Positions 1 to 64,000 of a stretch of DNA of 64,000 bases are shown here, piece by piece (the stretch's first letter is position 1; every line of letters starts with the position of its first letter). The translations under genes and the position numbers were made by a program. The stretch is from Bacteriovoracaceae bacterium (GTDB taxonomy: Bacteria > Bdellovibrionota > Bacteriovoracia > Bacteriovoracales > Bacteriovoracaceae), in contig JABIHA010000069.1 in the NCBI GenBank assembly GCA_018649885.1, forward strand, positions 1 through 64,000, written 5' to 3'. A model generated the notes under the pieces. It was not told where the DNA came from, searched no databases, and worked only from the letters and a program-made list of their open reading frames with translations.

Positions 1-136
1 AATTAGGATTTATTGACGATATAGAATATAAATTCACATCGGGAGAAAGCCCCTTTAACTTCCGAGTAGTTAAGAAAAACACATAGTGTAAAGTATGTGT
101 CGCTAATAAATAGTAAAGTATGTCTCGGAAAGTTCA
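1..136 (+). mobile_element. Right end of a probable IS481-family insertion sequence (transposase C-terminus <3..86 plus terminal repeats)
   Basis: Frame 3 reads LGFIDDIEYKFTSGESPFNFRVVKKNT* (stop at 84-86), like the LG(Y/F)xD...PF tail of IS481 transposases. It is followed by two repeats, TGTAAAGTATGTGTCG (87-102) and AGTAAAGTATGTCTCG (112-127), 25 bp apart and ending ...GTTCA (136). Confidence 0.6.
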
Positions 137-150
137 TGAATCAAACCAAT

Positions 151-200
151 CGGCGAGGGCGAAGGCGAGGTATAACGGCAAGGTCTACGGCAAGACGGAA
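151..200. repeat. Degenerate hexamer-periodic tract
   Basis: CGGCGA GGGCGA AGGCGA GGTATA ACGGCA AGGTCT ACGGCA AGACGG; overlaps the stop of the 185..1405 gene. Confidence 0.6.
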
Positions 201-1405
201 ACATATTTTACTTTGATTGATTTTACATGATAGTCACTACTATCATTTTTTCTGCTCTCAGGATCTTCATATGGAAGAGCAGTAAAAATGAGATATTTAG
301 CATTTAAACCTGAAAGTTTTAAAAGGCCTTTGTCATTTGAGTGACCATAGTCGAGTGAAGAGCGGTCAATCACCCCTTTTTCAATGAGGAGACCTTGAGA
401 GTTAAGTGCGTAGTAGTAGGCCCGCTCTCCACTTCCTTCACTTTTAAATAAACGAGATATTTGTACTTCTATATCGAGAGTATTACCAGGTAACTCAAAT
501 GCGATTGCTTCAGTTTCCAAAGTGTCTGGGTGATGGTTTATTTGGTCATTGACTGGAATATTGTCGTGGGATTCAACCCCTAGGCCATCATTTTTATAGG
601 TGAGCTCTCCGGTATTAGTCGAAATATCGATTTGAGTCAGCAGTGGAGTCTTTGGAGTGATACCCAGTTCTCCAAAATTAAATGCCTTGGGTGCTATTTC
701 CGAGAAACCAAGATCTTTTGCATAGTATTCAACTTTAAACTCTGCTCGACATCCATGGTCTACATAAATACTGAGCTTGTCCTCAAGTATTCCGTATGAA
801 CTATTTTTAGTACATGAACTATGTGAGCGCTTCTTTTTAACGCTTATTTTTGTGATTTCATAATTAGGATCTGTAAGTACCCCACATTCAGCGTACTGAT
901 AATTCCAAGAGTCGCAATCGATGTAGGTCGATTTTTTCTTTTTATCTAACTCAAATTCCTTAGTCACAATATTGGTGCCAAAAGTAACTTTAAAAATTGC
1001 CCTACATCCTTTGTCTACATATATGCTGTCGCTATCGACTATACCGAATGAAACATCTTGATCACAAGAACTGTTAGATCTTTTATCAACAACTTCAACA
1101 CTTAAAATTTCTCCAGAAATCATCGAAGATAGATCACATTTTTTGTATTGGTAACGGAAGGAATCACAATCAACTTCTATACTTTGAGTTGTGATCAGCT
1201 GGACAGGATCAATATCACTGTCTTCTGTAATATCCTCAGTCTCTTCTTCACTTTCAATGGGGGCAGAAGTTGGTGCTTCAGGATCAGTAGGATTATCAGT
1301 GCTGGGGCTACTACTGGCGCCCGCTGCTGCTGAGTCAACATTGTTTTTTCCACAAGATGTTAAAATTAAAGTGAAAATGATTAAAGTGGTGATTTGTATT
1401 TTCAA
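185..1405 (-). CDS. Lipoprotein with two DUF3011-like Cys-rich repeats
   Basis: Lipobox LTSC; acidic Ser/Pro linker; two repeats CDS..YQY..C...KRS.SSC...S(F/Y)GI....IYVD.GCRA.F.V; TTG start with GGAGAGG RBS. Confidence 0.75.
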   Translation of the reverse strand: MKIQITTLIIFTLILTSCGKNNVDSAAAGASSSPSTDNPTDPEAPTSAPIESEEETEDITEDSDIDPVQLITTQSIEVDCDSFRYQYKKCDLSSMISGEILSVEVVDKRSNSSCDQDVSFGIVDSDSIYVDKGCRAIFKVTFGTNIVTKEFELDKKKKSTYIDCDSWNYQYAECGVLTDPNYEITKISVKKKRSHSSCTKNSSYGILEDKLSIYVDHGCRAEFKVEYYAKDLGFSEIAPKAFNFGELGITPKTPLLTQIDISTNTGELTYKNDGLGVESHDNIPVNDQINHHPDTLETEAIAFELPGNTLDIEVQISRLFKSEGSGERAYYYALNSQGLLIEKGVIDRSSLDYGHSNDKGLLKLSGLNAKYLIFTALPYEDPESRKNDSSDYHVKSIKVKYVSVLP

Positions 1406-1451
1406 GGCAACCTCTCCGTGGTTATGATTCCTTCATGGCACGTCACTAAAG

Positions 1452-1468
1452 AGCAAGTGCAGTGCCAA
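1452..1468 (-). promoter_or_regulatory. sigma54 (-24/-12) promoter
   Basis: Minus strand TTGGCAC-TGCAC-TTGCT, a consensus match, 47 bp upstream of the lipoprotein start. Confidence 0.8.
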
Positions 1469-1530
1469 GTTAAATGATCTAATTTCGGGAGTTTAGCTGT
1501 GTGTTGGTGTCAGAATATTGGAGCAGATGA

Positions 1531-2370
1531 GTGGAAATAGATCAAATATTAAACAGTTTGGAAGATCAGCTTTCACTTAAAACTAAACAAATCAACTCTA
1601 TTTCAGGAGGAGATATCAATCAGGCCTTCAAGATTCAGTGTGAGGACGGCAGTAAATTCTTTGTAAAAGCTAACATACGTGGGATTAAAGGCATGTTTGA
1701 AGCTGAGGCCAAAGGCCTTGAGCTTTTGTCAGCTCAGTTTGGTGAGGTGATCACGCCTCGGGTGCTAGGTTTTAGCGACTGGTTTCTGGCATTAGAATAC
1801 TTAAATGGCGATCCTTTTAGTGATGCCTCTTGGGCCGAATTGGGAGAGAAGCTTGCTGTACTACATCTCAATTTTTCAAATCGTTTCGGATTAGAGTTTT
1901 CCAATTTCATTGGGTCCAACCCGCAACCCAATAGGTGGAGTGATAATTGGGGCGAGTTTTTTTACCTTGATAGGCTGATGTTTCAGGTCGAAAATTTAGG
2001 AAGTGATAGTCTGAAGGATCTACTGGAGTCTAAGCGGGATAAAATTATTGAGCTTTTGTCAGAGCATCACCCTAAACCCTCTCTTGTGCATGGTGATCTA
2101 TGGAGCGGGAATATACATTTGTGTTCAGGTTGCACATACCTTATTGATCCTGCAATTTACTACGCCGATAGGGAAGTTGACTTGGCAATGAGTGAGTTGT
2201 TCGGTGGATTTCCATCAATTTTCTACCAAAGTTATTTTGAGCTTTTTCCAAAGTGCTCAGGATATGAAAAGAGAAAAAATATTTACAATCTCTATCATAT
2301 CCTAAATCACGCGAGCCTTTTTGGGGGGGCCTACCAGGGGCAGTCCATCCAAATGTTGAATGATATTTAA
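1531..2370 (+). CDS. Fructosamine/ketosamine-3-kinase family protein
   Basis: SGGDIN, FEAEAKGL, PSLVHGDLWSGN, IDPA.YYADREVDLAM and LYHILNH motifs. Confidence 0.92.
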   Translation: MEIDQILNSLEDQLSLKTKQINSISGGDINQAFKIQCEDGSKFFVKANIRGIKGMFEAEAKGLELLSAQFGEVITPRVLGFSDWFLALEYLNGDPFSDASWAELGEKLAVLHLNFSNRFGLEFSNFIGSNPQPNRWSDNWGEFFYLDRLMFQVENLGSDSLKDLLESKRDKIIELLSEHHPKPSLVHGDLWSGNIHLCSGCTYLIDPAIYYADREVDLAMSELFGGFPSIFYQSYFELFPKCSGYEKRKNIYNLYHILNHASLFGGAYQGQSIQMLNDI

Positions 2371-3131
2371 ATAGATTTTGGCAGCGACTCCTTGAGCTGA
2401 AAAATCCCAAATTCTGCATCGGCCTTTTTATCAGAGTCTTGTGATATTTGATTTTCAAATACACTGATAACCTGATCAAAATTGTCTTGGGCCCCAGGAG
2501 TACCTTCCATTATTTCTGCAATGGCAACAAGGCCAAAACCTAAAATTACCGCGAAGCCGGCATCTACGCACAAGCTGTCAGGCTGAGATTTTGTTCTGGC
2601 ATCTTCTTTTGCATAATCAAGTGATTTTTTTAAATCTTCTTTTGCCTGGGGTACCTGTTTCAGCGATAGATAGTGCTTACCCCTTAGCCAATACGCCATG
2701 GAAAAAGGTGCAGGACCTTTATCAAGTTCTTCTCTTAATTTTATAGCACGACAGGCCAGCTCGACGCCCTTTTCAAAGAAAGTATCGTTTCTTTCGATTC
2801 CATCATCCCAACAATCACATAGATTGGCGCCAAGGTTGTAACAAAGAATATTGGCACGATCCTTGTAAGTCTTTTCAATTTCACTATCACTACTGGCAAT
2901 TTTTAGCATAGATTCTATTCCGGCTTCGCCAACGGTAATTGCTGTATTTAGATCTCGTCCACTCCAGTCTCTTTGGGCGAGGGTTTGATTTGAAAAGCGA
3001 TATAGTGACCACCTCATATTAAAGTCTTTTTCCTCTTCACAAAGGGATATTACGCTCTGGGCACCCTCCGTCTCTGCTAGTTTTTTAATTTTTGGCCAAT
3101 ATGTCTCAAGGGTTTCTCTGCTGACGCTCAT
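2367..3131 (-). CDS. Hypothetical alpha-helical (TPR-like) protein
   Basis: Likely start MSVSRET at 3131 with AGGAG RBS; the longer ORF call only overlaps the divergent gene. Confidence 0.65.
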   Translation of the reverse strand: MSVSRETLETYWPKIKKLAETEGAQSVISLCEEEKDFNMRWSLYRFSNQTLAQRDWSGRDLNTAITVGEAGIESMLKIASSDSEIEKTYKDRANILCYNLGANLCDCWDDGIERNDTFFEKGVELACRAIKLREELDKGPAPFSMAYWLRGKHYLSLKQVPQAKEDLKKSLDYAKEDARTKSQPDSLCVDAGFAVILGFGLVAIAEIMEGTPGAQDNFDQVISVFENQISQDSDKKADAEFGIFQLKESLPKSI

Positions 3132-3216
3132 TATTATCTCCTGGGCTGTTGTGTTTGCTAAAAACGTAACTATAATTAACACCAGGTCATATGAAAAAAA
3201 AGAGACATTACGGGAC

Positions 3217-4455
3217 ATGAAAACAGCTGAGAGCTTTCCTATAAATATTACATTCTTAGAAAATCGCATATGTGAGCTTGATCTCAAACAGTGGTGGGTG
3301 GCCGAAAATATTGGTGTGGATAGAAAAACCCTGGCGAGATGGTTGTCCGGCAAAGTTAAGAATATAAAAAGAGATAACTTACTGGCCCTGGCCCATACCC
3401 TTGAATGTGAAATTGATGATCTTATATTAAAATCAGACACCCTGGTGGTCTCTAGTAGAGCAGAACAAAGTGAAGCGGCAAAAAGGATTGTTGAGGACAA
3501 GTTGTTAGAAATCTTAACTCCCTCAGGAGACTGGCCGTTATTAGAAAGCATTGTGAAATCGACTATGGAGCCAGGTTTATCTAAGCACTTGCTAGGAAAG
3601 TTATATAATTATTTAAGCATATGTTCGTGGAGGCAAGATCGACTAGAGAAGGCCTTCGACTACGCCATGCAGGCCTTGGAAATTGGTGAGAAAATTAACT
3701 CCCCAGTAGTGGTCTATGCGGCCCGCTCAAACCTAGGAATTATTCACCATTACCGCGCCGAGCTTGAGAAGGCACGCGGTCACTACCTAGAATGCATTGA
3801 TCATGATAAATATTTTGAAAGTCCGAAAATTAAGGGTAGTTCTCTTTCCAATTTGGCCATGCTCTATTGTGATCTAGGCGAATATAAATTATCAATTGAA
3901 ACACAAAAAAAATCCATTGAAGTCTTCGAAACACTGGGTTTACCTCTCAATCTTAGTATCGCCCATTGCGCTATGGGGCTTACCTTAGAGCAGTTGGGCT
4001 CCTGGGAGCAGGCCTTAGCAGAATTTGTTCTCAGTGGTGAGCTGGCAACTAGTTGTGGGTATAAAAGAGGTGTGGCGGCGGGGTTACTCTATCGCTGTAC
4101 ATCTTTGTATCACCTTGACCTGAAAGTAGAGGCCTTAGACTATCTTGGTCAGGGGATAGCTGAATATCAAAAATTAAATATTGAAGAGGCCTTAAACTAT
4201 AGTTTTGGCATGAAAATTTATGGCCTAGAAGGCAACTCTGAGAAATTCGATGAGCTATTTGTCCGGGCCCGCCCACTGGCGGATGACTATCCCTTAGAAA
4301 GAGCAGGTCTATTTAAAATTGCAAGAATTGAATACCGTAAGAGGGGACAAAATCAGAAGGCCCGTGACTATGCTTTAAAAGAAATGGAAATTTACAAAGA
4401 AGCTGGAGCTGTGAAAAGGCAAAGGGAATTAGAGATATGGTTGTCAAAATACTAG
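3217..4455 (+). CDS. XRE-family HTH regulator with C-terminal TPR repeats
   Basis: N-terminal QWWVAENIGVDRKTLARWLSG HTH, then TPR-like repeats (SNLGIIHH, SNLAMLYC, CAMGLTLE). Confidence 0.8.
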   Translation: MKTAESFPINITFLENRICELDLKQWWVAENIGVDRKTLARWLSGKVKNIKRDNLLALAHTLECEIDDLILKSDTLVVSSRAEQSEAAKRIVEDKLLEILTPSGDWPLLESIVKSTMEPGLSKHLLGKLYNYLSICSWRQDRLEKAFDYAMQALEIGEKINSPVVVYAARSNLGIIHHYRAELEKARGHYLECIDHDKYFESPKIKGSSLSNLAMLYCDLGEYKLSIETQKKSIEVFETLGLPLNLSIAHCAMGLTLEQLGSWEQALAEFVLSGELATSCGYKRGVAAGLLYRCTSLYHLDLKVEALDYLGQGIAEYQKLNIEEALNYSFGMKIYGLEGNSEKFDELFVRARPLADDYPLERAGLFKIARIEYRKRGQNQKARDYALKEMEIYKEAGAVKRQRELEIWLSKY

Positions 4456-4982
4456 TAGCACTTTTTTTATTTGGAAATTGTTTTGCAGCTCCCCTGAGTG
4501 AGCAAGAAAAAAAATACTATAAAAAGAAGGGCAGAGTTGTACTGGTTAAATATAGAGATGAGCTTGGGCTCGCTTTGAAACAGTCTGTTCAAAATGGATT
4601 TGTTAAAGGTGTGCGCTCTTGTCGTGCGAAGAAAACTTCGGTTGAGCAGAACTGGAGAAAACTTGGATATAAAATAGGCAGGACATCTCATAAGCTTCGA
4701 AATCCCAAAAATGTGGCCCCAAACTGGGTGGCACCGTTCATATCAAAGTACCAAGAAAGCAGCGCGAAAAAAAAGATGCCTATTTCTGTTGTGTCTCTAG
4801 ATGTCGACAGGGCAGGAGTTATTGCTCCAATATACACCAAAAAGATGTGTGTACACTGCCATGGAGTAAACATCAGTCAGGGTGTGAAGTCAGAAATAAG
4901 AAAATATTACCCCAAAGACCAGGCCACAGGTTTTACTGTGGGTGATCTTAGGGGTCTTTTTTGGCTAGAGCTAAAAAGATAG
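4437..4982 (+). CDS. DUF3365/Tll0287-like c-type heme protein
   Basis: Signal peptide; RTSHKLRNPKN, CVHCH heme motif, YPKDQATGF..GDLRG. Confidence 0.85.
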   Translation: MVVKILVALFLFGNCFAAPLSEQEKKYYKKKGRVVLVKYRDELGLALKQSVQNGFVKGVRSCRAKKTSVEQNWRKLGYKIGRTSHKLRNPKNVAPNWVAPFISKYQESSAKKKMPISVVSLDVDRAGVIAPIYTKKMCVHCHGVNISQGVKSEIRKYYPKDQATGFTVGDLRGLFWLELKR

Positions 4983-4985
4983 CTA

Positions 4986-5357
4986 TTAACCCACTCCGCG
5001 GTGTCTTTCAAAATCCTCAGCTACTGCTAGGCAGTATCTGGCCCAAGGCTTGCTTTTGAGTCTTCCCGATTCAATGGGATCACCTGACTCTTCACAAAAA
5101 CCATAAGAACCATTTTGGATTTTGTTCAACGCGTGCTCGATTTCTCTAAGCTTGTAGACTTCTCTTTCACGCATTTGGATACCGTACTGCTGGTCAATGT
5201 GACTTTGTGCCACATCTCCCTCTTCTGACATCTGATCGCTCTCTGCACGCAAATCATTCATGTCGTCATTTTGAATGTAATTCATAATCCGTGTCTTCTG
5301 TGTGAGTAACCTTTTTCGCTGCAATTCGAAAAACGTCTCGTCAAATTCCATGGTCAT
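4986..5357 (-). CDS. dksA: DksA/TraR family RNA-polymerase-binding factor
   Basis: Coiled coil with EEGDVA tip; ALNKIQNGSYGFCEESGDPI..RL...PWARYC. Confidence 0.85.
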   Translation of the reverse strand: MTMEFDETFFELQRKRLLTQKTRIMNYIQNDDMNDLRAESDQMSEEGDVAQSHIDQQYGIQMREREVYKLREIEHALNKIQNGSYGFCEESGDPIESGRLKSKPWARYCLAVAEDFERHRGVG

Positions 5358-5623
5358 AAGCCCTCCATGTGACCAAACAATTAATTGGAGTCAATTAAAA
5401 ATAAAATTAACAAATCAAACCTGTATTAAAGAGTAAAATGATTCTTACTCATGGCATGTGGCTTTTCAAGTGTTGTGAAGTTTTAAAAAAATTGGGTTGA
5501 GAGAGAAAACAAAGGAAAGCCCCTATATCAAAGGAGATGGAAGGTTTTCCCCAAAACCTTTCAAATTCTATCACTTAAAATATATGGTTTTCGTTAACGG
5601 GTTCCTCTTCTATGCTTGTATAT

Positions 5624-5710
5624 AGACATCAAAATGTCTTGGTGAGATATCTTAATAAGATCTTTCACTCATTCCTCGAATTGGGGGAACGCCTTTTCCC
5701 CCAATTTTTT
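5624..5710 (+). ncRNA. Candidate three-hairpin small RNA (or attenuator) ending in an intrinsic terminator
   Basis: Hairpins at 5624-5639 and 5642-5668, linker TCATTCCTC, perfect 11-bp stem 5679-5689/5696-5706 plus T run; TATGCT -10-like box at 5611-5616. Confidence 0.5.
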
Positions 5711-5748
5711 ATTCCCCAGAAGTGACACTCAGTATAGTATTTATAGAT

Positions 5749-6747
5749 ATGGATAATTATCAAAAAGTTAATAATATTTGCCTAATGACTATTGCAGCGA
5801 CCGCCTTTACAGCTGCTTTAATTTATACCAAGTCTGTTCTTATACCCTTTACCATTTCACTTTTTCTTTTCGCTATCCTGGCACCATTTTTTACCTTTTT
5901 ACAAAGGCGTGCAAAAGTTCCCAGGGCCTTGGCGCTCGTTGTGACATTTTTAATTTTCATAGGGGTGACATCACTTCTAAGCCTTTTAATTGTCAATTCT
6001 CTTGGAGACTTTATTGAAGGTGCCGGAGTCTATAGAGATAGGATTGTACAGGTTATGGAGTGGGGGGCAGCTCTGCTTAGTAAGTATGGGGTCACACTAG
6101 ATACGGCAACTTTAAAAAAAGAGCTAATGAATCTTCCTATTTTTACTATTGTCAAAAATTTTACAGGAGGTCTTTTTGGTATCGCCACAAATACTTTCCT
6201 TGTTGTAATCTTCACACTATTTTTACTACTTGGTGAAAGATCAAAACTAAAACAAGATTCGATTCTCATCCCAATTCAACAAAATATTTCAAGATATGTG
6301 GCCACTAAAGTTTTAACTTCCCTCGCCACTGGGCTCATTGTGGGAGTGACTCTGTTAATTTTAGATGTTGAATTGGCCTTAATGTTTGGACTGATTACTA
6401 TACTTCTTAATTTCATTCCAAGTGTGGGATCTATATTTGCGACCATTCTTCCTCTCCCCATCATTTTATTGCAGTTTGGACTGGGCTTTAAATTTTATTT
6501 AGCGATTGCTATTATGGGCGTGGTTCAAATAATTATTGGCAATATTGTTGAGCCTAAGCTTATGGGTGAGGGCCTAGGTCTTCATCCTATTACGCTTCTC
6601 GTTTTTCTCATCTTTTGGGGTCTGGTATGGGGGATTCCAGGAATGTTTTTAGCTGTTCCCATCACATCAATTTTAAAAATCATCTTGAGCAAAATGGAAA
6701 ATACAAAAGCTCTGGCCGAATTATTTGCTGGCAATATCTCGATATAA
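5749..6747 (+). CDS. AI-2E family transporter
   Basis: Multi-TM protein; LNFIPSVGS, GNIVEPKLMG..LGLHP, FWGLVWGIPGMFLAVP. Confidence 0.92.
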   Translation: MDNYQKVNNICLMTIAATAFTAALIYTKSVLIPFTISLFLFAILAPFFTFLQRRAKVPRALALVVTFLIFIGVTSLLSLLIVNSLGDFIEGAGVYRDRIVQVMEWGAALLSKYGVTLDTATLKKELMNLPIFTIVKNFTGGLFGIATNTFLVVIFTLFLLLGERSKLKQDSILIPIQQNISRYVATKVLTSLATGLIVGVTLLILDVELALMFGLITILLNFIPSVGSIFATILPLPIILLQFGLGFKFYLAIAIMGVVQIIIGNIVEPKLMGEGLGLHPITLLVFLIFWGLVWGIPGMFLAVPITSILKIILSKMENTKALAELFAGNISI

Positions 6748-6753
6748 GAAGTG

Positions 6754-8046
6754 CTATGCCACTTTTTTTAGATGGCCGCCCTGTCTTTTTTTACTGCCTT
6801 TGACCAAGTCATCATACTTCCCTTGTACCCGCGCCATATTTTTAAATAGGCCTGGGTAGAAGTTTTGATAACAAACATGAATGAGGCCCTTGCAACCAAT
6901 GCCTAGGATCAAATTTCTTATGGCCATGGCATCATGATTATCAATCCTATTGATGTCATTGTGAGCAATTACTCCTCTCATATTACTGACTTGATTATCT
7001 TCTAGTAATTTGGGGAGCTGGTCTGTAAAGAACTTAATAAAGAATTTGTGGCCTTGAAATGCTTTATGGAAGGCCATATTATTTGTTTTTACGCACCTTT
7101 GTACAAGGTACATCAGTTGCGTTATAGAATAATTTCTTTGAAATTGGCTGAGAGGAACCACATCTGGCTCACGGTTATCAAGGTATAGCTTTGGCGGCAT
7201 TACTGTTGGTTTTACAAAAAAGTAATCTGCCTGTCCTTCACGTTTAAGAGTGTGAATAATTAAGTCATTGATGATAATTTCAAAGGCCTTAATATAATTA
7301 AATGAAAGCTTTGCTAAGTTATGTCCTCTTTGCTCAAGGACATCAAGCTCAGCTGTTTCAAGTTCTAATTTTGCTGAATGTGGAATCTTGGCGTACATGG
7401 CCTCAGGGAAAATATATGTATTGAGCGCATTTCTAACTCTAGAAAATCCAGTATTTGTAATAGCCGGATTTGGTCTAAATAGCAGGTGAGTTGGACCATC
7501 TTCATCAATTTGGTCAAAATATTGCTCTTCAGATTTATCTTGAACAAATATAGGGAATCTAACTCCAGAAGTGAAAGGGCTGAGTCCACCTATTTTTAAA
7601 TCCATATGATCATTGTCAATATAGAGCTCTGCTAGCTTTTTAGCACACCCTTCTGAGGTATGTTCAAGCAGTGAAAAATCTGAAATCTTAAACCACATTT
7701 CTACTTTTTTATCCTTGTAAAAGGGTAGTGTTTTAAAATCATCCTCTATCTCAGCGCAAACAGATTCAACCTTACCCACCCAAATATTTTGAAAATCGGT
7801 AATAAATAGATGGGTACTGCAATTGGTTTCTTGATTTTTAGTAATGGTACTTTGAAATTTATCCAGATCAATATTGGCCTCTCTGAAGTTACCAATCATT
7901 CGTCCCCAATAGGCGTGGCCGTCGATATTTTCTTTTTTCTCTGTCTTTAGGTACTCGTAAAATTCATGACATTGGGTCATGCCTTTTTCAAGGTTATCAT
8001 TTAAGACTGGATTGAAAGTTAGATAGAAGTGAATTGGAGCAGTCAA
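6754..8046 (-). CDS. HP0729-like hypothetical protein with putative C-terminal HEPN motif
   Basis: 430-aa ORF; N-terminal YWGR...HLFITDFQNIWVGKV beta-rich region; C-terminal RGVIAH (Rx4H) in a helical region. Confidence 0.55.
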   Translation of the reverse strand: MTAPIHFYLTFNPVLNDNLEKGMTQCHEFYEYLKTEKKENIDGHAYWGRMIGNFREANIDLDKFQSTITKNQETNCSTHLFITDFQNIWVGKVESVCAEIEDDFKTLPFYKDKKVEMWFKISDFSLLEHTSEGCAKKLAELYIDNDHMDLKIGGLSPFTSGVRFPIFVQDKSEEQYFDQIDEDGPTHLLFRPNPAITNTGFSRVRNALNTYIFPEAMYAKIPHSAKLELETAELDVLEQRGHNLAKLSFNYIKAFEIIINDLIIHTLKREGQADYFFVKPTVMPPKLYLDNREPDVVPLSQFQRNYSITQLMYLVQRCVKTNNMAFHKAFQGHKFFIKFFTDQLPKLLEDNQVSNMRGVIAHNDINRIDNHDAMAIRNLILGIGCKGLIHVCYQNFYPGLFKNMARVQGKYDDLVKGSKKRQGGHLKKVA

Positions 8047-8128
8047 AATCGAGATCCTTTGTTTGAAACCATAGTATTCATCGGAGTTTAGTAAGATCTT
8101 CTTGAATATGAAAAGAAGAGGGAAAAAC

Positions 8129-9478
8129 TCAAGCTTCTAGGAGTTTTAGGATCTCTTCAGTAGGTTTTTTGTAAACGCCTACAAGGTAAATTGTGTTTAG
8201 TAACTCTATGAACTGAAGCTTAGCGGTAGCATCACTTATTTTATTTTTAGAAAGATAGTCTGATGCTACTAAGGCAATATGGAATAGGCTGCCAAGAGCG
8301 GAGACGTTTGCATGGGTCAAGGATCTAGGAAAGCCTGAGCCGTCAGGTCTTTCATGGTGCTCATGAATAATATTGGCAACACCGTCGGGTATACTAGAGT
8401 TATTATTTACTAAGTTAACAGCTTGTAAAATATGTTCTCTGATTTGTTTTTTTCGAGGTCTCTCCAGGTTTTCGAATTCATCAGAATCTAAAAATAATAC
8501 CGCTGAGAGATCGGAATCAAGTATGCAAATATCATGAAGTAGAGAGGCATAAGTGAGTTTTTCTAAAACAGATTCAGTATTAAATCCTAAGCTTCGACAG
8601 AGATATTGAGATAGATAAATTGCTGTAATGGAGTGGCGTACAAGGTAGCCCCCAACCTTGAACATATCAGAGGTCAAATCTGAAATCTTTTTATCATTCT
8701 TTAAATTTTTTAAGCAGCCTTTAACACAATTATCAATAAGTTTAATTTCCTCACTTCCAATCTGTCCCTGATTGACAATATCAGAAGAGATAAACTCTAC
8801 TGTGCTTGCAGTGGCATTAATAATATCTTCTTCAGACTTCGCCTTTTCAATGGCACTCATGAGTTGACTTATTAATTTGCTTGAAAAATCTTTGTAGTCA
8901 TCTTCAAAAAGGTAGATGAACTGAGTGCCTTTCTTTTCATATTTTGAGAATGTATTCTCCGCGAACTCAATATTCTTTTCAATGATTTTAACTAACTTTT
9001 CGTCAGATAACTTAATGAAAACATCATATTCACCTTTGTAGTACTTTTTAAAACAACTTATACGGACTCTTCTACTTGAAAAAGTTGGTTTTTGTATTTC
9101 TAGGTTGATCACTTCTTCAAGGGCCTTTAAAAAGGCTTCATCGTCGAGTGGTTTTTGAAAAAAACGATTCAGTGGTTCAGAGTTTAAAAAGCCAGCAATT
9201 TCTGGATAGTCGCTGGTGTACCCTCCAGTGATAAGAAAAAAAGGAAGGTTCAGATTTTCTTTGTTGTACTCGTATACTTTGCCACCATTTCCATCAGGCA
9301 TACTGTAATCAGACAAAATAAATCCAATCTCTGGATCTTCCCTTAAATATTTTATGGCCTCATTACCCGATTTTGCCGTTACAATTGGGTTATCAAAATG
9401 AGACTCGACGATAACTTGAAGAATTTCAACTATATCGTCTTCATCATCAATAATTAATATCTTTTTGTCTGTGCTCAT
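8129..9478 (-). CDS. Response regulator receiver + HD-GYP domain protein
   Basis: ILIIDDE, SDYSMP and FQKP receiver motifs; LLHD and HHERPDGSGFP. Confidence 0.88.
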   Translation of the reverse strand: MSTDKKILIIDDEDDIVEILQVIVESHFDNPIVTAKSGNEAIKYLREDPEIGFILSDYSMPDGNGGKVYEYNKENLNLPFFLITGGYTSDYPEIAGFLNSEPLNRFFQKPLDDEAFLKALEEVINLEIQKPTFSSRRVRISCFKKYYKGEYDVFIKLSDEKLVKIIEKNIEFAENTFSKYEKKGTQFIYLFEDDYKDFSSKLISQLMSAIEKAKSEEDIINATASTVEFISSDIVNQGQIGSEEIKLIDNCVKGCLKNLKNDKKISDLTSDMFKVGGYLVRHSITAIYLSQYLCRSLGFNTESVLEKLTYASLLHDICILDSDLSAVLFLDSDEFENLERPRKKQIREHILQAVNLVNNNSSIPDGVANIIHEHHERPDGSGFPRSLTHANVSALGSLFHIALVASDYLSKNKISDATAKLQFIELLNTIYLVGVYKKPTEEILKLLEA

Positions 9479-9600
9479 CTTTTCCAATTTAAAATAATTA
9501 TTATTTATTCTTATCGGAAAAAACAAGGGACAACTACAATACTATCTAACGGTCCAAGTTGCTGATTTATCTTAAATTTTCTTATCTTAACCTTTGTGAA

Positions 9601-9861
9601 TCAGCCGCCTCCGCCATTGTGTGATCTTGTTTTAATGAATGTCTTGTTAATAGGCACAAGCAGAAAATGAGTTCCGTCGCCCGTTTTTTTCAACTTGTAT
9701 AGTAGGCCGTCTTTGAGTTTTATCTCTCCGATTTTCTCTATTACTAGCTCTTTAAACAGTGTCGTCTTTTGAGGACTGAGGAAATCATCAACTAGTTCTT
9801 CAGCAAAGGAAGTGCTGGCAATAGTTAATAGAAAAAATAAGCAAGAAATAGACTTTTTCAT
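9601..9861 (-). CDS. Small secreted protein ending in HNGGGG
   Basis: Signal peptide MKKSISCLFFLLTIASTSFA; ATGA overlap with the upstream gene; GGGGAG RBS. Confidence 0.75.
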   Translation of the reverse strand: MKKSISCLFFLLTIASTSFAEELVDDFLSPQKTTLFKELVIEKIGEIKLKDGLLYKLKKTGDGTHFLLVPINKTFIKTRSHNGGGG

Positions 9862-10706
9862 TGGATGGTCTCCCCTGAGGTTGCGGTAGGTGTAGGTTTA
9901 GGTGTGGTGTGTTCGAGTGGCAGAAGGTCTGTGAAGGTATCCATAAGACCAACTGAGAAAAAAGGTATATCACCAAAGTTTTGAGGATTATTAATTAATG
10001 AAGTCATCTTTTCATGTAGGTCTCGGTGTAGCTTTACAGCTTCTCTTAAGGCCTTGAGAGTTACTCCTTGAGCACTTACATGAATATAATTTCTATTTTT
10101 TCCAGCATGTGCTGGGTTGTAGAAACGAGCGTAGTTACCAATTTGGAATTTTAAGAGTTTTAAAGTGGTGAAAAAATCAACACCGCTTGCTAGTTTGATT
10201 TTCTTGAATTTCTCGATGAGAATTTCATCTTCAAGGTAGCGATCTAAGACAGTAAGCCCTTTCTCTCCTAAAATTTTCCCAACGCTCTCTCTTGTTGTCC
10301 CTGTATCAAAAGTGGCGAGTACCAGTACAAGGTATTCATCGTAATCAAATAAATTTAGTGACTCAATTTCTTTTGAAAGCACTTTATCACTGTTATAAAG
10401 CACGCTAAAAGTGGACATCAACTCTTTTTTAAGAGGTTCCTTTTGGGAGTCAATAGCACTTTTTAAAGAAGTTTCTTTAGAAAGTCCCTTCAAGAGAATC
10501 AGTACTTTGTTTAAATCTAATTTGCTGGAGCCAGATGATTCTTCCAAAATTTTACCAAGGAAATATCTATCAACCCCTGTGTTTTTTGCAATGGCCCTAA
10601 TTGAAAGGTGTGGTCTTTGACTTCGGTATTCAACTAAAGCGTCCCTGAGAAGCGATCTAAGAGCTTCTGTTTCCATCATTAACATCCTTTTATGATTTAT
10701 TTCCAA
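9858..10706 (-). CDS. TIGR02147/DUF4423-like HTH regulator
   Basis: N-terminal LSIRAIAKNTGVDRYFLGKIL HTH-like segment; size and layout match this Bdellovibrionota-expanded family as recalled. Confidence 0.55.
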   Translation of the reverse strand: MEINHKRMLMMETEALRSLLRDALVEYRSQRPHLSIRAIAKNTGVDRYFLGKILEESSGSSKLDLNKVLILLKGLSKETSLKSAIDSQKEPLKKELMSTFSVLYNSDKVLSKEIESLNLFDYDEYLVLVLATFDTGTTRESVGKILGEKGLTVLDRYLEDEILIEKFKKIKLASGVDFFTTLKLLKFQIGNYARFYNPAHAGKNRNYIHVSAQGVTLKALREAVKLHRDLHEKMTSLINNPQNFGDIPFFSVGLMDTFTDLLPLEHTTPKPTPTATSGETIQ

Positions 10707-11002
10707 TACATTTATGACATTTCCCGCAATTTATCGTCAACTCATGTAAGAAGAATTTTGAGAATGTGTAATAAAGTGGTGTCACTTTTTACCACCAAGA
10801 AGTTATTGGAAAATCTTTTGCCAGAAACTTTTTAAATGCAGTTTTTTTTCTTTTTATTAAGTGCGCAATTTTGTAGAAATAAATAGTTAACCAAAACATG
10901 GAATGAAGGGGATAGAGATGAGAGAAGCTGATATGTTTGCGAAATTACACCTTTCAAGTTTACTGTTTTCTGCACTCTTGATGGGAGTCGCACCGGCGCT
11001 AT

Positions 11003-11482
11003 TTATTGTCTTTGTAGGCCTTCTATAGATGGTGCCAAAAGGGCACCAGTATCTTCAATTTCTTTCAATATCAAACTAACTACTGAGTAGAAAATAACCA
11101 GATCTTTTAAAAAAGCATTAAACTGTTGATGGCCTGCAAATAATTGAACAAATTGAGTCGCTGATATTGGATTTTGGTGGAAGCTTTGGCAAAAACCTTT
11201 GAACCCTCTGATCATTTGTAGAAGAGTTAAAAAGGTCTCTGCGTCCAGTTTTTGATTTTTCTTGATATCAATATTGTAATAGCTGGTTAGTTGAGTGCAA
11301 AGGGGAGCTAAGGTCGTTAGAAGTAAATTGAATGTTCCCGATTGATAGAACTCTTCCATGCCTTCATCACCTGGCACGGTGATCCTGCATAGACAGCTCG
11401 CAAAATTATTTAAAGCATCACTCATTTCTTCAAATGACTGACTAGATAAGTTGAATATTTCACTCTGGGTATTCTCATTCAT
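11003..11482 (-). CDS. Hypothetical helical protein
   Basis: 159-aa ORF filling the gap; sigma28-like motif immediately upstream. Confidence 0.6.
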   Translation of the reverse strand: MNENTQSEIFNLSSQSFEEMSDALNNFASCLCRITVPGDEGMEEFYQSGTFNLLLTTLAPLCTQLTSYYNIDIKKNQKLDAETFLTLLQMIRGFKGFCQSFHQNPISATQFVQLFAGHQQFNAFLKDLVIFYSVVSLILKEIEDTGALLAPSIEGLQRQ

Positions 11483-11490
11483 TGGGGTAT

Positions 11491-11517
11491 TTATCGAAAT
11501 TGATGAGAAAGTATTGA
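11491..11517 (-). promoter_or_regulatory. sigma28 (FliA)-like promoter
   Basis: TCAA-N15-TTCGATAA on the minus strand. Confidence 0.5.
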
Positions 11518-11518
11518 G

Positions 11519-12094
11519 TTATTTTCTGTTAAGTTTTTCGAGAATAAACTTTGTATGTTCTAAGTATTGGTAAGCTCGAAAGCTTGTAAAGGCAGCGAGA
11601 GTGACAATGTCGCCGGCAAGCTCCTTCTTTGTTTCCCGAGTAAGAGCATCAACTAAGTCGAGAGGTTCATTTAGATTTTTGTAAGAGGCCGGTGGAGCTG
11701 AAAGGATTGAATTTATTTTAATATAGTCATTGGTGTTAAAGGGGACGTGATTTTTCTTGGTGAGTTTTTCCACCTCTAATATAGCAAGAAATTTCAATTT
11801 AGGACTTAGGACAATGAGAAAGTGGAGAGGCAAGCAGCTGGAGCTACAGCCAGTGTTAGTGTGGATCTCTCTGCTATAGGCCAGTAGCTTTTGATCAGAA
11901 TCTAGAATCTTCTTTAAAATTTTATTGGGCCCCCCATCAGTAATGGGGTCAGGGATGACAATATTTCTATAACTATTAGCACTAGGTATGATTGATTTGA
12001 GGATTTTGATGGTATCTACGTATTTTTTTTCTGCATAGAGAAAGTTGGGAGACAAGCCTGCAACTATTAAAAATGTGGTAAGTAAATATCTCAA
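11519..12094 (-). CDS. Secreted hypothetical protein, FMN-binding-domain-like
   Basis: TTG start with AGGA RBS gives a signal peptide; CSSSCLP, LTKKNHVPF and VDALTRET. Confidence 0.55.
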   Translation of the reverse strand: MRYLLTTFLIVAGLSPNFLYAEKKYVDTIKILKSIIPSANSYRNIVIPDPITDGGPNKILKKILDSDQKLLAYSREIHTNTGCSSSCLPLHFLIVLSPKLKFLAILEVEKLTKKNHVPFNTNDYIKINSILSAPPASYKNLNEPLDLVDALTRETKKELAGDIVTLAAFTSFRAYQYLEHTKFILEKLNRK

Positions 12095-12218
12095 AATCGA
12101 TCCTGGTAACTTCCCTTCTCCAAATTTAGCTGGCTGCGTGAATAATGCCAAGAGGAAAAGTTTGTTATACCTAATATTATTGACGTTTGATGGATAAAAA
12201 ATGATTATTGTTTCCATT

Positions 12219-13100
12219 ATGGAAACGAATCGATTAAGGCAATTTTGTGTTGTAGTGGAAACTGGAAATTTGAGAAAAGCTGCCGGGATCCTAGGCATTT
12301 CCCATAGCGGTCTTTCAAAGTCTCTCAAAACACTTGAAATTGAAGTGGGAAAAGAGCTGACTCAAATTTCTGGTCGTGGGATTGTGATCACCGATTTTGG
12401 GAAAAAATTCTATGAGAGAAGTCAGCCATTTTTTAATCAGCTTGATCATTTACTAGGAGGGAGCGAAGGCCAGGCTGAAAACAATCTGAGAATTGGCTCC
12501 TTTGAAGTTTTCACTACATATTTTTTAGGTCAAGTGATTAGTGAGTTTGATGAGCACCAAGGTATTGAGCTCAGAGAACTCGTACCTGGAAAATTAGAGC
12601 AGGCCATAGTTCGCGATGATATTGACATGGGTATAACTTATCACCCAATACCTCAAAGTGGTTTAGAGTATTTAAAGGTTGCAAAAATAAAGATGGGAAT
12701 ATTTGGAACTCACGCAATGAAATGCGAAAAAGAACTTCCTTTTGTAATTCCCACGATTCCTCTTTCTGGCTCACCTACTGGAGTCAAAGGGCTTGATAGC
12801 TGGCCTGATGAAAAAATTAAAAGAAATATCTGTTTTCAAGTGACTTTGATGGAGTCCGCCCTTGAAATAATGAGAAATGGAAGGGCCGTTGGTTTTATTC
12901 CTCACTTTATCGCCAAGCTTCACAACGAAAGAGTTAAAAAGAAATTTGAGCTCATAGAGTTCCCTCTACCCAAGGGAATGAAAAAAGTTAAACGAGACGT
13001 TTATATTGTTAAAAGAGAGTCAACTCGTGAAGATAGCAATTTCAAGAGAATGGCAAAAGTATTGAGATTGATTTCACGAATTGAAGGAGAGTCCCCATGA
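12219..13100 (+). CDS. LysR family transcriptional regulator
   Basis: LRQFCVVVETGNLRKAAGILGISHSGLSKSLKTLE HTH plus substrate-binding domain. Confidence 0.92.
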   Translation: METNRLRQFCVVVETGNLRKAAGILGISHSGLSKSLKTLEIEVGKELTQISGRGIVITDFGKKFYERSQPFFNQLDHLLGGSEGQAENNLRIGSFEVFTTYFLGQVISEFDEHQGIELRELVPGKLEQAIVRDDIDMGITYHPIPQSGLEYLKVAKIKMGIFGTHAMKCEKELPFVIPTIPLSGSPTGVKGLDSWPDEKIKRNICFQVTLMESALEIMRNGRAVGFIPHFIAKLHNERVKKKFELIEFPLPKGMKKVKRDVYIVKRESTREDSNFKRMAKVLRLISRIEGESP

Positions 13101-15130
13101 AAGCACCCGTTGCCATTCGCAAAGAACATCTACAGAAGTTTGGTGAGCACAGCTGGGTGGATCCTCTTCATTGGTTGAAAGAAAAGAAAAATCCTGAAGT
13201 AGTTAAGTTATTAAATCAAGAAAATGACTATACCAATTGGTACCTTGAAGATGTCAAAGATTTAAAGAGTCAGATTTTTAATGAGCTTAAATCGAAAATC
13301 ATTGAAAATGATAGCTCTGTTCCTCAAAAAGTTGGCGAGTACTTCTATTACGATAGGTGGGAAGAAGGCCAACAATATGAAATTTGCTGTAGAAAGAAGG
13401 GAAGTTTGGATAGTGCAGAAGAGGTAATGCTCAATTTAAACGAATTAGCTGATGGTAAGGAGTTTTTCTCTCTAGGATTTTGTCAAATTAGCCCCAACGA
13501 GAATCTTCTCGCATACGGAGTAGACTTTAAAGGGGATGAGCATTTCCATATCTTTGTTAAAGACTTGGCCTCTGGAAAAACAATTGACACCAAAATTGAG
13601 AATGCTGCCTATTCCCTTGCATGGTACAAAGATAGTGCAAATTTTTGTTATGGTGCACTTAATGAAAATGATCGTGAGTATGCAGTTTTTCGACATACAC
13701 TAGGCCGTACTAATAGTGATATTTTAATTTATGAAGAGCCCTCAAATCAATTCTTTGTTGGTTGCGGAAGTTCTGCTAGTGAGAAATATATTTTCATTAA
13801 CACTGGTGGAAAGATAACTAATGAGACTTATTTACTTTCTGCAGACGATATTGACTCAAAGCCGACCCTCGTCTTAAAAAGAAAGAAGGGCCATGAGTAT
13901 TACCTAGAACATAATCGATCTCACTTCTATATATTGACTAATGACACTCATAAAAACTTTCGTCTTGTGAAGTCTAGTATTGATGATTACTCACAGGAGA
14001 GTTGGGAGGAGTGTCTCGCTGCTAGTGATACGGTCATCCTCAATACATTTGATGTTTTTAAAGGCCATATTGTAGTGAAGGCCAAAAAAGAGGGCATTAG
14101 CTTTTTTTATATTTTTAATATCGCTAGTGGTGATCACTATATTCTAGATGCGGGAGATCAGTTAGCAAATTTGAGCTTTGGTGATAACGATGAGTACAAT
14201 ACAACCGATTTGAGATATATAATCGAAAGTCCCATTCAGCCTTATAGAGTGATTGATCACGATATGAATTCTCAAAATGAGCTGATTAAAAAAGAAAGAG
14301 ATGTAAAAGATCACCACCCCGATAATTATACCTGCTATAGAACCTTCGCCATGGCAAAAGATGGTGTAAAGATACCCATGACCATATTCCATAAAAAAGG
14401 TCTTGAAAAAAATGGGCAAGCACCGTCGTATCTTTATGCCTATGGCTCCTATGGGTATGGTCTAAACCTGAGGTTTTCTAGTGGTTATTGCCCACTGATG
14501 GAAAGAGGTTTTGTTATCGCATTGGCACACGTTAGAGGTGGTGATGAAATGGGCAATGAGTGGTATGAAAGTGGAAAGTTTTTGAAGAAAAAAAATACTT
14601 TTAATGATTTCCTTAGCTGTGCAGAGGAGTTGGTTTCCCAGAAACTCAGCTCAAGTGACAAAATGATAGCCTGTGGAGGCTCTGCTGGTGGCCTTTTAAT
14701 GGGGGCCGTCGCTAATCTCAAAGGAGAATTGTTTAAAGCAATTGTCGCTCACGTTCCCTTTGTCGATGTGGTCAATACAATGATTGATGAATCCTTGCCT
14801 CTTACCGCACTTGAATATGAAGAGTGGGGAAATCCAAGTGATGATGAATACTTTCACTATATGAAATCTTATTCCCCATATGACAATATCCACACCGAGT
14901 CTTATCCTCACATTCTCGCTACGGCCGGGCTCAATGATCCAAGGGTGACTTACTGGGAGCCCTTTAAGTGGATTCAAAAGTTAAGGGAGCTTGCAGGGGA
15001 CAGTAATGCCAAACTACTTTGGACGGATATGGAGTCGGGTCATGGAGGAGCTTCGGGGCGTTATGACTCTTTGAATGACGTGGCCTTGGAATATGCATTT
15101 ATTTTCAAAGTATTGGGAATAAAAGGGTAA
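13097..15130 (+). CDS. ptrB: Oligopeptidase B (protease II, S9A)
   Basis: YGSYG, HVRGG, GGSAGGLL nucleophile, DPRVTYWEP, GHGGASGRY. Confidence 0.95.
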   Translation: MKAPVAIRKEHLQKFGEHSWVDPLHWLKEKKNPEVVKLLNQENDYTNWYLEDVKDLKSQIFNELKSKIIENDSSVPQKVGEYFYYDRWEEGQQYEICCRKKGSLDSAEEVMLNLNELADGKEFFSLGFCQISPNENLLAYGVDFKGDEHFHIFVKDLASGKTIDTKIENAAYSLAWYKDSANFCYGALNENDREYAVFRHTLGRTNSDILIYEEPSNQFFVGCGSSASEKYIFINTGGKITNETYLLSADDIDSKPTLVLKRKKGHEYYLEHNRSHFYILTNDTHKNFRLVKSSIDDYSQESWEECLAASDTVILNTFDVFKGHIVVKAKKEGISFFYIFNIASGDHYILDAGDQLANLSFGDNDEYNTTDLRYIIESPIQPYRVIDHDMNSQNELIKKERDVKDHHPDNYTCYRTFAMAKDGVKIPMTIFHKKGLEKNGQAPSYLYAYGSYGYGLNLRFSSGYCPLMERGFVIALAHVRGGDEMGNEWYESGKFLKKKNTFNDFLSCAEELVSQKLSSSDKMIACGGSAGGLLMGAVANLKGELFKAIVAHVPFVDVVNTMIDESLPLTALEYEEWGNPSDDEYFHYMKSYSPYDNIHTESYPHILATAGLNDPRVTYWEPFKWIQKLRELAGDSNAKLLWTDMESGHGGASGRYDSLNDVALEYAFIFKVLGIKG

Positions 15131-15188
15131 GAATATTTTTTAGTGAGGGTTTTTTCCTGGTTTTGGTATAATAAATCCAAAGAGGGAG

Positions 15189-15407
15189 TTGGCCTTGGCA
15201 CTAGAATTAAATCAAGTATCAAAGAGAAGTAAAGATAGAGCATCTAAGGCCTCAGCACCTAAGAAAGCAGTCTCTCTTAGGCCTTGGCAAAATGAAAACC
15301 ATCCAAGAGATCTACTGGAATTAGTTATTGAAAGAGGGGATCAAAAGCTGGACTCCTCAAAACGACTTGACCAAAATGCAGAAAACATCTCACAACCGTT
15401 GAAATAA
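15189..15407 (+). CDS. Small hypothetical protein
   Basis: GAGGGAG RBS and TATAAT upstream; 72-aa ORF in an intergenic gap. Confidence 0.4.
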   Translation: MALALELNQVSKRSKDRASKASAPKKAVSLRPWQNENHPRDLLELVIERGDQKLDSSKRLDQNAENISQPLK

Positions 15408-15519
15408 CCACTATTTGTCTTGTAATCACCCCAGTAATTTTTTCAAAAAGACCCTGCGTGTCATGAGCTATGATAAGAAATTCTCTCTAGGATAAAGGTA
15501 AGAATAAAGAGAGGAATAA

Positions 15520-17394
15520 GTGAAAAATTACATCTTTTTGATGGGGATCATCCTTAGTCAAAGCATATACTCAGCGACTTTGCATCACGCTTTTATTGAT
15601 ATTAATTCCATGGAGTGGTTTGGACCCACGCTCTTAACAACTGAGAGGCTTCAAGATTTAGCTGCTGACAAGCTTCAAGGCTTAGAGGATTACAAGCTTC
15701 AAGGAGCAGTTCCTGGAAGCGGGGTCATTGACTCGAATTTAATCAATATCTCAAGTGATTTATATCGTGGGGGAAGAACAGATTTTGTTGGAAAGCTTGT
15801 GCTTCAAGATGGCTTTTTTGGGATTTCAAACTACCATTTATCAGATCTTGTTCCTGCCAATTTAATCCCTCAATTTGATAGTTTAGAATATGCATTCTTT
15901 GATAAGACTTCTTTAAGCTTCAGCCAAAAATCTGCTGCTCTAAAATCAACTCAAGGCTCTGTGCGATTTGCGGGAAAGTACTTTGAGTTTAGCAGTATTG
16001 ATTTCTTTTGTGATCCGGCTCTTGGTCTATCGCAAAAAAGGTTTTTAGAATTTTGCTTAAACCGAAGCTATTTAAAAAGCTTAGGTGAACCAGCAAGACT
16101 AATGTATCAAGACAGCGCAATTCTACTAAAGAGTAACTTCAATGCGCTAACTATTTACCCTGATAGTTTTCAAATAGATGGACGTGAAATTTTTGTGTCT
16201 AGTGCCGGTAATCGCTCAGCTATTGAAAACTTTGATATCACTTGCAAGAAGGGAGAGTGGGGAAAAGAGATAACGGGGGACACCATCTTAAAAGGGTGTC
16301 TTGATGATTCAGTCATTGATATCGATCAGATTAGTTTTGCAAATGATCAGACAGGGTTTTCAGGAACTCTTCCACTGGAAAGAATTTCAATTGATGGACC
16401 AAAGTTAGAGTTTGAGTCCAACCTTTTTACTATTGGAAACCCTGACACCAGCATTTCATTTGGAAGTATTAGTGCTTATTGCTCTAAGGGAATTGTGGGA
16501 GATAACTTTAAAGTTTCAGACATGATCAATTGGTGTCTAAGTGAAAGTGAGCTCTTTTTAGAAAAAATAAAAGTAGAAAATGAATGTTTTGATATTGATG
16601 GTGATATTGATTATATCGGTTTTAAGAAAAATCAATTATCCATTACATCTCCGACTCTCAATTATTCAACTGAAGATTTAGATATTGATGTAACAAAATT
16701 AGAAGTATCTTGTTCCAGAGGAAGCTCTGGAGAGCTAACGCTCGAGAGCATGAGTGAGGGATGTTTTGATTCATCAACTATCAATGTCCAAAAAGTAGAG
16801 TTTAAGAGCAAGGGGTATTCGGCAACTGTAGACATAGAAGAAATCTCAATTGATAAAAATCGTTTTAAATTAAAAATCCCACAAGGAAGCTATACCCTCA
16901 ATGGTGTTCAAAGTACTGTGAAGAATTTGAGTTTTGATTGTGGCATTGATGCTAAAATCACTGACTTGAAAGAATTGAATATCGAAAATATTCTTGAAAA
17001 TTGCATGAAAGATTCTGTTATTGAGATAGGCTCAATTGTCTCAGCGGGAAATAAAAAATTTAAACTACTCAAATTGCAAGCCGCTAATAAAGTAAAGCTT
17101 ATTAGTAAAGACAACCAATTTGAGCTCGTTGCCCACCCCAAACTCAAAGTCATCGGGATTCGAGGCCCTAACCTAAGGGTTGATGTCAGTGGTAGTATTT
17201 CAATGAATCGGGACGATAAATCTCTTAATATCCATATTCAAAAATCTAAAATGAGCAGAATTTTACCTCTTAAGGATTTTATCCTCTTTATGTTTAAAGC
17301 TTTTTCAAAAATGGACAATGTCACCATAAACGGGGATGATATAAACATTGAATTGGCCTTTTTAAATAAAGATAAAAACACTCCATGCAAGTGA
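15520..17394 (+). CDS. Secreted beta-rich protein with five Cys-pair repeats
   Basis: Signal peptide; ~80-aa repeats each containing C-x(14-20)-C-(L/F/M)-x-x-S. Confidence 0.75.
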   Translation: MKNYIFLMGIILSQSIYSATLHHAFIDINSMEWFGPTLLTTERLQDLAADKLQGLEDYKLQGAVPGSGVIDSNLINISSDLYRGGRTDFVGKLVLQDGFFGISNYHLSDLVPANLIPQFDSLEYAFFDKTSLSFSQKSAALKSTQGSVRFAGKYFEFSSIDFFCDPALGLSQKRFLEFCLNRSYLKSLGEPARLMYQDSAILLKSNFNALTIYPDSFQIDGREIFVSSAGNRSAIENFDITCKKGEWGKEITGDTILKGCLDDSVIDIDQISFANDQTGFSGTLPLERISIDGPKLEFESNLFTIGNPDTSISFGSISAYCSKGIVGDNFKVSDMINWCLSESELFLEKIKVENECFDIDGDIDYIGFKKNQLSITSPTLNYSTEDLDIDVTKLEVSCSRGSSGELTLESMSEGCFDSSTINVQKVEFKSKGYSATVDIEEISIDKNRFKLKIPQGSYTLNGVQSTVKNLSFDCGIDAKITDLKELNIENILENCMKDSVIEIGSIVSAGNKKFKLLKLQAANKVKLISKDNQFELVAHPKLKVIGIRGPNLRVDVSGSISMNRDDKSLNIHIQKSKMSRILPLKDFILFMFKAFSKMDNVTINGDDINIELAFLNKDKNTPCK

Positions 17395-17410
17395 GTTGGG
17401 AGAGGGTAAG

Positions 17411-18175
17411 ATGGTTGAGCTTGAAAGAAGTGGCAGTGTTTCCACTGTCTGGTTAGATTTTGATGATGGAAACCTGATAAATTTTGAGCGGATTCAAGAA
17501 ATCATAGAAGTTCACCAAAAAGCTGATGCAGATCCCCTTACTAAAGTGATTGTCACCAGATCAAAGCGCAAAAATGTGTTCTGTATGGGTTTTGATCCCC
17601 AATATATAGTTGATAAATCCATTGATGACAGGGCCTCTATTTTTAAAGGGATCTCCCTTTTAATATACAATCTTCTATCTCTTAAAAGACCTCATATTAG
17701 TGTTATAGAGGGCCCCGCCATGGCCGGTGGGGCGGTGCTGGCAATACTTTCGGATTACAGATTGTTTTGCAGTGAAAGAGCGAAGTTTTCCTTTAGCGAG
17801 GCCAAAGTAGGGCTGGCCCTACCCAGTGTTTTGATCGATACCATTGCCGCTCACATCTCTCCCGCATGGCTTAGAGAAGTGGCATGTTTGGGTAAGAATA
17901 TTGATGCCAAGCAGGGACAGATTTGTGGAGTGGCCAACTGGGTAAGCTCGCCTGAGGGGATTGAGGAAAAGCTAGCACTCGAGTGTTCAAAAATTGCTAG
18001 GCTTAGCCCCTATGTTTTGGAAGTTAATAAAAAAAGAATTAATAAAAAACTCATAAAAAAGGCCAAGAAATTAATTAAGTCTAAGAAAGTATTTGAGCCC
18101 TTTATGGGTGATGACCTCTTAGGTGAGGGACTTTCGGCCTTAATTGAAAGAAGAGCTCCAGAATTTAAAAAATAA
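17411..18175 (+). CDS. Enoyl-CoA hydratase/isomerase family protein
   Basis: FCMGFD, EGPAMAGGAVLA, FSEAKVGL, ERRAPEF. Confidence 0.9.
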   Translation: MVELERSGSVSTVWLDFDDGNLINFERIQEIIEVHQKADADPLTKVIVTRSKRKNVFCMGFDPQYIVDKSIDDRASIFKGISLLIYNLLSLKRPHISVIEGPAMAGGAVLAILSDYRLFCSERAKFSFSEAKVGLALPSVLIDTIAAHISPAWLREVACLGKNIDAKQGQICGVANWVSSPEGIEEKLALECSKIARLSPYVLEVNKKRINKKLIKKAKKLIKSKKVFEPFMGDDLLGEGLSALIERRAPEFKK

Positions 18176-18184
18176 GGACTACCA

Positions 18185-18673
18185 ATGCCAAGGCCAAATA
18201 AACTTAAGACTTCAATTGATAAAATTAATACACTTCCAGCTGGTAGTTCTCTTTTGATTACCAAAGCACTGGGAATGATGATTAAGTTTGCAGGAACTGC
18301 GGGGATCGAATTTTTAAATCTCAGTGAAAAAAAAGTTGTTGTGAGGCTTAAAAATAAAAGAAAAGTTCAAAACCACTTGGGTCAGGTCCACGCTGCAGCT
18401 ATGGCGTTAACGGTTGAAACTGCCACAGGCTTTGTAGTGGGAATGAACCTACCCGATGATAAGATACCTCTTTTAAAGTCTATGCATATTGACTACGTCA
18501 AAAGATCTACAGGTGATCTTGTGGCCACTGCTACCTTGAGTGATGAGCAAATCGAGCAAATCAAAACCCTAGATAAAGGTGAAGTTTGTGTAAATGTGGA
18601 AATGATGGATGAAGAAGGGATCGAGCCAACCTCAGCACAGCTGACGTGGGCATGGATCCCCAAAAAACGTTAA
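18185..18673 (+). CDS. Hotdog-fold thioesterase (DUF4442/PaaI-like)
   Basis: VQNHLGQVHAAAMALTVETATG; KSMHIDYVKR. Confidence 0.88.
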   Translation: MPRPNKLKTSIDKINTLPAGSSLLITKALGMMIKFAGTAGIEFLNLSEKKVVVRLKNKRKVQNHLGQVHAAAMALTVETATGFVVGMNLPDDKIPLLKSMHIDYVKRSTGDLVATATLSDEQIEQIKTLDKGEVCVNVEMMDEEGIEPTSAQLTWAWIPKKR

Positions 18674-18819
18674 TTATTATGGCAAGTTGTAGGGTTAACA
18701 TCAACTTTAGAACAAATTGTTTTTGAAGCTATGCCAAATCTTTTCTGTGACTAAATTACTTTCATTCCTCATCTTTTTACAATACTGAAGTATAATCACT
18801 TATTCACTTCTATCCATTT

Positions 18820-19241
18820 CCTTATACGTTGACTTGCCCGAGAGGAAAAAATGAAAGTAATACACCATGAGAAAATGGATATTTATAAAAAATCTGTTCT
18901 TTTTCTGTCACATTCAGAGTCGATCATCCAAAAACTTCCAAAAGGAAGAAGAGAGTTTAAAGATCAATTGCAAAGAGCATCTTTATCTATTGTGCTCAAT
19001 TTTGCAGAGGGATATGGCAAATACAGTTCGCGAGATAAGCAAAGATTTTATTTAATTTCAAAAGGTAGTGCGCATGAATGTGCTGCTATTTTAGGTTGTA
19101 TGAATATATTAAAACTGATTGATGAAAAAGATCATTTAGTTGGAAAAAATTTACTTTATGAAATTATCTGTATTTTAGTAAAACTTTGCCAGTAATTCTC
19201 GGGCAAGGACAAGTGACAATCGGGCAAGTCAACGTATAAGG
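18820..19241. repeat. Perfect 22-bp inverted repeat flanking the four-helix-bundle gene
   Basis: CCTTATACGTTGACTTGCCCGA (18820-18841) / TCGGGCAAGTCAACGTATAAGG (19220-19241); extra partial arm TCTCGGGCAAG (19197-19207). Confidence 0.92.
18851..19195 (+). CDS. Four-helix-bundle protein (23S rRNA IVP / bAvd-like family)
   Basis: DQLQRASLSIVLNFAEG.G...RDKQRFY.IS.GSAHEC signature. Confidence 0.93.
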   Translation: MKVIHHEKMDIYKKSVLFLSHSESIIQKLPKGRREFKDQLQRASLSIVLNFAEGYGKYSSRDKQRFYLISKGSAHECAAILGCMNILKLIDEKDHLVGKNLLYEIICILVKLCQ

Positions 19242-19316
19242 TCCCCATATAAGAACATTCATTTCTATTTTAGATTTTTCCTTGAAAGTAGTACAAATAT
19301 TATAAACATCCTCAAT

Positions 19317-20711
19317 TTAAAAGGGCCCACAGACTTGAGCATTTTTAATATTTTTAGGGTAGTTACCAGGCCCATCAATCATTCTTTCATCGCCGGTAAG
19401 AACTGAATAAATTTGAGCGGAGTAGCTCTGAGCACTTTGCCTGCTCATTCCCATCATGGGCCAACCCCAAAGAGCTGAAAAGTAAATCCCACTTCTCTTA
19501 AAATGAGGTTCAGTCAAAAAGCTGCAGGCCTTGACATCCTCAACACATGAGCGGTTTGTAGGTGAGCCTCCAACCAGGTCAATAACAACGGTCCCATTTT
19601 GAAGTATATTATTTGTATGATCCTTGGTTAATAAAAAGAGTTTCCCTCTTTCTTCCACAGGTATCTCAGCTCCATTAACAATTAAATGAGACTCCTCAAT
19701 ATAGGGAAGGATTCTATTTGGAGTCGTATTTCTGGCGCCTAGAATATTGATTTTTTTAAAACGAGAGGAGTAGATTTCATCAATCGCACCCATCCCTACA
19801 TTTCCGTAGCCTAAGATTGTGGCTATCCCCTCTGAGTTTTCCGTCAGAAGTTTTGAATCACTATTAAGTAGTTTTATTCCGTACCTCGCCCCGGCCATTC
19901 CAGTAATGTGCAGGTTTTGGATTCTTCTTAGTCCAAACTCAAAGGGAGGATGTCTTTCTCGGTACTTTTTGATCGCCTCTACGCCTCGGTCATTTTCAAA
20001 GGCCGTTAAATCAAAAATAACACAGCCCTCATTTTTTAGTCTCTCAAAAACCTCTGGCTTGCCTTTGTAGGTTTTTGAATCATAAAAATAAAGTGAGTTT
20101 GGACCTTTATGAGTAAATTCTTCGTAGCCAGCGTAGTCGTGATAAAGAGTTAATGAATTTGTGAATCTATTTCCTGCCCTTCTGATTCCCCCAACGAGTC
20201 TGCTGTCATAGCCCACAATACAGATATTAAGGTTTTCTAAGTTATGGCCTTCAATGGCGTGGGCCATGGCCTTTTTTGAGAGAATAATTTCATCACTTAG
20301 ATTGTTGGGATGCTCTAATATTTCTTCCATCGCTATAACATTTATCTTGTGAGATTTTAATAGCGCGCCTCTGTCGGGATAAGAATTCATGTGGGCCATA
20401 CAAAAAAGCGTTGAGCCCTCTTTCATTAAAGGTATTGATTCCAGTGATGGCCCTTTAAATTTGATCATGAGGTCTTTGTCTGCGTAAATTTCATCGCTTG
20501 ATTGGATCTTAGCCCCCGCAGCGATATATTCACTGTCAGCAATGCCTAGCTTTTCACCGCAACCCGCCTCAAAGAAAAATTCACTGCACTCTTGTGCTAG
20601 CAGTGCGACTTCTTTGGGAAATAGCGCCACTCTCTTTTCAAGCGCTCCCGGGTTTTCAGGGGACTCATTTTCTTTTAATAGTGCAATTTTATCAAACTTA
20701 GTATTTTTCAT
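19317..20711 (-). CDS. Alanine dehydrogenase/PNT superfamily oxidoreductase (CEOS-like) with internal insertion
   Basis: LKENE...EKRVALFP, EAGCGEKLGIADSEY.AAGA, ILGYGNVGMG Rossmann motif, VVIDL. Confidence 0.75.
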   Translation of the reverse strand: MKNTKFDKIALLKENESPENPGALEKRVALFPKEVALLAQECSEFFFEAGCGEKLGIADSEYIAAGAKIQSSDEIYADKDLMIKFKGPSLESIPLMKEGSTLFCMAHMNSYPDRGALLKSHKINVIAMEEILEHPNNLSDEIILSKKAMAHAIEGHNLENLNICIVGYDSRLVGGIRRAGNRFTNSLTLYHDYAGYEEFTHKGPNSLYFYDSKTYKGKPEVFERLKNEGCVIFDLTAFENDRGVEAIKKYRERHPPFEFGLRRIQNLHITGMAGARYGIKLLNSDSKLLTENSEGIATILGYGNVGMGAIDEIYSSRFKKINILGARNTTPNRILPYIEESHLIVNGAEIPVEERGKLFLLTKDHTNNILQNGTVVIDLVGGSPTNRSCVEDVKACSFLTEPHFKRSGIYFSALWGWPMMGMSRQSAQSYSAQIYSVLTGDERMIDGPGNYPKNIKNAQVCGPF

Positions 20712-20735
20712 GAAACTGAGTTTAACATATCTGGG

Positions 20736-22373
20736 TTAAATGGCCAAAACCTCAATCTCCTCCTCACTTTCCTCTTCTTGAGTATGATGAGATTTTTTAT
20801 GATACTTGCTAGCTCTTCCACTAGGATCCTCATCATGTTCTTGCCACTTAGGAATCCACTTTTGGGTAAGCTTTGTTGCTTCATGGTGATCAAATAGCTC
20901 TTCAAATATTTTTCTATATAAAAAGGCTTCTTTGGTTCTTGGTGTGTTGTGGGGGTAAAATAGGTGTCTTCTTTTGAATTCACCATCTGTAATGGCCTGT
21001 TCACAATACTCTTTTAGTCCATCAACCCAAGAGTAGCCTACACCGTCTTGAAATTGCTCTTTTTGCCTCCAAAGAATTGAATCGGGGAGGTATGGGGATT
21101 GTGGTGTATCAAAGGCCTTCCTAAGAACATATTTTTCAATACGCGATCCAAATTTTGATTCTTTTAAACGCGGATCAACTTCCATACTGTCTTTTAGGAA
21201 GTCTAGATCTAAAAAAGGGACTCTTGCTTCTACTCCGGCACCCATAGTCGCTCTATCTGCTCTTAGCACATCTGATTTGTGTAAGAAATCTATTCTTCTA
21301 ACACATTCTTTATGGAATTCAGCAGGGCAGGGTGCTTCATTGAAATAGAGGTAGCCACCAAAAATTTCGTCAGCTCCCTCTCCAGAGAGAACAACTTTGA
21401 CCCCTTGATCTTTTATATATTTGGACATGATAAGCATTGGGATTGAACACCTAATAGTGGTTACATCATAGGTTTCAATTTTTAAAATTGTCTCTTTGAT
21501 GTGCTCAATTCCCTGCTCAACACTGAATACTACGTCGTGGTGTTCAGTTCCAATAAAATCGGCTACCTTTCTTGCGGCAACCATGTCATGAGCATCTTTA
21601 GAGACTCCAACTGAGAAGGATTTTACTTTCGCTTCACTACCTTTCATTTCTCTGGCCACAATTGATGAGACAAGTGATGAATCAAGGCCACCTGATAGTA
21701 GAACCCCGAGTGGGACATCGCTCATCAGCCTTTTTCTAACAGAGGCCTCAAGGGAGGCCCTAATTTTATCTGCACCAGCACTTGGGATATCTTCTGGGGC
21801 TTCCTTCCACTTTGGTGTGTAATATTTTACAAAGCCACTTTCTAATGTGTAGTAGTGGCCAGGAGGAAATTCTTCGATTTTTTCACATGGACCCACAAGG
21901 GATTTGGTTTCGCTGGCAAACCAAAGGTCTCCATCCTCATCAATTCCGTAATAAAGAGGTTTAACTCCGATCGGGTCTCTGGCGACAAATACTTTTGCTC
22001 CATCTAACAAAATGAAGGCAAACACTCCATCGAGTAAGCTTACACACTGTTCACCCATCTCTTCCCAAAGGTGCAAAATAATTTCAGAATCAGATTCGGA
22101 GCAGTGGGTGTGAGTCGATTTTAATCCATCCCAAAGCTGATGATGGTTATATATCTCACCGTTGTGAATTAGGTGAGCTCCAGAGCAACCTTTTAGGGGC
22201 TGTCTACCGGTTGTTAAATCATTTATGGAAAGACGCTCATGACAAAGTGTGCGCTGGTGGACAGGGTCTGTGTAGACACCTCTTTCATCTGGACCTCTAT
22301 GTCCCATTTTGAAAGACTCTTTTTGGGCCATACTAGAATCTGATTTTCCTATAACTGCTAAAATTCCGCACAT
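20736..22373 (-). CDS. asnB: Asparagine synthetase B (glutamine-hydrolysing)
   Basis: MCGI N-terminus, HRGPD, HERLSI, NGEIYN, LLSGGLDSS, SGEGADE, WRQKEQF. Confidence 0.95.
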   Translation of the reverse strand: MCGILAVIGKSDSSMAQKESFKMGHRGPDERGVYTDPVHQRTLCHERLSINDLTTGRQPLKGCSGAHLIHNGEIYNHHQLWDGLKSTHTHCSESDSEIILHLWEEMGEQCVSLLDGVFAFILLDGAKVFVARDPIGVKPLYYGIDEDGDLWFASETKSLVGPCEKIEEFPPGHYYTLESGFVKYYTPKWKEAPEDIPSAGADKIRASLEASVRKRLMSDVPLGVLLSGGLDSSLVSSIVAREMKGSEAKVKSFSVGVSKDAHDMVAARKVADFIGTEHHDVVFSVEQGIEHIKETILKIETYDVTTIRCSIPMLIMSKYIKDQGVKVVLSGEGADEIFGGYLYFNEAPCPAEFHKECVRRIDFLHKSDVLRADRATMGAGVEARVPFLDLDFLKDSMEVDPRLKESKFGSRIEKYVLRKAFDTPQSPYLPDSILWRQKEQFQDGVGYSWVDGLKEYCEQAITDGEFKRRHLFYPHNTPRTKEAFLYRKIFEELFDHHEATKLTQKWIPKWQEHDEDPSGRASKYHKKSHHTQEEESEEEIEVLAI

Positions 22374-22470
22374 GAGTCTTCTCCTTGGTGGGGGCCGCCT
22401 GGTGCGGTCAGTTTGACGAATTTACATCATTTTCGTGAAATGATTGAACAATATTTAGTAAAAAGAGGCA

Positions 22471-22492
22471 TTTTTAGTAAATTTACTAAAAA
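22471..22492. promoter_or_regulatory. Perfect 22-bp palindrome upstream of asnB (putative operator)
   Basis: TTTTTAGTAAA|TTTACTAAAAA, with an extra half-site TTTAGTAAA at ~22454. Confidence 0.5.
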
Positions 22493-22600
22493 AAGGTTGT
22501 TTTAGTTGAAAAAAGGCAAGGAAGGTGATGTTTTTGCGCTATAAATTGTTAAATTTGTAATGGGAAGTTGGCCCCTGTGGGGGGCCTTTTTCCAACGGGA

Positions 22601-22861
22601 CTAGTTTTGAGCGACTAGATCATTTACTAGATCAATATATTTTTGTTTTGCTGACTCTGTCTCCGTTCCCTTTAATTCGTTCCATGCATCAAATTTTGCC
22701 CGACCTTTTATGTCTAACATTCCAGGTCTTTTTCCCGATACATCACCCGTAGATCCTTGCTTAAAGCAAGCATATAGCTTCAATAGAACTTCGTTAGATG
22801 GCTTCTGGGAAAGGCTTGTGACATCAAATGCTGCTTTCTCAAAATCTTCCTGAATACCCAT
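22601..22861 (-). CDS. Acyl-CoA-binding protein
   Basis: LLKLYACFKQGSTGD...RPG.LD.KGRAKFDAW. Confidence 0.93.
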   Translation of the reverse strand: MGIQEDFEKAAFDVTSLSQKPSNEVLLKLYACFKQGSTGDVSGKRPGMLDIKGRAKFDAWNELKGTETESAKQKYIDLVNDLVAQN

Positions 22862-22996
22862 TTGCTCTCCTTTCATAAAAAAATAAATTATACCTATTAG
22901 ATACTAGTTCTATCAACTAGCAGGGGCAAATTTTATCGCTATATAGTGTTAAGTCATTTGAATTTAAAATATAACAAAGGGTGGTAATAAAATAAT

Positions 22997-24328
22997 ATGA
23001 GTAAAACCGTATTACTCGAAGAGTCAGAAAAAAAGAGGGAGCTATTTGCTCTCAATCTCAACATGTATGTTGGTACGGATGTTATTGCCAGAGAAAGCCA
23101 AAAAGCAGTCATCGAGCTCCTTGAAATATTACCAGAAATTGATCTCATCATTGTCAGAAATACTATTGGTGGAAAAGATGCGGCGTCTGAGCTTATTCAG
23201 TATTTGAAAGCAAAACAACTTGAGATCCCTGTGATTGTTTTGGGGGGGCCCTCAAAAAATGAAGAACACGCAGAAGTTCTGAGTGAAGATTGCGAAATGC
23301 CTGATGTTGTTAAGGCAGCCGCAAAACTTTTAGGTGTAACGGCAAAAATGATGGCCGAAAAAAACTCTCCAGAGTTTTTTCCTATAGATCTTAAGTTTTT
23401 CTATAATTTAGACAGCTCTCCATGTGACGTTTATGTCAGAATTCATAAAGGTAAAGGGGATTATCAGTTTGTTAAAAGAATTCATCAAAGTGATACTCTC
23501 GATGAAGACTCCCTTGAGAAGTATTCTACAAAGGGAGTGAAAGAGCTCTACGTGGAAAGTAAATTTAGACTTTCTTTCACAAAGTATTTCACCGAAACTC
23601 TTGTGAAAAAACTTGATGATGACACTCTTACAACAGCAGAAAGAATGAAGCTCGGAGCCACTAGCTATGATTTTGTGGCAGAAGACCTTCAAAACCTAGG
23701 ACTTACTGAAGATAACATTGCGCTCGCAAGTGCGAGTATTAAGGCCATGTCTAAGAATGTGGCGCAGACTCCTAAGCTTAGATCTATGCTGGCCTCACTT
23801 ATGAGTAATAAGGCAAGCTTTAGGTACAAGCATTGTCAGCTTTTAACATTTATCACATTTCACATTGTGGGAAATATGGAGTGGGGCTCTAAGGAGCAAA
23901 CAGAAAAATTAAGTTTTGTCGCTTATTTCCACGATATTATCCTTACTGACGATGTGGAGGCACTTGTCCATACCATTGAGGATTTTGAAAAATTTGACGG
24001 TAGCAAAGAAGTTTTAGATCGTGTGAAAAAGCACGCCATGTTGGCATCTGAGTTGACTAAAAATTATCCTAGTCTTCCCATTGGAGCTGATACCTTAATA
24101 AGACAACATCATGGAACTAAAAATGGTGTAGGTTTTACTGATCATCCTTCAGCAGGTATCTCGCCTCTTGCTGTGGTTTTTATTGTGGCAGAAGATTTTG
24201 TTCATCGGTTATTAAAAAAGGGAGTCGAGAATTTTGATAAAGAGAGTGCTCTCCATAAAATGGAAGAAAGATTCACTAGCTCTAAGTATAGGAAGGCAAT
24301 TCAAGCCTTAAGAGAAGCTAAAATTTAG
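22997..24328 (+). CDS. Pseudo-receiver + HD(-GYP-like) domain protein
   Basis: Degenerate receiver N-terminus; YFHD and HHGTKNGVGF. Confidence 0.78.
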   Translation: MSKTVLLEESEKKRELFALNLNMYVGTDVIARESQKAVIELLEILPEIDLIIVRNTIGGKDAASELIQYLKAKQLEIPVIVLGGPSKNEEHAEVLSEDCEMPDVVKAAAKLLGVTAKMMAEKNSPEFFPIDLKFFYNLDSSPCDVYVRIHKGKGDYQFVKRIHQSDTLDEDSLEKYSTKGVKELYVESKFRLSFTKYFTETLVKKLDDDTLTTAERMKLGATSYDFVAEDLQNLGLTEDNIALASASIKAMSKNVAQTPKLRSMLASLMSNKASFRYKHCQLLTFITFHIVGNMEWGSKEQTEKLSFVAYFHDIILTDDVEALVHTIEDFEKFDGSKEVLDRVKKHAMLASELTKNYPSLPIGADTLIRQHHGTKNGVGFTDHPSAGISPLAVVFIVAEDFVHRLLKKGVENFDKESALHKMEERFTSSKYRKAIQALREAKI

Positions 24329-24345
24329 GTATTGGTATAAACCAG

Positions 24346-24954
24346 CTATCGCAATTTTGTTTCTTCTAATTTAACCAAATTATTCTCAATTAAATGGTCA
24401 AATAAAATGAGGCAGATCCATGCATCCGTCGCTGCGTAGACCAATTGGCGAGGGCCTAGATCTGGTGCTTGCCAGTTGGTCAGCTTGTATTTTTTTGAAA
24501 GTCTTTGTTTTAAGAAAATCCCCGTTAGGCTTTGGAGACCTTGAGTGATTATTTTTAGATTTGCTGCAACCTCCCCAAGATCTATTAGTGACTGGGGGTG
24601 AAAGTCAGCAAGTTTTTTAAGGCCTCTAATATCATCTAGAAGTGCAAGGCCTATTTTGAAAATATTTTTATCTTCAAGTATTTCAAGCAGTCCTTCCGGG
24701 AAGCCTATTTTATTAAGTCTAAATAAGTAGGCCTTGTCTTCAGTGCTGAATTGTAGCAGTGAGACGGAGTAGCTTTCCCCTTTTTTAAAGGAGGGTTTTG
24801 ATTCAGTGTCAATTCCTAGAATTCGTTGAGCCTTAAGCTCTTTGATAGCTGAGCTAACCTGGTCTTCACTATCGACGACAATAATAGGGCCAGTAAACTC
24901 AACTATAGGGAAGTGTTTGATTTCACTTTTTTCAATGCGTTTTAAATATTCCAT
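24346..24954 (-). CDS. 3'-5' exonuclease (DEDDy, WRN/RNase D-like)
   Basis: LGIDTES, TNW, YAATDAW. Confidence 0.92.
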   Translation of the reverse strand: MEYLKRIEKSEIKHFPIVEFTGPIIVVDSEDQVSSAIKELKAQRILGIDTESKPSFKKGESYSVSLLQFSTEDKAYLFRLNKIGFPEGLLEILEDKNIFKIGLALLDDIRGLKKLADFHPQSLIDLGEVAANLKIITQGLQSLTGIFLKQRLSKKYKLTNWQAPDLGPRQLVYAATDAWICLILFDHLIENNLVKLEETKLR

Positions 24955-25128
24955 GAGTATTCCATAGTTGACTTAAAACCAACCCTTGTAAAGTAATAAC
25001 AGAAAAAAATGGTTGCTTAGCAGAAAGGCTGGGTGATTCTATGGGTTTGAATTGAATAGCTTTTGAAAATATGGGAAACTGTCACATTATATATTTTTCG
25101 AAACCATTTCAAAGGTTAGCAGTAAAAA

Positions 25129-26109
25129 ATGTCAACTGAGCCAAAAAATGAATATTGTAGGGTCCCCATTAAACTGATCCTAGAGCACGGCGATGATTTT
25201 CCCTTTGATATTTATTTGAAGCTGGGTCCGGCAAAAATTATCAAACTTAGTCATAGAAATGAGGATATCAAGGAAACCTTTCTTCGTTATAAGGAAAAAG
25301 GGGTTGAAGATGTTTTTGTTTTGCAGCGAGAGATGAGTGCTTTTATCAAGCAGTTGAGAAAAAATATGGCCAATCGTTTCTTTGACTCTGGAACACTTCC
25401 CACCAGAGAAGCCGTTAGTATTTTGGATTCCGGTTATATGGTGACAAAAGAGGCTTTTATGAAACTGGGGGTTAATGAGACAACCCTGGCGGTTGCTAAA
25501 GAGGTCAACGAGTTCTCAGTCAAAATGCTCAAAAAAGTTCCCAATATTTTTGAATTTTTTAAGCAGTTTCGTGAGGATTGCGAAAAGTCTTTTATGAAGC
25601 AATTGATGGTTGCCTACTCAACCTCTTGCATGATTGATACATTTGATTGGAAGTCTCAACAAATTAAAGAAAAAACGGCCATGGCAGCAATGCTTTGTGA
25701 TGTTTTATTAACAGAATCACAAATCGAATTAGTGAATCAAGCCGAAAAAGTTGCTGATGGTGATTGGGATGCCCATCTTCCAAGAGAAATTTTAGAACAC
25801 CCAACTAAGCTATCGAGTATGCTGATGCCTCAAAGGCATACTATTTCGACGGAGACAATTGGGATTATTGAAGTTCACCACGAGTTGCCCAACGGAGATG
25901 GTTTTCCCAGGGGAATTACTGCTGATAGGCTAACACTTCTTCCATGCATTTATATTGTGGCCAATAAATTTATCACACTTATGATTGATTCAGGATTTGA
26001 TTACAGACAAAGAGATAGCATGTTGCAAACTCTTGAAGATAATTATAGTCGAGGCAATTTCAAAAAGGCCGTACGCTCACTTTATAAAATGCTAGGTATG
26101 GTCGTCTGA
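25129..26109 (+). CDS. Degenerate HD-GYP protein
   Basis: LCD replaces HD; HHELPNGDGFPRG retained. Confidence 0.75.
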   Translation: MSTEPKNEYCRVPIKLILEHGDDFPFDIYLKLGPAKIIKLSHRNEDIKETFLRYKEKGVEDVFVLQREMSAFIKQLRKNMANRFFDSGTLPTREAVSILDSGYMVTKEAFMKLGVNETTLAVAKEVNEFSVKMLKKVPNIFEFFKQFREDCEKSFMKQLMVAYSTSCMIDTFDWKSQQIKEKTAMAAMLCDVLLTESQIELVNQAEKVADGDWDAHLPREILEHPTKLSSMLMPQRHTISTETIGIIEVHHELPNGDGFPRGITADRLTLLPCIYIVANKFITLMIDSGFDYRQRDSMLQTLEDNYSRGNFKKAVRSLYKMLGMVV

Positions 26110-27041
26110 TCAAGTTCTATGGAGTCATTATCATAGCTAATACCATGGTAGTCTTGTAACTCAAGAGCTAGAAAATCAGAGGCACTCTTGAAGTCACCCG
26201 GATTTTCCAGCTTAAGCATATTTGCCATAAGAGCAAATACATCACAGCAAGTGAGCCCACGTTTTCTGAGCTCATTTAAACAAGTACTCTTTTTAGATTT
26301 TGCCAATTTTTGTCCAGACTCAACGACCATGGCATGATGGAAAAACAGTGTATTCAAAAATGGTCCTTGATTCAAGGCCCCTGCAAGTGCCAGTTGAGAG
26401 GCAGATGAATCTAATAAGTCATGTCCTCTTACAATGAAATTGATTCCCAACTTTACATCTTCCATCAATGAGACAAGGTGGTAGCCAGCTACGCCGTCAC
26501 TTCTTTTTAAGACAAAGTCATCACACTGGTAGTGGTACTCACTTCCCCAAATATCTTTTAAAGCAATGCGTGCATTGCCTGAATTGAATCGCCAGCTGTG
26601 TTCACCTTCTGTGATAGGAAGACTCAGCTCCTTGCATCTCCGGTCATAGATGCCACTCTCGGAGCGTGAATCGATTTGTTTTCTAGTGCATTCACAGGCG
26701 TAAAAAAAATTGGGGTAGTGTTCTTTTAAGAAATCCAAGTATGAGGCTGAGCTTGCAATTTGTGAGTAGTTTTTTTTATGGTCAGCTAAATCCTTTGGTC
26801 CTCTGTCAAAGCCAAGGCCTAGCCAATCAAGAGAATCAAAGATATCGATGATAAATGAATCTCTGACTCTTGACTGGTCGAAATCATCTATTCTTAGAGT
26901 AAGCGTACCCCCAGATTTTTTAACAAAAACCCAGGTCAGTAAGAATGAAAGGATATTGCCAAGATGGAGGTAGCCAGAAGGAGTGGGGGCGATTCTCGAG
27001 TGCAAACCCTTCAGATCTTTAAAAGATTTCTTCGGCTTCAA
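26082..27041 (-). CDS. gluQ: Glutamyl-Q tRNA(Asp) synthetase-like protein (GluRS catalytic domain only)
   Basis: RIAPTPSGYLHLGN, LRIDD, CECTR, IVRGHDL, KLAKS; no anticodon-binding domain. Confidence 0.8.
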   Translation of the reverse strand: MKPKKSFKDLKGLHSRIAPTPSGYLHLGNILSFLLTWVFVKKSGGTLTLRIDDFDQSRVRDSFIIDIFDSLDWLGLGFDRGPKDLADHKKNYSQIASSASYLDFLKEHYPNFFYACECTRKQIDSRSESGIYDRRCKELSLPITEGEHSWRFNSGNARIALKDIWGSEYHYQCDDFVLKRSDGVAGYHLVSLMEDVKLGINFIVRGHDLLDSSASQLALAGALNQGPFLNTLFFHHAMVVESGQKLAKSKKSTCLNELRKRGLTCCDVFALMANMLKLENPGDFKSASDFLALELQDYHGISYDNDSIELDQTTIPSIL

Positions 27042-28035
27042 GAACGTCCTTAAGCTTTTTCACAATGTTTAATTTATAGTGGCCCATTTCTTGCTGCAAT
27101 AGCTGTTGATAAGCTTCAACAGGATCAATTCTATATACGGAAACCTTTTTATCGTAAAGATTTATCATTGACAAAATTTGTGAGAGATCATCCATTTTTT
27201 GAAGTTTTTGTGGATAACCTTCACCTTGAAGTTTTTCATGGTGGCACTCCACAAGTTTGAGGATTTCTGGGTTAATGTAGCTTTTATTACTAAGTATTCT
27301 CACAGCATCTTTAACGTGGGGTTGATACATTCTTTTGTCATCTGGAGACATTCTTCTATCTTCTCTACCAAAAAGAAGATTTAGCTCTTCACCCCTTATT
27401 GATGAAAGGCCTATGTCGTGGACTAGGGCAGCTGCGCCAAGATGATCTAGATCTTTTCCTCTATAGCCCATGGCAAATGCGAGTCTCACACTGAGTGCAG
27501 AAACATTCTTGCAATGATTTTCGATCAGGTCTGTTTTCTTTCCTTTTTTAGAGAAGATTTTTTTCAAAGCTTTTGGATTATCTTGAATTATTTTTCGAAG
27601 ACCCTTGGCCGCTTTTTCTGTTAGCACAAATGCTTGCTTACTTTCAGGTTCTGAAAAAATGACCTCGACAGCTGTTGTGGCAATTTCTTCAATAATAGAA
27701 AATCTCTCTTCGGCCTCTAGGTCTTCACTTTCAATTGCCTCTTCAATGCTGTCATCAAAGTAGCCTTCAAAGGCCTCGGCATCTGCTTTTGGGATAAAAA
27801 GTCTTTCAACATCTTTACTTTTAAGAGATTCAATTTGTTTGATTTTATCTAGCTTTTCTTCTTCAATTCCCTGGCCTTTAGGAATGTATTTTAAATATTT
27901 GTCAGCGATTTTGACGAATAGATCAAAATCAAATGGACAGTTGGCCCTAATCATTTCAATACTGATAGGCATTAACTCATCGAGTGTTTTGTAAGCATCG
28001 GGATTTGGATCTTTTTTAGCAACTAGAAAGCTCAA
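27019..28035 (-). CDS. HD-GYP domain protein
   Basis: LVHDIG and HHEKLQGEGYP. Confidence 0.85.
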   Translation of the reverse strand: MSFLVAKKDPNPDAYKTLDELMPISIEMIRANCPFDFDLFVKIADKYLKYIPKGQGIEEEKLDKIKQIESLKSKDVERLFIPKADAEAFEGYFDDSIEEAIESEDLEAEERFSIIEEIATTAVEVIFSEPESKQAFVLTEKAAKGLRKIIQDNPKALKKIFSKKGKKTDLIENHCKNVSALSVRLAFAMGYRGKDLDHLGAAALVHDIGLSSIRGEELNLLFGREDRRMSPDDKRMYQPHVKDAVRILSNKSYINPEILKLVECHHEKLQGEGYPQKLQKMDDLSQILSMINLYDKKVSVYRIDPVEAYQQLLQQEMGHYKLNIVKKLKDVLEAEEIF

Positions 28036-28134
28036 GTATACCTCTACCTTTAGTTTCGCACTTACATATATTATAAAAGTAGTTAAGTATAATTCAACTG
28101 ACTAGGTTCATAGGCAAAATAGGCGCATTTAAAA

Positions 28135-28150
28135 TGGAGCAATACTTGCT
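28135..28150 (+). promoter_or_regulatory. sigma54-like promoter
   Basis: TGGAGC-AATAC-TTGCT with GG/GC at -24/-12 spacing, 40 bp before the 28190 start. Confidence 0.5.
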
Positions 28151-28189
28151 TCTTTCTCACAGGCCCGAAGTTCTTTATTATATGAAAGA

Positions 28190-29128
28190 ATGGGAATACG
28201 TGTCATTTTTATCTTATTGATATCATTAATTTTATTTAGCAAAAATGCTTTTGCTGAGAGGCTGTGTGATATTTTTACTTGGATGAAATGTCCTGAAAAT
28301 GTCTCTCGATCTTATTCTAGGTCTAGCTCTGCATCCTCTCCATCAAGTGGCGGCTCTTCTGCTCTCAATCCTGCCTCGTTAAGTATGTTAAAAGGTTTTG
28401 GGTTCGAGACTTTTATTTATGACCATCTCGAAATAGGGATTGCCACTGGCAATGGAAAAGTAGGTGCATCTGTTTCTCCTCAAAATTCGGAGGAAACCTT
28501 TTTTGGAAATGTTGCCATTGAAAATATTGGAGATTACAAGGCCCGTATGGTGAATCGAAAGAGTTACCGGTCTCCTAAATTCAATTTGGCCATGGGAATA
28601 AAGCTAGCTGGTAAAAGAGGCTCGAAAAAGAAAACTCCCTTTTCACTTAATTTGGGAGTACTGGGAAAGTATAACCAAACCACAGACAGAATTAAGGGAG
28701 GACTTGGAATTACGGCCCAAGGAGGAATTTTTAGTATTGGAATCTCTAGCTTTTATGACGATTACATTGATGAATATGAAAATAAGAAGAAAAACTATAG
28801 AGTTGCCAGTTACACTGCTGGAGTAAAGTGGGGCGGATTTATATTTGATTATAATTATACCGAATCCTTTTCAAAACGAAGAAGCCGAATCCACCTTATT
28901 TCGGGTGCTATGTTTATTCATAAATTTATTTTTTCTGGAGGAAGAAGGTTTGAATCTTCTTATCGCCCAAAATATCGTTATAAAGAGCGCCGCTTTATGG
29001 ATGAAAAAGATAGGAAAGATTCATTTTATGGTGTTCAGTATTCCTTCAATGGCCACTTTCTAATTGGTGCGTATTTCAATTATTATCTAGTGAGAGATCT
29101 TACCTTGGGTTTAACATTTTTACTTTAA
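28190..29128 (+). CDS. Putative outer-membrane beta-barrel protein
   Basis: Signal peptide, NPASL motif, alternating aromatic beta strands. Confidence 0.65.
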   Translation: MGIRVIFILLISLILFSKNAFAERLCDIFTWMKCPENVSRSYSRSSSASSPSSGGSSALNPASLSMLKGFGFETFIYDHLEIGIATGNGKVGASVSPQNSEETFFGNVAIENIGDYKARMVNRKSYRSPKFNLAMGIKLAGKRGSKKKTPFSLNLGVLGKYNQTTDRIKGGLGITAQGGIFSIGISSFYDDYIDEYENKKKNYRVASYTAGVKWGGFIFDYNYTESFSKRRSRIHLISGAMFIHKFIFSGGRRFESSYRPKYRYKERRFMDEKDRKDSFYGVQYSFNGHFLIGAYFNYYLVRDLTLGLTFLL

Positions 29129-30135
29129 AAATAGGCCTGGTAAAGTAAGTGAGTGGCATGATCTCTAAAGCCCCCATTGCCTGTCCATCTCTTGCGATCT
29201 TTTCCCGAAATAGTGTGGGATAGCTGCATTTTGTGTTTGCTCTCAAACCAAATATTTAACCCCAAATTTGTATTTGAAAGAGTCGTTTTGGCAGGGCCAT
29301 TTTTGTGAATGCCCTGTCCATGACGAATCGCTATCTCGATTCTCTCAACAGGCCGATATGAAATTTGAGAGGAAAGTGAAGCCTCGGACTTTGCTTTAAG
29401 ACCAAAAAGGTTCTTACCCAAAAGATACTCTGTCTTTAATCTAAAAAACCAAAAATCTAAATCAAATCCTAGGTTGTAATTTTCAAGGCCAGGACCATGT
29501 GACGGATCGGCTCCAGCGTGCTCAGAAAAACCGTAAGCCCCATAAAGATCGAGCTCACCATAGTGATATATGAAAGTCGAGGAGTAACAATAATTTTTCC
29601 CTTTTTGGCCTGTACTTACAACCACTGATTTACCGCAGGCCTCAGAGAGGTGAAAGTAGTATTCAAAATCTTTTATGGGCGCACCTGATATTTCAAGGCC
29701 GGTTGAATTTCCCAGTGAGATTGAAGACGCCGGAGCTTTTGGATAAAATACTCTCTCAAAATAGGGAGTGTAGTGTTCCCTTGAGATCAAATGAGGGAAG
29801 AGACCGAGCTTAATTTGAAAGTGGTCGTTGAAGCGATGTCCCATATAGGCCTGGTCGACTTCAGCTTTTCCTGTGCTGGAATTTGATAAAATATCTCCAA
29901 AATTGATAGTTGCTAGTGAAAAGGTATCAACCTGGCCTAGCTCAAAGCCTAGCATTACTTTAGGGATACTAAACTTGGGGCCCCTTCCTCTCGTGGGGTC
30001 ATTGTAAGCAGAACCTCCACCAGAATCGATTAGGCTTTGTACAAGACCCGTGGGCCTGGCCTTCCAATTCTCGGCAATGACAGTAGAACCAGCTATTGAA
30101 TGTAGAAGTAATAAAATGAAGGAGGTGATGATCAC
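29125..30135 (-). CDS. Porin-like outer-membrane beta-barrel protein
   Basis: Signal peptide, DQAYMG..F...QIKLGLF, C-terminal YQAYF. Confidence 0.7.
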   Translation of the reverse strand: MIITSFILLLLHSIAGSTVIAENWKARPTGLVQSLIDSGGGSAYNDPTRGRGPKFSIPKVMLGFELGQVDTFSLATINFGDILSNSSTGKAEVDQAYMGHRFNDHFQIKLGLFPHLISREHYTPYFERVFYPKAPASSISLGNSTGLEISGAPIKDFEYYFHLSEACGKSVVVSTGQKGKNYCYSSTFIYHYGELDLYGAYGFSEHAGADPSHGPGLENYNLGFDLDFWFFRLKTEYLLGKNLFGLKAKSEASLSSQISYRPVERIEIAIRHGQGIHKNGPAKTTLSNTNLGLNIWFESKHKMQLSHTISGKDRKRWTGNGGFRDHATHLLYQAYF

Positions 30136-31169
30136 TTTAATCCCATTTTAGAGTTAAGCTGACCGCAAGCTGCCATTATATCTCTTCCTTTAGTCTCTCT
30201 CAGTGTGGTGACAAGACCCCTATCTGATAGTGAGTTTTGAAAGTCTCTCATTTTTTCCATTGAAGGGCATTTGTACTGAGAGCCAGTATGCGGATTAAAT
30301 GGAATTAAATTAATTTTTCCAATTGAGGGTTTGATGATCTGGGCAAGCCTTTCGATATCTTGCTGAGAATCATTAATCCCCGCAAGCATTACATATTCAA
30401 AAAGGATTTTTCCATTTCTAATTTTTACATATCTCTCACAAGCTTCTAGAAGTTCTTCAATTGGGTATTGAATGTTAATAGGAGCAATGATGTCTCTTAC
30501 TTCGTTAAATCCTGAATGGAGTGAAACGGCGAGGTTCACTTTTGAGCTTAGCGCAAGTTTGTCAATCATGGGGACGATTCCCACTGTGGATACAGAAATT
30601 GAGTTTTTACCAAGTCCTATGCCAAAATCAGAGCTGAGGATATCAATGGCCGCGCTCAGGTTTTTAAAATTATGAAGAGGTTCCCCTTGTCCCATAAAAA
30701 CAATATTTGTAATTTTCTGGCCTTCTCTCAAAAGGGTGCGGGCATTTATGTACTGAGATAAAATTTCGGCCACAGTTAAATTTTTGGAAAGTCCTTGCTT
30801 GGCAGTATGACAGAAACTGCACTCCATGGCGCACCCTACTTGAGAAGACAGGCACAGTGTCCATCTTTGTTTGCTGGGAATCAAAACAGATTCCACGCTT
30901 GAGTGAGGGCCCACAGCTGTTAAGAATTTGTGGCTTCCATCAACAGATTTGTGCTGCTTAATAATAGGGCAGGGAGTGAAGCTAAAATTTTGCTGAAAAT
31001 GCTTATAAGTAGTTTTAGAAATATCTTTTTCTGCGTCCACAAGGTTGCCATTTTCTCTATATATGGTTTTGAACAAGGATTTGGCGCCGGCAGGCCTTCC
31101 ACCCATGAGGGCAATATTTTGCTCGAGATCACTGAGAGTGAGGTTAAAAAATGACGTTTTATGACTCAT
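30132..31169 (-). CDS. rlmN: Dual-specificity RNA methyltransferase RlmN (radical SAM)
   Basis: CLSSQVGCAMECSFC, MGQGEP, SLH, NLIPFN, AACGQL. Confidence 0.93.
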   Translation of the reverse strand: MSHKTSFFNLTLSDLEQNIALMGGRPAGAKSLFKTIYRENGNLVDAEKDISKTTYKHFQQNFSFTPCPIIKQHKSVDGSHKFLTAVGPHSSVESVLIPSKQRWTLCLSSQVGCAMECSFCHTAKQGLSKNLTVAEILSQYINARTLLREGQKITNIVFMGQGEPLHNFKNLSAAIDILSSDFGIGLGKNSISVSTVGIVPMIDKLALSSKVNLAVSLHSGFNEVRDIIAPINIQYPIEELLEACERYVKIRNGKILFEYVMLAGINDSQQDIERLAQIIKPSIGKINLIPFNPHTGSQYKCPSMEKMRDFQNSLSDRGLVTTLRETKGRDIMAACGQLNSKMGLK

Positions 31170-31252
31170 AGTGTTCTTTACCATAAGCACCAGATATTGG
31201 AAGTTGAAAATTAGCTGTTTTAGTAAACGTGTGCCCAAGGTATAATCCCAAA

Positions 31253-32359
31253 ATGGGGATTTTGCGTAAATTGATTTTTTACAACTGGCTAAAGGTATTT
31301 TTTTACGCGGCACTAAGCTTTTTACTTCTTTTGACCATTGCTACACTGGTCTCAGGTTTTACGCGAGATAGCGTAACTTCATCTCAGGTTTTAATAAACT
31401 ATCTATTTGAGCTGCCAAAATGGTTTAAAAACCTCCTTCCTTTCGCCTGTTTGATGGCGACATTATTTAGTCTTAATTTTCTAAAGGCCAGAAATGAGCT
31501 GATTGCTATATTTTCACTTGGAATGTCTCACCGCGCTTTTATTCAGGTTGTAGTACAGGCAGCGACTATTGTCATGGCCGTTCAGCTGCTGGTAAGTGCC
31601 TATATTTTACCTAGTGTGACAAAAAAGAGATATGAATGGCTGATAGAAACGGGGGCCAATTTTAAATCAAATCTTCCCGCCAGTTTTAATTTAAGTAAAA
31701 AAACGGGGAAGAAAATTTGGTACAAAATGGAAAATGGATTTTTTAATTTTGTGGCCCTCGACCAAGTGGCAAATGAACTCAAAGAGGTGGAAATCTTCTT
31801 TATCAGTAAAAATCATCTAGTGGAAAGATTCGTCAAAGCAAAATCGGCCATTTTTAAAAAAGATAATCTTTGGGAATTTCACGATGTTCTTTTCTTATAC
31901 AACTTAGAAGGAGAAGAATTTCCTATTATTGAAATGAAAAATATTTCAAGCTATGCACTTTTAGAAAACCCTGAAAATATTAGAAAAGTTTTTTCCGAGG
32001 TGGAAACACTGCCTATCGAAGGCCTTTATTCTTATATCAAAAATATTAAGAGAACAGGTATTAATACATCTGAGTTTGAAGTCTTACTATTAGAAAAAAT
32101 CAATTCGGCCCTCATTTGTATTGTCTTTGCACTGATACCTATATTTTCCATTTACTCACCAAGTAGAAGGCACAGCTCTTTTGGCAAAATAGTCTTTTTT
32201 ACACTTGTGTTTGGAGTGGTGTATTGGCTTATAAGCTCAAGCATGTTGGCCTTGGGGAAAAATGGAAGCCTGCCTCCGGTAATAGCAGTTTTTTCCGTCC
32301 CTTTTATTTTCATCTTACTTATTTCTTCAATTATCTATAAAAACAGAAAACTGGGCTAA
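31253..32359 (+). CDS. lptG: LptF/LptG family LPS export permease
   Basis: Three TM helices with RNELIAIFSLGMS, periplasmic jellyroll region, three more TM helices. Confidence 0.8.
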   Translation: MGILRKLIFYNWLKVFFYAALSFLLLLTIATLVSGFTRDSVTSSQVLINYLFELPKWFKNLLPFACLMATLFSLNFLKARNELIAIFSLGMSHRAFIQVVVQAATIVMAVQLLVSAYILPSVTKKRYEWLIETGANFKSNLPASFNLSKKTGKKIWYKMENGFFNFVALDQVANELKEVEIFFISKNHLVERFVKAKSAIFKKDNLWEFHDVLFLYNLEGEEFPIIEMKNISSYALLENPENIRKVFSEVETLPIEGLYSYIKNIKRTGINTSEFEVLLLEKINSALICIVFALIPIFSIYSPSRRHSSFGKIVFFTLVFGVVYWLISSSMLALGKNGSLPPVIAVFSVPFIFILLISSIIYKNRKLG

Positions 32360-32367
32360 GGCCAATT

Positions 32368-33360
32368 TTAAGTTTCATCAAAATTTGTTTTCACAACTTT
32401 TTGGTAAATAGTTCCAAATAGGTTTTCTCCCGTTTCTGAGAGCATTTCGATTTTTATGGTAGAGCCGTTTTGCATAAAAGGTGTTGAGGCCTTGCCATCA
32501 TTAATCATCTCTATATATCTTCTCTCGGCCAGACACGAACTCCCCACATTGGGGTCTTCATTGGAAACTGTACCACTTCCAATAATAGTTCCTGCCTTGA
32601 GGTTTCTAGTCCTGGCAGCATGTTCGATTAGTTTTCCAAAAGAAAAATGCATCTGTCCTGCATTGGGGTGGCCAAACCATTCACCGTTGTATTCAGAGTT
32701 TAGTGGCAGGTGAATTCTTCCATCTTTCCACGAGCTTCCGAGCTCATCAGGTGTGATACAAAAGGGAGCAAAGGCCGAAGATGGTTTACCTTGAAGGAAG
32801 CCAAAGCCTCTGACTATTTCATCTTTTATAATTCCTCTCAAAGAGACATCATTGATAATGGTGATTAGTTTTATATATTGATGGGCGTCTTTTTCTTTTA
32901 CTCCCATGGGAACGTCTCCCACGATAACTCCTACTTCGCCTTCAAAATCTACTCCGTGAGAGGGGTCTACCATGGGGATATTATCTCTTGGAGCAAGAAA
33001 GTCATCTGATCCACCTTGATACATCAAAGGGATCTCTCTAAGTGTGGCAGGAGGCTCGGCATTTCGGGCCTTTCTCACTAGGATTACATGTTGGATAAAA
33101 GCTGAGCCATCAAGCCATCCATAACAACGTGGAAGAGGGGAGTGAAATTCATCTTGATCTACTGCCATCGCCACCGAAAGTTTCCCTTCATTGAGATCAT
33201 TGTAAATTTTTTCTAAGGCCGTGTGATGCTGTTGCCAGTTTTCGAGCAGCTGCCCCATATTGGCAGCGATTTGAGGTACTGCCACACATTTTTGATTATC
33301 TCTACTTACAACCACAAGTTGGCCATCAGCTTCATTGCTTTTTAATGTTCCAAGTTTCAT
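32368..33360 (-). CDS. Fumarylacetoacetate hydrolase family protein
   Basis: MYQGGSD, DFEGE, NDVSLR, GSGTVSN; divergent from maiA. Confidence 0.92.
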   Translation of the reverse strand: MKLGTLKSNEADGQLVVVSRDNQKCVAVPQIAANMGQLLENWQQHHTALEKIYNDLNEGKLSVAMAVDQDEFHSPLPRCYGWLDGSAFIQHVILVRKARNAEPPATLREIPLMYQGGSDDFLAPRDNIPMVDPSHGVDFEGEVGVIVGDVPMGVKEKDAHQYIKLITIINDVSLRGIIKDEIVRGFGFLQGKPSSAFAPFCITPDELGSSWKDGRIHLPLNSEYNGEWFGHPNAGQMHFSFGKLIEHAARTRNLKAGTIIGSGTVSNEDPNVGSSCLAERRYIEMINDGKASTPFMQNGSTIKIEMLSETGENLFGTIYQKVVKTNFDET

Positions 33361-33450
33361 TTTTACCACCTTTACTTCTGCGCAGCCAAAATATAAGTGG
33401 CCACACCAATGCTGCTTTTCTAAAATGCTCACTATAGCAAGGGGATATAA

Positions 33451-34098
33451 ATGAGGCCAATACTCTACGGATACTTTAGAAGTTCATGCTCCTACCGGGT
33501 TAGGATGGCCCTCCATTATAAAAAAATTGATTTTGAATATCGCGCCGTTAATTTAAAAGATGGTAGTGAGCAGCTTAAGGACGGTTTTATTTCCCTTAAT
33601 CCGCGGGGAGAAGTTCCCTATTTTAGTCATGGGGGAATTGGCCTTTCACAGTCCATGGCCATCATTCAGTATATTGATCGTCTCTGGTCAAAGTCTCCAC
33701 TTTTTCCCAAAAATGATGTGGACTACTGTAAGTGCATGGAGCTGTGTGAAATGATTAATACTGGGATTCAGCCCATTCAAAATCTTGCTGTGATTAAATA
33801 TGTTATCAGTACATTTAATAGGACACCAGAAGAGAGGGGTCACTGGTCCAAGCATTGGATTGAAAAAGGATTCCAGGCATTAGAAGCTAAGCTTTCAGTC
33901 TGTGCTGGAACTTACGCGGTAGGTGATGAAATATCTGCTTGTGATTTGTTTTTAGTTCCTCAGGTCTATAATGCTCTTCGATTTAAAATGGATATGACCC
34001 AGTTTCCAGTCATTAATCGAGTCTACACAAACTGTATGAAGCTCGATTGGGTAGAGGCCTCCGCTCCTGAAAATCAACCGGACTGTACAGGTGTGTAA
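33451..34098 (+). CDS. maiA: Maleylacetoacetate isomerase (GST zeta)
   Basis: YFRSSCSYRVR, SQSMAI, IQPIQN, LVPQVYNA, PENQPD. Confidence 0.93.
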   Translation: MRPILYGYFRSSCSYRVRMALHYKKIDFEYRAVNLKDGSEQLKDGFISLNPRGEVPYFSHGGIGLSQSMAIIQYIDRLWSKSPLFPKNDVDYCKCMELCEMINTGIQPIQNLAVIKYVISTFNRTPEERGHWSKHWIEKGFQALEAKLSVCAGTYAVGDEISACDLFLVPQVYNALRFKMDMTQFPVINRVYTNCMKLDWVEASAPENQPDCTGV

Positions 34099-34099
34099 A

Positions 34100-34375
34100 T
34101 TAACTGTGGAAATGGACAACGGCCGTCTCTGATTTGACGATGGCCTGACATGTGAGTACTTCTCCCGCCTCAAAGTCGGGCTCGGGCAAAACGCCTAGGT
34201 CATCTTGATCAAGCTCACCACTAATCACTTTTGCTTGGCACTTTCTACACTTACCAGCTTTACAGGCAAAGGGCGGTTTAAGACCACTTTCAAGAGCAGC
34301 CTCTAGTACAGTTACCCCTTCTTTCACTTCTATAGATTCAACATTACCGCCAAACTTAATCGTCACATAGGCCAT
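34100..34375 (-). CDS. Plant-type 2Fe-2S ferredoxin
   Basis: CKAGKCRKC...LTCQ. Confidence 0.9.
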   Translation of the reverse strand: MAYVTIKFGGNVESIEVKEGVTVLEAALESGLKPPFACKAGKCRKCQAKVISGELDQDDLGVLPEPDFEAGEVLTCQAIVKSETAVVHFHS

Positions 34376-34971
34376 TTCATTTCTCCTTTCGCTAGTATCA
34401 TGGGTCCACTAGTAGTGATTTGAAAAGCCCCAAAGGAGACATTACTTACACCATGGCTGGACATAGGCATCAATTCCACTTCCTCTGAAAGAGGGTATTT
34501 AACATTACCTGTGAGAGAAATTTTTTGTTTTTCAAGACAAAAAACTCCAAATTGCTCAGCAAAGCAAAAATTGAAACTACCCGCTGAAAATATGTGAATT
34601 TTGTCTTCAAAATTCATAAGCGTATTGTCTTTGTGTTTTAAAAAACTCAAGGCTTCAAAGAAATTTCCCAGTTGGTGATCCCATCTCCCTCCCATAAAAC
34701 CTACAAGTTTAATTTCCTCAATTTGGGTAGGGACAAGTGAGAGTGCATGGGCCAAGTCGGAGTAGTTTTTTTCACATGGGATAGAAATATCGGTGGGACC
34801 CTTTAGTGAATCTCCATCACCTACGCTGGCCCCAGTATGCTTCCCCCTTTTATCTGCACCACCATCAACAAATAAAAAGGGGCCATCCCCAGTGAGGGGC
34901 TCACAGGGCATAGGCCCTACCATGGTTAACTTTGTAGACTTATTTAGGTATGATAATATTTGGGGATCCAT
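34363..34971 (-). CDS. thiN: Thiamine pyrophosphokinase
   Basis: VDGGA, GDGDS, KNYSD, GGRWDH, VKYPL, GVSN. Confidence 0.8.
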   Translation of the reverse strand: MDPQILSYLNKSTKLTMVGPMPCEPLTGDGPFLFVDGGADKRGKHTGASVGDGDSLKGPTDISIPCEKNYSDLAHALSLVPTQIEEIKLVGFMGGRWDHQLGNFFEALSFLKHKDNTLMNFEDKIHIFSAGSFNFCFAEQFGVFCLEKQKISLTGNVKYPLSEEVELMPMSSHGVSNVSFGAFQITTSGPMILAKGEMKWPM

Positions 34972-35013
34972 AAACCTATCCTTGTTGAAATCCAAATTGG
35001 GGCTTGAGTATAT

Positions 35014-36129
35014 ATGAAGTTAACCACAGCAGAATTTAATAGGGAAGTTAAGAGTATATACTCTCAACTCTTAGCTTGTGATTTTCCCTCAAAAATGGAT
35101 AAGTGGATTGATAAAAGTGATCAACTATATTTTTTGGCCCTTGGTAAATCTTCGGCCCACCACAGCTTAAAATTTTATCAGCAATTTGAAGGCCAAATTA
35201 AAAAGGGCCTGGCCATCTCACTATCCTCGTTTGAGGCACCTGATAATTTAAATGTTTTTATCTCCTCTCATCCTCAGCTCACAAGTCTTTCTCTAGAGGC
35301 CGGGGAAATAGTGGTCAATTTTTTACAAAAGATTCCACCTAACGCAAAGTTGGTAGTTTTTATATCTGGTGGGACCTCTGCGATGGTTGAAAAACTAAAA
35401 AACGGCTTCGACCAATCTCAGGCCCAAAAGTTAAATGCTAGGCTTTTGAACAGTGGCCTTCCCATAGAAGAGATTAATAAAAAAAGAGTAGAGTATTCAG
35501 ATCTTAAGGCGGGAGGGGCCTTAAAGTATTGCCAAACTGGCCAGCTCACGGTTTTTGTTTCAAGTGATATTCCCTCAGAGCAATATGAAATTGTGGGTTC
35601 ATCCCCATTTTTCAAACAAGGACAGTCCTTTCCCTCAAGGGAATTAATCTTTGATGCGGGGAGGGCCTTAGATTTACTTCGCCTTGATGCCACGTCTCTT
35701 GGAGTGCTCAGTGGCCCATTAGATCAGTACATCAGTCAATTTTTAACTCCACTTAGAAATGGTCTCTCAGTCGTGGCAATGGGTGAGCTGGGAAATAAAA
35801 TTGAAGGCACTGGGGTGGGGGGAAGATGTTCTCACTTTGTGCTGGTGATGGCCTATCATTTATTTGAAAAAAATTGCCTTCAGCTTGAGTTGACTAGCTT
35901 ACAGAAAATTGTCATATCCTCAATTGCTACAGATGGAATGGATGGAGGAGAAAAGGTCAACGCTATTTTGTGGGATTGGTTTGATCATCAAAGTCTTGAA
36001 ATCGGAGAGTGCGCCCAGGCCATTATGGAGTTTAACTCACATCAATTTTTCCGAGATCACGGACGATTGATTGATGGAGAGTGCTCGGGTGTCAATTTTT
36101 GTGATTTATATAGAATTAACTTTTTATAG
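35014..36129 (+). CDS. Glycerate kinase type-2/MOFRL (DUF4147) family protein
   Basis: LGKS, SHP, ISGGTSA, SD, G.GGRC, TDGMDG, NFCD. Confidence 0.8.
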   Translation: MKLTTAEFNREVKSIYSQLLACDFPSKMDKWIDKSDQLYFLALGKSSAHHSLKFYQQFEGQIKKGLAISLSSFEAPDNLNVFISSHPQLTSLSLEAGEIVVNFLQKIPPNAKLVVFISGGTSAMVEKLKNGFDQSQAQKLNARLLNSGLPIEEINKKRVEYSDLKAGGALKYCQTGQLTVFVSSDIPSEQYEIVGSSPFFKQGQSFPSRELIFDAGRALDLLRLDATSLGVLSGPLDQYISQFLTPLRNGLSVVAMGELGNKIEGTGVGGRCSHFVLVMAYHLFEKNCLQLELTSLQKIVISSIATDGMDGGEKVNAILWDWFDHQSLEIGECAQAIMEFNSHQFFRDHGRLIDGECSGVNFCDLYRINFL

Positions 36130-36316
36130 TAAAAAGTTGGCAAGTTTTAGAAAAAATAAAAAAAGTTTAAGTCTCAGTGGTGAATTTGGCCCCTAGACAA
36201 TGGCAATACTTCCAAACGTTTATGCCAATAATCCAGAAATTTCTATTTTCAAGCTAGTAATTTTAATTTCTTTGATATGATTTTGGTAGTTTCTAGACAA
36301 AACTTTTGGAGGGGTT

Positions 36317-36970
36317 GTGAAAAATCTAAAATTTAGAGTGCCGTTTATCATTGTCTTAGTTTTAACTTTTTGGGCGAGTTCTGCCCTTTCCTTTCTGATT
36401 CCAACACGGGTTCTTGCTGAACAATCTTGTGAAGATTCAGATAACCAAGAAAAGTGCGTAAAAAAATACATGAAAAAAAGTGATAAACGCTACAAAAAAC
36501 AAAAAAGGGCACAAAGAAAAAGAGATAGAAAATCTGGTCGGGCCTATCGAAAAAGACAGAGAGCAAATGCCAAGAGTGATATCTCTGAAATTAATAATTC
36601 TGACATGAGCAGAAAAGATAAAAGACAAGCGAGAAAGGTCCTCAGAAAAGAAACTCGCACTGGCAACAGTAATCATAGAAGCGGTACAAGATATAGCCGC
36701 AGGCATGCTAAAAAAGGTGAGAAAGGCCGAAGTAGAATGGAGTCCAGGTGGAAGAAGAAGTACGAAAGAGGTCAAGCAAGAGATAAAAGAAAAGAGAAAA
36801 GGGCTTCTCAGAAAAGTACCAATGGTGTTGAACGTTCAATGAGTAGTGCTCTTAGATCTGCAAAAAAAGATTACAGAAAAGACAAAAGAGCTGAAAAAAA
36901 GGCCAATAGACCCAAGAGAAAATTTTTGGGAGGATTTTTCAAGAAGAAAGATAAAAGTGCAGCCGAGTAA
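36317..36970 (+). CDS. Secreted or membrane-anchored, extremely Lys/Arg-rich protein
   Basis: GGAGGGG RBS, hydrophobic N-terminus, Cys pair, long basic low-complexity tail. Confidence 0.7.
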   Translation: MKNLKFRVPFIIVLVLTFWASSALSFLIPTRVLAEQSCEDSDNQEKCVKKYMKKSDKRYKKQKRAQRKRDRKSGRAYRKRQRANAKSDISEINNSDMSRKDKRQARKVLRKETRTGNSNHRSGTRYSRRHAKKGEKGRSRMESRWKKKYERGQARDKRKEKRASQKSTNGVERSMSSALRSAKKDYRKDKRAEKKANRPKRKFLGGFFKKKDKSAAE

Positions 36971-36987
36971 TATATCATAAAATACAA

Positions 36988-37014
36988 CTCAGGTGGAGTA
37001 CAACTCTGCCTGAG
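36988..37014. terminator. Hairpin between convergent genes
   Basis: CTCAGGTGGAG-TACAA-CTCTGCCTGAG stem-loop. Confidence 0.65.
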
Positions 37015-37016
37015 CT

Positions 37017-38006
37017 TTATGGAATATAGAGTTTTTGACCGCGGTAAATTCGACTTCCAGACAATTGATTTCTGACCCTTAGCTGAGAGGGAGTTGTCCT
37101 AAAAATTCCGGCAATCTTAATAAGGTTATCACCTCGTTTTACAAGATATGTTTTACCTCTTTTCTTAGGAGATTTTCTTTTAAGATAAATTTTTTGACCC
37201 TTATAAATTTTGGCGCCCTTTAACTTATTGATACTCATTAAGTTTTTGACTGAAACTCCAAATCTTCTGGAAATACGATTTAGGTGATCCCCAGTTCTTG
37301 CCACATAATAATTTTGGAAAGTAGTAGTGTTCGCTTTCAAACGACGTTTTGAAAGAGGGGTTGCACGGGGAAGGGAAAAACCGTATCTACTAGGGTTGCT
37401 ATAGATTCGTCTCGCCGCAATGACTTTTGGCACATAGTACTGGGTTTCTTTTGGCAGCAGACGTCTTCTTGAAAGAAGTGGTATGCTCCTGGTATTTCCT
37501 CTTCTGATGGCCGACAGAAGTCTATTTTCCCCAGCGTTGTAAGCTGATATGGCCAAATCCCAGCTACCAAACATATTGTAAAGGTCTTTGAGATAGTGGG
37601 CGGCTGCCGTGGTTGCTTTATAAATATTTTTTCTTTCATCCCTGTAGCGATTGATTTTAAGACCATAGTCTTTGGCCGTGCCCTTGAGAAACTGCCAAGG
37701 TCCAATTGCAGAGGCCCTGCTTCTGATGCCGAGATTGTATCCACTTTCTATGAGGCCCACGTAGAATAAATCTTTGGGAACTCCCATTTTTTTGAAAATT
37801 TTCTCTACAATTCTTTGATATTTTTTGCCATTTAGCATATGCCTTTTAAATCTAGGTTTATCTCTTTTGGTGAAGTAGTGAATCCAAAAAGAAATTTTCT
37901 TTTCCATTCCTTTTTCACTGAGAAAGCTCGAAGACTTTGCGTGTGCATTTGTAAGAAGGAGTCCAAAAACGATAAGTGTGGTCAAAAATTTCATAGAATC
38001 TCGCAT
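37017..38006 (-). CDS. MltD-like lytic transglycosylase with two LysM domains
   Basis: IESG, GPWQF, YGL..DER, AYNAGE, ETQYYVP; two LysM repeats. Confidence 0.92.
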   Translation of the reverse strand: MRDSMKFLTTLIVFGLLLTNAHAKSSSFLSEKGMEKKISFWIHYFTKRDKPRFKRHMLNGKKYQRIVEKIFKKMGVPKDLFYVGLIESGYNLGIRSRASAIGPWQFLKGTAKDYGLKINRYRDERKNIYKATTAAAHYLKDLYNMFGSWDLAISAYNAGENRLLSAIRRGNTRSIPLLSRRRLLPKETQYYVPKVIAARRIYSNPSRYGFSLPRATPLSKRRLKANTTTFQNYYVARTGDHLNRISRRFGVSVKNLMSINKLKGAKIYKGQKIYLKRKSPKKRGKTYLVKRGDNLIKIAGIFRTTPSQLRVRNQLSGSRIYRGQKLYIP

Positions 38007-38089
38007 ATTAAAGGCTTACCTAGCATTTTAGTACAATTTGACCTTTCTCCAAGCAGATTTTTTTTGCAGGGGTTGTAATTTAAATAAAT

Positions 38090-39439
38090 TTACTGGATAG
38101 GTACTTGAGGGGGAACTTGATCAAAGGAGTTTAGTAACTTTGTCAGTTCCACATCTGGATTTCTTATGATTTCTGAGTTGATTTGTATTGTATCAATAGA
38201 TGATGAGGGAAGCTCGTACTTATATTCTCGTAAAATTTTCTCCATCACTGTCATTAGACCTCTAGCTCCCGTTTTTTCACCGAAGGCCAATTTGGCAATT
38301 TCACTGATGGCACACGTTGTGAATCTGACATCAATACCGTGGCCTTTGAAAGAGTCTACATATTGTAAAATAAGGGACTCTTCACTTTCGCCCAAAACTT
38401 TTGTTAAATCCTCTGCGCTGAGCTCGTCACAACTTACTCTTACCGGCAGTCTGCCAATAAATTCTGCTTCAAGGCCATAGCTAATAAAGTCCCCCGTTGT
38501 GGCATTTTTATAGATTTTTGAAAGGACACTCTTATCCTCAGTCCCTTTTGTAAGTCCAATAGTTCTCATCTTTAGTCTTTTACTGACTATATCTTCAAGC
38601 CCTGTGAAGGCGCCGCTGACAATAAAGAGTACATGCTTAGTATTTAAAAGTTTGGGTTCAACCTTGCCATTTTTTTGAAATTCCATCAAAGATTGAATTT
38701 GCGAGGCCATATCATGGGGGGAAGTGAGGTTGACTTCTGTATCTTCCATCAACTTGAGAAGCCCAAATTGAACTCCGCGTGAGCCCACTTCTTTGCCATT
38801 AGCGCCACCGGTACCTGAGGCCAACTTATCTGCTTCATCTAAAAAAATGATTCCATACTGGGCCAGCGAAATGTCACCACCAGCTTTTGTCACTAAGTCT
38901 TTGCAAAGATCATCAACATTAGAGCCCACGTAACCTATTTCGGTGAATCTTGTAGCATCCGCCTTGACGTAGGGAACTCCTAAGAGCTCGCTAATAAGTT
39001 TAATTAAGTAGGTTTTGCCTACTCCTGTAGGACCCATCAGCAAAATATTTTGTTTGTAGTAGTGCATGTCATCAGCTTCGGGATCTTCCAGGCATCTTCT
39101 GACATGATTATAGTGGTCACAAATAGCGATGCTTAGTGCCTTTTTTGCTTCATCTTGCTTGATGACAAAACGGTCGAGGTAGCTCTTTACTTCCTTGGGA
39201 GACATTTTAAATTGTCTCAGGTTTTCCATTTTTATTTCTTTTTGACTTTCATTGTCTTGCTCTGTTTCACCAAGTTGTTCACCAGCATCCATTTTTTCAA
39301 GAAGATCAATGCCCGCGGGATCGTCCCCAATAACCATATTTATATTGGCGCCATACTTATCGCGGAATAGCTCTTCTAGATCTTTTTTTATTTCGTCTGG
39401 TGATGGGGGATTGACTCCACCTTCTTCATTTTCGCTCAT
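38090..39439 (-). CDS. ClpX-like AAA+ ATPase lacking the N-terminal zinc finger
   Basis: GPTGVGKT, GYVG pore loop, DEADK, IGL loop, EFIGRLP, TGARGL. Confidence 0.85.
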   Translation of the reverse strand: MSENEEGGVNPPSPDEIKKDLEELFRDKYGANINMVIGDDPAGIDLLEKMDAGEQLGETEQDNESQKEIKMENLRQFKMSPKEVKSYLDRFVIKQDEAKKALSIAICDHYNHVRRCLEDPEADDMHYYKQNILLMGPTGVGKTYLIKLISELLGVPYVKADATRFTEIGYVGSNVDDLCKDLVTKAGGDISLAQYGIIFLDEADKLASGTGGANGKEVGSRGVQFGLLKLMEDTEVNLTSPHDMASQIQSLMEFQKNGKVEPKLLNTKHVLFIVSGAFTGLEDIVSKRLKMRTIGLTKGTEDKSVLSKIYKNATTGDFISYGLEAEFIGRLPVRVSCDELSAEDLTKVLGESEESLILQYVDSFKGHGIDVRFTTCAISEIAKLAFGEKTGARGLMTVMEKILREYKYELPSSSIDTIQINSEIIRNPDVELTKLLNSFDQVPPQVPIQ

Positions 39440-39537
39440 AGTGAGGTTTTGCACGAGCTGGGTTTATTTGACAAGAAATTAAGCGGAAGTTGTGTCATAT
39501 TTATAGCTTAACGCGGAGGGCTGTTTCACCATTTTTT

Positions 39538-39873
39538 TCACTTACTTAAAGAAGCTTTGACGAAATCAAGGTAATCCTGCGAAGCGTCAGTGGTAGGGAG
39601 TGCATATATACATGGTGTTTCATAGCTGTGATTTTCGACAATGGCCTTCTCTACCTGGGAGTAAAGATTCCCCGTGCTCTTACAAAGCATGAAGCATTCC
39701 TGTTCATTACACAGCTTACCTTCCCACATATAAAGTGAGCTACCACCAGGGATGATATTGGCATAGGCAATGAGCTTTTTTTCCAGTAGAAGTGAGGCCA
39801 TTTTCTGGGCACTTTTTTCACAGCTGTAGGTGGAGTAAATAACGATCAATTCACAATTTTTCATAGTTTTCAT
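39538..39873 (-). CDS. cutA: Divalent-cation tolerance protein CutA
   Basis: SLYMWEGK, HSYETPCI. Confidence 0.9.
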   Translation of the reverse strand: MKTMKNCELIVIYSTYSCEKSAQKMASLLLEKKLIAYANIIPGGSSLYMWEGKLCNEQECFMLCKSTGNLYSQVEKAIVENHSYETPCIYALPTTDASQDYLDFVKASLSK

Positions 39874-39941
39874 GTGATTAATAATATCTAAAAATCTTAT
39901 GAAATCAAAGCTAGATGTCACAATTCTCAGCGAATGAAAAA

Positions 39942-40041
39942 TATGAGAAAGCAGTGCCCTTAGAGGCCAGCCTTGTGGGCGTGCAACCCCACTCCTCCCT
40001 TAGTTCAAACAACCACAGGCTAACATAATCTGCTTTCCATA
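39942..40041 (-). ncRNA. Candidate structured RNA, IS110 non-coding-end (bridge-RNA)-like, no adjacent transposase
   Basis: Nested stems GAAAGCAG/CTGCTTTC and AGCCTGTGG/CCACAAGGCT enclosing GAACTAAGGGAGGAGT; GC-rich island in an AT-rich gap; family likeness from memory only. Confidence 0.5.
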
Positions 40042-40259
40042 ATAGCTCCTTGCTACCACCAAAAATACAATTAGCAAGAACTGTTAAGAATTTACGCTTC
40101 TTTAATTTCGTCATTTTAATAAAAACCAAACCTTTGAACGTTCAGCTAATCTCCCGTCATGTGCCAAAAAAACTTCCGATAAAATAAAATACAGCTGTCC
40201 AAACTTTTGACGGCCCAATTGCCTAGGCCCCTTACATTCCATAGAACATCCCCAAATAA

Positions 40260-40276
40260 TTGGCACTCATCTTGAA
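40260..40276 (+). promoter_or_regulatory. sigma54-like promoter
   Basis: TTGGCAC-TCATC-TTGAA (GA instead of GC at -12) upstream of the 40322 lipoprotein. Confidence 0.45.
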
Positions 40277-40321
40277 ATATAAAAAGGGATAAATTTTTAT
40301 ATAATATGGAGAAGACCAATT

Positions 40322-40897
40322 TTGAAAAGAGTTTTTGCACTCTATTTACTTCTGGGGTTACTGCTTACTGGCTGTTTAAAAGACCGGGAAAATCCTTTTT
40401 CTAAAGATGGTGTTACCGTCGATGAAAACAAGTGCGCAGATGGGCTCAAAATGGAAGCGCGCCTAATTTTTATCCAAAAAATTGACCACCCTTCTCAAAC
40501 AGAAATCATCTCAGTGGATGATAGTTTTACTCTTGATTACTATCAGGCCCAAATCTTTGATGAAGGTGTGCCTATAGAAACTCTTACCACCTATAGTGCT
40601 GCAAGCACCAATAAAACATATATTGAAACCTATAAAAGCTCACTTGAAGTGACTAGGGAAAGTGATGTTTTTGAATATTCTTTTTTTACTTTTGCAGAAG
40701 ATGGTGGAAATATCGAGTTTCATGTCAAAAACTATGAAAAGGCTGTGATCTCAGAACTTGCTGAACAAGGTTTTACAGTTTGTAGAGCTGGGGGCAGTAG
40801 TTATAAGATTGAGTACGACGCCTTGAGAGCAGAAATCATTCACGATAAACAGGTAAATATTGAATACATCTTCTCTGAAGATGTACCAGCCCTGTGA
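40322..40897 (+). CDS. Lipoprotein, unknown function
   Basis: Lipobox LLTGC. Confidence 0.75.
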   Translation: MKRVFALYLLLGLLLTGCLKDRENPFSKDGVTVDENKCADGLKMEARLIFIQKIDHPSQTEIISVDDSFTLDYYQAQIFDEGVPIETLTTYSAASTNKTYIETYKSSLEVTRESDVFEYSFFTFAEDGGNIEFHVKNYEKAVISELAEQGFTVCRAGGSSYKIEYDALRAEIIHDKQVNIEYIFSEDVPAL

Positions 40898-40911
40898 TAA
40901 AGGATTAACCA

Positions 40912-43062
40912 ATGCAAGCTTTAAAACAACTAGGGATTCTTTTTTTAACACTAAATCTTTCTGGACTGGCACCTGCCTTGGCATCAGGAATAGATTATAG
41001 AGGACCAAAGGATTACTACCTCCAATCAGAGATCCAGGTTTTGGAATCGGATGAAAGTCAAATTGCCCGGGCCAAAATAAGTATGGAGTTATTTGATCTT
41101 GCACTCAAAGATAATCCAGCTCTTTTTAAAAGACCGAAAAAATGTGCTCTTCACAGTGAAGAGACCAAGATCACTGAAATCGCAAACGGCCTTATTACCG
41201 TTTTAAATTCTATCAAAAAAGAATGTAGCTCTAATGTTGAGGAGCTTAATACAATTGTGAGCTCACTTTCTGAATTTTCAACTTCAGTTGATAGCGCAGA
41301 AGTTGAAAGCACTGATGAAGAGAGCGTGGATGTAGTTGAAATAGATGAGACAGTGGAAACGAGCAGTGATAGCACAGCAATGACTTCGGAAGAAAAAGAG
41401 CAATTTTACGGAAATATTGATAGTGCCCTTGGGACCTTAACTAATTTGGCCGCTAAAGAAAAATGTGAATACTCAATAAAAGAGCAGGGCCTTTTACCGG
41501 TTATTGCAGACGTTATATTAAATGTCTCACAACTCGGACTGATTACTCCTGTTTCTATGGGAATGAACGACCAGGCGTCTGCTTCTTGGACAAGTGGAGG
41601 CCTTATGATTGCAGCCGGTGGTGCACTTTTAAGTTCTACTTTAAATGTTATTCATCTTTTATTTAAAAATAGATTTGACTGGGACAAAGCAGAGGACCGC
41701 GATTCATTTGTACAACTAAACTGCTCATACCATGATTTGAGAAACCAACTCATCACTTCTGGTGCCATCCATATCGGAACCAAAAAAGTGGAAGAGGAAA
41801 AAGCAAAATACTTGGCCTATATTGCCGAAATCGAGCTATACCTTGAAGCTTTTGAAAAAGAGAAAGTGGATATTGAAGAATTTGTGGCAAAAAATAGAAA
41901 ATTAAAACTTGAAAGTAAAATGAACCCGGTCCAATTTGCGACCAATGGTCTACTCAAAGAATTTAAAACTGAATATATGGAAGCTAGTGATTTCGACATT
42001 AAAGACCCTGGCATTGATCCTGGACATAAGATTCATTTTTTAAGAGGCTACTATGAAATGCAAAGGATTATGAAAAGAAACCTTGGGGATTTAGTTTTAG
42101 ATGCCAGACATGATCAACACTTAAATGCCAATGCCATGGCCTTTTTGGAAGAAAACTTTCCTGAAGATAGGAGCAAAGATGAGAGCGTGGCATTTTTCAT
42201 AGAAAATGCTGACCATTTTAGCGCTATTATTGATGGATATAAAGAGTTTCTGACCCCTATTTTTGAAAACCTGAGTGGAATAGAAAAAGAAATTATGGAA
42301 GAATACGATAGTTGGAGGCCAAGTGGTGACAAGTCTACAGTTGAGGAACTCGAAGAAATTATGGCCTCTTATACTGAGCAGGCTGCTAAGCTTGAAGAGT
42401 ACAAGTTAGGCTTTAATTCAAGGCTTGATGTGTACAATTATATTTTAGGTAAAGAAGAGTTTAGCTCATCAGATGATGGAGCAAGTCCTCTTCATACAGC
42501 TCTATTAATTTCTGAAGAAATAAAAAAAGAAATTACTGGCGATCAGGGAGAATCTTTTCTGGATTATCTTGTAAAGGATGGACGAAAAGAGATTAAAAGT
42601 GTGAGAAAGAAAATGGGTCACCACCTGGTTGATATCAGAATGCTGGAAAAACTAAAAGACAGAGATATGGTTAGTTATAATATTGAAAAGGATATGGCAT
42701 GCCAAGATGCAGAGTCTTTCATCCTAGATAAGTACAATACTGCATCTTCATTTGCAGAACTTGGGTATGATTTTACTTCAACCATCTTTTCCTTCATTCA
42801 CTCACAGGGAAGAAAAAGAAATCGATTTCTTTTGATTCCCTCTGGTAAATCAGAGCAAAGAAAAGTTTACGAGCATGCATGGTCAGCTAAAATTTATACC
42901 AAGATCAAATCTAAGGAGAAAGTTTCCTACAAATATATCAAAGAGTTTCTTGGGAAGAATCATCAAAAGAAAAACTTAGGACGACTGATGAAAGAGGTTG
43001 ATGAGATGAAAGACCAAGTCTCAGAAGTACAAACTTTCGTACACAATAGTTGTCATCTCTAA
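40912..43062 (+). CDS. Large secreted helical/coiled-coil protein with central hydrophobic hairpin
   Basis: Signal peptide; LLPVIADVILNV...GGLMIAAGGALLSSTLNVIHLLF; coiled coils; several Cys. Confidence 0.75.
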   Translation: MQALKQLGILFLTLNLSGLAPALASGIDYRGPKDYYLQSEIQVLESDESQIARAKISMELFDLALKDNPALFKRPKKCALHSEETKITEIANGLITVLNSIKKECSSNVEELNTIVSSLSEFSTSVDSAEVESTDEESVDVVEIDETVETSSDSTAMTSEEKEQFYGNIDSALGTLTNLAAKEKCEYSIKEQGLLPVIADVILNVSQLGLITPVSMGMNDQASASWTSGGLMIAAGGALLSSTLNVIHLLFKNRFDWDKAEDRDSFVQLNCSYHDLRNQLITSGAIHIGTKKVEEEKAKYLAYIAEIELYLEAFEKEKVDIEEFVAKNRKLKLESKMNPVQFATNGLLKEFKTEYMEASDFDIKDPGIDPGHKIHFLRGYYEMQRIMKRNLGDLVLDARHDQHLNANAMAFLEENFPEDRSKDESVAFFIENADHFSAIIDGYKEFLTPIFENLSGIEKEIMEEYDSWRPSGDKSTVEELEEIMASYTEQAAKLEEYKLGFNSRLDVYNYILGKEEFSSSDDGASPLHTALLISEEIKKEITGDQGESFLDYLVKDGRKEIKSVRKKMGHHLVDIRMLEKLKDRDMVSYNIEKDMACQDAESFILDKYNTASSFAELGYDFTSTIFSFIHSQGRKRNRFLLIPSGKSEQRKVYEHAWSAKIYTKIKSKEKVSYKYIKEFLGKNHQKKNLGRLMKEVDEMKDQVSEVQTFVHNSCHL

Positions 43063-43226
43063 TCACCTATTGATTTCACTAGCTCTCCCTTCTCGGGGAG
43101 AGTATATTTACCCGAATTTATCTGAAGAAATTACAATTTTTTTGCTACTAAATAGGCATTATTGACACCCCAGTTCTAATGCAGTAAGTCTTTTGATAAG
43201 ATTTTAGCAATTTTTACCTTTTCCTA

Positions 43227-43253
43227 TTAATTTTGGGGGGAATCGGTCGAAAA
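43227..43253 (+). promoter_or_regulatory. sigma28-like promoter
   Basis: TTAA-N15-GTCGAAAA. Confidence 0.45.
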
Positions 43254-43287
43254 GTTTAGTGATATACTTTGATCAACAGGTTGATAG

Positions 43288-44223
43288 GTGAAAAAGACTT
43301 TCAGTATTTTTATTTTCATTATGGCCTTCTCGCTTAATGCTAGTGAAATAGATAGTTATACCCAGCGCTTTGATCCCATCGCAGATTCAACAAATTATTT
43401 AAATGGACTAGTTAATAACAAGCTTAGAGCAGCAGGCGAGTGGGCCAACTCCATTGAAGGCTGTAGTAAGAATAGGCTCTACAACGCAGTTAAATTTCAA
43501 TTCACAGGATCAATATTAGGTGAGCTAGAAAAATATATCAATGCCAGTGAAGAGGTAGATAAGAGAGTGATTGCTAGGAAAAACTCTATTTATCAAGACT
43601 TTGGTGTCCTTGAGGGCTCGGCCCTCTACTTTTATGGATTAGGAAGTATTGTTAAGCTTGGGGATAATATAGTGGGCGCCGATAAATTTGGTCATTTCTT
43701 CTCTGAGGGATGGACCTATTTTGATAAGAGCGTTCTCCAAAAAGAAGATCTCATTTCTGTTTTAAAGTTTGGTGATCATTCTGAAAGAGGATTTTTTGGC
43801 TGGATGATGACTGGGGTTTATAGCTACGCAGATCTCGCGGTTAACTTCAACGGCCTTCGTTTTTGGGTCCATTTGGCAGATGATCAAAGGGTGTTTACCA
43901 GAAATTACGGGCTTCGCTCCCAGGAGTCATATTTTTCTTGCAAAGGAGGCCTTTGGGTCCAATCGCGCTCATTTGACTGGAGTGATTACGTAGATGCTTC
44001 TTGGGATGAGGGGATTAATTGCAATATGTACCCAAAATTGTCCATGGAAGATGACGTCAATAGAAGGATCGCCTCGGCCATGCCCTACGCCAGTGGTATC
44101 TCTAAATCATGCCCTATTATTACTCAGAGGTGTGATGAGCTTAAAAGCAAATATGGGCCTTTAGGTCGCTATTTTCTGCACCCTAGGTGCCTAGAATCTT
44201 ATAAACGATTGACTTCTCGCTAA
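43288..44223 (+). CDS. Secreted hypothetical protein
   Basis: Signal peptide; GADKFGHFFSEG, GVYSYADL and WDEGINC motifs. Confidence 0.75.
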   Translation: MKKTFSIFIFIMAFSLNASEIDSYTQRFDPIADSTNYLNGLVNNKLRAAGEWANSIEGCSKNRLYNAVKFQFTGSILGELEKYINASEEVDKRVIARKNSIYQDFGVLEGSALYFYGLGSIVKLGDNIVGADKFGHFFSEGWTYFDKSVLQKEDLISVLKFGDHSERGFFGWMMTGVYSYADLAVNFNGLRFWVHLADDQRVFTRNYGLRSQESYFSCKGGLWVQSRSFDWSDYVDASWDEGINCNMYPKLSMEDDVNRRIASAMPYASGISKSCPIITQRCDELKSKYGPLGRYFLHPRCLESYKRLTSR

Positions 44224-44345
44224 CATAAAATCAAATAGTTAGCAAAACCACCTCATAAATATTACAATTACGGCATTGGATTTAAGTGCGCAGGCCCTTG
44301 CGGGTTATAATATTAGGGCAACAAAATAACCAGGTATCGTACTCT

Positions 44346-45401
44346 ATGACAGAATTAGCAGCCGGATTCAAGAAATTCTCTGACCCAAAAGCTCCAGTAA
44401 CTGGCGGAATTTTTGACTTGTGGAAAAAAGTCGATAAGGAAGGCATGAGATGGGATACCAACTTTTTAAGTGCACTCAATGGATTTTTTGGTGATGAGCT
44501 AAAAAATCAAAACTCTGATTTACAAATTCAGATGGGTTTTTATTTAGAAAATAAGAAGATCGAATTATCGAAGAGATCTCTTTTGGCCCAATATGACGCC
44601 GGCTCTAAAAAGCTTGTAATTTTTCTGCACGGGCTTATGGACAATGAGTTGATGTGGGACTTTTCTGGCATTAGGGGAACAAACTACGGCAGCCTTTTAA
44701 AGGAAGACCAAGGTATGACCCCATTTTTTGTGAGGTATAACTCAGGTCTTCATATTTCAGATAATGGAAAAAGCTTTAGCCGTATGATGGATGAGCTTCT
44801 CAGAAACTATCATAGCGATGTCGATCAGATTATTTTAGTTGGACACTCTATGGGTGGTCTGATTGCCAGGTCAGCTTGTTATCAGGCCGATAAACTTGGC
44901 CATTACTGGGTTGATAAAGTCAAAAAAGTCTTTCTTTTGGGAAGTCCAAGTTTGGGTGCCCCACTTGAGAAACTAGTTAATATTATTTCATGGGGCTCAA
45001 GGAAAACTTTTAATCCTCTTGGTAAAAGTGTTTCGGACTTACTTAATTGTAGGTCTGATGGAATTAAAGATCTTCGCTTTGGCTATCTTCTTGAAGAAGA
45101 TTGGCTGGGAAAAGATCCAGATGCACTGATGGAAAATAACCGTACTAACATCCCTCTTTTGTCACATGCTGAGCACTTTATTATCGTGGGCACATTATTT
45201 ACTCACTCACAAAAAAAGCTCTCAGCTTATATTGGCGACGCCATAGTCACCAAAAAGAGTGCTCAAGGTAGCCATAGGAAAAAATGTCAGAGCATTCCTT
45301 TTAAAGAGGAAAATATAAAGATATTCAACCGAATTGGTCACACCAAGCTGGCCTACCACCCACTTGTCTATAGGCAACTTGAATTATGGTGCCGTTCTTA
45401 G
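44346..45401 (+). CDS. PGAP1-like alpha/beta hydrolase (lipase/deacylase)
   Basis: FLHGL, RYNSGLHISDNG, GHSMGG, GSPSLGAPLE, GDAIV, H; start uncertain. Confidence 0.85.
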   Translation: MTELAAGFKKFSDPKAPVTGGIFDLWKKVDKEGMRWDTNFLSALNGFFGDELKNQNSDLQIQMGFYLENKKIELSKRSLLAQYDAGSKKLVIFLHGLMDNELMWDFSGIRGTNYGSLLKEDQGMTPFFVRYNSGLHISDNGKSFSRMMDELLRNYHSDVDQIILVGHSMGGLIARSACYQADKLGHYWVDKVKKVFLLGSPSLGAPLEKLVNIISWGSRKTFNPLGKSVSDLLNCRSDGIKDLRFGYLLEEDWLGKDPDALMENNRTNIPLLSHAEHFIIVGTLFTHSQKKLSAYIGDAIVTKKSAQGSHRKKCQSIPFKEENIKIFNRIGHTKLAYHPLVYRQLELWCRS

Positions 45402-45655
45402 AGAAATAACAAATTGAATTCCAAATGAGAGGGGCAAGAGATCGACCTTGATCATGGTATCTTGCCCAACTCAGTATGGGATGTAGACTCAATTCGTGCC
45501 TACAAGCTTTTCTAGTAAATACATCTGGTATAAAATATTTCGTTTAATAAATGGATAAACTTTAGAGAAAAATTGTTTTTTTTTGGGGCAAAAATATAAT
45601 AGCTGACTATTTCAGGGGCAATTTGCTAGAATCTGTATAAAAGGATTTTGGTTAA

Positions 45656-46312
45656 ATGAAAAATATTGCAGTAGTCGATGGTGCCATTAAAACCCTGGCA
45701 ATACCGTGTTTTAATAAATTAGTTGAGAGCTACCCTCAGTATTCTTTTACCTACCACGCCACCGGCTTTAGCGGAACAGACTCTCTCAGTTACCTGAATA
45801 GTGTTGATGCCCTTGTGATCTTAGGCAGTGCCTCTCATGTTCATCAAGAGCACTCCTGGCATGGGGAGCTGGCCGATTGGGCCTGTACTCTTCTTTATAA
45901 TAATATTCCAGTTCTTGGAATCTGCTTTGGGCATCAATTGATGGCCTGTGCTTTTGGGGCAGAGGTTGATTATTTCCGTGATGCCGATTTTAAAATATAT
46001 GGGGCAAGACAAAGTGTTATTACAAGTGAGATCATGGGTTTTGAAAAGGGTGATTCGCTTAAGATGGCCGTTAGTCATAGACAAGTGGTCACAGGCATAT
46101 CTGATCAGTTCGATGTGTGGTTGAGTGCCCCAGAGCAGGTTTGCGATGGTTTGATTCATAAGTCTCTACCACTTGTAACAGTTCAGGCCCATCCTGAGGC
46201 AAGTAATCAGTTTTTAGGACTAGAGGTTTCAGTCCTGAAACCGGATCAATATACTCGGGTCCAGCGTGATGGCGGAGAACTTATTACGGGTTTTTTCAAT
46301 ACCTTTTTATAA
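45656..46312 (+). CDS. Class I glutamine amidotransferase-like protein
   Basis: GICFGHQ and HPE triad motifs. Confidence 0.9.
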   Translation: MKNIAVVDGAIKTLAIPCFNKLVESYPQYSFTYHATGFSGTDSLSYLNSVDALVILGSASHVHQEHSWHGELADWACTLLYNNIPVLGICFGHQLMACAFGAEVDYFRDADFKIYGARQSVITSEIMGFEKGDSLKMAVSHRQVVTGISDQFDVWLSAPEQVCDGLIHKSLPLVTVQAHPEASNQFLGLEVSVLKPDQYTRVQRDGGELITGFFNTFL

Positions 46313-46408
46313 AGGGCATACACTGCCATGCATGGGATCTTTTACGTATTTGCCTGTATAATATACAATGCTAAGTCATTAGAAAAAGATCCACATAGGT
46401 AGAGTGAA

Positions 46409-48550
46409 ATGATCCAAAAATTGAAAAGTTTCTTTGTAATTTTCTTTATTTTTTCAGCACAGGTGGCCCTGGCCAAAGGCACAAATTATCGAGATTTGTT
46501 TCTGGGTCAAATAATCAAAAACCGATTAGAGCTGTTGCACATCAGTCAGAAAAAAATTGATGATGAGCTTTCTCAAAAGTCTTTTAAGGTCTTTTTAGAA
46601 AAGTTTGATTTTGGAAAACAGTATTTTCTTGTCAGCGATATTGATAAAATCAAAAAATATGAGTTTAAAATAGATGATGCTATTAAAAGTGGAAACTTTG
46701 AGATTGTTAAAGAAACTTCGGAGATTTACTTTAAAAGGGTCAAGCAGATTCAAGCCTTTGCTAAAGAAATCTTGAAAAAGCCATTTGATTTCTCCAAAAA
46801 AGAAACTTTAGAAACTGACCCTGAAAAGAGACAATTTCTTCGAAGTGAAAAAGAGTTGAAGGACTTATGGAGAAAAACCCTAAAACTTTCTGCGCTGTCT
46901 CGCTATGTGGCTTTTGAAGAAGAGGAAAATGGCACAGGCAAAAAAGATCCTAAAAAGAAGAAAGCTAAGGCCAAAAAACCAGTTAAGAAAAAGAAAAAAT
47001 TGACCCATAAACAGCTAGAAAAAAAGGCGAGAGAAGGGGTAGAAAAAAGCTACACCGCAATTTTTTCTAGGCTTCTTCAAGAAGAGCGGGACGATCAGCT
47101 TGAAAAGTTTTTTAATGCCGTTACATCAATTTTTGATCCTCACACTACCTATATGCCACCTCAGAAAAAAGAAGATTTTGATATTGATATGAGTGGCAAG
47201 CTAGAGGGGATTGGAGCTCTTCTGAGAGAAGATGGCCCCTATATCAAAGTGGTTAGAATTATTCCTGGATCAGCTTCTTGGAGGCAAAAGGGGCTCAAAG
47301 CTGAAGATGTCATTTTAAAAGTTGGGCAAGGAGAGGGTGAAGCCGTTGATATCGTCAATATGAGAGTAGGGGACGCTGTCAAAAAGATCAGAGGAGAAAA
47401 AGGTACTGAAGTTAGGCTAACGGTTAAAAAACCAGATGGCAGTATCGCTGTTATTCCTATTATAAGAGATGTAGTTCAAGTAGAGGAGTCTTACGCTAAA
47501 GGGGTTAATATAAAGCTTCCAAAAGCAGTGGACTACAAGGTTGGCTATATAAATTTACCAAAATTTTATAGAGATTTTCAGGCCGTTGGATCAGATAAAG
47601 AGATCAAAAATTGTACTGAAGACGTAAGAGTCGAGCTTGAACGTCTCAAGAAAACTGGTGCTAAGGGGATGATTCTCGATCTTAGAAATAATGGAGGAGG
47701 GGCCTTAGAAGACGCTAAGAAAATGAGTGGTCTCTTTATTAAGAAAGGCCCCATAGTTCAAGTCAAAGGCCATGACGGCAGTATCAACGTCCTTGCAGAT
47801 GATGACCCATCAGTAACTTGGACAGGGCCAACAATTATTTTAACAAATCGATTTAGTGCTTCTGCTTCAGAAATTTTAGCTGCTGCGCTAAAGGATTATA
47901 ATAGAGCAGTGATCGTAGGAACGGAATATACCCACGGTAAGGGCACTGTTCAGGCAGTAGTAAGTTTAGATCAAGGTCTTAATCCTTTTATGAAGAAGCT
48001 CGATCCCATGGGGGCCTTGAAGGTCACCATTCAAAAATTTTACCGGATCAATGGAAGCTCTACCCAATATAAAGGGGTGACACCAGATATTATCCTTCCA
48101 GATCCCTATGACTATGTGGAAAGTGGTGAGCAATTTCTAGATTATTCTCTACCATGGAGCAAGGTAAATGCCCTCTCTTACAATAAGTGGCAACCTGAGA
48201 ACAAAAAGCTTCCAAGTCTTCTTAAGAAAAGCCAGAAAAGGATAAAGACCAATAAGAATTTTAAAAAAATTGTTGATAAAGTGAAAATCCTTAAAACCAG
48301 AAGGGAAAGAACTAAGCAAGAATTGAGCCTTAGAGACTTTAAACAGAAGATAAAGCTACAAAAAAAGCAGCTTGATGGCTTCGAAATCAAAAAGCTTAAT
48401 TACAGTATGTTATTTTCTGACTATAGTAAGAACAAAAAAAAGTTGGATGAAGTCGGCAAGGAAGAACGCAAGACTTTCGAAGAAGGACTTTCGAAGGACC
48501 CCTTTCTTGAAGAATCTCTTCTAATTATCAATGATATGATCAAAGGGTAG
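46409..48550 (+). CDS. prc: Carboxy-terminal processing protease (S41)
   Basis: DPHT, PDZ GIGA, DLRNNGGG, SASASE, GKGTVQ. Confidence 0.93.
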   Translation: MIQKLKSFFVIFFIFSAQVALAKGTNYRDLFLGQIIKNRLELLHISQKKIDDELSQKSFKVFLEKFDFGKQYFLVSDIDKIKKYEFKIDDAIKSGNFEIVKETSEIYFKRVKQIQAFAKEILKKPFDFSKKETLETDPEKRQFLRSEKELKDLWRKTLKLSALSRYVAFEEEENGTGKKDPKKKKAKAKKPVKKKKKLTHKQLEKKAREGVEKSYTAIFSRLLQEERDDQLEKFFNAVTSIFDPHTTYMPPQKKEDFDIDMSGKLEGIGALLREDGPYIKVVRIIPGSASWRQKGLKAEDVILKVGQGEGEAVDIVNMRVGDAVKKIRGEKGTEVRLTVKKPDGSIAVIPIIRDVVQVEESYAKGVNIKLPKAVDYKVGYINLPKFYRDFQAVGSDKEIKNCTEDVRVELERLKKTGAKGMILDLRNNGGGALEDAKKMSGLFIKKGPIVQVKGHDGSINVLADDDPSVTWTGPTIILTNRFSASASEILAAALKDYNRAVIVGTEYTHGKGTVQAVVSLDQGLNPFMKKLDPMGALKVTIQKFYRINGSSTQYKGVTPDIILPDPYDYVESGEQFLDYSLPWSKVNALSYNKWQPENKKLPSLLKKSQKRIKTNKNFKKIVDKVKILKTRRERTKQELSLRDFKQKIKLQKKQLDGFEIKKLNYSMLFSDYSKNKKKLDEVGKEERKTFEEGLSKDPFLEESLLIINDMIKG

Positions 48551-48553
48551 GTC

Positions 48554-50323
48554 ATGAATTATTTTACTGATGAAAAAGAATGGCAATGGCTTTTCGACAA
48601 CGCCATAGATTGGGATAAAATTATCCCGCTTTATTATCCTGAATACCCCACACAAGATGGAATTCAAAATAAAGAAGAGCTTTTGGGCTTTTTTAAAGAA
48701 CTCCTGACTTCTACGGGAGAGTGGGCAGCGGGAAGTGTTGCGGGGAGGGCCAGAAAGCTTGATGAAGATGGCGGTGGTGAAGTTGTAGACGGCTCAGTCA
48801 TTTGTAGTGAGACCCTTCTTGAAAATTACAGAGAAGCAAAAGAGCTGGCCTTTTTTGGGGTTGGTGTTGATCAAAAATATGGCGGGATGGGTCTTCCAGC
48901 TGCAGTGAGCCTGATGGGCTTCACACAAGTAAACCGAGCGTGTATTTCCACGGCCACACAAATAGGCTTTTTTACATCTATCGCCGATATGGTTGAAAGA
49001 TTTTGTGAACCTGAAGATCGTGAACGTCTGCTGCCGATGATTATAAACGGCGACATCAGCGGCTCAATGTGTCTGACAGAACCAGATGCTGGCTCAGATG
49101 TGGGAAGTCTTAGAACTTCTGCAAAACATCTAAATGATAAATGGTATTCACTTAATGGAACCAAAATATTCATCACCAATGGTGGCGGGGGCTTAGGATT
49201 TGTTCTCGGTAGAATTGATGGGGCTCCTGAAGGATTAAAGGGGATTTCACTATTTCTCGTTGAAGAATTTCTCGAAGAGGGTGGTGAGAAGAAAAGAAAT
49301 TACACTGTAGCAAAAAATGAAGAAAAAATGGGCCTTCATGGCTCTCATACTTGTGAAATTCTCTATGAAAATTCTAAGGGTAAATTGATTGGTGAGCCCA
49401 ATCAAGGAATGAAGATGATGTTTCATCTGATGAATGAAGCCCGAATTGCAGTGGGGCTACAAGGCCTTGGTGGTATTGAGGCTTCACTGGCCTATGCCAG
49501 AAAGTATGCTGAAGAAAGAGAGCAATTTGGCATGTGTCTCATGAAGCTTCCACTATTTCGAAGAAATTTTGAAGATTGGGAAGCTGAAAGAGATGGCTTT
49601 AGAGCATTGATGGTCGACACCATCTCCTTTTTTGATCAGTACCAAAGACTAGATCTGAAAAAACGTCATCACGGGTTAAGTGATGAGGAAAGAGAGAGAT
49701 TTTCTTTTGTACAAAAGGTTGTAAGAAGAAGAACTCCACTGGTTAAACTCTACGGTGCGGAAACTTTCACTACACTATCCCAAAAGGCAATTCAGGCCCT
49801 TGGGGGACATGGGTTTATGAAAGATCATGATGTGGAAAGACTTCACCGAGATAGCTTTGCTCCTCTTCTATATGAAGGCACAACTCAGATTCAATCTCTA
49901 ATGGCGATGAAAGATTTGCTCAAATATACTATGAGCCAACCCACTAAGTTTTTACAAACGATGGTAGGTGGTCACCCCATAGGAAATATTTTTTCAGGTG
50001 AAGGCGAGTACCACAAAAGATTTTCAGGTGTTCTCTATGAGTTCAGAAAAAATCTAATGGGTCTTCTCATGAGATGTTTTAAGCCAGATGATGGTGATAT
50101 TACCCAGGTTTTCTCTCCCAAATATTGGAGAAATCCTAAGCAGTACGAGAAAATTATGGAGCATGCAGAAACCATGGCCTTTTCCATTTCTTACCTGGAA
50201 ACACTTAAGGTTTTGGCCGTCCATGCAGATATGGATGAGAGCAGGAAGGAGCTATACGATCGCTATTACCGACTTGTACTACCAAGATTTGCTTCCATTT
50301 ACTGTGATTGGAAGAATCACTAA
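48554..50323 (+). CDS. Acyl-CoA dehydrogenase
   Basis: MCLTEPDAGSD, GTKIFIT, EKMGLHGS, RxQFG, GGHGF, YEGT. Confidence 0.92.
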   Translation: MNYFTDEKEWQWLFDNAIDWDKIIPLYYPEYPTQDGIQNKEELLGFFKELLTSTGEWAAGSVAGRARKLDEDGGGEVVDGSVICSETLLENYREAKELAFFGVGVDQKYGGMGLPAAVSLMGFTQVNRACISTATQIGFFTSIADMVERFCEPEDRERLLPMIINGDISGSMCLTEPDAGSDVGSLRTSAKHLNDKWYSLNGTKIFITNGGGGLGFVLGRIDGAPEGLKGISLFLVEEFLEEGGEKKRNYTVAKNEEKMGLHGSHTCEILYENSKGKLIGEPNQGMKMMFHLMNEARIAVGLQGLGGIEASLAYARKYAEEREQFGMCLMKLPLFRRNFEDWEAERDGFRALMVDTISFFDQYQRLDLKKRHHGLSDEERERFSFVQKVVRRRTPLVKLYGAETFTTLSQKAIQALGGHGFMKDHDVERLHRDSFAPLLYEGTTQIQSLMAMKDLLKYTMSQPTKFLQTMVGGHPIGNIFSGEGEYHKRFSGVLYEFRKNLMGLLMRCFKPDDGDITQVFSPKYWRNPKQYEKIMEHAETMAFSISYLETLKVLAVHADMDESRKELYDRYYRLVLPRFASIYCDWKNH

Positions 50324-50350
50324 ACCAATTTTATGTAAATTCAGTGTATT

Positions 50351-50382
50351 AGGGCCAGCAATTGCTGGCCCTTTCATTTTTT
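50351..50382 (+). terminator. Intrinsic terminator
   Basis: AGGGCCAGC-AATT-GCTGGCCCT followed by a T-rich tail. Confidence 0.8.
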
Positions 50383-50485
50383 AGAGCAATCAGCCGATAT
50401 ATTGTTTGGTATGGCAAACAATATTATGGTATACTAAATAAAAATCTGGGTATATAAACGTCGTCTCAGAACTCAAAGGAAGCTT

Positions 50486-50671
50486 ATGTATATCTGCCTT
50501 TGCAGAGGAATTACTGACAAGGATCTTCTTGAGCTCAAAAAGAAAATGAGTAAGAAGCAGATCTATAAAAACCTTGAACTCGGTTCAAGCTGTGGTAGTT
50601 GCATTGGTAAAGCTTTAAATATCCTAGAAAATCCAACTCATCAAAAAAAAGACCCCTCTCCTAAAAGCTGA
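50486..50671 (+). CDS. bfd: Bacterioferritin-associated ferredoxin
   Basis: MYICLC...CGSC directly upstream of bfr. Confidence 0.9.
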   Translation: MYICLCRGITDKDLLELKKKMSKKQIYKNLELGSSCGSCIGKALNILENPTHQKKDPSPKS

Positions 50672-50754
50672 TCATCCCCATTTTTTTCTGCACTTAAATT
50701 TCTAGCTGTGCTACAAACTTTTGTATCAAATTTTTGAATTATAAAGGAATACTA

Positions 50755-51219
50755 ATGAAAGGTAATAAAGAAGTCATACAAGTTCTTAATGAGTCACTAA
50801 CCCGTGAGCTTACTGCCATCAACCAATATTTTCTTCACGCTAGGATCCTAGAAGATTGGGGACTGGGGAAAATGGGAAAGCTTGAATATGATGCTTCGAT
50901 CGATGAGATGAAACATGCAGATGAGCTAATAAAAAGGATTCTTTTACTAGAAGGACTCCCTAATGTTCAAAGAATGGGCAATGTAAATATTGGCCAAAAT
51001 GTAAAAGAAATAATGGAAGCTGATCTTACAGTTGAAAGAGATGCCATACCAGCACTAAAAGCCGGAATTATATTGTGCGAGGAAAAACAAGATTTTGTCT
51101 CACGTACTCTTTTGACTTCTATTCTGGCCAGCGAAGAAGATCATTGCGACTGGCTTGAAACACTTCTAGACCTATACGATAAAGTAGGGGAGCAGAATTT
51201 TCTTCAGTCTCAAATGTAG
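50755..51219 (+). CDS. bfr: Bacterioferritin (heme-binding type)
   Basis: MKG.., ELTAINQYFLH, DEMKHAD (Met52), EEDH. Confidence 0.95.
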   Translation: MKGNKEVIQVLNESLTRELTAINQYFLHARILEDWGLGKMGKLEYDASIDEMKHADELIKRILLLEGLPNVQRMGNVNIGQNVKEIMEADLTVERDAIPALKAGIILCEEKQDFVSRTLLTSILASEEDHCDWLETLLDLYDKVGEQNFLQSQM

Positions 51220-51238
51220 GGCCTGTTGCCATTTCAAA

Positions 51239-52507
51239 TTAGTAAGTAAATTGGGCCCTGATACCAACAACTCGGGGCCGATCTCTTGCTCCGGATCTTT
51301 CTGAATTAACCTGGATAAAATTTGCCGCCAATTTGAAGTTGTTGTTGAGATACCAATTAAATCCAAAAGTGTAGTTTTCTTCCTCACCACCTTTGAGGTC
51401 AACATCATTAAGATCGATAAAATCAAATCTAATGGCGAGCTCCATGGCCCCAAAACCTGCCATTTCGCTACTCTTATCAATACTGATTCCTCCAAAGCTT
51501 CCGCTTTTTGGATCGTACTTTCTGGATTGCCCTGTGAGAGCGTAGCTGACGAGAAGAAAGCCACCATCAAAGTTTCTTCTTCTGATACCTGCTGCGGCAT
51601 TTTTTAGGGGAGTAACTTGTACCAGAGTGTATTCAGCTAAAAATAAAAACGAGTGTAAGCTAAGTCCCCATTCAAGTGCTCCTGCTTGGACATAGTCTGT
51701 GTATTTTATGTCATCAGTATCCACAAGCTTTACATCAGTGACATGAACTCCTGGTCTTGATGAGAATTTGGCCTCTCTTTGAGAGCCTTCACCGCCTCTA
51801 TGGATGTGTTCATAGGCCGAAATACCAGCGTGCATGCCATAAGACTTCGCTAGTAGAGGGGCAACACTGGCCCTAAAATTATATGATCTTGTTCTATTTT
51901 CCACCTCACCATTTTGGGATTCAGTATCATCAAGGCCACCTAGCTCAACCATAAATCTCTTTGAGGCATAATTGATTGTCACTCCAAGCCTGTCGTCACC
52001 GCCAAAGGCACCAGTTTGAAGAGATCTCTCCATTAATGGATGCTTGGCGGTTGAGATATTGTCATCGAGACCAAAATTTTCTGAAAGAAGACCAGCTGAG
52101 AGCTTGAGCCCCTTTATGGGAGAGTAGGAGGCCGATGCCGATTTGATATCAGCAGATCCCCCTGCATAGTCTAGTTTGAGGGCCCACTCCCAGTTGTTGT
52201 ATAGCTTGCCGCTTATGCCGAGCCTTGCACTTCTAACTTCAGCAGCCGATATAAATTCTGATCTTCGCAAATCTTGATTGAAAGAGGCCCAGTCGGCCAT
52301 GACTCTACCGCTTACTTTGTATTCTTTTTCACTATCAGAGTCTTTGAACTTTAGGCCTGAACTCAAGTCTAGCTTGGGCCTGGGAGACTTCCCTCCCTCT
52401 TTTTGTTTGAGTGTCTTGCCCTTTTTTTTGGCATCTTTGTCTTTCTTTTTTGCAAGTAGGCTAGGCGCAGCGAAAACCAGTGCGATGATAATTAACAACT
52501 TCTCCAT
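51239..52507 (-). CDS. OprO/OprP-type phosphate-selective porin
   Basis: GRVMAD, RSARLG, MERS, FSSRP, GFNWYLN. Confidence 0.85.
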   Translation of the reverse strand: MEKLLIIIALVFAAPSLLAKKKDKDAKKKGKTLKQKEGGKSPRPKLDLSSGLKFKDSDSEKEYKVSGRVMADWASFNQDLRRSEFISAAEVRSARLGISGKLYNNWEWALKLDYAGGSADIKSASASYSPIKGLKLSAGLLSENFGLDDNISTAKHPLMERSLQTGAFGGDDRLGVTINYASKRFMVELGGLDDTESQNGEVENRTRSYNFRASVAPLLAKSYGMHAGISAYEHIHRGGEGSQREAKFSSRPGVHVTDVKLVDTDDIKYTDYVQAGALEWGLSLHSFLFLAEYTLVQVTPLKNAAAGIRRRNFDGGFLLVSYALTGQSRKYDPKSGSFGGISIDKSSEMAGFGAMELAIRFDFIDLNDVDLKGGEEENYTFGFNWYLNNNFKLAANFIQVNSERSGARDRPRVVGIRAQFTY

Positions 52508-52575
52508 AGAAAACCTCAGTAGAATACTTTTAAAATAAAGTTTATCTTGTTACTTTACTGGTCCACAACTTTTTT

Positions 52576-53391
52576 ATGGAGAATTACATGGGGAAAAAAG
52601 CACCCTCGCGTTTGCCAACTAATACTAAGTACAAACTATACGAGTCAGCTGTTCAAAATCCAGAAAATGATGTCGAGTTTATGGTGGAATGGTATGAGAA
52701 ATTCAATGGTAAATCTCCAAAGGTTCTAAGAGAAGATTTTTGCGGCACAGGGATGATTTCCTGTGAATGGGCAAAATCCAGTGACGATAGATCTGCAATT
52801 GGGATTGATCTTGACCCAGAGCCAGTAGAAATCGGCAAGGAAAGACATTACTCAAAATTGTCAGAAGATGCCCAAAAAAGAGTGGAATATAAATTAGAAA
52901 ATGTTTTGAGTGCAGAAAATTGTAAAGCTGATTGCATAGCTGCTTTTAATTTTTCATATTTTATCTTTAAAAAAAGAAGTCAGCTGGTTGAGTATTTTAC
53001 TTCTGCAAGAAAATCTCTCAACCCTGGTGGTGTCTTTTTCATCGACCTTTTTGGAGGCACTGAGTGTCACCAGGAATTAGAGGAAGAAACAGAGCACGAC
53101 AAGTTTAGCTACTATTGGGATTGTGATAAATTTAATGCCATCACAGGAGAAGCTAAATACGCGATTCATTTTGAACACAAAGGTCGAAAGTATAAGAATG
53201 TTTTTACTTATGACTGGAGACATTGGTCACTTCCTGAGTTGATGGACATCCTAGAAGATGCTGGCTTTACCGAGCGCACGCCTTTTTGGGAAGGTGATGA
53301 CGATGATGGTACTGGAGACGGCGAATTCTACATTGCAAGTGATGAGGAAAACTGTGAGTCTTGGGTAACCTATATAGCAGCTCGCCCTTAG
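52576..53391 (+). CDS. Class I SAM-dependent methyltransferase
   Basis: LREDFCGTG, GIDLD, LNPGG. Confidence 0.85.
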   Translation: MENYMGKKAPSRLPTNTKYKLYESAVQNPENDVEFMVEWYEKFNGKSPKVLREDFCGTGMISCEWAKSSDDRSAIGIDLDPEPVEIGKERHYSKLSEDAQKRVEYKLENVLSAENCKADCIAAFNFSYFIFKKRSQLVEYFTSARKSLNPGGVFFIDLFGGTECHQELEEETEHDKFSYYWDCDKFNAITGEAKYAIHFEHKGRKYKNVFTYDWRHWSLPELMDILEDAGFTERTPFWEGDDDDGTGDGEFYIASDEENCESWVTYIAARP

Positions 53392-54746
53392 GCCGCTTGA
53401 TCTTTCTCAATACATCTGGCAAAAAATTTATCTAAAAGATCTATAATCTCGGGGCGGAACCTTTCTTTTAAAGGCCCCATCTGGTGAAATTCTTTGATTT
53501 TTTCCCAAGCTTCAAGTAAAGAGAGTCTGTGCTTATTTTTAAAATCATTGAGAATATGGTCATACACATCACACAGAGCAAATAGGCTATACTCCTGTTG
53601 CACTTCCTTACCTGAAATACCTCGAGGGTAACCGGTTCCATCGAAATATTCGTGATGAAACTCAATGGCCTTTTTGGTGGCCTCTGTCATGATAAATCGT
53701 TTTTTCTCGAGAAGATCGAGAGTGTATTTAACATGAATCTGAAATTTAATCTGGTCAGTGACTGATTTGTTTGTCATCGAATGGGCCCCCTGGATTTTGA
53801 GTGGAAGTCCAATTGAGCCCGCGTCGTGGACAAGGGCAGCAATAGCAAGATCAGAAGAGTGATCGGTAAAAGTTGATTTCGAAAAAATTATTGAAAAAAT
53901 GGCCGTGTTGAGCCCGTGTGATATTCTGCTGTGCTTTCTATAAGGGATCTCTTTTAGGCACTCATACATGTCAGGGTAACGGTTAATTAGCTGTCTCAAT
54001 TTTTTGACAATGGATCCGGCCACTTCCTTCAATTGTTTCCCATGATTAAAACGACCTGCATTTGAGTGATCAAAGAGTTCTGAGAGAAAAAATTTATATT
54101 GTTTTCTGATGTGGTTTAAATCATCAGATAGTGGAAGAATATTTTCTAGTAAGAGCTTAGAAAGCTCTGGTCCTCTAACATAGATGTGACCATGACCACT
54201 TTCTCTCAGAGTCACATATTTTTGTTCGCCAAATTCCTCACCCTTTCTACAAATAAGGCTGTAGCCTTTATTGTCACTGTCATAGTAATAGAAATCAACA
54301 GAGTATTTTTTCATTGGATGAATATCTTTTGTCACTATTGTTCTGTATTCTTGCTTTTTAAAAAGGCTATAAATAAAGAGAAGGTGAGATGGAGTCATAG
54401 ACTTTTTAGGAAGCATGATAGTGGTGAAGTTTTTCTTTTTTAGTTCACGGTATTCCTCAGAGAGCTTACCAAACAAAATTATAAAAACGACCTTAGGATT
54501 TTGATGAAGAGCACTTTCATAGAGTTCTTTTAAATGTACTTTTTGTGATAAGAATCTTTCATTATGAAGTAAGTCACAATCAAAAATGACAAAGTCTTGT
54601 CTCTCGGCCTGCATTACTTCCACGGCCTTTTTTGTATTTCTTATTCCAAGGTATTTGCAGTCAAAGTCAAAGGTAGGCGCTAGTTTTTCTTCCAAATGAA
54701 GATCTTGGCCTATGAATAAAAACTTCGGTGGAGGTAGTATTCTCAC
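53388..54746 (-). CDS. Pseudo-receiver + HD-GYP domain protein
   Basis: LVHDAG and HHEYFDGTGYPRG. Confidence 0.85.
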   Translation of the reverse strand: MRILPPPKFLFIGQDLHLEEKLAPTFDFDCKYLGIRNTKKAVEVMQAERQDFVIFDCDLLHNERFLSQKVHLKELYESALHQNPKVVFIILFGKLSEEYRELKKKNFTTIMLPKKSMTPSHLLFIYSLFKKQEYRTIVTKDIHPMKKYSVDFYYYDSDNKGYSLICRKGEEFGEQKYVTLRESGHGHIYVRGPELSKLLLENILPLSDDLNHIRKQYKFFLSELFDHSNAGRFNHGKQLKEVAGSIVKKLRQLINRYPDMYECLKEIPYRKHSRISHGLNTAIFSIIFSKSTFTDHSSDLAIAALVHDAGSIGLPLKIQGAHSMTNKSVTDQIKFQIHVKYTLDLLEKKRFIMTEATKKAIEFHHEYFDGTGYPRGISGKEVQQEYSLFALCDVYDHILNDFKNKHRLSLLEAWEKIKEFHQMGPLKERFRPEIIDLLDKFFARCIEKDQAA

Positions 54747-54782
54747 TTTTATTTCCTATGGATGGTTCGCATCTATAAGATC

Positions 54783-54809
54783 TTTTCGGTTTATAGAAAG
54801 AAAAATTGA
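54783..54809 (-). promoter_or_regulatory. sigma28-like promoter
   Basis: TCAA-N15-ACCGAAAA. Confidence 0.5.
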
Positions 54810-54836
54810 CTACAAATTAACTAGTACCCGCGTGAA

Positions 54837-56615
54837 TTAGACAACCTTTAAGACTTCATCGATATCCGTGATTCCTTCAATAACTCTTCGGGCAGCGTTA
54901 ACATTCATTCGAGTAAAAGAGTTAGCTGTTTTTGCTTCAAGAGTACTAAGCTCAATATCAGGAGTAATCAGTTTTCTTGTTTCCTGATTTATCACAAGAA
55001 GCTCATAAATACAGAGACGACCCAAGTATCCGGTGTTCTTGCACTTTGTACATCCAACGTGTTTATAGACGTATTCTGGAACTATCCCCTCTAGGTCATC
55101 ACCGACCAGTAGATTCCACAGCTCTTGTGGTGTCTTCTCTTTTTTCTTGCAATGAGGGCATAGTTTTCTAACAAGTCTTTGGGCCAGAATTCCCCTAAGA
55201 GTAGCGTTTAGCAGATAGGGGGCAATCCCCAAATCTAAAAGCCTTGTGATGGTAGAAAGTGCACCGTTAGTATGAAGTGTAGAGAAAACTAAGTGACCCG
55301 TAAGAGAAGCTTGCGCTGCCATTTCTCCCGTTTCTGTATCTCTAATTTCACCTACCATTATAATATCTGGGTCTTGTCTTAAAAAGGCCCTAATGGCACC
55401 TGAAAAATTTAAGTTAATATTCTTGTTAATTTGTAATTGATTAAACTTATCATTAATCATTTCCACTGGATCTTCGATGGTACAAATATTGACATCATCT
55501 GTGGCCCGGGCCTCAAGAGAGGTATATAGGGTAGTAGTTTTTCCCGATCCAGTAGGGCCTGTGACTAAAATAATTCCATTATTTGCATTTATCAATTTAG
55601 TCCAAATATTTTTATCTTGTGGATAAAATCCAAGTTGTAAAAAATCTCTTTTGGCAACTTCTGGGTTGAATACTCTTATCACTAGCTTTTCACCAAAGAG
55701 AGTAGGGACACTTGAAAGTCTTAAATCTAAATCATTAACATCAAAGTGATGTCCCTTTATCCTTCCATCTTGTGGCTTTCTTTTTTCATCCACTTTCATT
55801 CCGCACAATATTTTTAATCTACTGACTACTGGGACAAAAATTTTAGGATCCATTTTGTAGACAGTTAGAAGGATTCCATCAATACGAAACCTAATTTTGC
55901 ATAGGCCTTTCTTGGGTTCAAAGTGGATATCTGAGGCCCTTTCGGTATAGGCATATTGTACAATCCAGGTGACAATTTTTACTGTTGCTGAATCTTCTGT
56001 TCCAAGGGATCTATTTTTACTATGCTCAACGAGCTTTTCAAGCTCATTAATATTTCCTGACCTCATCATTCTGGTGGATTTTTTGTGAGAGAAATCGCTT
56101 CCCTTTAAAAATCTGTGAACAGAGAAAAATTCAACTATAAATTTATTTATTGCTATGGGATTTGCAAAAACAACTTTTACTTTACGCTTGAGGATCGACT
56201 CCATTTCACCAATCCAATGATCTGTATGTGGACTGCATGTGGCGAATGTTACTTCAGACTTTCCTACTAAAATGGGAAGGATTCTGAGTCGTTTTGCGTA
56301 GGCCTCTGAAACAATTGTAGTGACCGATTGAACTTCGATTTTCAGGGGATCAAGTTTCACGTAGGGAATTTCAAAGTATCCTGCAAAGAATTCGCTCAGT
56401 CCTTCATGTGTCAGTACATGATTTTCTATAAGAGGATGCTTCAATTGATAGCGGGCCAGTATGCTGATGGGGTTGTCTCTTAGATCACGGTCATCTTTTA
56501 GAATTTGGATTGCTCTTTTTTTAGGCAGCATTTTAAGCTCTACTAAAATCTTCAAAGCATGTGAAAGTTCAAATTTTTTTTCTCGAATTTTATTCCGTGT
56601 TTTTCTCTCAAACAT
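54837..56615 (-). CDS. GspE/PilB family secretion ATPase
   Basis: ASDIHFEP, GPTGSGKTTT, TIEDPVE, RQDPD..MVGEIRD, TGHLV.STLH, two CxxC motifs. Confidence 0.93.
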   Translation of the reverse strand: MFERKTRNKIREKKFELSHALKILVELKMLPKKRAIQILKDDRDLRDNPISILARYQLKHPLIENHVLTHEGLSEFFAGYFEIPYVKLDPLKIEVQSVTTIVSEAYAKRLRILPILVGKSEVTFATCSPHTDHWIGEMESILKRKVKVVFANPIAINKFIVEFFSVHRFLKGSDFSHKKSTRMMRSGNINELEKLVEHSKNRSLGTEDSATVKIVTWIVQYAYTERASDIHFEPKKGLCKIRFRIDGILLTVYKMDPKIFVPVVSRLKILCGMKVDEKRKPQDGRIKGHHFDVNDLDLRLSSVPTLFGEKLVIRVFNPEVAKRDFLQLGFYPQDKNIWTKLINANNGIILVTGPTGSGKTTTLYTSLEARATDDVNICTIEDPVEMINDKFNQLQINKNINLNFSGAIRAFLRQDPDIIMVGEIRDTETGEMAAQASLTGHLVFSTLHTNGALSTITRLLDLGIAPYLLNATLRGILAQRLVRKLCPHCKKKEKTPQELWNLLVGDDLEGIVPEYVYKHVGCTKCKNTGYLGRLCIYELLVINQETRKLITPDIELSTLEAKTANSFTRMNVNAARRVIEGITDIDEVLKVV

Positions 56616-56749
56616 TTTACAACCCCTTCTCATAGGGCTTTTCGGCATTTTTGCAAATTTCAGTAGAAGCAAAGTGTTATGATCGGGTACTGTTATAAAA
56701 CTATCACTTTATGAGTATAATAATCTAATTTCTATTTATTGGAGAAGAT

Positions 56750-57214
56750 ATGTTGGGCCCAGAAGATCTGAAGTTGAGTGCTATTGACTGTAAAAATGGT
56801 GAAGAGGTTGATTTCCTATATCAATTTATTTTTGATCACCATTCGACACCCAAAAACTTATTGCCCACGAAAGAAGAGCTTAACTCACCCTCACTTTTCT
56901 TTTTTAGGGCAGTACTTGATGAGAAGCTCATTGGCATGTCTAGCTACTACAAGGTCACTCCATTTTTGGCGGAAACCCAAAAGACCATAGTCCTTCCCGA
57001 GTTCAGGGGGAAAGGCTTTGGTAAGAAAATCTCCTCACTTATGGAAGATCTTATTAAAAATAGAGGATTCAAGAAAATTCGTTCTGCTATCTATATCCAA
57101 AATCTCAAGATGCTCAAAATCAAATTAGACCAAAGCTATATTATTGAGGGACTTCTAAGGGATCACGATGCTCCTGGGCTTCATGAATATAGTTTGGGAA
57201 AAATCCTCGGCTAA
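56750..57214 (+). CDS. GNAT family acetyltransferase
   Basis: VLPEFRGKGFG motif A. Confidence 0.85.
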   Translation: MLGPEDLKLSAIDCKNGEEVDFLYQFIFDHHSTPKNLLPTKEELNSPSLFFFRAVLDEKLIGMSSYYKVTPFLAETQKTIVLPEFRGKGFGKKISSLMEDLIKNRGFKKIRSAIYIQNLKMLKIKLDQSYIIEGLLRDHDAPGLHEYSLGKILG

Positions 57215-57266
57215 GTATTTGAAAAGATAAGGGTTTCAAGAAAAGATGAGATTCTTTTGGGTATTA

Positions 57267-57292
57267 TGAAACCTTTTTCCATAAGCCGCGTA
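57267..57292 (+). promoter_or_regulatory. ECF sigma promoter (copy 1)
   Basis: TGAAAC-N16-CGTA. Confidence 0.7.
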
Positions 57293-57298
57293 TTACCT

Positions 57299-57432
57299 AT
57301 GACATAACATCCTTATGCTTTTAATTTGCCCCCCCAAGGCAATTTTGATTGTGAAGGATCTAAAGATGGATTCTTCACATAAAGGCTTACCAGAGACTCA
57401 CGGAGTAGTTACTGGTAGGCCTTTTTATTTTT
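57299..57432 (+). ncRNA. Candidate sRNA, copy 1
   Basis: Three hairpins, the last followed by a T run; paralogous to copy 2 with compensatory changes; no ORF. Confidence 0.7.
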
Positions 57433-57531
57433 CCCCCTACTTCATTTCTAATTTAAATCTGAAATTAAAACACTCCTTAACTAGTTGAATTTACTTGATT
57501 ATTTAAAAGGTTTATTTTATTTCGATTTTTT

Positions 57532-57557
57532 TGAAACCTTTTTCCCTAAGCTTCGTA
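57532..57557 (+). promoter_or_regulatory. ECF sigma promoter (copy 2)
   Basis: TGAAAC-N16-CGTA. Confidence 0.7.
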
Positions 57558-57563
57558 TTATCC

Positions 57564-57693
57564 ATAACACAACATCCTTCTGCTTTCATTTGCCCCCCAA
57601 GGCAATTTAGAATGTGATGGAACTTATGATGGATCCACCACAGAAATGGCCCTCAGAGACTCAAGGAGAGTCCTGATTGGCCCTTTCATATTT
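57564..57693 (+). ncRNA. Candidate sRNA, copy 2
   Basis: Same architecture 265 bp downstream; GACTC-AAGGA-GAGTC apical hairpin. Confidence 0.7.
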
Positions 57694-57848
57694 CCCGCAC
57701 TGAAAGTCATGGTAACCTCTTAAATTTACAAGTATTAAAATCCTTAATTTCAAGATAGGCCCTGCGTATTAATTTTTCTGGTCCAGTAGACCAACTCTAC
57801 CAATAAATGTAAGCTGAACGCCTTCAATCTTTGAACTAGGAACTATAA

Positions 57849-58238
57849 ATGGGGAAAGCTCTTCTGTGCTTTGCGGTCGGTGTTGCTCTTACTACTAATC
57901 TCTACGCTTTAGAATCGGGTATAACCGGAAAAATAAAGCTCACTAAGGCACTTGCAAAGAAGATAGGCAAAAACTCAACTCTCTTTGTTATGGCGAAAAG
58001 AGTAGGTCGCTCAGGTCCTCCTGTTGCTGTAGTAAAAATAAAGTCTCCTGTCTTTCCACAAAAATTTAAAATTTCCCAAAATGATGTGATGATGAAAGGT
58101 CTTCCATTTGAAGGACCATTTATTATTGCTGCCAAATTGTCTCCCAGCGGAGACGCAATGGATGGGATGGCGCGCGGGTCTCACAGAAACCCTGTTCCTA
58201 TTGGAAGTCAGAATATAGAAGTCATTCTTAAAAGGTAA
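57849..58238 (+). CDS. Secreted protein, CcmI/CycH C-terminal-like domain
   Basis: Signal peptide; TLFVMAK...GPPVAV....FP..F.....VM, A(K)LS.SGDA. Confidence 0.75.
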   Translation: MGKALLCFAVGVALTTNLYALESGITGKIKLTKALAKKIGKNSTLFVMAKRVGRSGPPVAVVKIKSPVFPQKFKISQNDVMMKGLPFEGPFIIAAKLSPSGDAMDGMARGSHRNPVPIGSQNIEVILKR

Positions 58239-58285
58239 CTTGCCTCATTTTTTTGAGAGATACCATCTGGAGCCTATCAAATCGA

Positions 58286-58717
58286 TTAAGTGCAGTGACC
58301 TAAGAGTTGTGATTTCCCTATAGCTCCAATATTACAACCTTTTTCAAAAACAACTTTATAATTAAATGGCATGTTGTGAATCACTTCATTGGCCCCAATC
58401 ATAGCTCCAGGGCCTAGCTCGGTGATTTTTTTATTGGAATGAAAAATTCGAGCTTTTCCTTGCACTATAAGATACGCCACAAGTGGAATCTGCCCCTTAT
58501 CAATTGATACATAATCACTTTTTAACTTGTGGAAATAAGCGAGGTGCTTTTTTGAAAGATAAAAATGAGTGCTTGAATTTATGGCCGCGAACTTGATTCC
58601 CAAAATTCTAGTCAACAAAGAACATTGAATACATACTTTCTCAACTACAAATGCAATTGAAAATAAACTAAAAATAATAATCCCTCCAACAAACAAGTAA
58701 CTCGGTATAAGAAACAT
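58286..58717 (-). CDS. Membrane-anchored cyclic-nucleotide-binding-fold protein
   Basis: N-terminal TM; YLIVQGKARI...ELGPGAMIG. Confidence 0.65.
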   Translation of the reverse strand: MFLIPSYLFVGGIIIFSLFSIAFVVEKVCIQCSLLTRILGIKFAAINSSTHFYLSKKHLAYFHKLKSDYVSIDKGQIPLVAYLIVQGKARIFHSNKKITELGPGAMIGANEVIHNMPFNYKVVFEKGCNIGAIGKSQLLGHCT

Positions 58718-58746
58718 ATTCCCCCCTCCAGGTACGTTACTACTTT

Positions 58747-59205
58747 TTAAAAATGAGATTTATTAGCGTATTGATCTTTTAAACTCTTTTCGTTTTCCAT
58801 GATTTCTTTCACATATTTCTTGTCAAAAAAACAGGCCACAGTGTCGGTCAAAGCCTCGGCTTTAAAGTCAGTATATTCTTCTTCTAAATGACACATGCCT
58901 ATTGTACTACCAGGTCCTAATTCTTTACTGGTGATGGTCCCATCTTTATTTTTTGTGGAAAAATTAATAAGCCCAGATTTTATACAAAAAATTCCATAAT
59001 AAGGGGTCTTAAAATCAATAAGTGCTTGTCCCTTTTTATAAAAGTTAAATATTTTCATCTTGCTATTCAAATCTAATTGGTCCTGGTTAAAACCACAGAA
59101 TATTGATTTCATTAAAACATTGCATTTTGAACACTGTGGAGGAGCATTTTTTTTGATAACAACCCCCTTGCTACTTATACATTGATAAAGATTTTGCTGT
59201 AACAT
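58747..59205 (-). CDS. FNR-like sensory domain without DNA-binding HTH
   Basis: CSKC-x8-C N-terminus, YKKGQ, IKSG, GPGSTIG, AEALTDTVAC; ends before the HTH. Confidence 0.7.
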   Translation of the reverse strand: MLQQNLYQCISSKGVVIKKNAPPQCSKCNVLMKSIFCGFNQDQLDLNSKMKIFNFYKKGQALIDFKTPYYGIFCIKSGLINFSTKNKDGTITSKELGPGSTIGMCHLEEEYTDFKAEALTDTVACFFDKKYVKEIMENEKSLKDQYANKSHF

Positions 59206-59428
59206 TTTGAGATCGGAAAGTCTTTACGTCACATCTGAAACTGATTATTGTCAAAGTGATTTTTTAAACTATTAAAAATCAGAGGGAATAATTTTCCACA
59301 AATAATACTAAGAAAACTTAATGACAAACTCTGAGTACATTTTTGCTAAGTGGCACAGATCCCTCGCAATTGGCAAATAAAAATTACAGCAGTAGCGGAA
59401 CTCTATTTTGATGCTAATTATAAAATAT

Positions 59429-59839
59429 TTATTTTTTAGAAAGGGTCATAGCAACGAGGCATACTTCAATATTGGGGTCTGCTTTGGATTGGAGTACTTC
59501 AAATTCGCCTCCGATTTTTTTAAGAATATGTCTGTCGTATTCCATTAAGCGATGGCAGGCGGACAAATCTCCACTTGCTGTCACGGGGCACTTACCTAGA
59601 ATTTGGGCATATACCTTATTTTCATCATGGTGAGTGATCGGGACAAATTTCTTGGAAGGAAACATTCTTTGCCACTCATTACCCAATTGTTCTAAATCAT
59701 TTGCTCTTCGAGCTCTTTTTACCAGCATTGTTAAATTGGCAAATGCACGCATAGTATACTTTGAGACAAGCTGAAGCCTGGGATTTTTGGAGAGGGCCCC
59801 AAGGAGGTTTAAAAATAAATTAAAGGTAAATTTACTCAT
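59429..59839 (-). CDS. Hypothetical protein with three Cys (V4R/ATC-hydrolase-like), coupled to the second bfr
   Basis: CPV...ACHRLM...VC; TAATG stop/start overlap. Confidence 0.65.
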   Translation of the reverse strand: MSKFTFNLFLNLLGALSKNPRLQLVSKYTMRAFANLTMLVKRARRANDLEQLGNEWQRMFPSKKFVPITHHDENKVYAQILGKCPVTASGDLSACHRLMEYDRHILKKIGGEFEVLQSKADPNIEVCLVAMTLSKK

Positions 59840-60306
59840 TACATTTGTGATTGTTGGTAATTCTGAATACCAATCTTTTCCATCAGCTCAAGATTTGTTT
59901 CAAGCCAATTAATATGATCTTCTTCTGTTTCTTTTAAAAGAGTAAGAAGTATTTCTCTAGTAACAAAATCGCCCTCTTTTTCACAAATTTGAATGCCACT
60001 TTCGAGCTTTTTGGCCACTACAAGCTCAAAATCGAGACCCTGTGAAAACATGCTCTTGACATCAGTAGCGATCTCAATAGGGACTCTTTTTGAAAGAATC
60101 GGAGTTCCTTCTAGTAGTAAAATCCTTTCAATTAATTTGGTGGCATGGATATTTTCATCATCTTTTTCATGGTCAAATTGTTGGTAGAGCTTAGTTAGAC
60201 CCCAGTCTTTGTACATTCTGGAGTGAACAAAGTAGACATCAATGGCTGTCAGCTCAAGGCTTAATAGCTCATTTAAGTGGTTTATGATATTTTGATTTCC
60301 CTTCAC
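59839..60306 (-). CDS. bfr: Bacterioferritin-family subunit lacking heme-ligand Met52
   Basis: ELTAID.YF.HSRM, DENIHA, TEEDH. Confidence 0.9.
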   Translation of the reverse strand: MKGNQNIINHLNELLSLELTAIDVYFVHSRMYKDWGLTKLYQQFDHEKDDENIHATKLIERILLLEGTPILSKRVPIEIATDVKSMFSQGLDFELVVAKKLESGIQICEKEGDFVTREILLTLLKETEEDHINWLETNLELMEKIGIQNYQQSQM

Positions 60307-60424
60307 TTTAACTCCTAGATATTATTTGCCTAACCTTTTTACCGCAATTGATATAAATTTTCTACCAAATCTGCAAATAAAACCAACAGAAAATCAAAGG
60401 GACATTTAAGCAATCTGTTCTTTT

Positions 60425-60655
60425 TTAGGATAGCTCTTCTTTCATCTTATTAAATTGACTTAAGGAGATATCACCTTTTGCATATCGCTTTTTAAGAATT
60501 TCAAGATGCGATTCAGAGTCACTCTTTGAACTCGCAATTTGCTTGATAAATAGAACTACTCCTACAATAACAGCAATAATAACCACCCACCAAATGATCA
60601 TAAATCCCCCGTGTCCTAAGAAGCTCCAATTGCCCATATCATACGTCATCATCAT
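60425..60655 (-). CDS. SHOCT-domain membrane protein
   Basis: TM helix plus LEILKKRYAKGDI..QF..MK. Confidence 0.88.
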   Translation of the reverse strand: MMMTYDMGNWSFLGHGGFMIIWWVVIIAVIVGVVLFIKQIASSKSDSESHLEILKKRYAKGDISLSQFNKMKEELS

Positions 60656-60941
60656 CTACTCCTATATGGCCCAAACGCCAACCCCGTGGTCATTATCGCT
60701 AAAATAAGGAACAACATCGATGATAAAAATCACTAATAAAGAAGATCAATTCGAGCTTCACGATTGATAGGATCAAGCTGCTCATCAGAGGGTTAAGCTA
60801 GAGCTCACACTAATGAATACTGGGGAAATCCTCTCCCTTAGTGTCCTAATATTCGCTTATAATGGAGCATTGTACTCCCATTGAAAAAACTACAGTTTAG
60901 ATTAAACTTAGCAAGTGACGGCTTTTCTCTGGAGGATAATT

Positions 60942-61293
60942 ATGAATCTTTTGGTTCTTTTTATTACCACCTTCTTACTTACCCTAAATGTGTTTGCTGC
61001 TGGAAAAGATAGAGCAGGAGTCTATGCAACTGGCCTGTACGCTATAGGCCCTACCTCCAGCTCTGCGGCTGCTTGGGACGGAATGGACTCGGGAGGTTTT
61101 GGCGCTGAAGTAGGGTACAGAGGCGAAAGTGGCCTTAGTGGCGAGGTCTTTGTCAGAAATCATGACTTTGATGAAAAGACCACAGCTTCAGGAGTCGCAG
61201 GAATTTCTTTTAAAACCAAACTCAAAGTTACAAGTCTTGGTGTTGGGGGAAAGTATTTTAGATCTGGCTGGAGGGCTTAGGTTCTACTTCTAA
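60942..61293 (+). pseudogene. Outer-membrane beta-barrel gene with internal deletion/frameshift
   Basis: Signal peptide and ~4 strands end GGKYF; the +1 frame continues LDLAGGLRFYF* (61258-61293), a typical terminal beta-signal. Confidence 0.65.
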
Positions 61294-61310
61294 CACTGGC
61301 TCCTGTTTTG

Positions 61311-61341
61311 AAAAAAGGTGAAGCCCTTATGGACTCCACCT
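61311..61341 (-). terminator. Intrinsic terminator
   Basis: AGGTGGAGTCC-ATAA-GGGCTTCACCT followed by a T run on the minus strand. Confidence 0.8.
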
Positions 61342-61355
61342 AATTATTAGGCTAA

Positions 61356-61967
61356 CTAACATCTTCTCCATTGAATTTTGTAAATGATACCTGCATGAAA
61401 ATCTGCTGAGTCCACAGTGGCCAGTGCATCATCTTTATTTCTATTTGACCTAACTAGCATACTGGCGTTGACACGCAAATTGACATCATCCCCACAACGA
61501 GACCATGACAGTGCTGCTATCCCGATTGGATTGTTTAAGAAATAATCATTGTCAAATCCACCTCTGAAAGTTCTTCTAAAACGAGGGCCTCTTGTTCCCG
61601 CAAAAAAGTATTCAGTACTAAATCGGGCCATGCCGCCAGGAGGAACCGAAACGAAACCACGATAATCCACTTGGATGATAGAAATGCTAAGTCCTTGGGG
61701 AACATGAACTGGTACTGCAATATTACAGCCTTTTCTTGCGATTCGTCTTGCTCGTGGGCCACCACCTGCTTCAACAACAAACGAGTCAAAAAGAAGACTC
61801 AGCTCTTTTCTGTCTGGGCTTAGTGTTGCTGATACCGATCCTCCAGGGCAACCTGTTCCGCCGTAACCTGGCAGACCTAGTTGAATATCATTGGGGTCAG
61901 CAAAAGCAGATGTGCCAAAAGCACCAGCAAATACAAATAGTATTAATTTTTTAACAAAACTTTTCAT
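61356..61967 (-). CDS. DUF4360 family secreted protein
   Basis: YGGTGCP.GS, LLFD.F, RK.C, DYRG, WS.CG, DSAD, WRRC. Confidence 0.88.
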   Translation of the reverse strand: MKSFVKKLILFVFAGAFGTSAFADPNDIQLGLPGYGGTGCPGGSVSATLSPDRKELSLLFDSFVVEAGGGPRARRIARKGCNIAVPVHVPQGLSISIIQVDYRGFVSVPPGGMARFSTEYFFAGTRGPRFRRTFRGGFDNDYFLNNPIGIAALSWSRCGDDVNLRVNASMLVRSNRNKDDALATVDSADFHAGIIYKIQWRRC

Positions 61968-62153
61968 ACAAACACTCCCTTAAATTTAAAGGCAATATTG
62001 CCTAACAATTATTTCCTGTATTGATCAATTTCCTAAGTGCTATCAATCATAAATTTTTATCTACATTTTTTTTAAATCCTTTGCTATCAATTGCAAGTCG
62101 TATCGAGAGAATACAAAACAGAAAAGATATATTTAAAAAACTAGGAGTTGCAA

Positions 62154-62897
62154 ATGATAAATGGCATAAAAAATTATAATCGTGGTACAAAAATAAAATG
62201 TATTCTATTAATTTTAACTTTATGTATTCCTGGGATTTCATATGCTCAGAATAAATTTACTTTTGATCAACCAGTATTGAGAGGGACTGGTTGTCCCCGG
62301 GGAACCACATCAGTGATTATGAGTCCAGACAATCAGGAAATTACTTTGCTATTCGATAGATTTTCAGCAGAGGTTCCACAAGTAGATGGTGACAATGATA
62401 ATGACTTAGTTACATCTGAAAATCCAGGTAGAGGCAATCGTCGAAATAAGAATCGTTCACATAAAGTATGTAATATGATTGTCTCTGCCAGTCTTCCTGA
62501 AATGAGGAGAATCGTGGGACTAGGTATATCCATTGATTTTCGCGGTAGTACAATTATTGAAAACAATGCACGTGCAGTTTTTCGTGCAGTTTTACTTAAA
62601 TGGAAAGGTCCCAGAGGAAAGCGTGGCAAACGTCATGAAGTTCATCGCCGCGCCTGGCGTGGCCAATTTGTTAATGACAATTGGTTTATTAATCTGCATA
62701 AATTGACCAAGCTACGCAGTGGCTGTTCAAAAAAACGTGAACGAAAGGTAGTCTTTAAGCTGAGAAATATCATTATGGCGTCTATACCTAAGCGAGTTGA
62801 TGCAACTAACGCATCCGCTTTAATTACACTAGACTCTCAGGATATTTCTGGAAAAATGAAATTTAGGGTGAGGACAGCTCCATGTCGAAATCTCTAG
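62154..62897 (+). CDS. DUF4360 family secreted protein (divergent paralog)
   Basis: GTGCPRGT, LLFD.F, K.C, DFRG, S.C, DSQD. Confidence 0.82.
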   Translation: MINGIKNYNRGTKIKCILLILTLCIPGISYAQNKFTFDQPVLRGTGCPRGTTSVIMSPDNQEITLLFDRFSAEVPQVDGDNDNDLVTSENPGRGNRRNKNRSHKVCNMIVSASLPEMRRIVGLGISIDFRGSTIIENNARAVFRAVLLKWKGPRGKRGKRHEVHRRAWRGQFVNDNWFINLHKLTKLRSGCSKKRERKVVFKLRNIIMASIPKRVDATNASALITLDSQDISGKMKFRVRTAPCRNL

Positions 62898-62936
62898 TAC
62901 GAAACGCTACAAATTTTCTGAAAATCATAGATAGAA

Positions 62937-62979
62937 TTGATTAAAGTCCAAGTAAATATTTACAACTTGATGATACATT
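62937..62979 (+). promoter_or_regulatory. FNR/CRP-type box with extended -10
   Basis: TTGAT-TAAA-GTCCA (62937-62950) and TG-A-TACATT (62971-62979), class II spacing. Confidence 0.5.
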
Positions 62980-63015
62980 ACTCCAATCTATTTTAATACA
63001 GCTAAGGAGTTGTAC

Positions 63016-63516
63016 ATGACACTTAAAAATGTAATTCGAACCGATGTAGAAGCAATTGTAACGACAGGAACAGTCAAAGAGGCTGCAGCACTTATGTACC
63101 AAAATCATGTAGGTTCAGTGGTCGTTATTGCAAAATTAAATGGCGTAAGAAAAACCCCTGTAGGTATTATCACTGACCGTGATATTGCACTATCACTTGG
63201 TAAAAATAAGCGCTTTGACTCAAATTTTTCTGTGCTGGACGTAATGACACCCAATGTAGTTGTGTGCACTCCTGAGGATAGCATTCACCAGACAATTCAA
63301 AAAATGTGTCAAAATGGCATCAGACGTATTCCTGTAGTGAACAATAGGGATGACCTTGTTGGCATTGTTACTTCTGATGATCTTCTTAAGCATGTTGGAG
63401 AAGAGCTGAAGGACTTGTCTCGAATCATTTCGAGTGAAATAGGTAAAGAAAATCACATGAAGCAAACGTTTGAGAAAGAAGTGCAGCTTAAATCTTATTC
63501 CCGAGCTACCCTTTAA
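63016..63516 (+). CDS. CBS-pair protein
   Basis: VGIITDRDI; IRRIPVV...LVGIVT.DD. Confidence 0.92.
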   Translation: MTLKNVIRTDVEAIVTTGTVKEAAALMYQNHVGSVVVIAKLNGVRKTPVGIITDRDIALSLGKNKRFDSNFSVLDVMTPNVVVCTPEDSIHQTIQKMCQNGIRRIPVVNNRDDLVGIVTSDDLLKHVGEELKDLSRIISSEIGKENHMKQTFEKEVQLKSYSRATL

Positions 63517-63534
63517 CACTGTGGAGGTTTTGAT

Positions 63535-63786
63535 ATGAGAAATTGTGAAGTTTGTCAAAACGAATATAGAAATACTTTTGAGGTCATTATGAGAGGCAGG
63601 TCTCATATTTTTGACTCCTTTGAATGCGCCATCCATGCTCTCGCCCCACGATGCCGACATTGTGGATGTCGAGTTGTAGGTCATGGGGTTGAAGCAGACG
63701 GCATAGCTTTTTGTTGCGCTCATTGTGCTCGTCAGGAGGGCTATCAAAGCATGAAAGATCAGCTGTCAATATCATTTCTTGAATAA
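63535..63786 (+). CDS. Prokaryotic metallothionein-like Cys-rich protein
   Basis: CEVC..FDSFECAIH..AP.C.HCGC...GHG.....FCCAHCA. Confidence 0.85.
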   Translation: MRNCEVCQNEYRNTFEVIMRGRSHIFDSFECAIHALAPRCRHCGCRVVGHGVEADGIAFCCAHCARQEGYQSMKDQLSISFLE

Positions 63787-63825
63787 CCTCCTCGGAGAAT
63801 ACGTTAATGTGGAAATGGGGGGGCC

Positions 63826-64000
63826 ATGTTCAAAAATAGAGAGGAAGCTGGTAGGTCTTTAGCACAAGAGTTTGGAGAAAAGATTAAAAAGCTTAGAGAC
63901 CTTGTTGTTGTTGCTCTACCTAGAGGTGGAGTCCCTGTGGCCTTTGAGATAGCACAAAGACTTAAACTTCCTTTAGACGTTTTTTCAGTGAAAAAGATTG
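63826..64000 (+). CDS. Phosphoribosyltransferase family protein (partial, runs off window)
   Basis: MFKNREEAGRSLA...VVALPRGGVPVAFEIA..L.LPLD. Confidence 0.88.
   Translation, partial: MFKNREEAGRSLAQEFGEKIKKLRDLVVVALPRGGVPVAFEIAQRLKLPLDVFSVKKI

Follow-up and report, generated by a model that had tools for sequence, protein, structure and literature searches.

What does the tandem repeat lying between a GNAT acetyltransferase gene and the gene of an exported Ig-like protein encode? The repeat is found in the window, i.e. the whole stretch of 64,000 nucleotides of Bacteriovoracaceae DNA that was analysed. It had been read in a first-pass annotation as a pair of stress-induced sRNAs under the control of an ECF sigma factor, which may combine base-pairing seeds with CsrA titration. 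From the evidence given below, the twins are very probably a real and undescribed pair of ECF-driven sRNA genes, the transcripts of which are predicted.

Two tandem units of ~130 nt each and 265 bp apart were observed, and their landmarks lie where they had been placed: TGAAAC at 57267 in copy 1 and 57532 in copy 2, the end of CGTA at 57292 and 57557, AACATCCTT at 57306 and 57571, ACGGA at 57400 and AAGGA at 57663. When the 169-nt unit was compared by BLAST with the 5.45-Mb genome, just two copies were found (78.7% identity, E 9e-31) and the next match had an E of 0.19, which confirms the proposed duplication of a ~165-bp unit at a 265-bp period. The copies agree at 27/32 positions of the promoter (84%) and 103/134 of the RNA (77%), whereas identity of the flanks is 32/61 upstream (52%) and 40/77 downstream, for shuffle means of 0.46-0.49. 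Since promoter and RNA are conserved between flanks that are near chance, selection has acted from the -35 element to the U-tail. The features of the locus are as follows.

56750-57214, + strand: upstream neighbour, GNAT acetyltransferase (Pfam PF00583)
57267-57295, + strand: ECF-type promoter of copy 1, with -35 TGAAAC, T-tract and -10 CGTA(TTA); among the five top-scoring sites of the genome
57299-57432, + strand: predicted sRNA of copy 1, ~134 nt, start set from the promoter spacing; fold z -5.6
57306-57321, + strand: 5' tail of copy 1, with conserved AACATCCTT and TGCTTT blocks; anti-SD-like, complements the CsrA-type site AAGGAUGUU (from the alignment)
57326-57342, + strand: hairpin 1 of copy 1, predicted to be the main seed; CCCCCAA loop on an invariant stem
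57350-57379, + strand: stem 2 of copy 1; its two ANGGA motifs are for the most part paired
57381-57432, + strand: terminal hairpin of copy 1, with ACGGA as apical loop (57400-57404) above a 13-bp basal stem, then a U-rich tail; putative intrinsic terminator
57532-57560, + strand: ECF-type promoter of copy 2, 27/32 as in copy 1, with changes in the spacer and after the -10 element
57564-57693, + strand: predicted sRNA of copy 2, ~130 nt; fold z -3.5; 86 bits with a model built from copy 1 only
57571-57586, + strand: 5' tail of copy 2, AACATCCTT unpaired, TGCTTT
57590-57605, + strand: hairpin 1 of copy 2, CCCCAA loop
57613-57642, + strand: stem 2 of copy 2
57643-57693, + strand: terminal hairpin of copy 2, AAGGA loop (57663-57667), weak U-rich tail
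57849-58238, + strand: downstream neighbour, exported CycH Ig-like domain protein (Pfam PF23892)

The locus is not an assembly artefact, as independent assemblies reproduce it letter for letter. It was found on two metagenome contigs with 100% identity over 3299 and 2868 bp, and one further contig, from a run not flagged as a possible source, covers both copies with zero differences. No variants were observed at the locus in four DNA sequencing runs, and the eight runs that contain at least half of its words are marine metagenomes, two of which may be the source; no RNA run is among those listed, a result without bearing on expression. The gap had been described as ORF-free; this is mostly so, but a 57-codon ORF crosses copy 1. 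Copy 2 does not preserve this ORF, and Pfam gave no match for it. Neither tRNA nor tmRNA was detected by ARAGORN between 50000 and 64000. Nothing ties the GNAT gene to the RNA system, and among 10 loci it has distant matches and no close relative. Elsewhere in the window, a Bfd-like small protein is encoded with a bacterioferritin-like gene (50486-51219) and a second bacterioferritin-like gene lies 9 kb off (59839-60306), all of them recognised by eye; two tandem cNMP-binding-domain genes and two divergent DUF4360 genes are also present (58286-59205 and 61356-62897). The gene content, TIGR02147 and DUF4360 genes included, agrees with a Bacteriovoracaceae-like host. On C84, two oppositely oriented arrays of a TGTACT-N-GTAGGGA-type repeat occupy a non-coding gap at ~39600-40200 (L097:600-1200), about 1.5-2 kb from a ParA-like gene; these are possibly centromere- or iteron-like sites.

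By which factor would the twins be transcribed? The string TGAAAC-N16-CGTA, previously taken as an ECF consensus, is kept exactly and at the expected coordinates in both copies. In this bare form it is not rare, with 8 genome sites for 4.9 expected and 2-6 at other spacings, so that the evidence is carried by the extended motif TGAAACYTT-N13-CGTATTA. The latter occurs at five genome sites. Two of them belong to the RNA units and two to TIGR02147-family genes, and the fifth, on contig C43, lies at the 5' end of an ECF sigma gene. These five score 26-29 bits and the next site 16.6; the matrix was built from the same five sites, which makes it circular for them and informative for the gap below. 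The C43 sigma gene is followed by that of a putative membrane anti-sigma and by a DUF3106 gene. The protein is ECF by superfamily and lies above no named-family cut-off among the 25 best matches listed.

In three of seven orthologous sigma genes the motif was detected by script, in three more it was recognised by eye (GCAAC or AAAAC variants), and in one it is missing. Four orthologs keep it without a start codon at the -35 element, indicating that it is more than codons for MKLL, although one motif match in a relative is an MKLL-type coding coincidence. The strict motif is present in 4/237 family genomes, the reversed control giving 1 match overall. In relatives it was observed upstream of the sigma gene and of exported or lipoprotein-like genes, which points to envelope stress; this is probably the signal to which the C43 sigma responds. 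The -35, T-tract and CGTA of the twin promoters fit the pattern described for Bacillus subtilis sigmaW/sigmaV in PMC5758882, and the RpoE-like factors of Bdellovibrio are treated in PMC3464611. The ECF-type reading of the promoters is well supported by the five extended sites, one of them at an ECF sigma gene with motif-keeping orthologs, and the twins are predicted to be two of five outputs of the C43 sigma.

Several observations were made on this group of promoters. At C43:18571-18630 (L027:1501-1560) there is an overlap between the putative autoregulatory promoter and the first ATG of the ECF sigma frame. The induced transcript must therefore use a later Met (after DEEL) to begin translation, and several sigma orthologs are arranged in this way too. 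The remaining two promoters, C109:14307 and C134:47971 (L108, L109), precede TIGR02147/DUF4423 helix-turn-helix proteins. A gene of the window that resembles these (9858-10679, - strand), which matched neither family, has an RBS complementary to the RNA tail. In the relative G030, the same promoter was found on the - strand of C115 (L206:1368-1529) before an unrelated orphan RNA candidate of ~130 nt with two hairpins (z -3.8), which suggests that C43-type sigma factors recruit sRNAs repeatedly.

The next question is whether the transcribed units would fold as RNAs. The predicted fold of each begins with a 5' tail, after which come a C-rich hairpin, a central stem and, last, a long terminal hairpin. 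Compared with dinucleotide shuffles, the fold z-scores are -5.6 and -3.5 on the + strand for copies 1 and 2, vs -3.0 and -2.1 on the - strand. A minus-strand reading, with AAGGAUGU in a hairpin loop, was rejected, as promoter, U-tail, G-U pairs and z-scores favour the + strand. In copy 2, 28/32 pairs of copy 1 are kept (P 0.009 with random columns, 0.028 with the same columns); the 32 pairs include 2 compensatory, 3 one-sided, 3 broken and 1 gapped. Covariation on the two sequences is non-significant (132/500 shuffles), and over all shared short helices compensatory pairs show no excess over chance (6 vs 6.8).

Most of the structural elements proposed earlier were recovered, some of them in part. 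The TTGCC/GGCAA hairpin with a C-rich loop is present in both copies with an invariant stem and an unpaired loop. As for AACATCCTT, described as unpaired in each copy, this holds for copy 2; in copy 1 part of it is paired and CAUCC alone lies in the loop. Stem 2, for which compensatory and consistent changes had been noted, has one of each but also one broken pair. Both terminal loops are found, the T-rich tail that should follow them being weak in copy 2. A simple terminator scan called neither terminal hairpin; it called hairpin 1 of copy 1.

What could such RNAs pair with? The C-rich loop had been proposed as a seed for Shine-Dalgarno sequences. An accessible loop is conserved between the copies (CCCCCAA/CCCCAA, unpaired), and the complement of the hairpin 1 loop and 3' arm is CCTTGGGGG. 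CCTT precedes 8/183 RBS-like G5 runs vs 23/3097 other G5 runs, which ranks it top of 192 prefixes with P=2.1e-4, several seeds having been tried in these base-pairing statistics. The enrichment is weaker relative to non-coding G-runs (8/484, P 0.044; 6/482 once the RNAs' own antisense is removed, P 0.018). The proposed seed has found statistical support in the enrichment of CCTTGGGGG at G-run RBSs, at P 2e-4 to 0.04 depending on the control. No enrichment was seen for CC followed by any other dinucleotide (7/183 vs 122/3097), an observation that speaks against a generic cis hairpin.

The predicted loop-target duplexes comprise 9-12 contiguous pairs across the Shine-Dalgarno sequence. One target, on C1, is porin-like (TM 0.73-0.76 to porin clusters), another contains a pectate-lyase-like domain and one is, as we presume from its sequence, PRPP synthetase. 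Predicted target leaders also lie on C21 (two genes), C99, C101 and C120. The C106 loop match is doubtful, being opposite a 611-codon frame, and four of the targets align with one another at just 22-29%. Hydrophobic N-termini were found in 7/8 CCTT-prefixed genes. This export bias is not specific to the prefix, because 99/183 genes with a G-run RBS (54%) already possess such N-termini, vs 31% of all predicted genes; in the same way, the TT prefix was not associated with them (12/17 vs 33/66, P 0.17). In an accessibility-aware scan of 3906 predicted starts, taken from a crude in-house gene caller and run with no shuffled control, hydrophobic N-termini were predicted for 12 of the 20 best-ranked genes, their overall share being 31% (P 0.007). 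The top two are one loop target and one tail target, an S49 peptidase (C145).

Leaders of this type were also searched in relatives. In G016 (66% complete), 2/7 sites are RBS-like and lie on exported proteins, and no homolog of the RNA was found there. No RBS-like leader was observed in G030 (0/11 examined), G020 (0/2) or G006 (0/10); G007 gave 0/10 by script, one site looking RBS-like by eye. The high CCTTGGGGG count of G006 was rejected as a sign of targets, since it is due to high GC and 0/10 loci are RBS-like. As for the 5' tail, taken alone it was not superior to 12 shuffles, and no bias towards signal peptides was seen. Its word AAGGATGTT is weakly raised at RBSs (5 vs 1.8 expected, rank 4/256). 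A raw enrichment of AAGGATGTT near starts (7 vs 0.6) was discarded, as it is mostly gone once conditioned on AAGGA. In G000 the AAGGATGTT pattern is as frequent as its reversed control (12 vs 13), and similar AAGGATGTT counts were obtained in relatives that lack the RNA.

Neither Hfq nor ProQ and Jag were found in G000 (92% complete), and Hfq was not found in 5/5 relatives that are 98-100% complete. Taken together, it is somewhat probable that the twins are sibling sRNAs which act by base pairing as the repressor arm of an envelope-stress ECF sigma, and that they dampen the synthesis of outer-membrane and secreted proteins. Once the C43 sigma is released, probably by envelope stress, each RNA would be transcribed from its own promoter as far as the terminal hairpin. 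The invariant CCCC(C)AA loop would nucleate on G-run Shine-Dalgarno sequences of CCUUGGGGG type, and pairing would then zip into the 3' arm of hairpin 1 over 9-12 bp, so that translation of outer-membrane and secreted proteins would be blocked. The anti-SD 5' tail may serve as a second seed. Hfq would not be used, and the single looped ANGGA may bring in CsrA as a helper or stabiliser rather than act as a sponge. It is from the duplication, the selective conservation, the fold, the promoter motif and the loop-complement statistics, all obtained in this analysis, that we infer transcription, the inducing signal, pairing and repression.

Could the RNAs instead be RsmY/RsmZ-like sponges that mainly titrate CsrA? 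A csrA gene was indeed found in the host, at C57:29483-29638 (E 5e-25), where it adjoins fliW in the flgK-flgL region. Each copy contains three ANGGA motifs vs 0.3 in shuffles (P 0.006, 0.003), the terminal loop C-ANGGA-G is present in both and variable at N alone, and another sponge candidate of the genome also has the motif in its terminator loop. However, only the terminal motif, the one described earlier as looped, is unpaired, as the other two of the three in each copy are paired within stem 2, and plain GGA shows no excess (3 vs 1.2, P about 0.1). The long, stable stem 2 differs from the CsrA-selected hairpins reported in PMC7652899, which mostly have at most 4 pairs. No Csr/Rsm match was found in Rfam, FliW is present, and the invariant C-loop and tail would be left unexplained. 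Because two of the three ANGGA motifs are buried, csrA adjoins fliW and better sponge candidates exist elsewhere, titration, which was part of the initial proposal, is not supported as the main function and is considered unlikely in that role.

These better candidates are two CsrB/RsmY-like RNAs, much better than the twins, that were found in a genome scan on C83 and C72. The C83 candidate (~63700-64150, + strand; L095:1200-1653) is a CsrB-like non-coding stretch of ~450 nt after a pentapeptide-like ORF. Five GAGC-A(G/A)GAA-GCTC-type hairpins alternate in it with CAAGGATGAA, together with more GGA loops, a GCAAGGATGTGC motif and a terminator. Its only Rfam match is a sub-threshold one to RsmY (18 bits vs 57), and none of its matches in 120 family genomes is convincing, one of the two short ones having been inspected and found to be an RBS/coding region. 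The C72 candidate (~29575-29745, + strand; L096:776-946) is RsmY/RsmZ-like, measures ~170 nt and overlaps the 3' end of an ORF. At least six ANGGA motifs were counted in it, several in short hairpin loops, and its terminator has an AAGGATG loop; it is below the Rfam threshold. Besides flgL, seven flagellin-family genes were seen (C73, C35, C94, C57, C134), several with multiple GGA motifs in their leaders. In Bdellovibrio, CsrA, which is little studied, represses a flagellin reporter (PMC13443453). FliW is described as anti-correlated with BarA-UvrY-driven sponges (PMC4682653 and PMC7652899), and PMC4682653 left open whether FliW-encoding species also use inhibitory RNAs, a question that CsrB/RsmY-like candidates in a FliW-bearing genome touch.

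The sponge candidates lead to another possibility, namely that the 5' tail of the twins pairs with CsrA sites. It would bind the AAGGAUG/GGAAGC units of the CsrB-like C83 RNA, and so neutralise this sponge, or compete with CsrA on mRNA leaders, while the C-loop would silence exported-protein mRNAs. The tail AACAUCCUU complements the CsrA-type site AAGGAUGUU exactly. Genome-wide, AAGGATG is most densely clustered in the C83 RNA (6 in 400 nt, the next locus having 3), and the repeat unit of this RNA could pair in two parts, one with each conserved block of the tail. When the top 25% of windows are averaged, the tails do better than shuffled ones (P 0.013, 0.02), but the top single site is non-significant (P 0.07, 0.18) and the values for C72 are mixed (P 0.03-0.17). 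One flagellin leader ranks 8th of 3906 for both tails when accessibility is ignored. The energies are modest (-14 to -17 kcal/mol before opening costs), AAGGA would be matched by any anti-SD tail, and AAGGATGTT reaches only 5 vs 1.8 at RBSs, with similar counts in relatives lacking the RNA; the C83 and C72 RNAs are, moreover, candidates themselves. This reading is given a small probability. If true, it would place an anti-sponge in a FliW-bearing, Hfq-lacking bacterium, from a group in which CsrA is believed to be under the control of protein rather than RNA.

A cis-acting role is quite improbable. The units would then be tandem leaders (riboswitch or attenuator) of the CycH Ig-like gene, which lies on the same strand 155 nt downstream and for which no sigma-70 promoter was found on the + strand. 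The weak U-tail of copy 2 fits this idea, as does a GCUUU/AAAGG-type pairing that can close the 5' part before the terminator is complete. Nevertheless, a promoter is kept in each unit, so that the second would bypass the first as a leader. Among the orthologs of the CycH Ig-like gene, 29 of 42 loci were examined and none has the RNA, the ECF promoter or common neighbours (element in 0/29), and known aptamers of Rfam gave no match. An apparent compensatory change was noticed in an alternative outer helix, but this helix was discarded, its probability being <0.001 in full-length RNAs.

The range of the twin RNA is one lineage and two sequences. The earlier statement that no described family is known for them agrees with Rfam, where only 3 matches at E<=5 were found between 55000 and 60000, none of them Csr/Rsm and all far below the gathering score. 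In 60 relatives, the best non-self BLAST match is 27 nt long (E 0.0017), and a promoter-plus-seed pattern was found in 0/200 family genomes. Covariance model R1 gave a best E of 0.19 in 4 relatives. With model R2, 5 weak matches (E 0.008-0.037) were obtained in 148 family genomes and 1 (E 0.003) in 80 further ones, two sets which together make 228/236 other family genomes and, judging from the genome numbering, do not overlap. On inspection the weak R2 matches have neither the promoter nor the three-hairpin layout, and they are about as numerous as expected by chance. The covariance search suggested in the first-pass annotation thus yielded no homolog with conserved structure in about 228 family genomes. 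In parallel, a metagenome pattern search returned 16 stretches, of which 2 are identical copies of the locus and 14 are unrelated, and 30/44 CCCCCAAGG sites examined in 4 relatives include no sRNA-like hairpin with the ECF-type promoter.

The restriction to one lineage, without homolog in about 228 other family genomes, and the non-significant covariation would also suit a non-functional tandem duplication or the remnant of a mobile element. This is very unlikely, as conservation has sharp limits at the -35 element and the U-tail, and both promoters are intact. The two copies are adjacent and the only ones, the 25 longest of 71 listed pairs include no terminal inverted repeats, no transposase lies next to the units, and 0 matches were found in phages, plasmids and viral contigs. 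A match to a MITE or transposon-end family had been named as one outcome that would overturn the sRNA reading; neither dispersed copies nor end-to-end inverted repeats were seen among those listed. Finally, small peptides or antitoxin RNAs of a type I/type III toxin-antitoxin system are highly improbable: AAGGA/ATGGA followed by ATG stands at the same place in both copies and opens 40 and 15-16 codons, but the sequences are radically different (MDSSHKGLPE vs MDPPQKWPSE) and unequal in length, stem 2 encloses the start region, neither strand has a conserved hydrophobic ORF, and the neighbours encode a GNAT and an Ig-like protein.

Repressor arms that couple an ECF sigma to sRNAs are described in gamma- and alphaproteobacteria, and none was listed for Bdellovibrio-like bacteria in the literature searched. 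If the reading as base-pairing repressors is true, the same logic would have arisen independently without Hfq or ProQ, and 2/5 promoters of the C43 sigma would be spent on repressor sRNAs, i.e. a familiar strategy with a new RNA family. As sigma, promoter and named target leaders come together, the element can be rebuilt in a laboratory strain.

How do the twins compare with known systems? The sigmaT of Caulobacter crescentus is an ECF factor. GsrN of this organism is likewise under an alternative stress sigma (sigmaT) and recognises mRNA leaders via a C-rich loop, as reported in 10.1101/344820. It shares neither sequence nor an Rfam match with the twins, is processed and activates its described targets (10.1101/344820), whereas Shine-Dalgarno pairing by the twins predicts repression; a tandem pair is not part of GsrN's description in that source. 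LhrC1-5 of Listeria monocytogenes are multicopy siblings as well, 111-114 nt long, envelope-stress-induced and with Hfq dispensable, and their C-rich motifs, in a loop and in single-stranded regions, pair with G-rich sequence upstream of the start codon, opening a stem (PMC4132741). On the other hand, LhrC is described as driven by the two-component system LisRK, with three UCCC motifs, in a Gram-positive host (PMC4132741), and shows no homology to the twins. The loop motif of the twins is CCCCCAA/CCCCAA and not UCCC as in LhrC.

MicA and RybB are sigmaE-dependent porin-repressing sRNAs, and the seeds of such sRNAs are not known to be C-run loops. In the case of VrrA, sigmaE drives an RNA of ~140 nt that represses an outer-membrane protein mRNA, Hfq being not strictly needed according to PMC2628432. 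VrrA, MicA and RybB belong to gammaproteobacterial, Hfq-bearing hosts, while the twins have no Rfam match and predicted targets.

The Csr/Rsm sponges, as presented in PMC7652899 and PMC4682653, resemble the twins by an RsmY-like size, ANGGA motifs with one in a hairpin loop, and a CsrA-bearing host. They differ in having many accessible motifs where the twins have one within long stable stems, and in BarA-UvrY control where the twins have an ECF promoter and a host with FliW. SR1 of B. subtilis is a base-pairing sRNA in a FliW-CsrA organism and binds CsrA (PMC6546359); it is a precedent for the predicted role of the looped ANGGA as a CsrA helper site, but is not homologous to the twins and is regulated differently. 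In Bdellovibrio, eight attack-phase sRNAs, presented in PMC3627812 without known targets, can be set beside the twins by description only. While a member of none of these families and without an Rfam match, the pair resembles GsrN, LhrC and VrrA in its predicted way of working.
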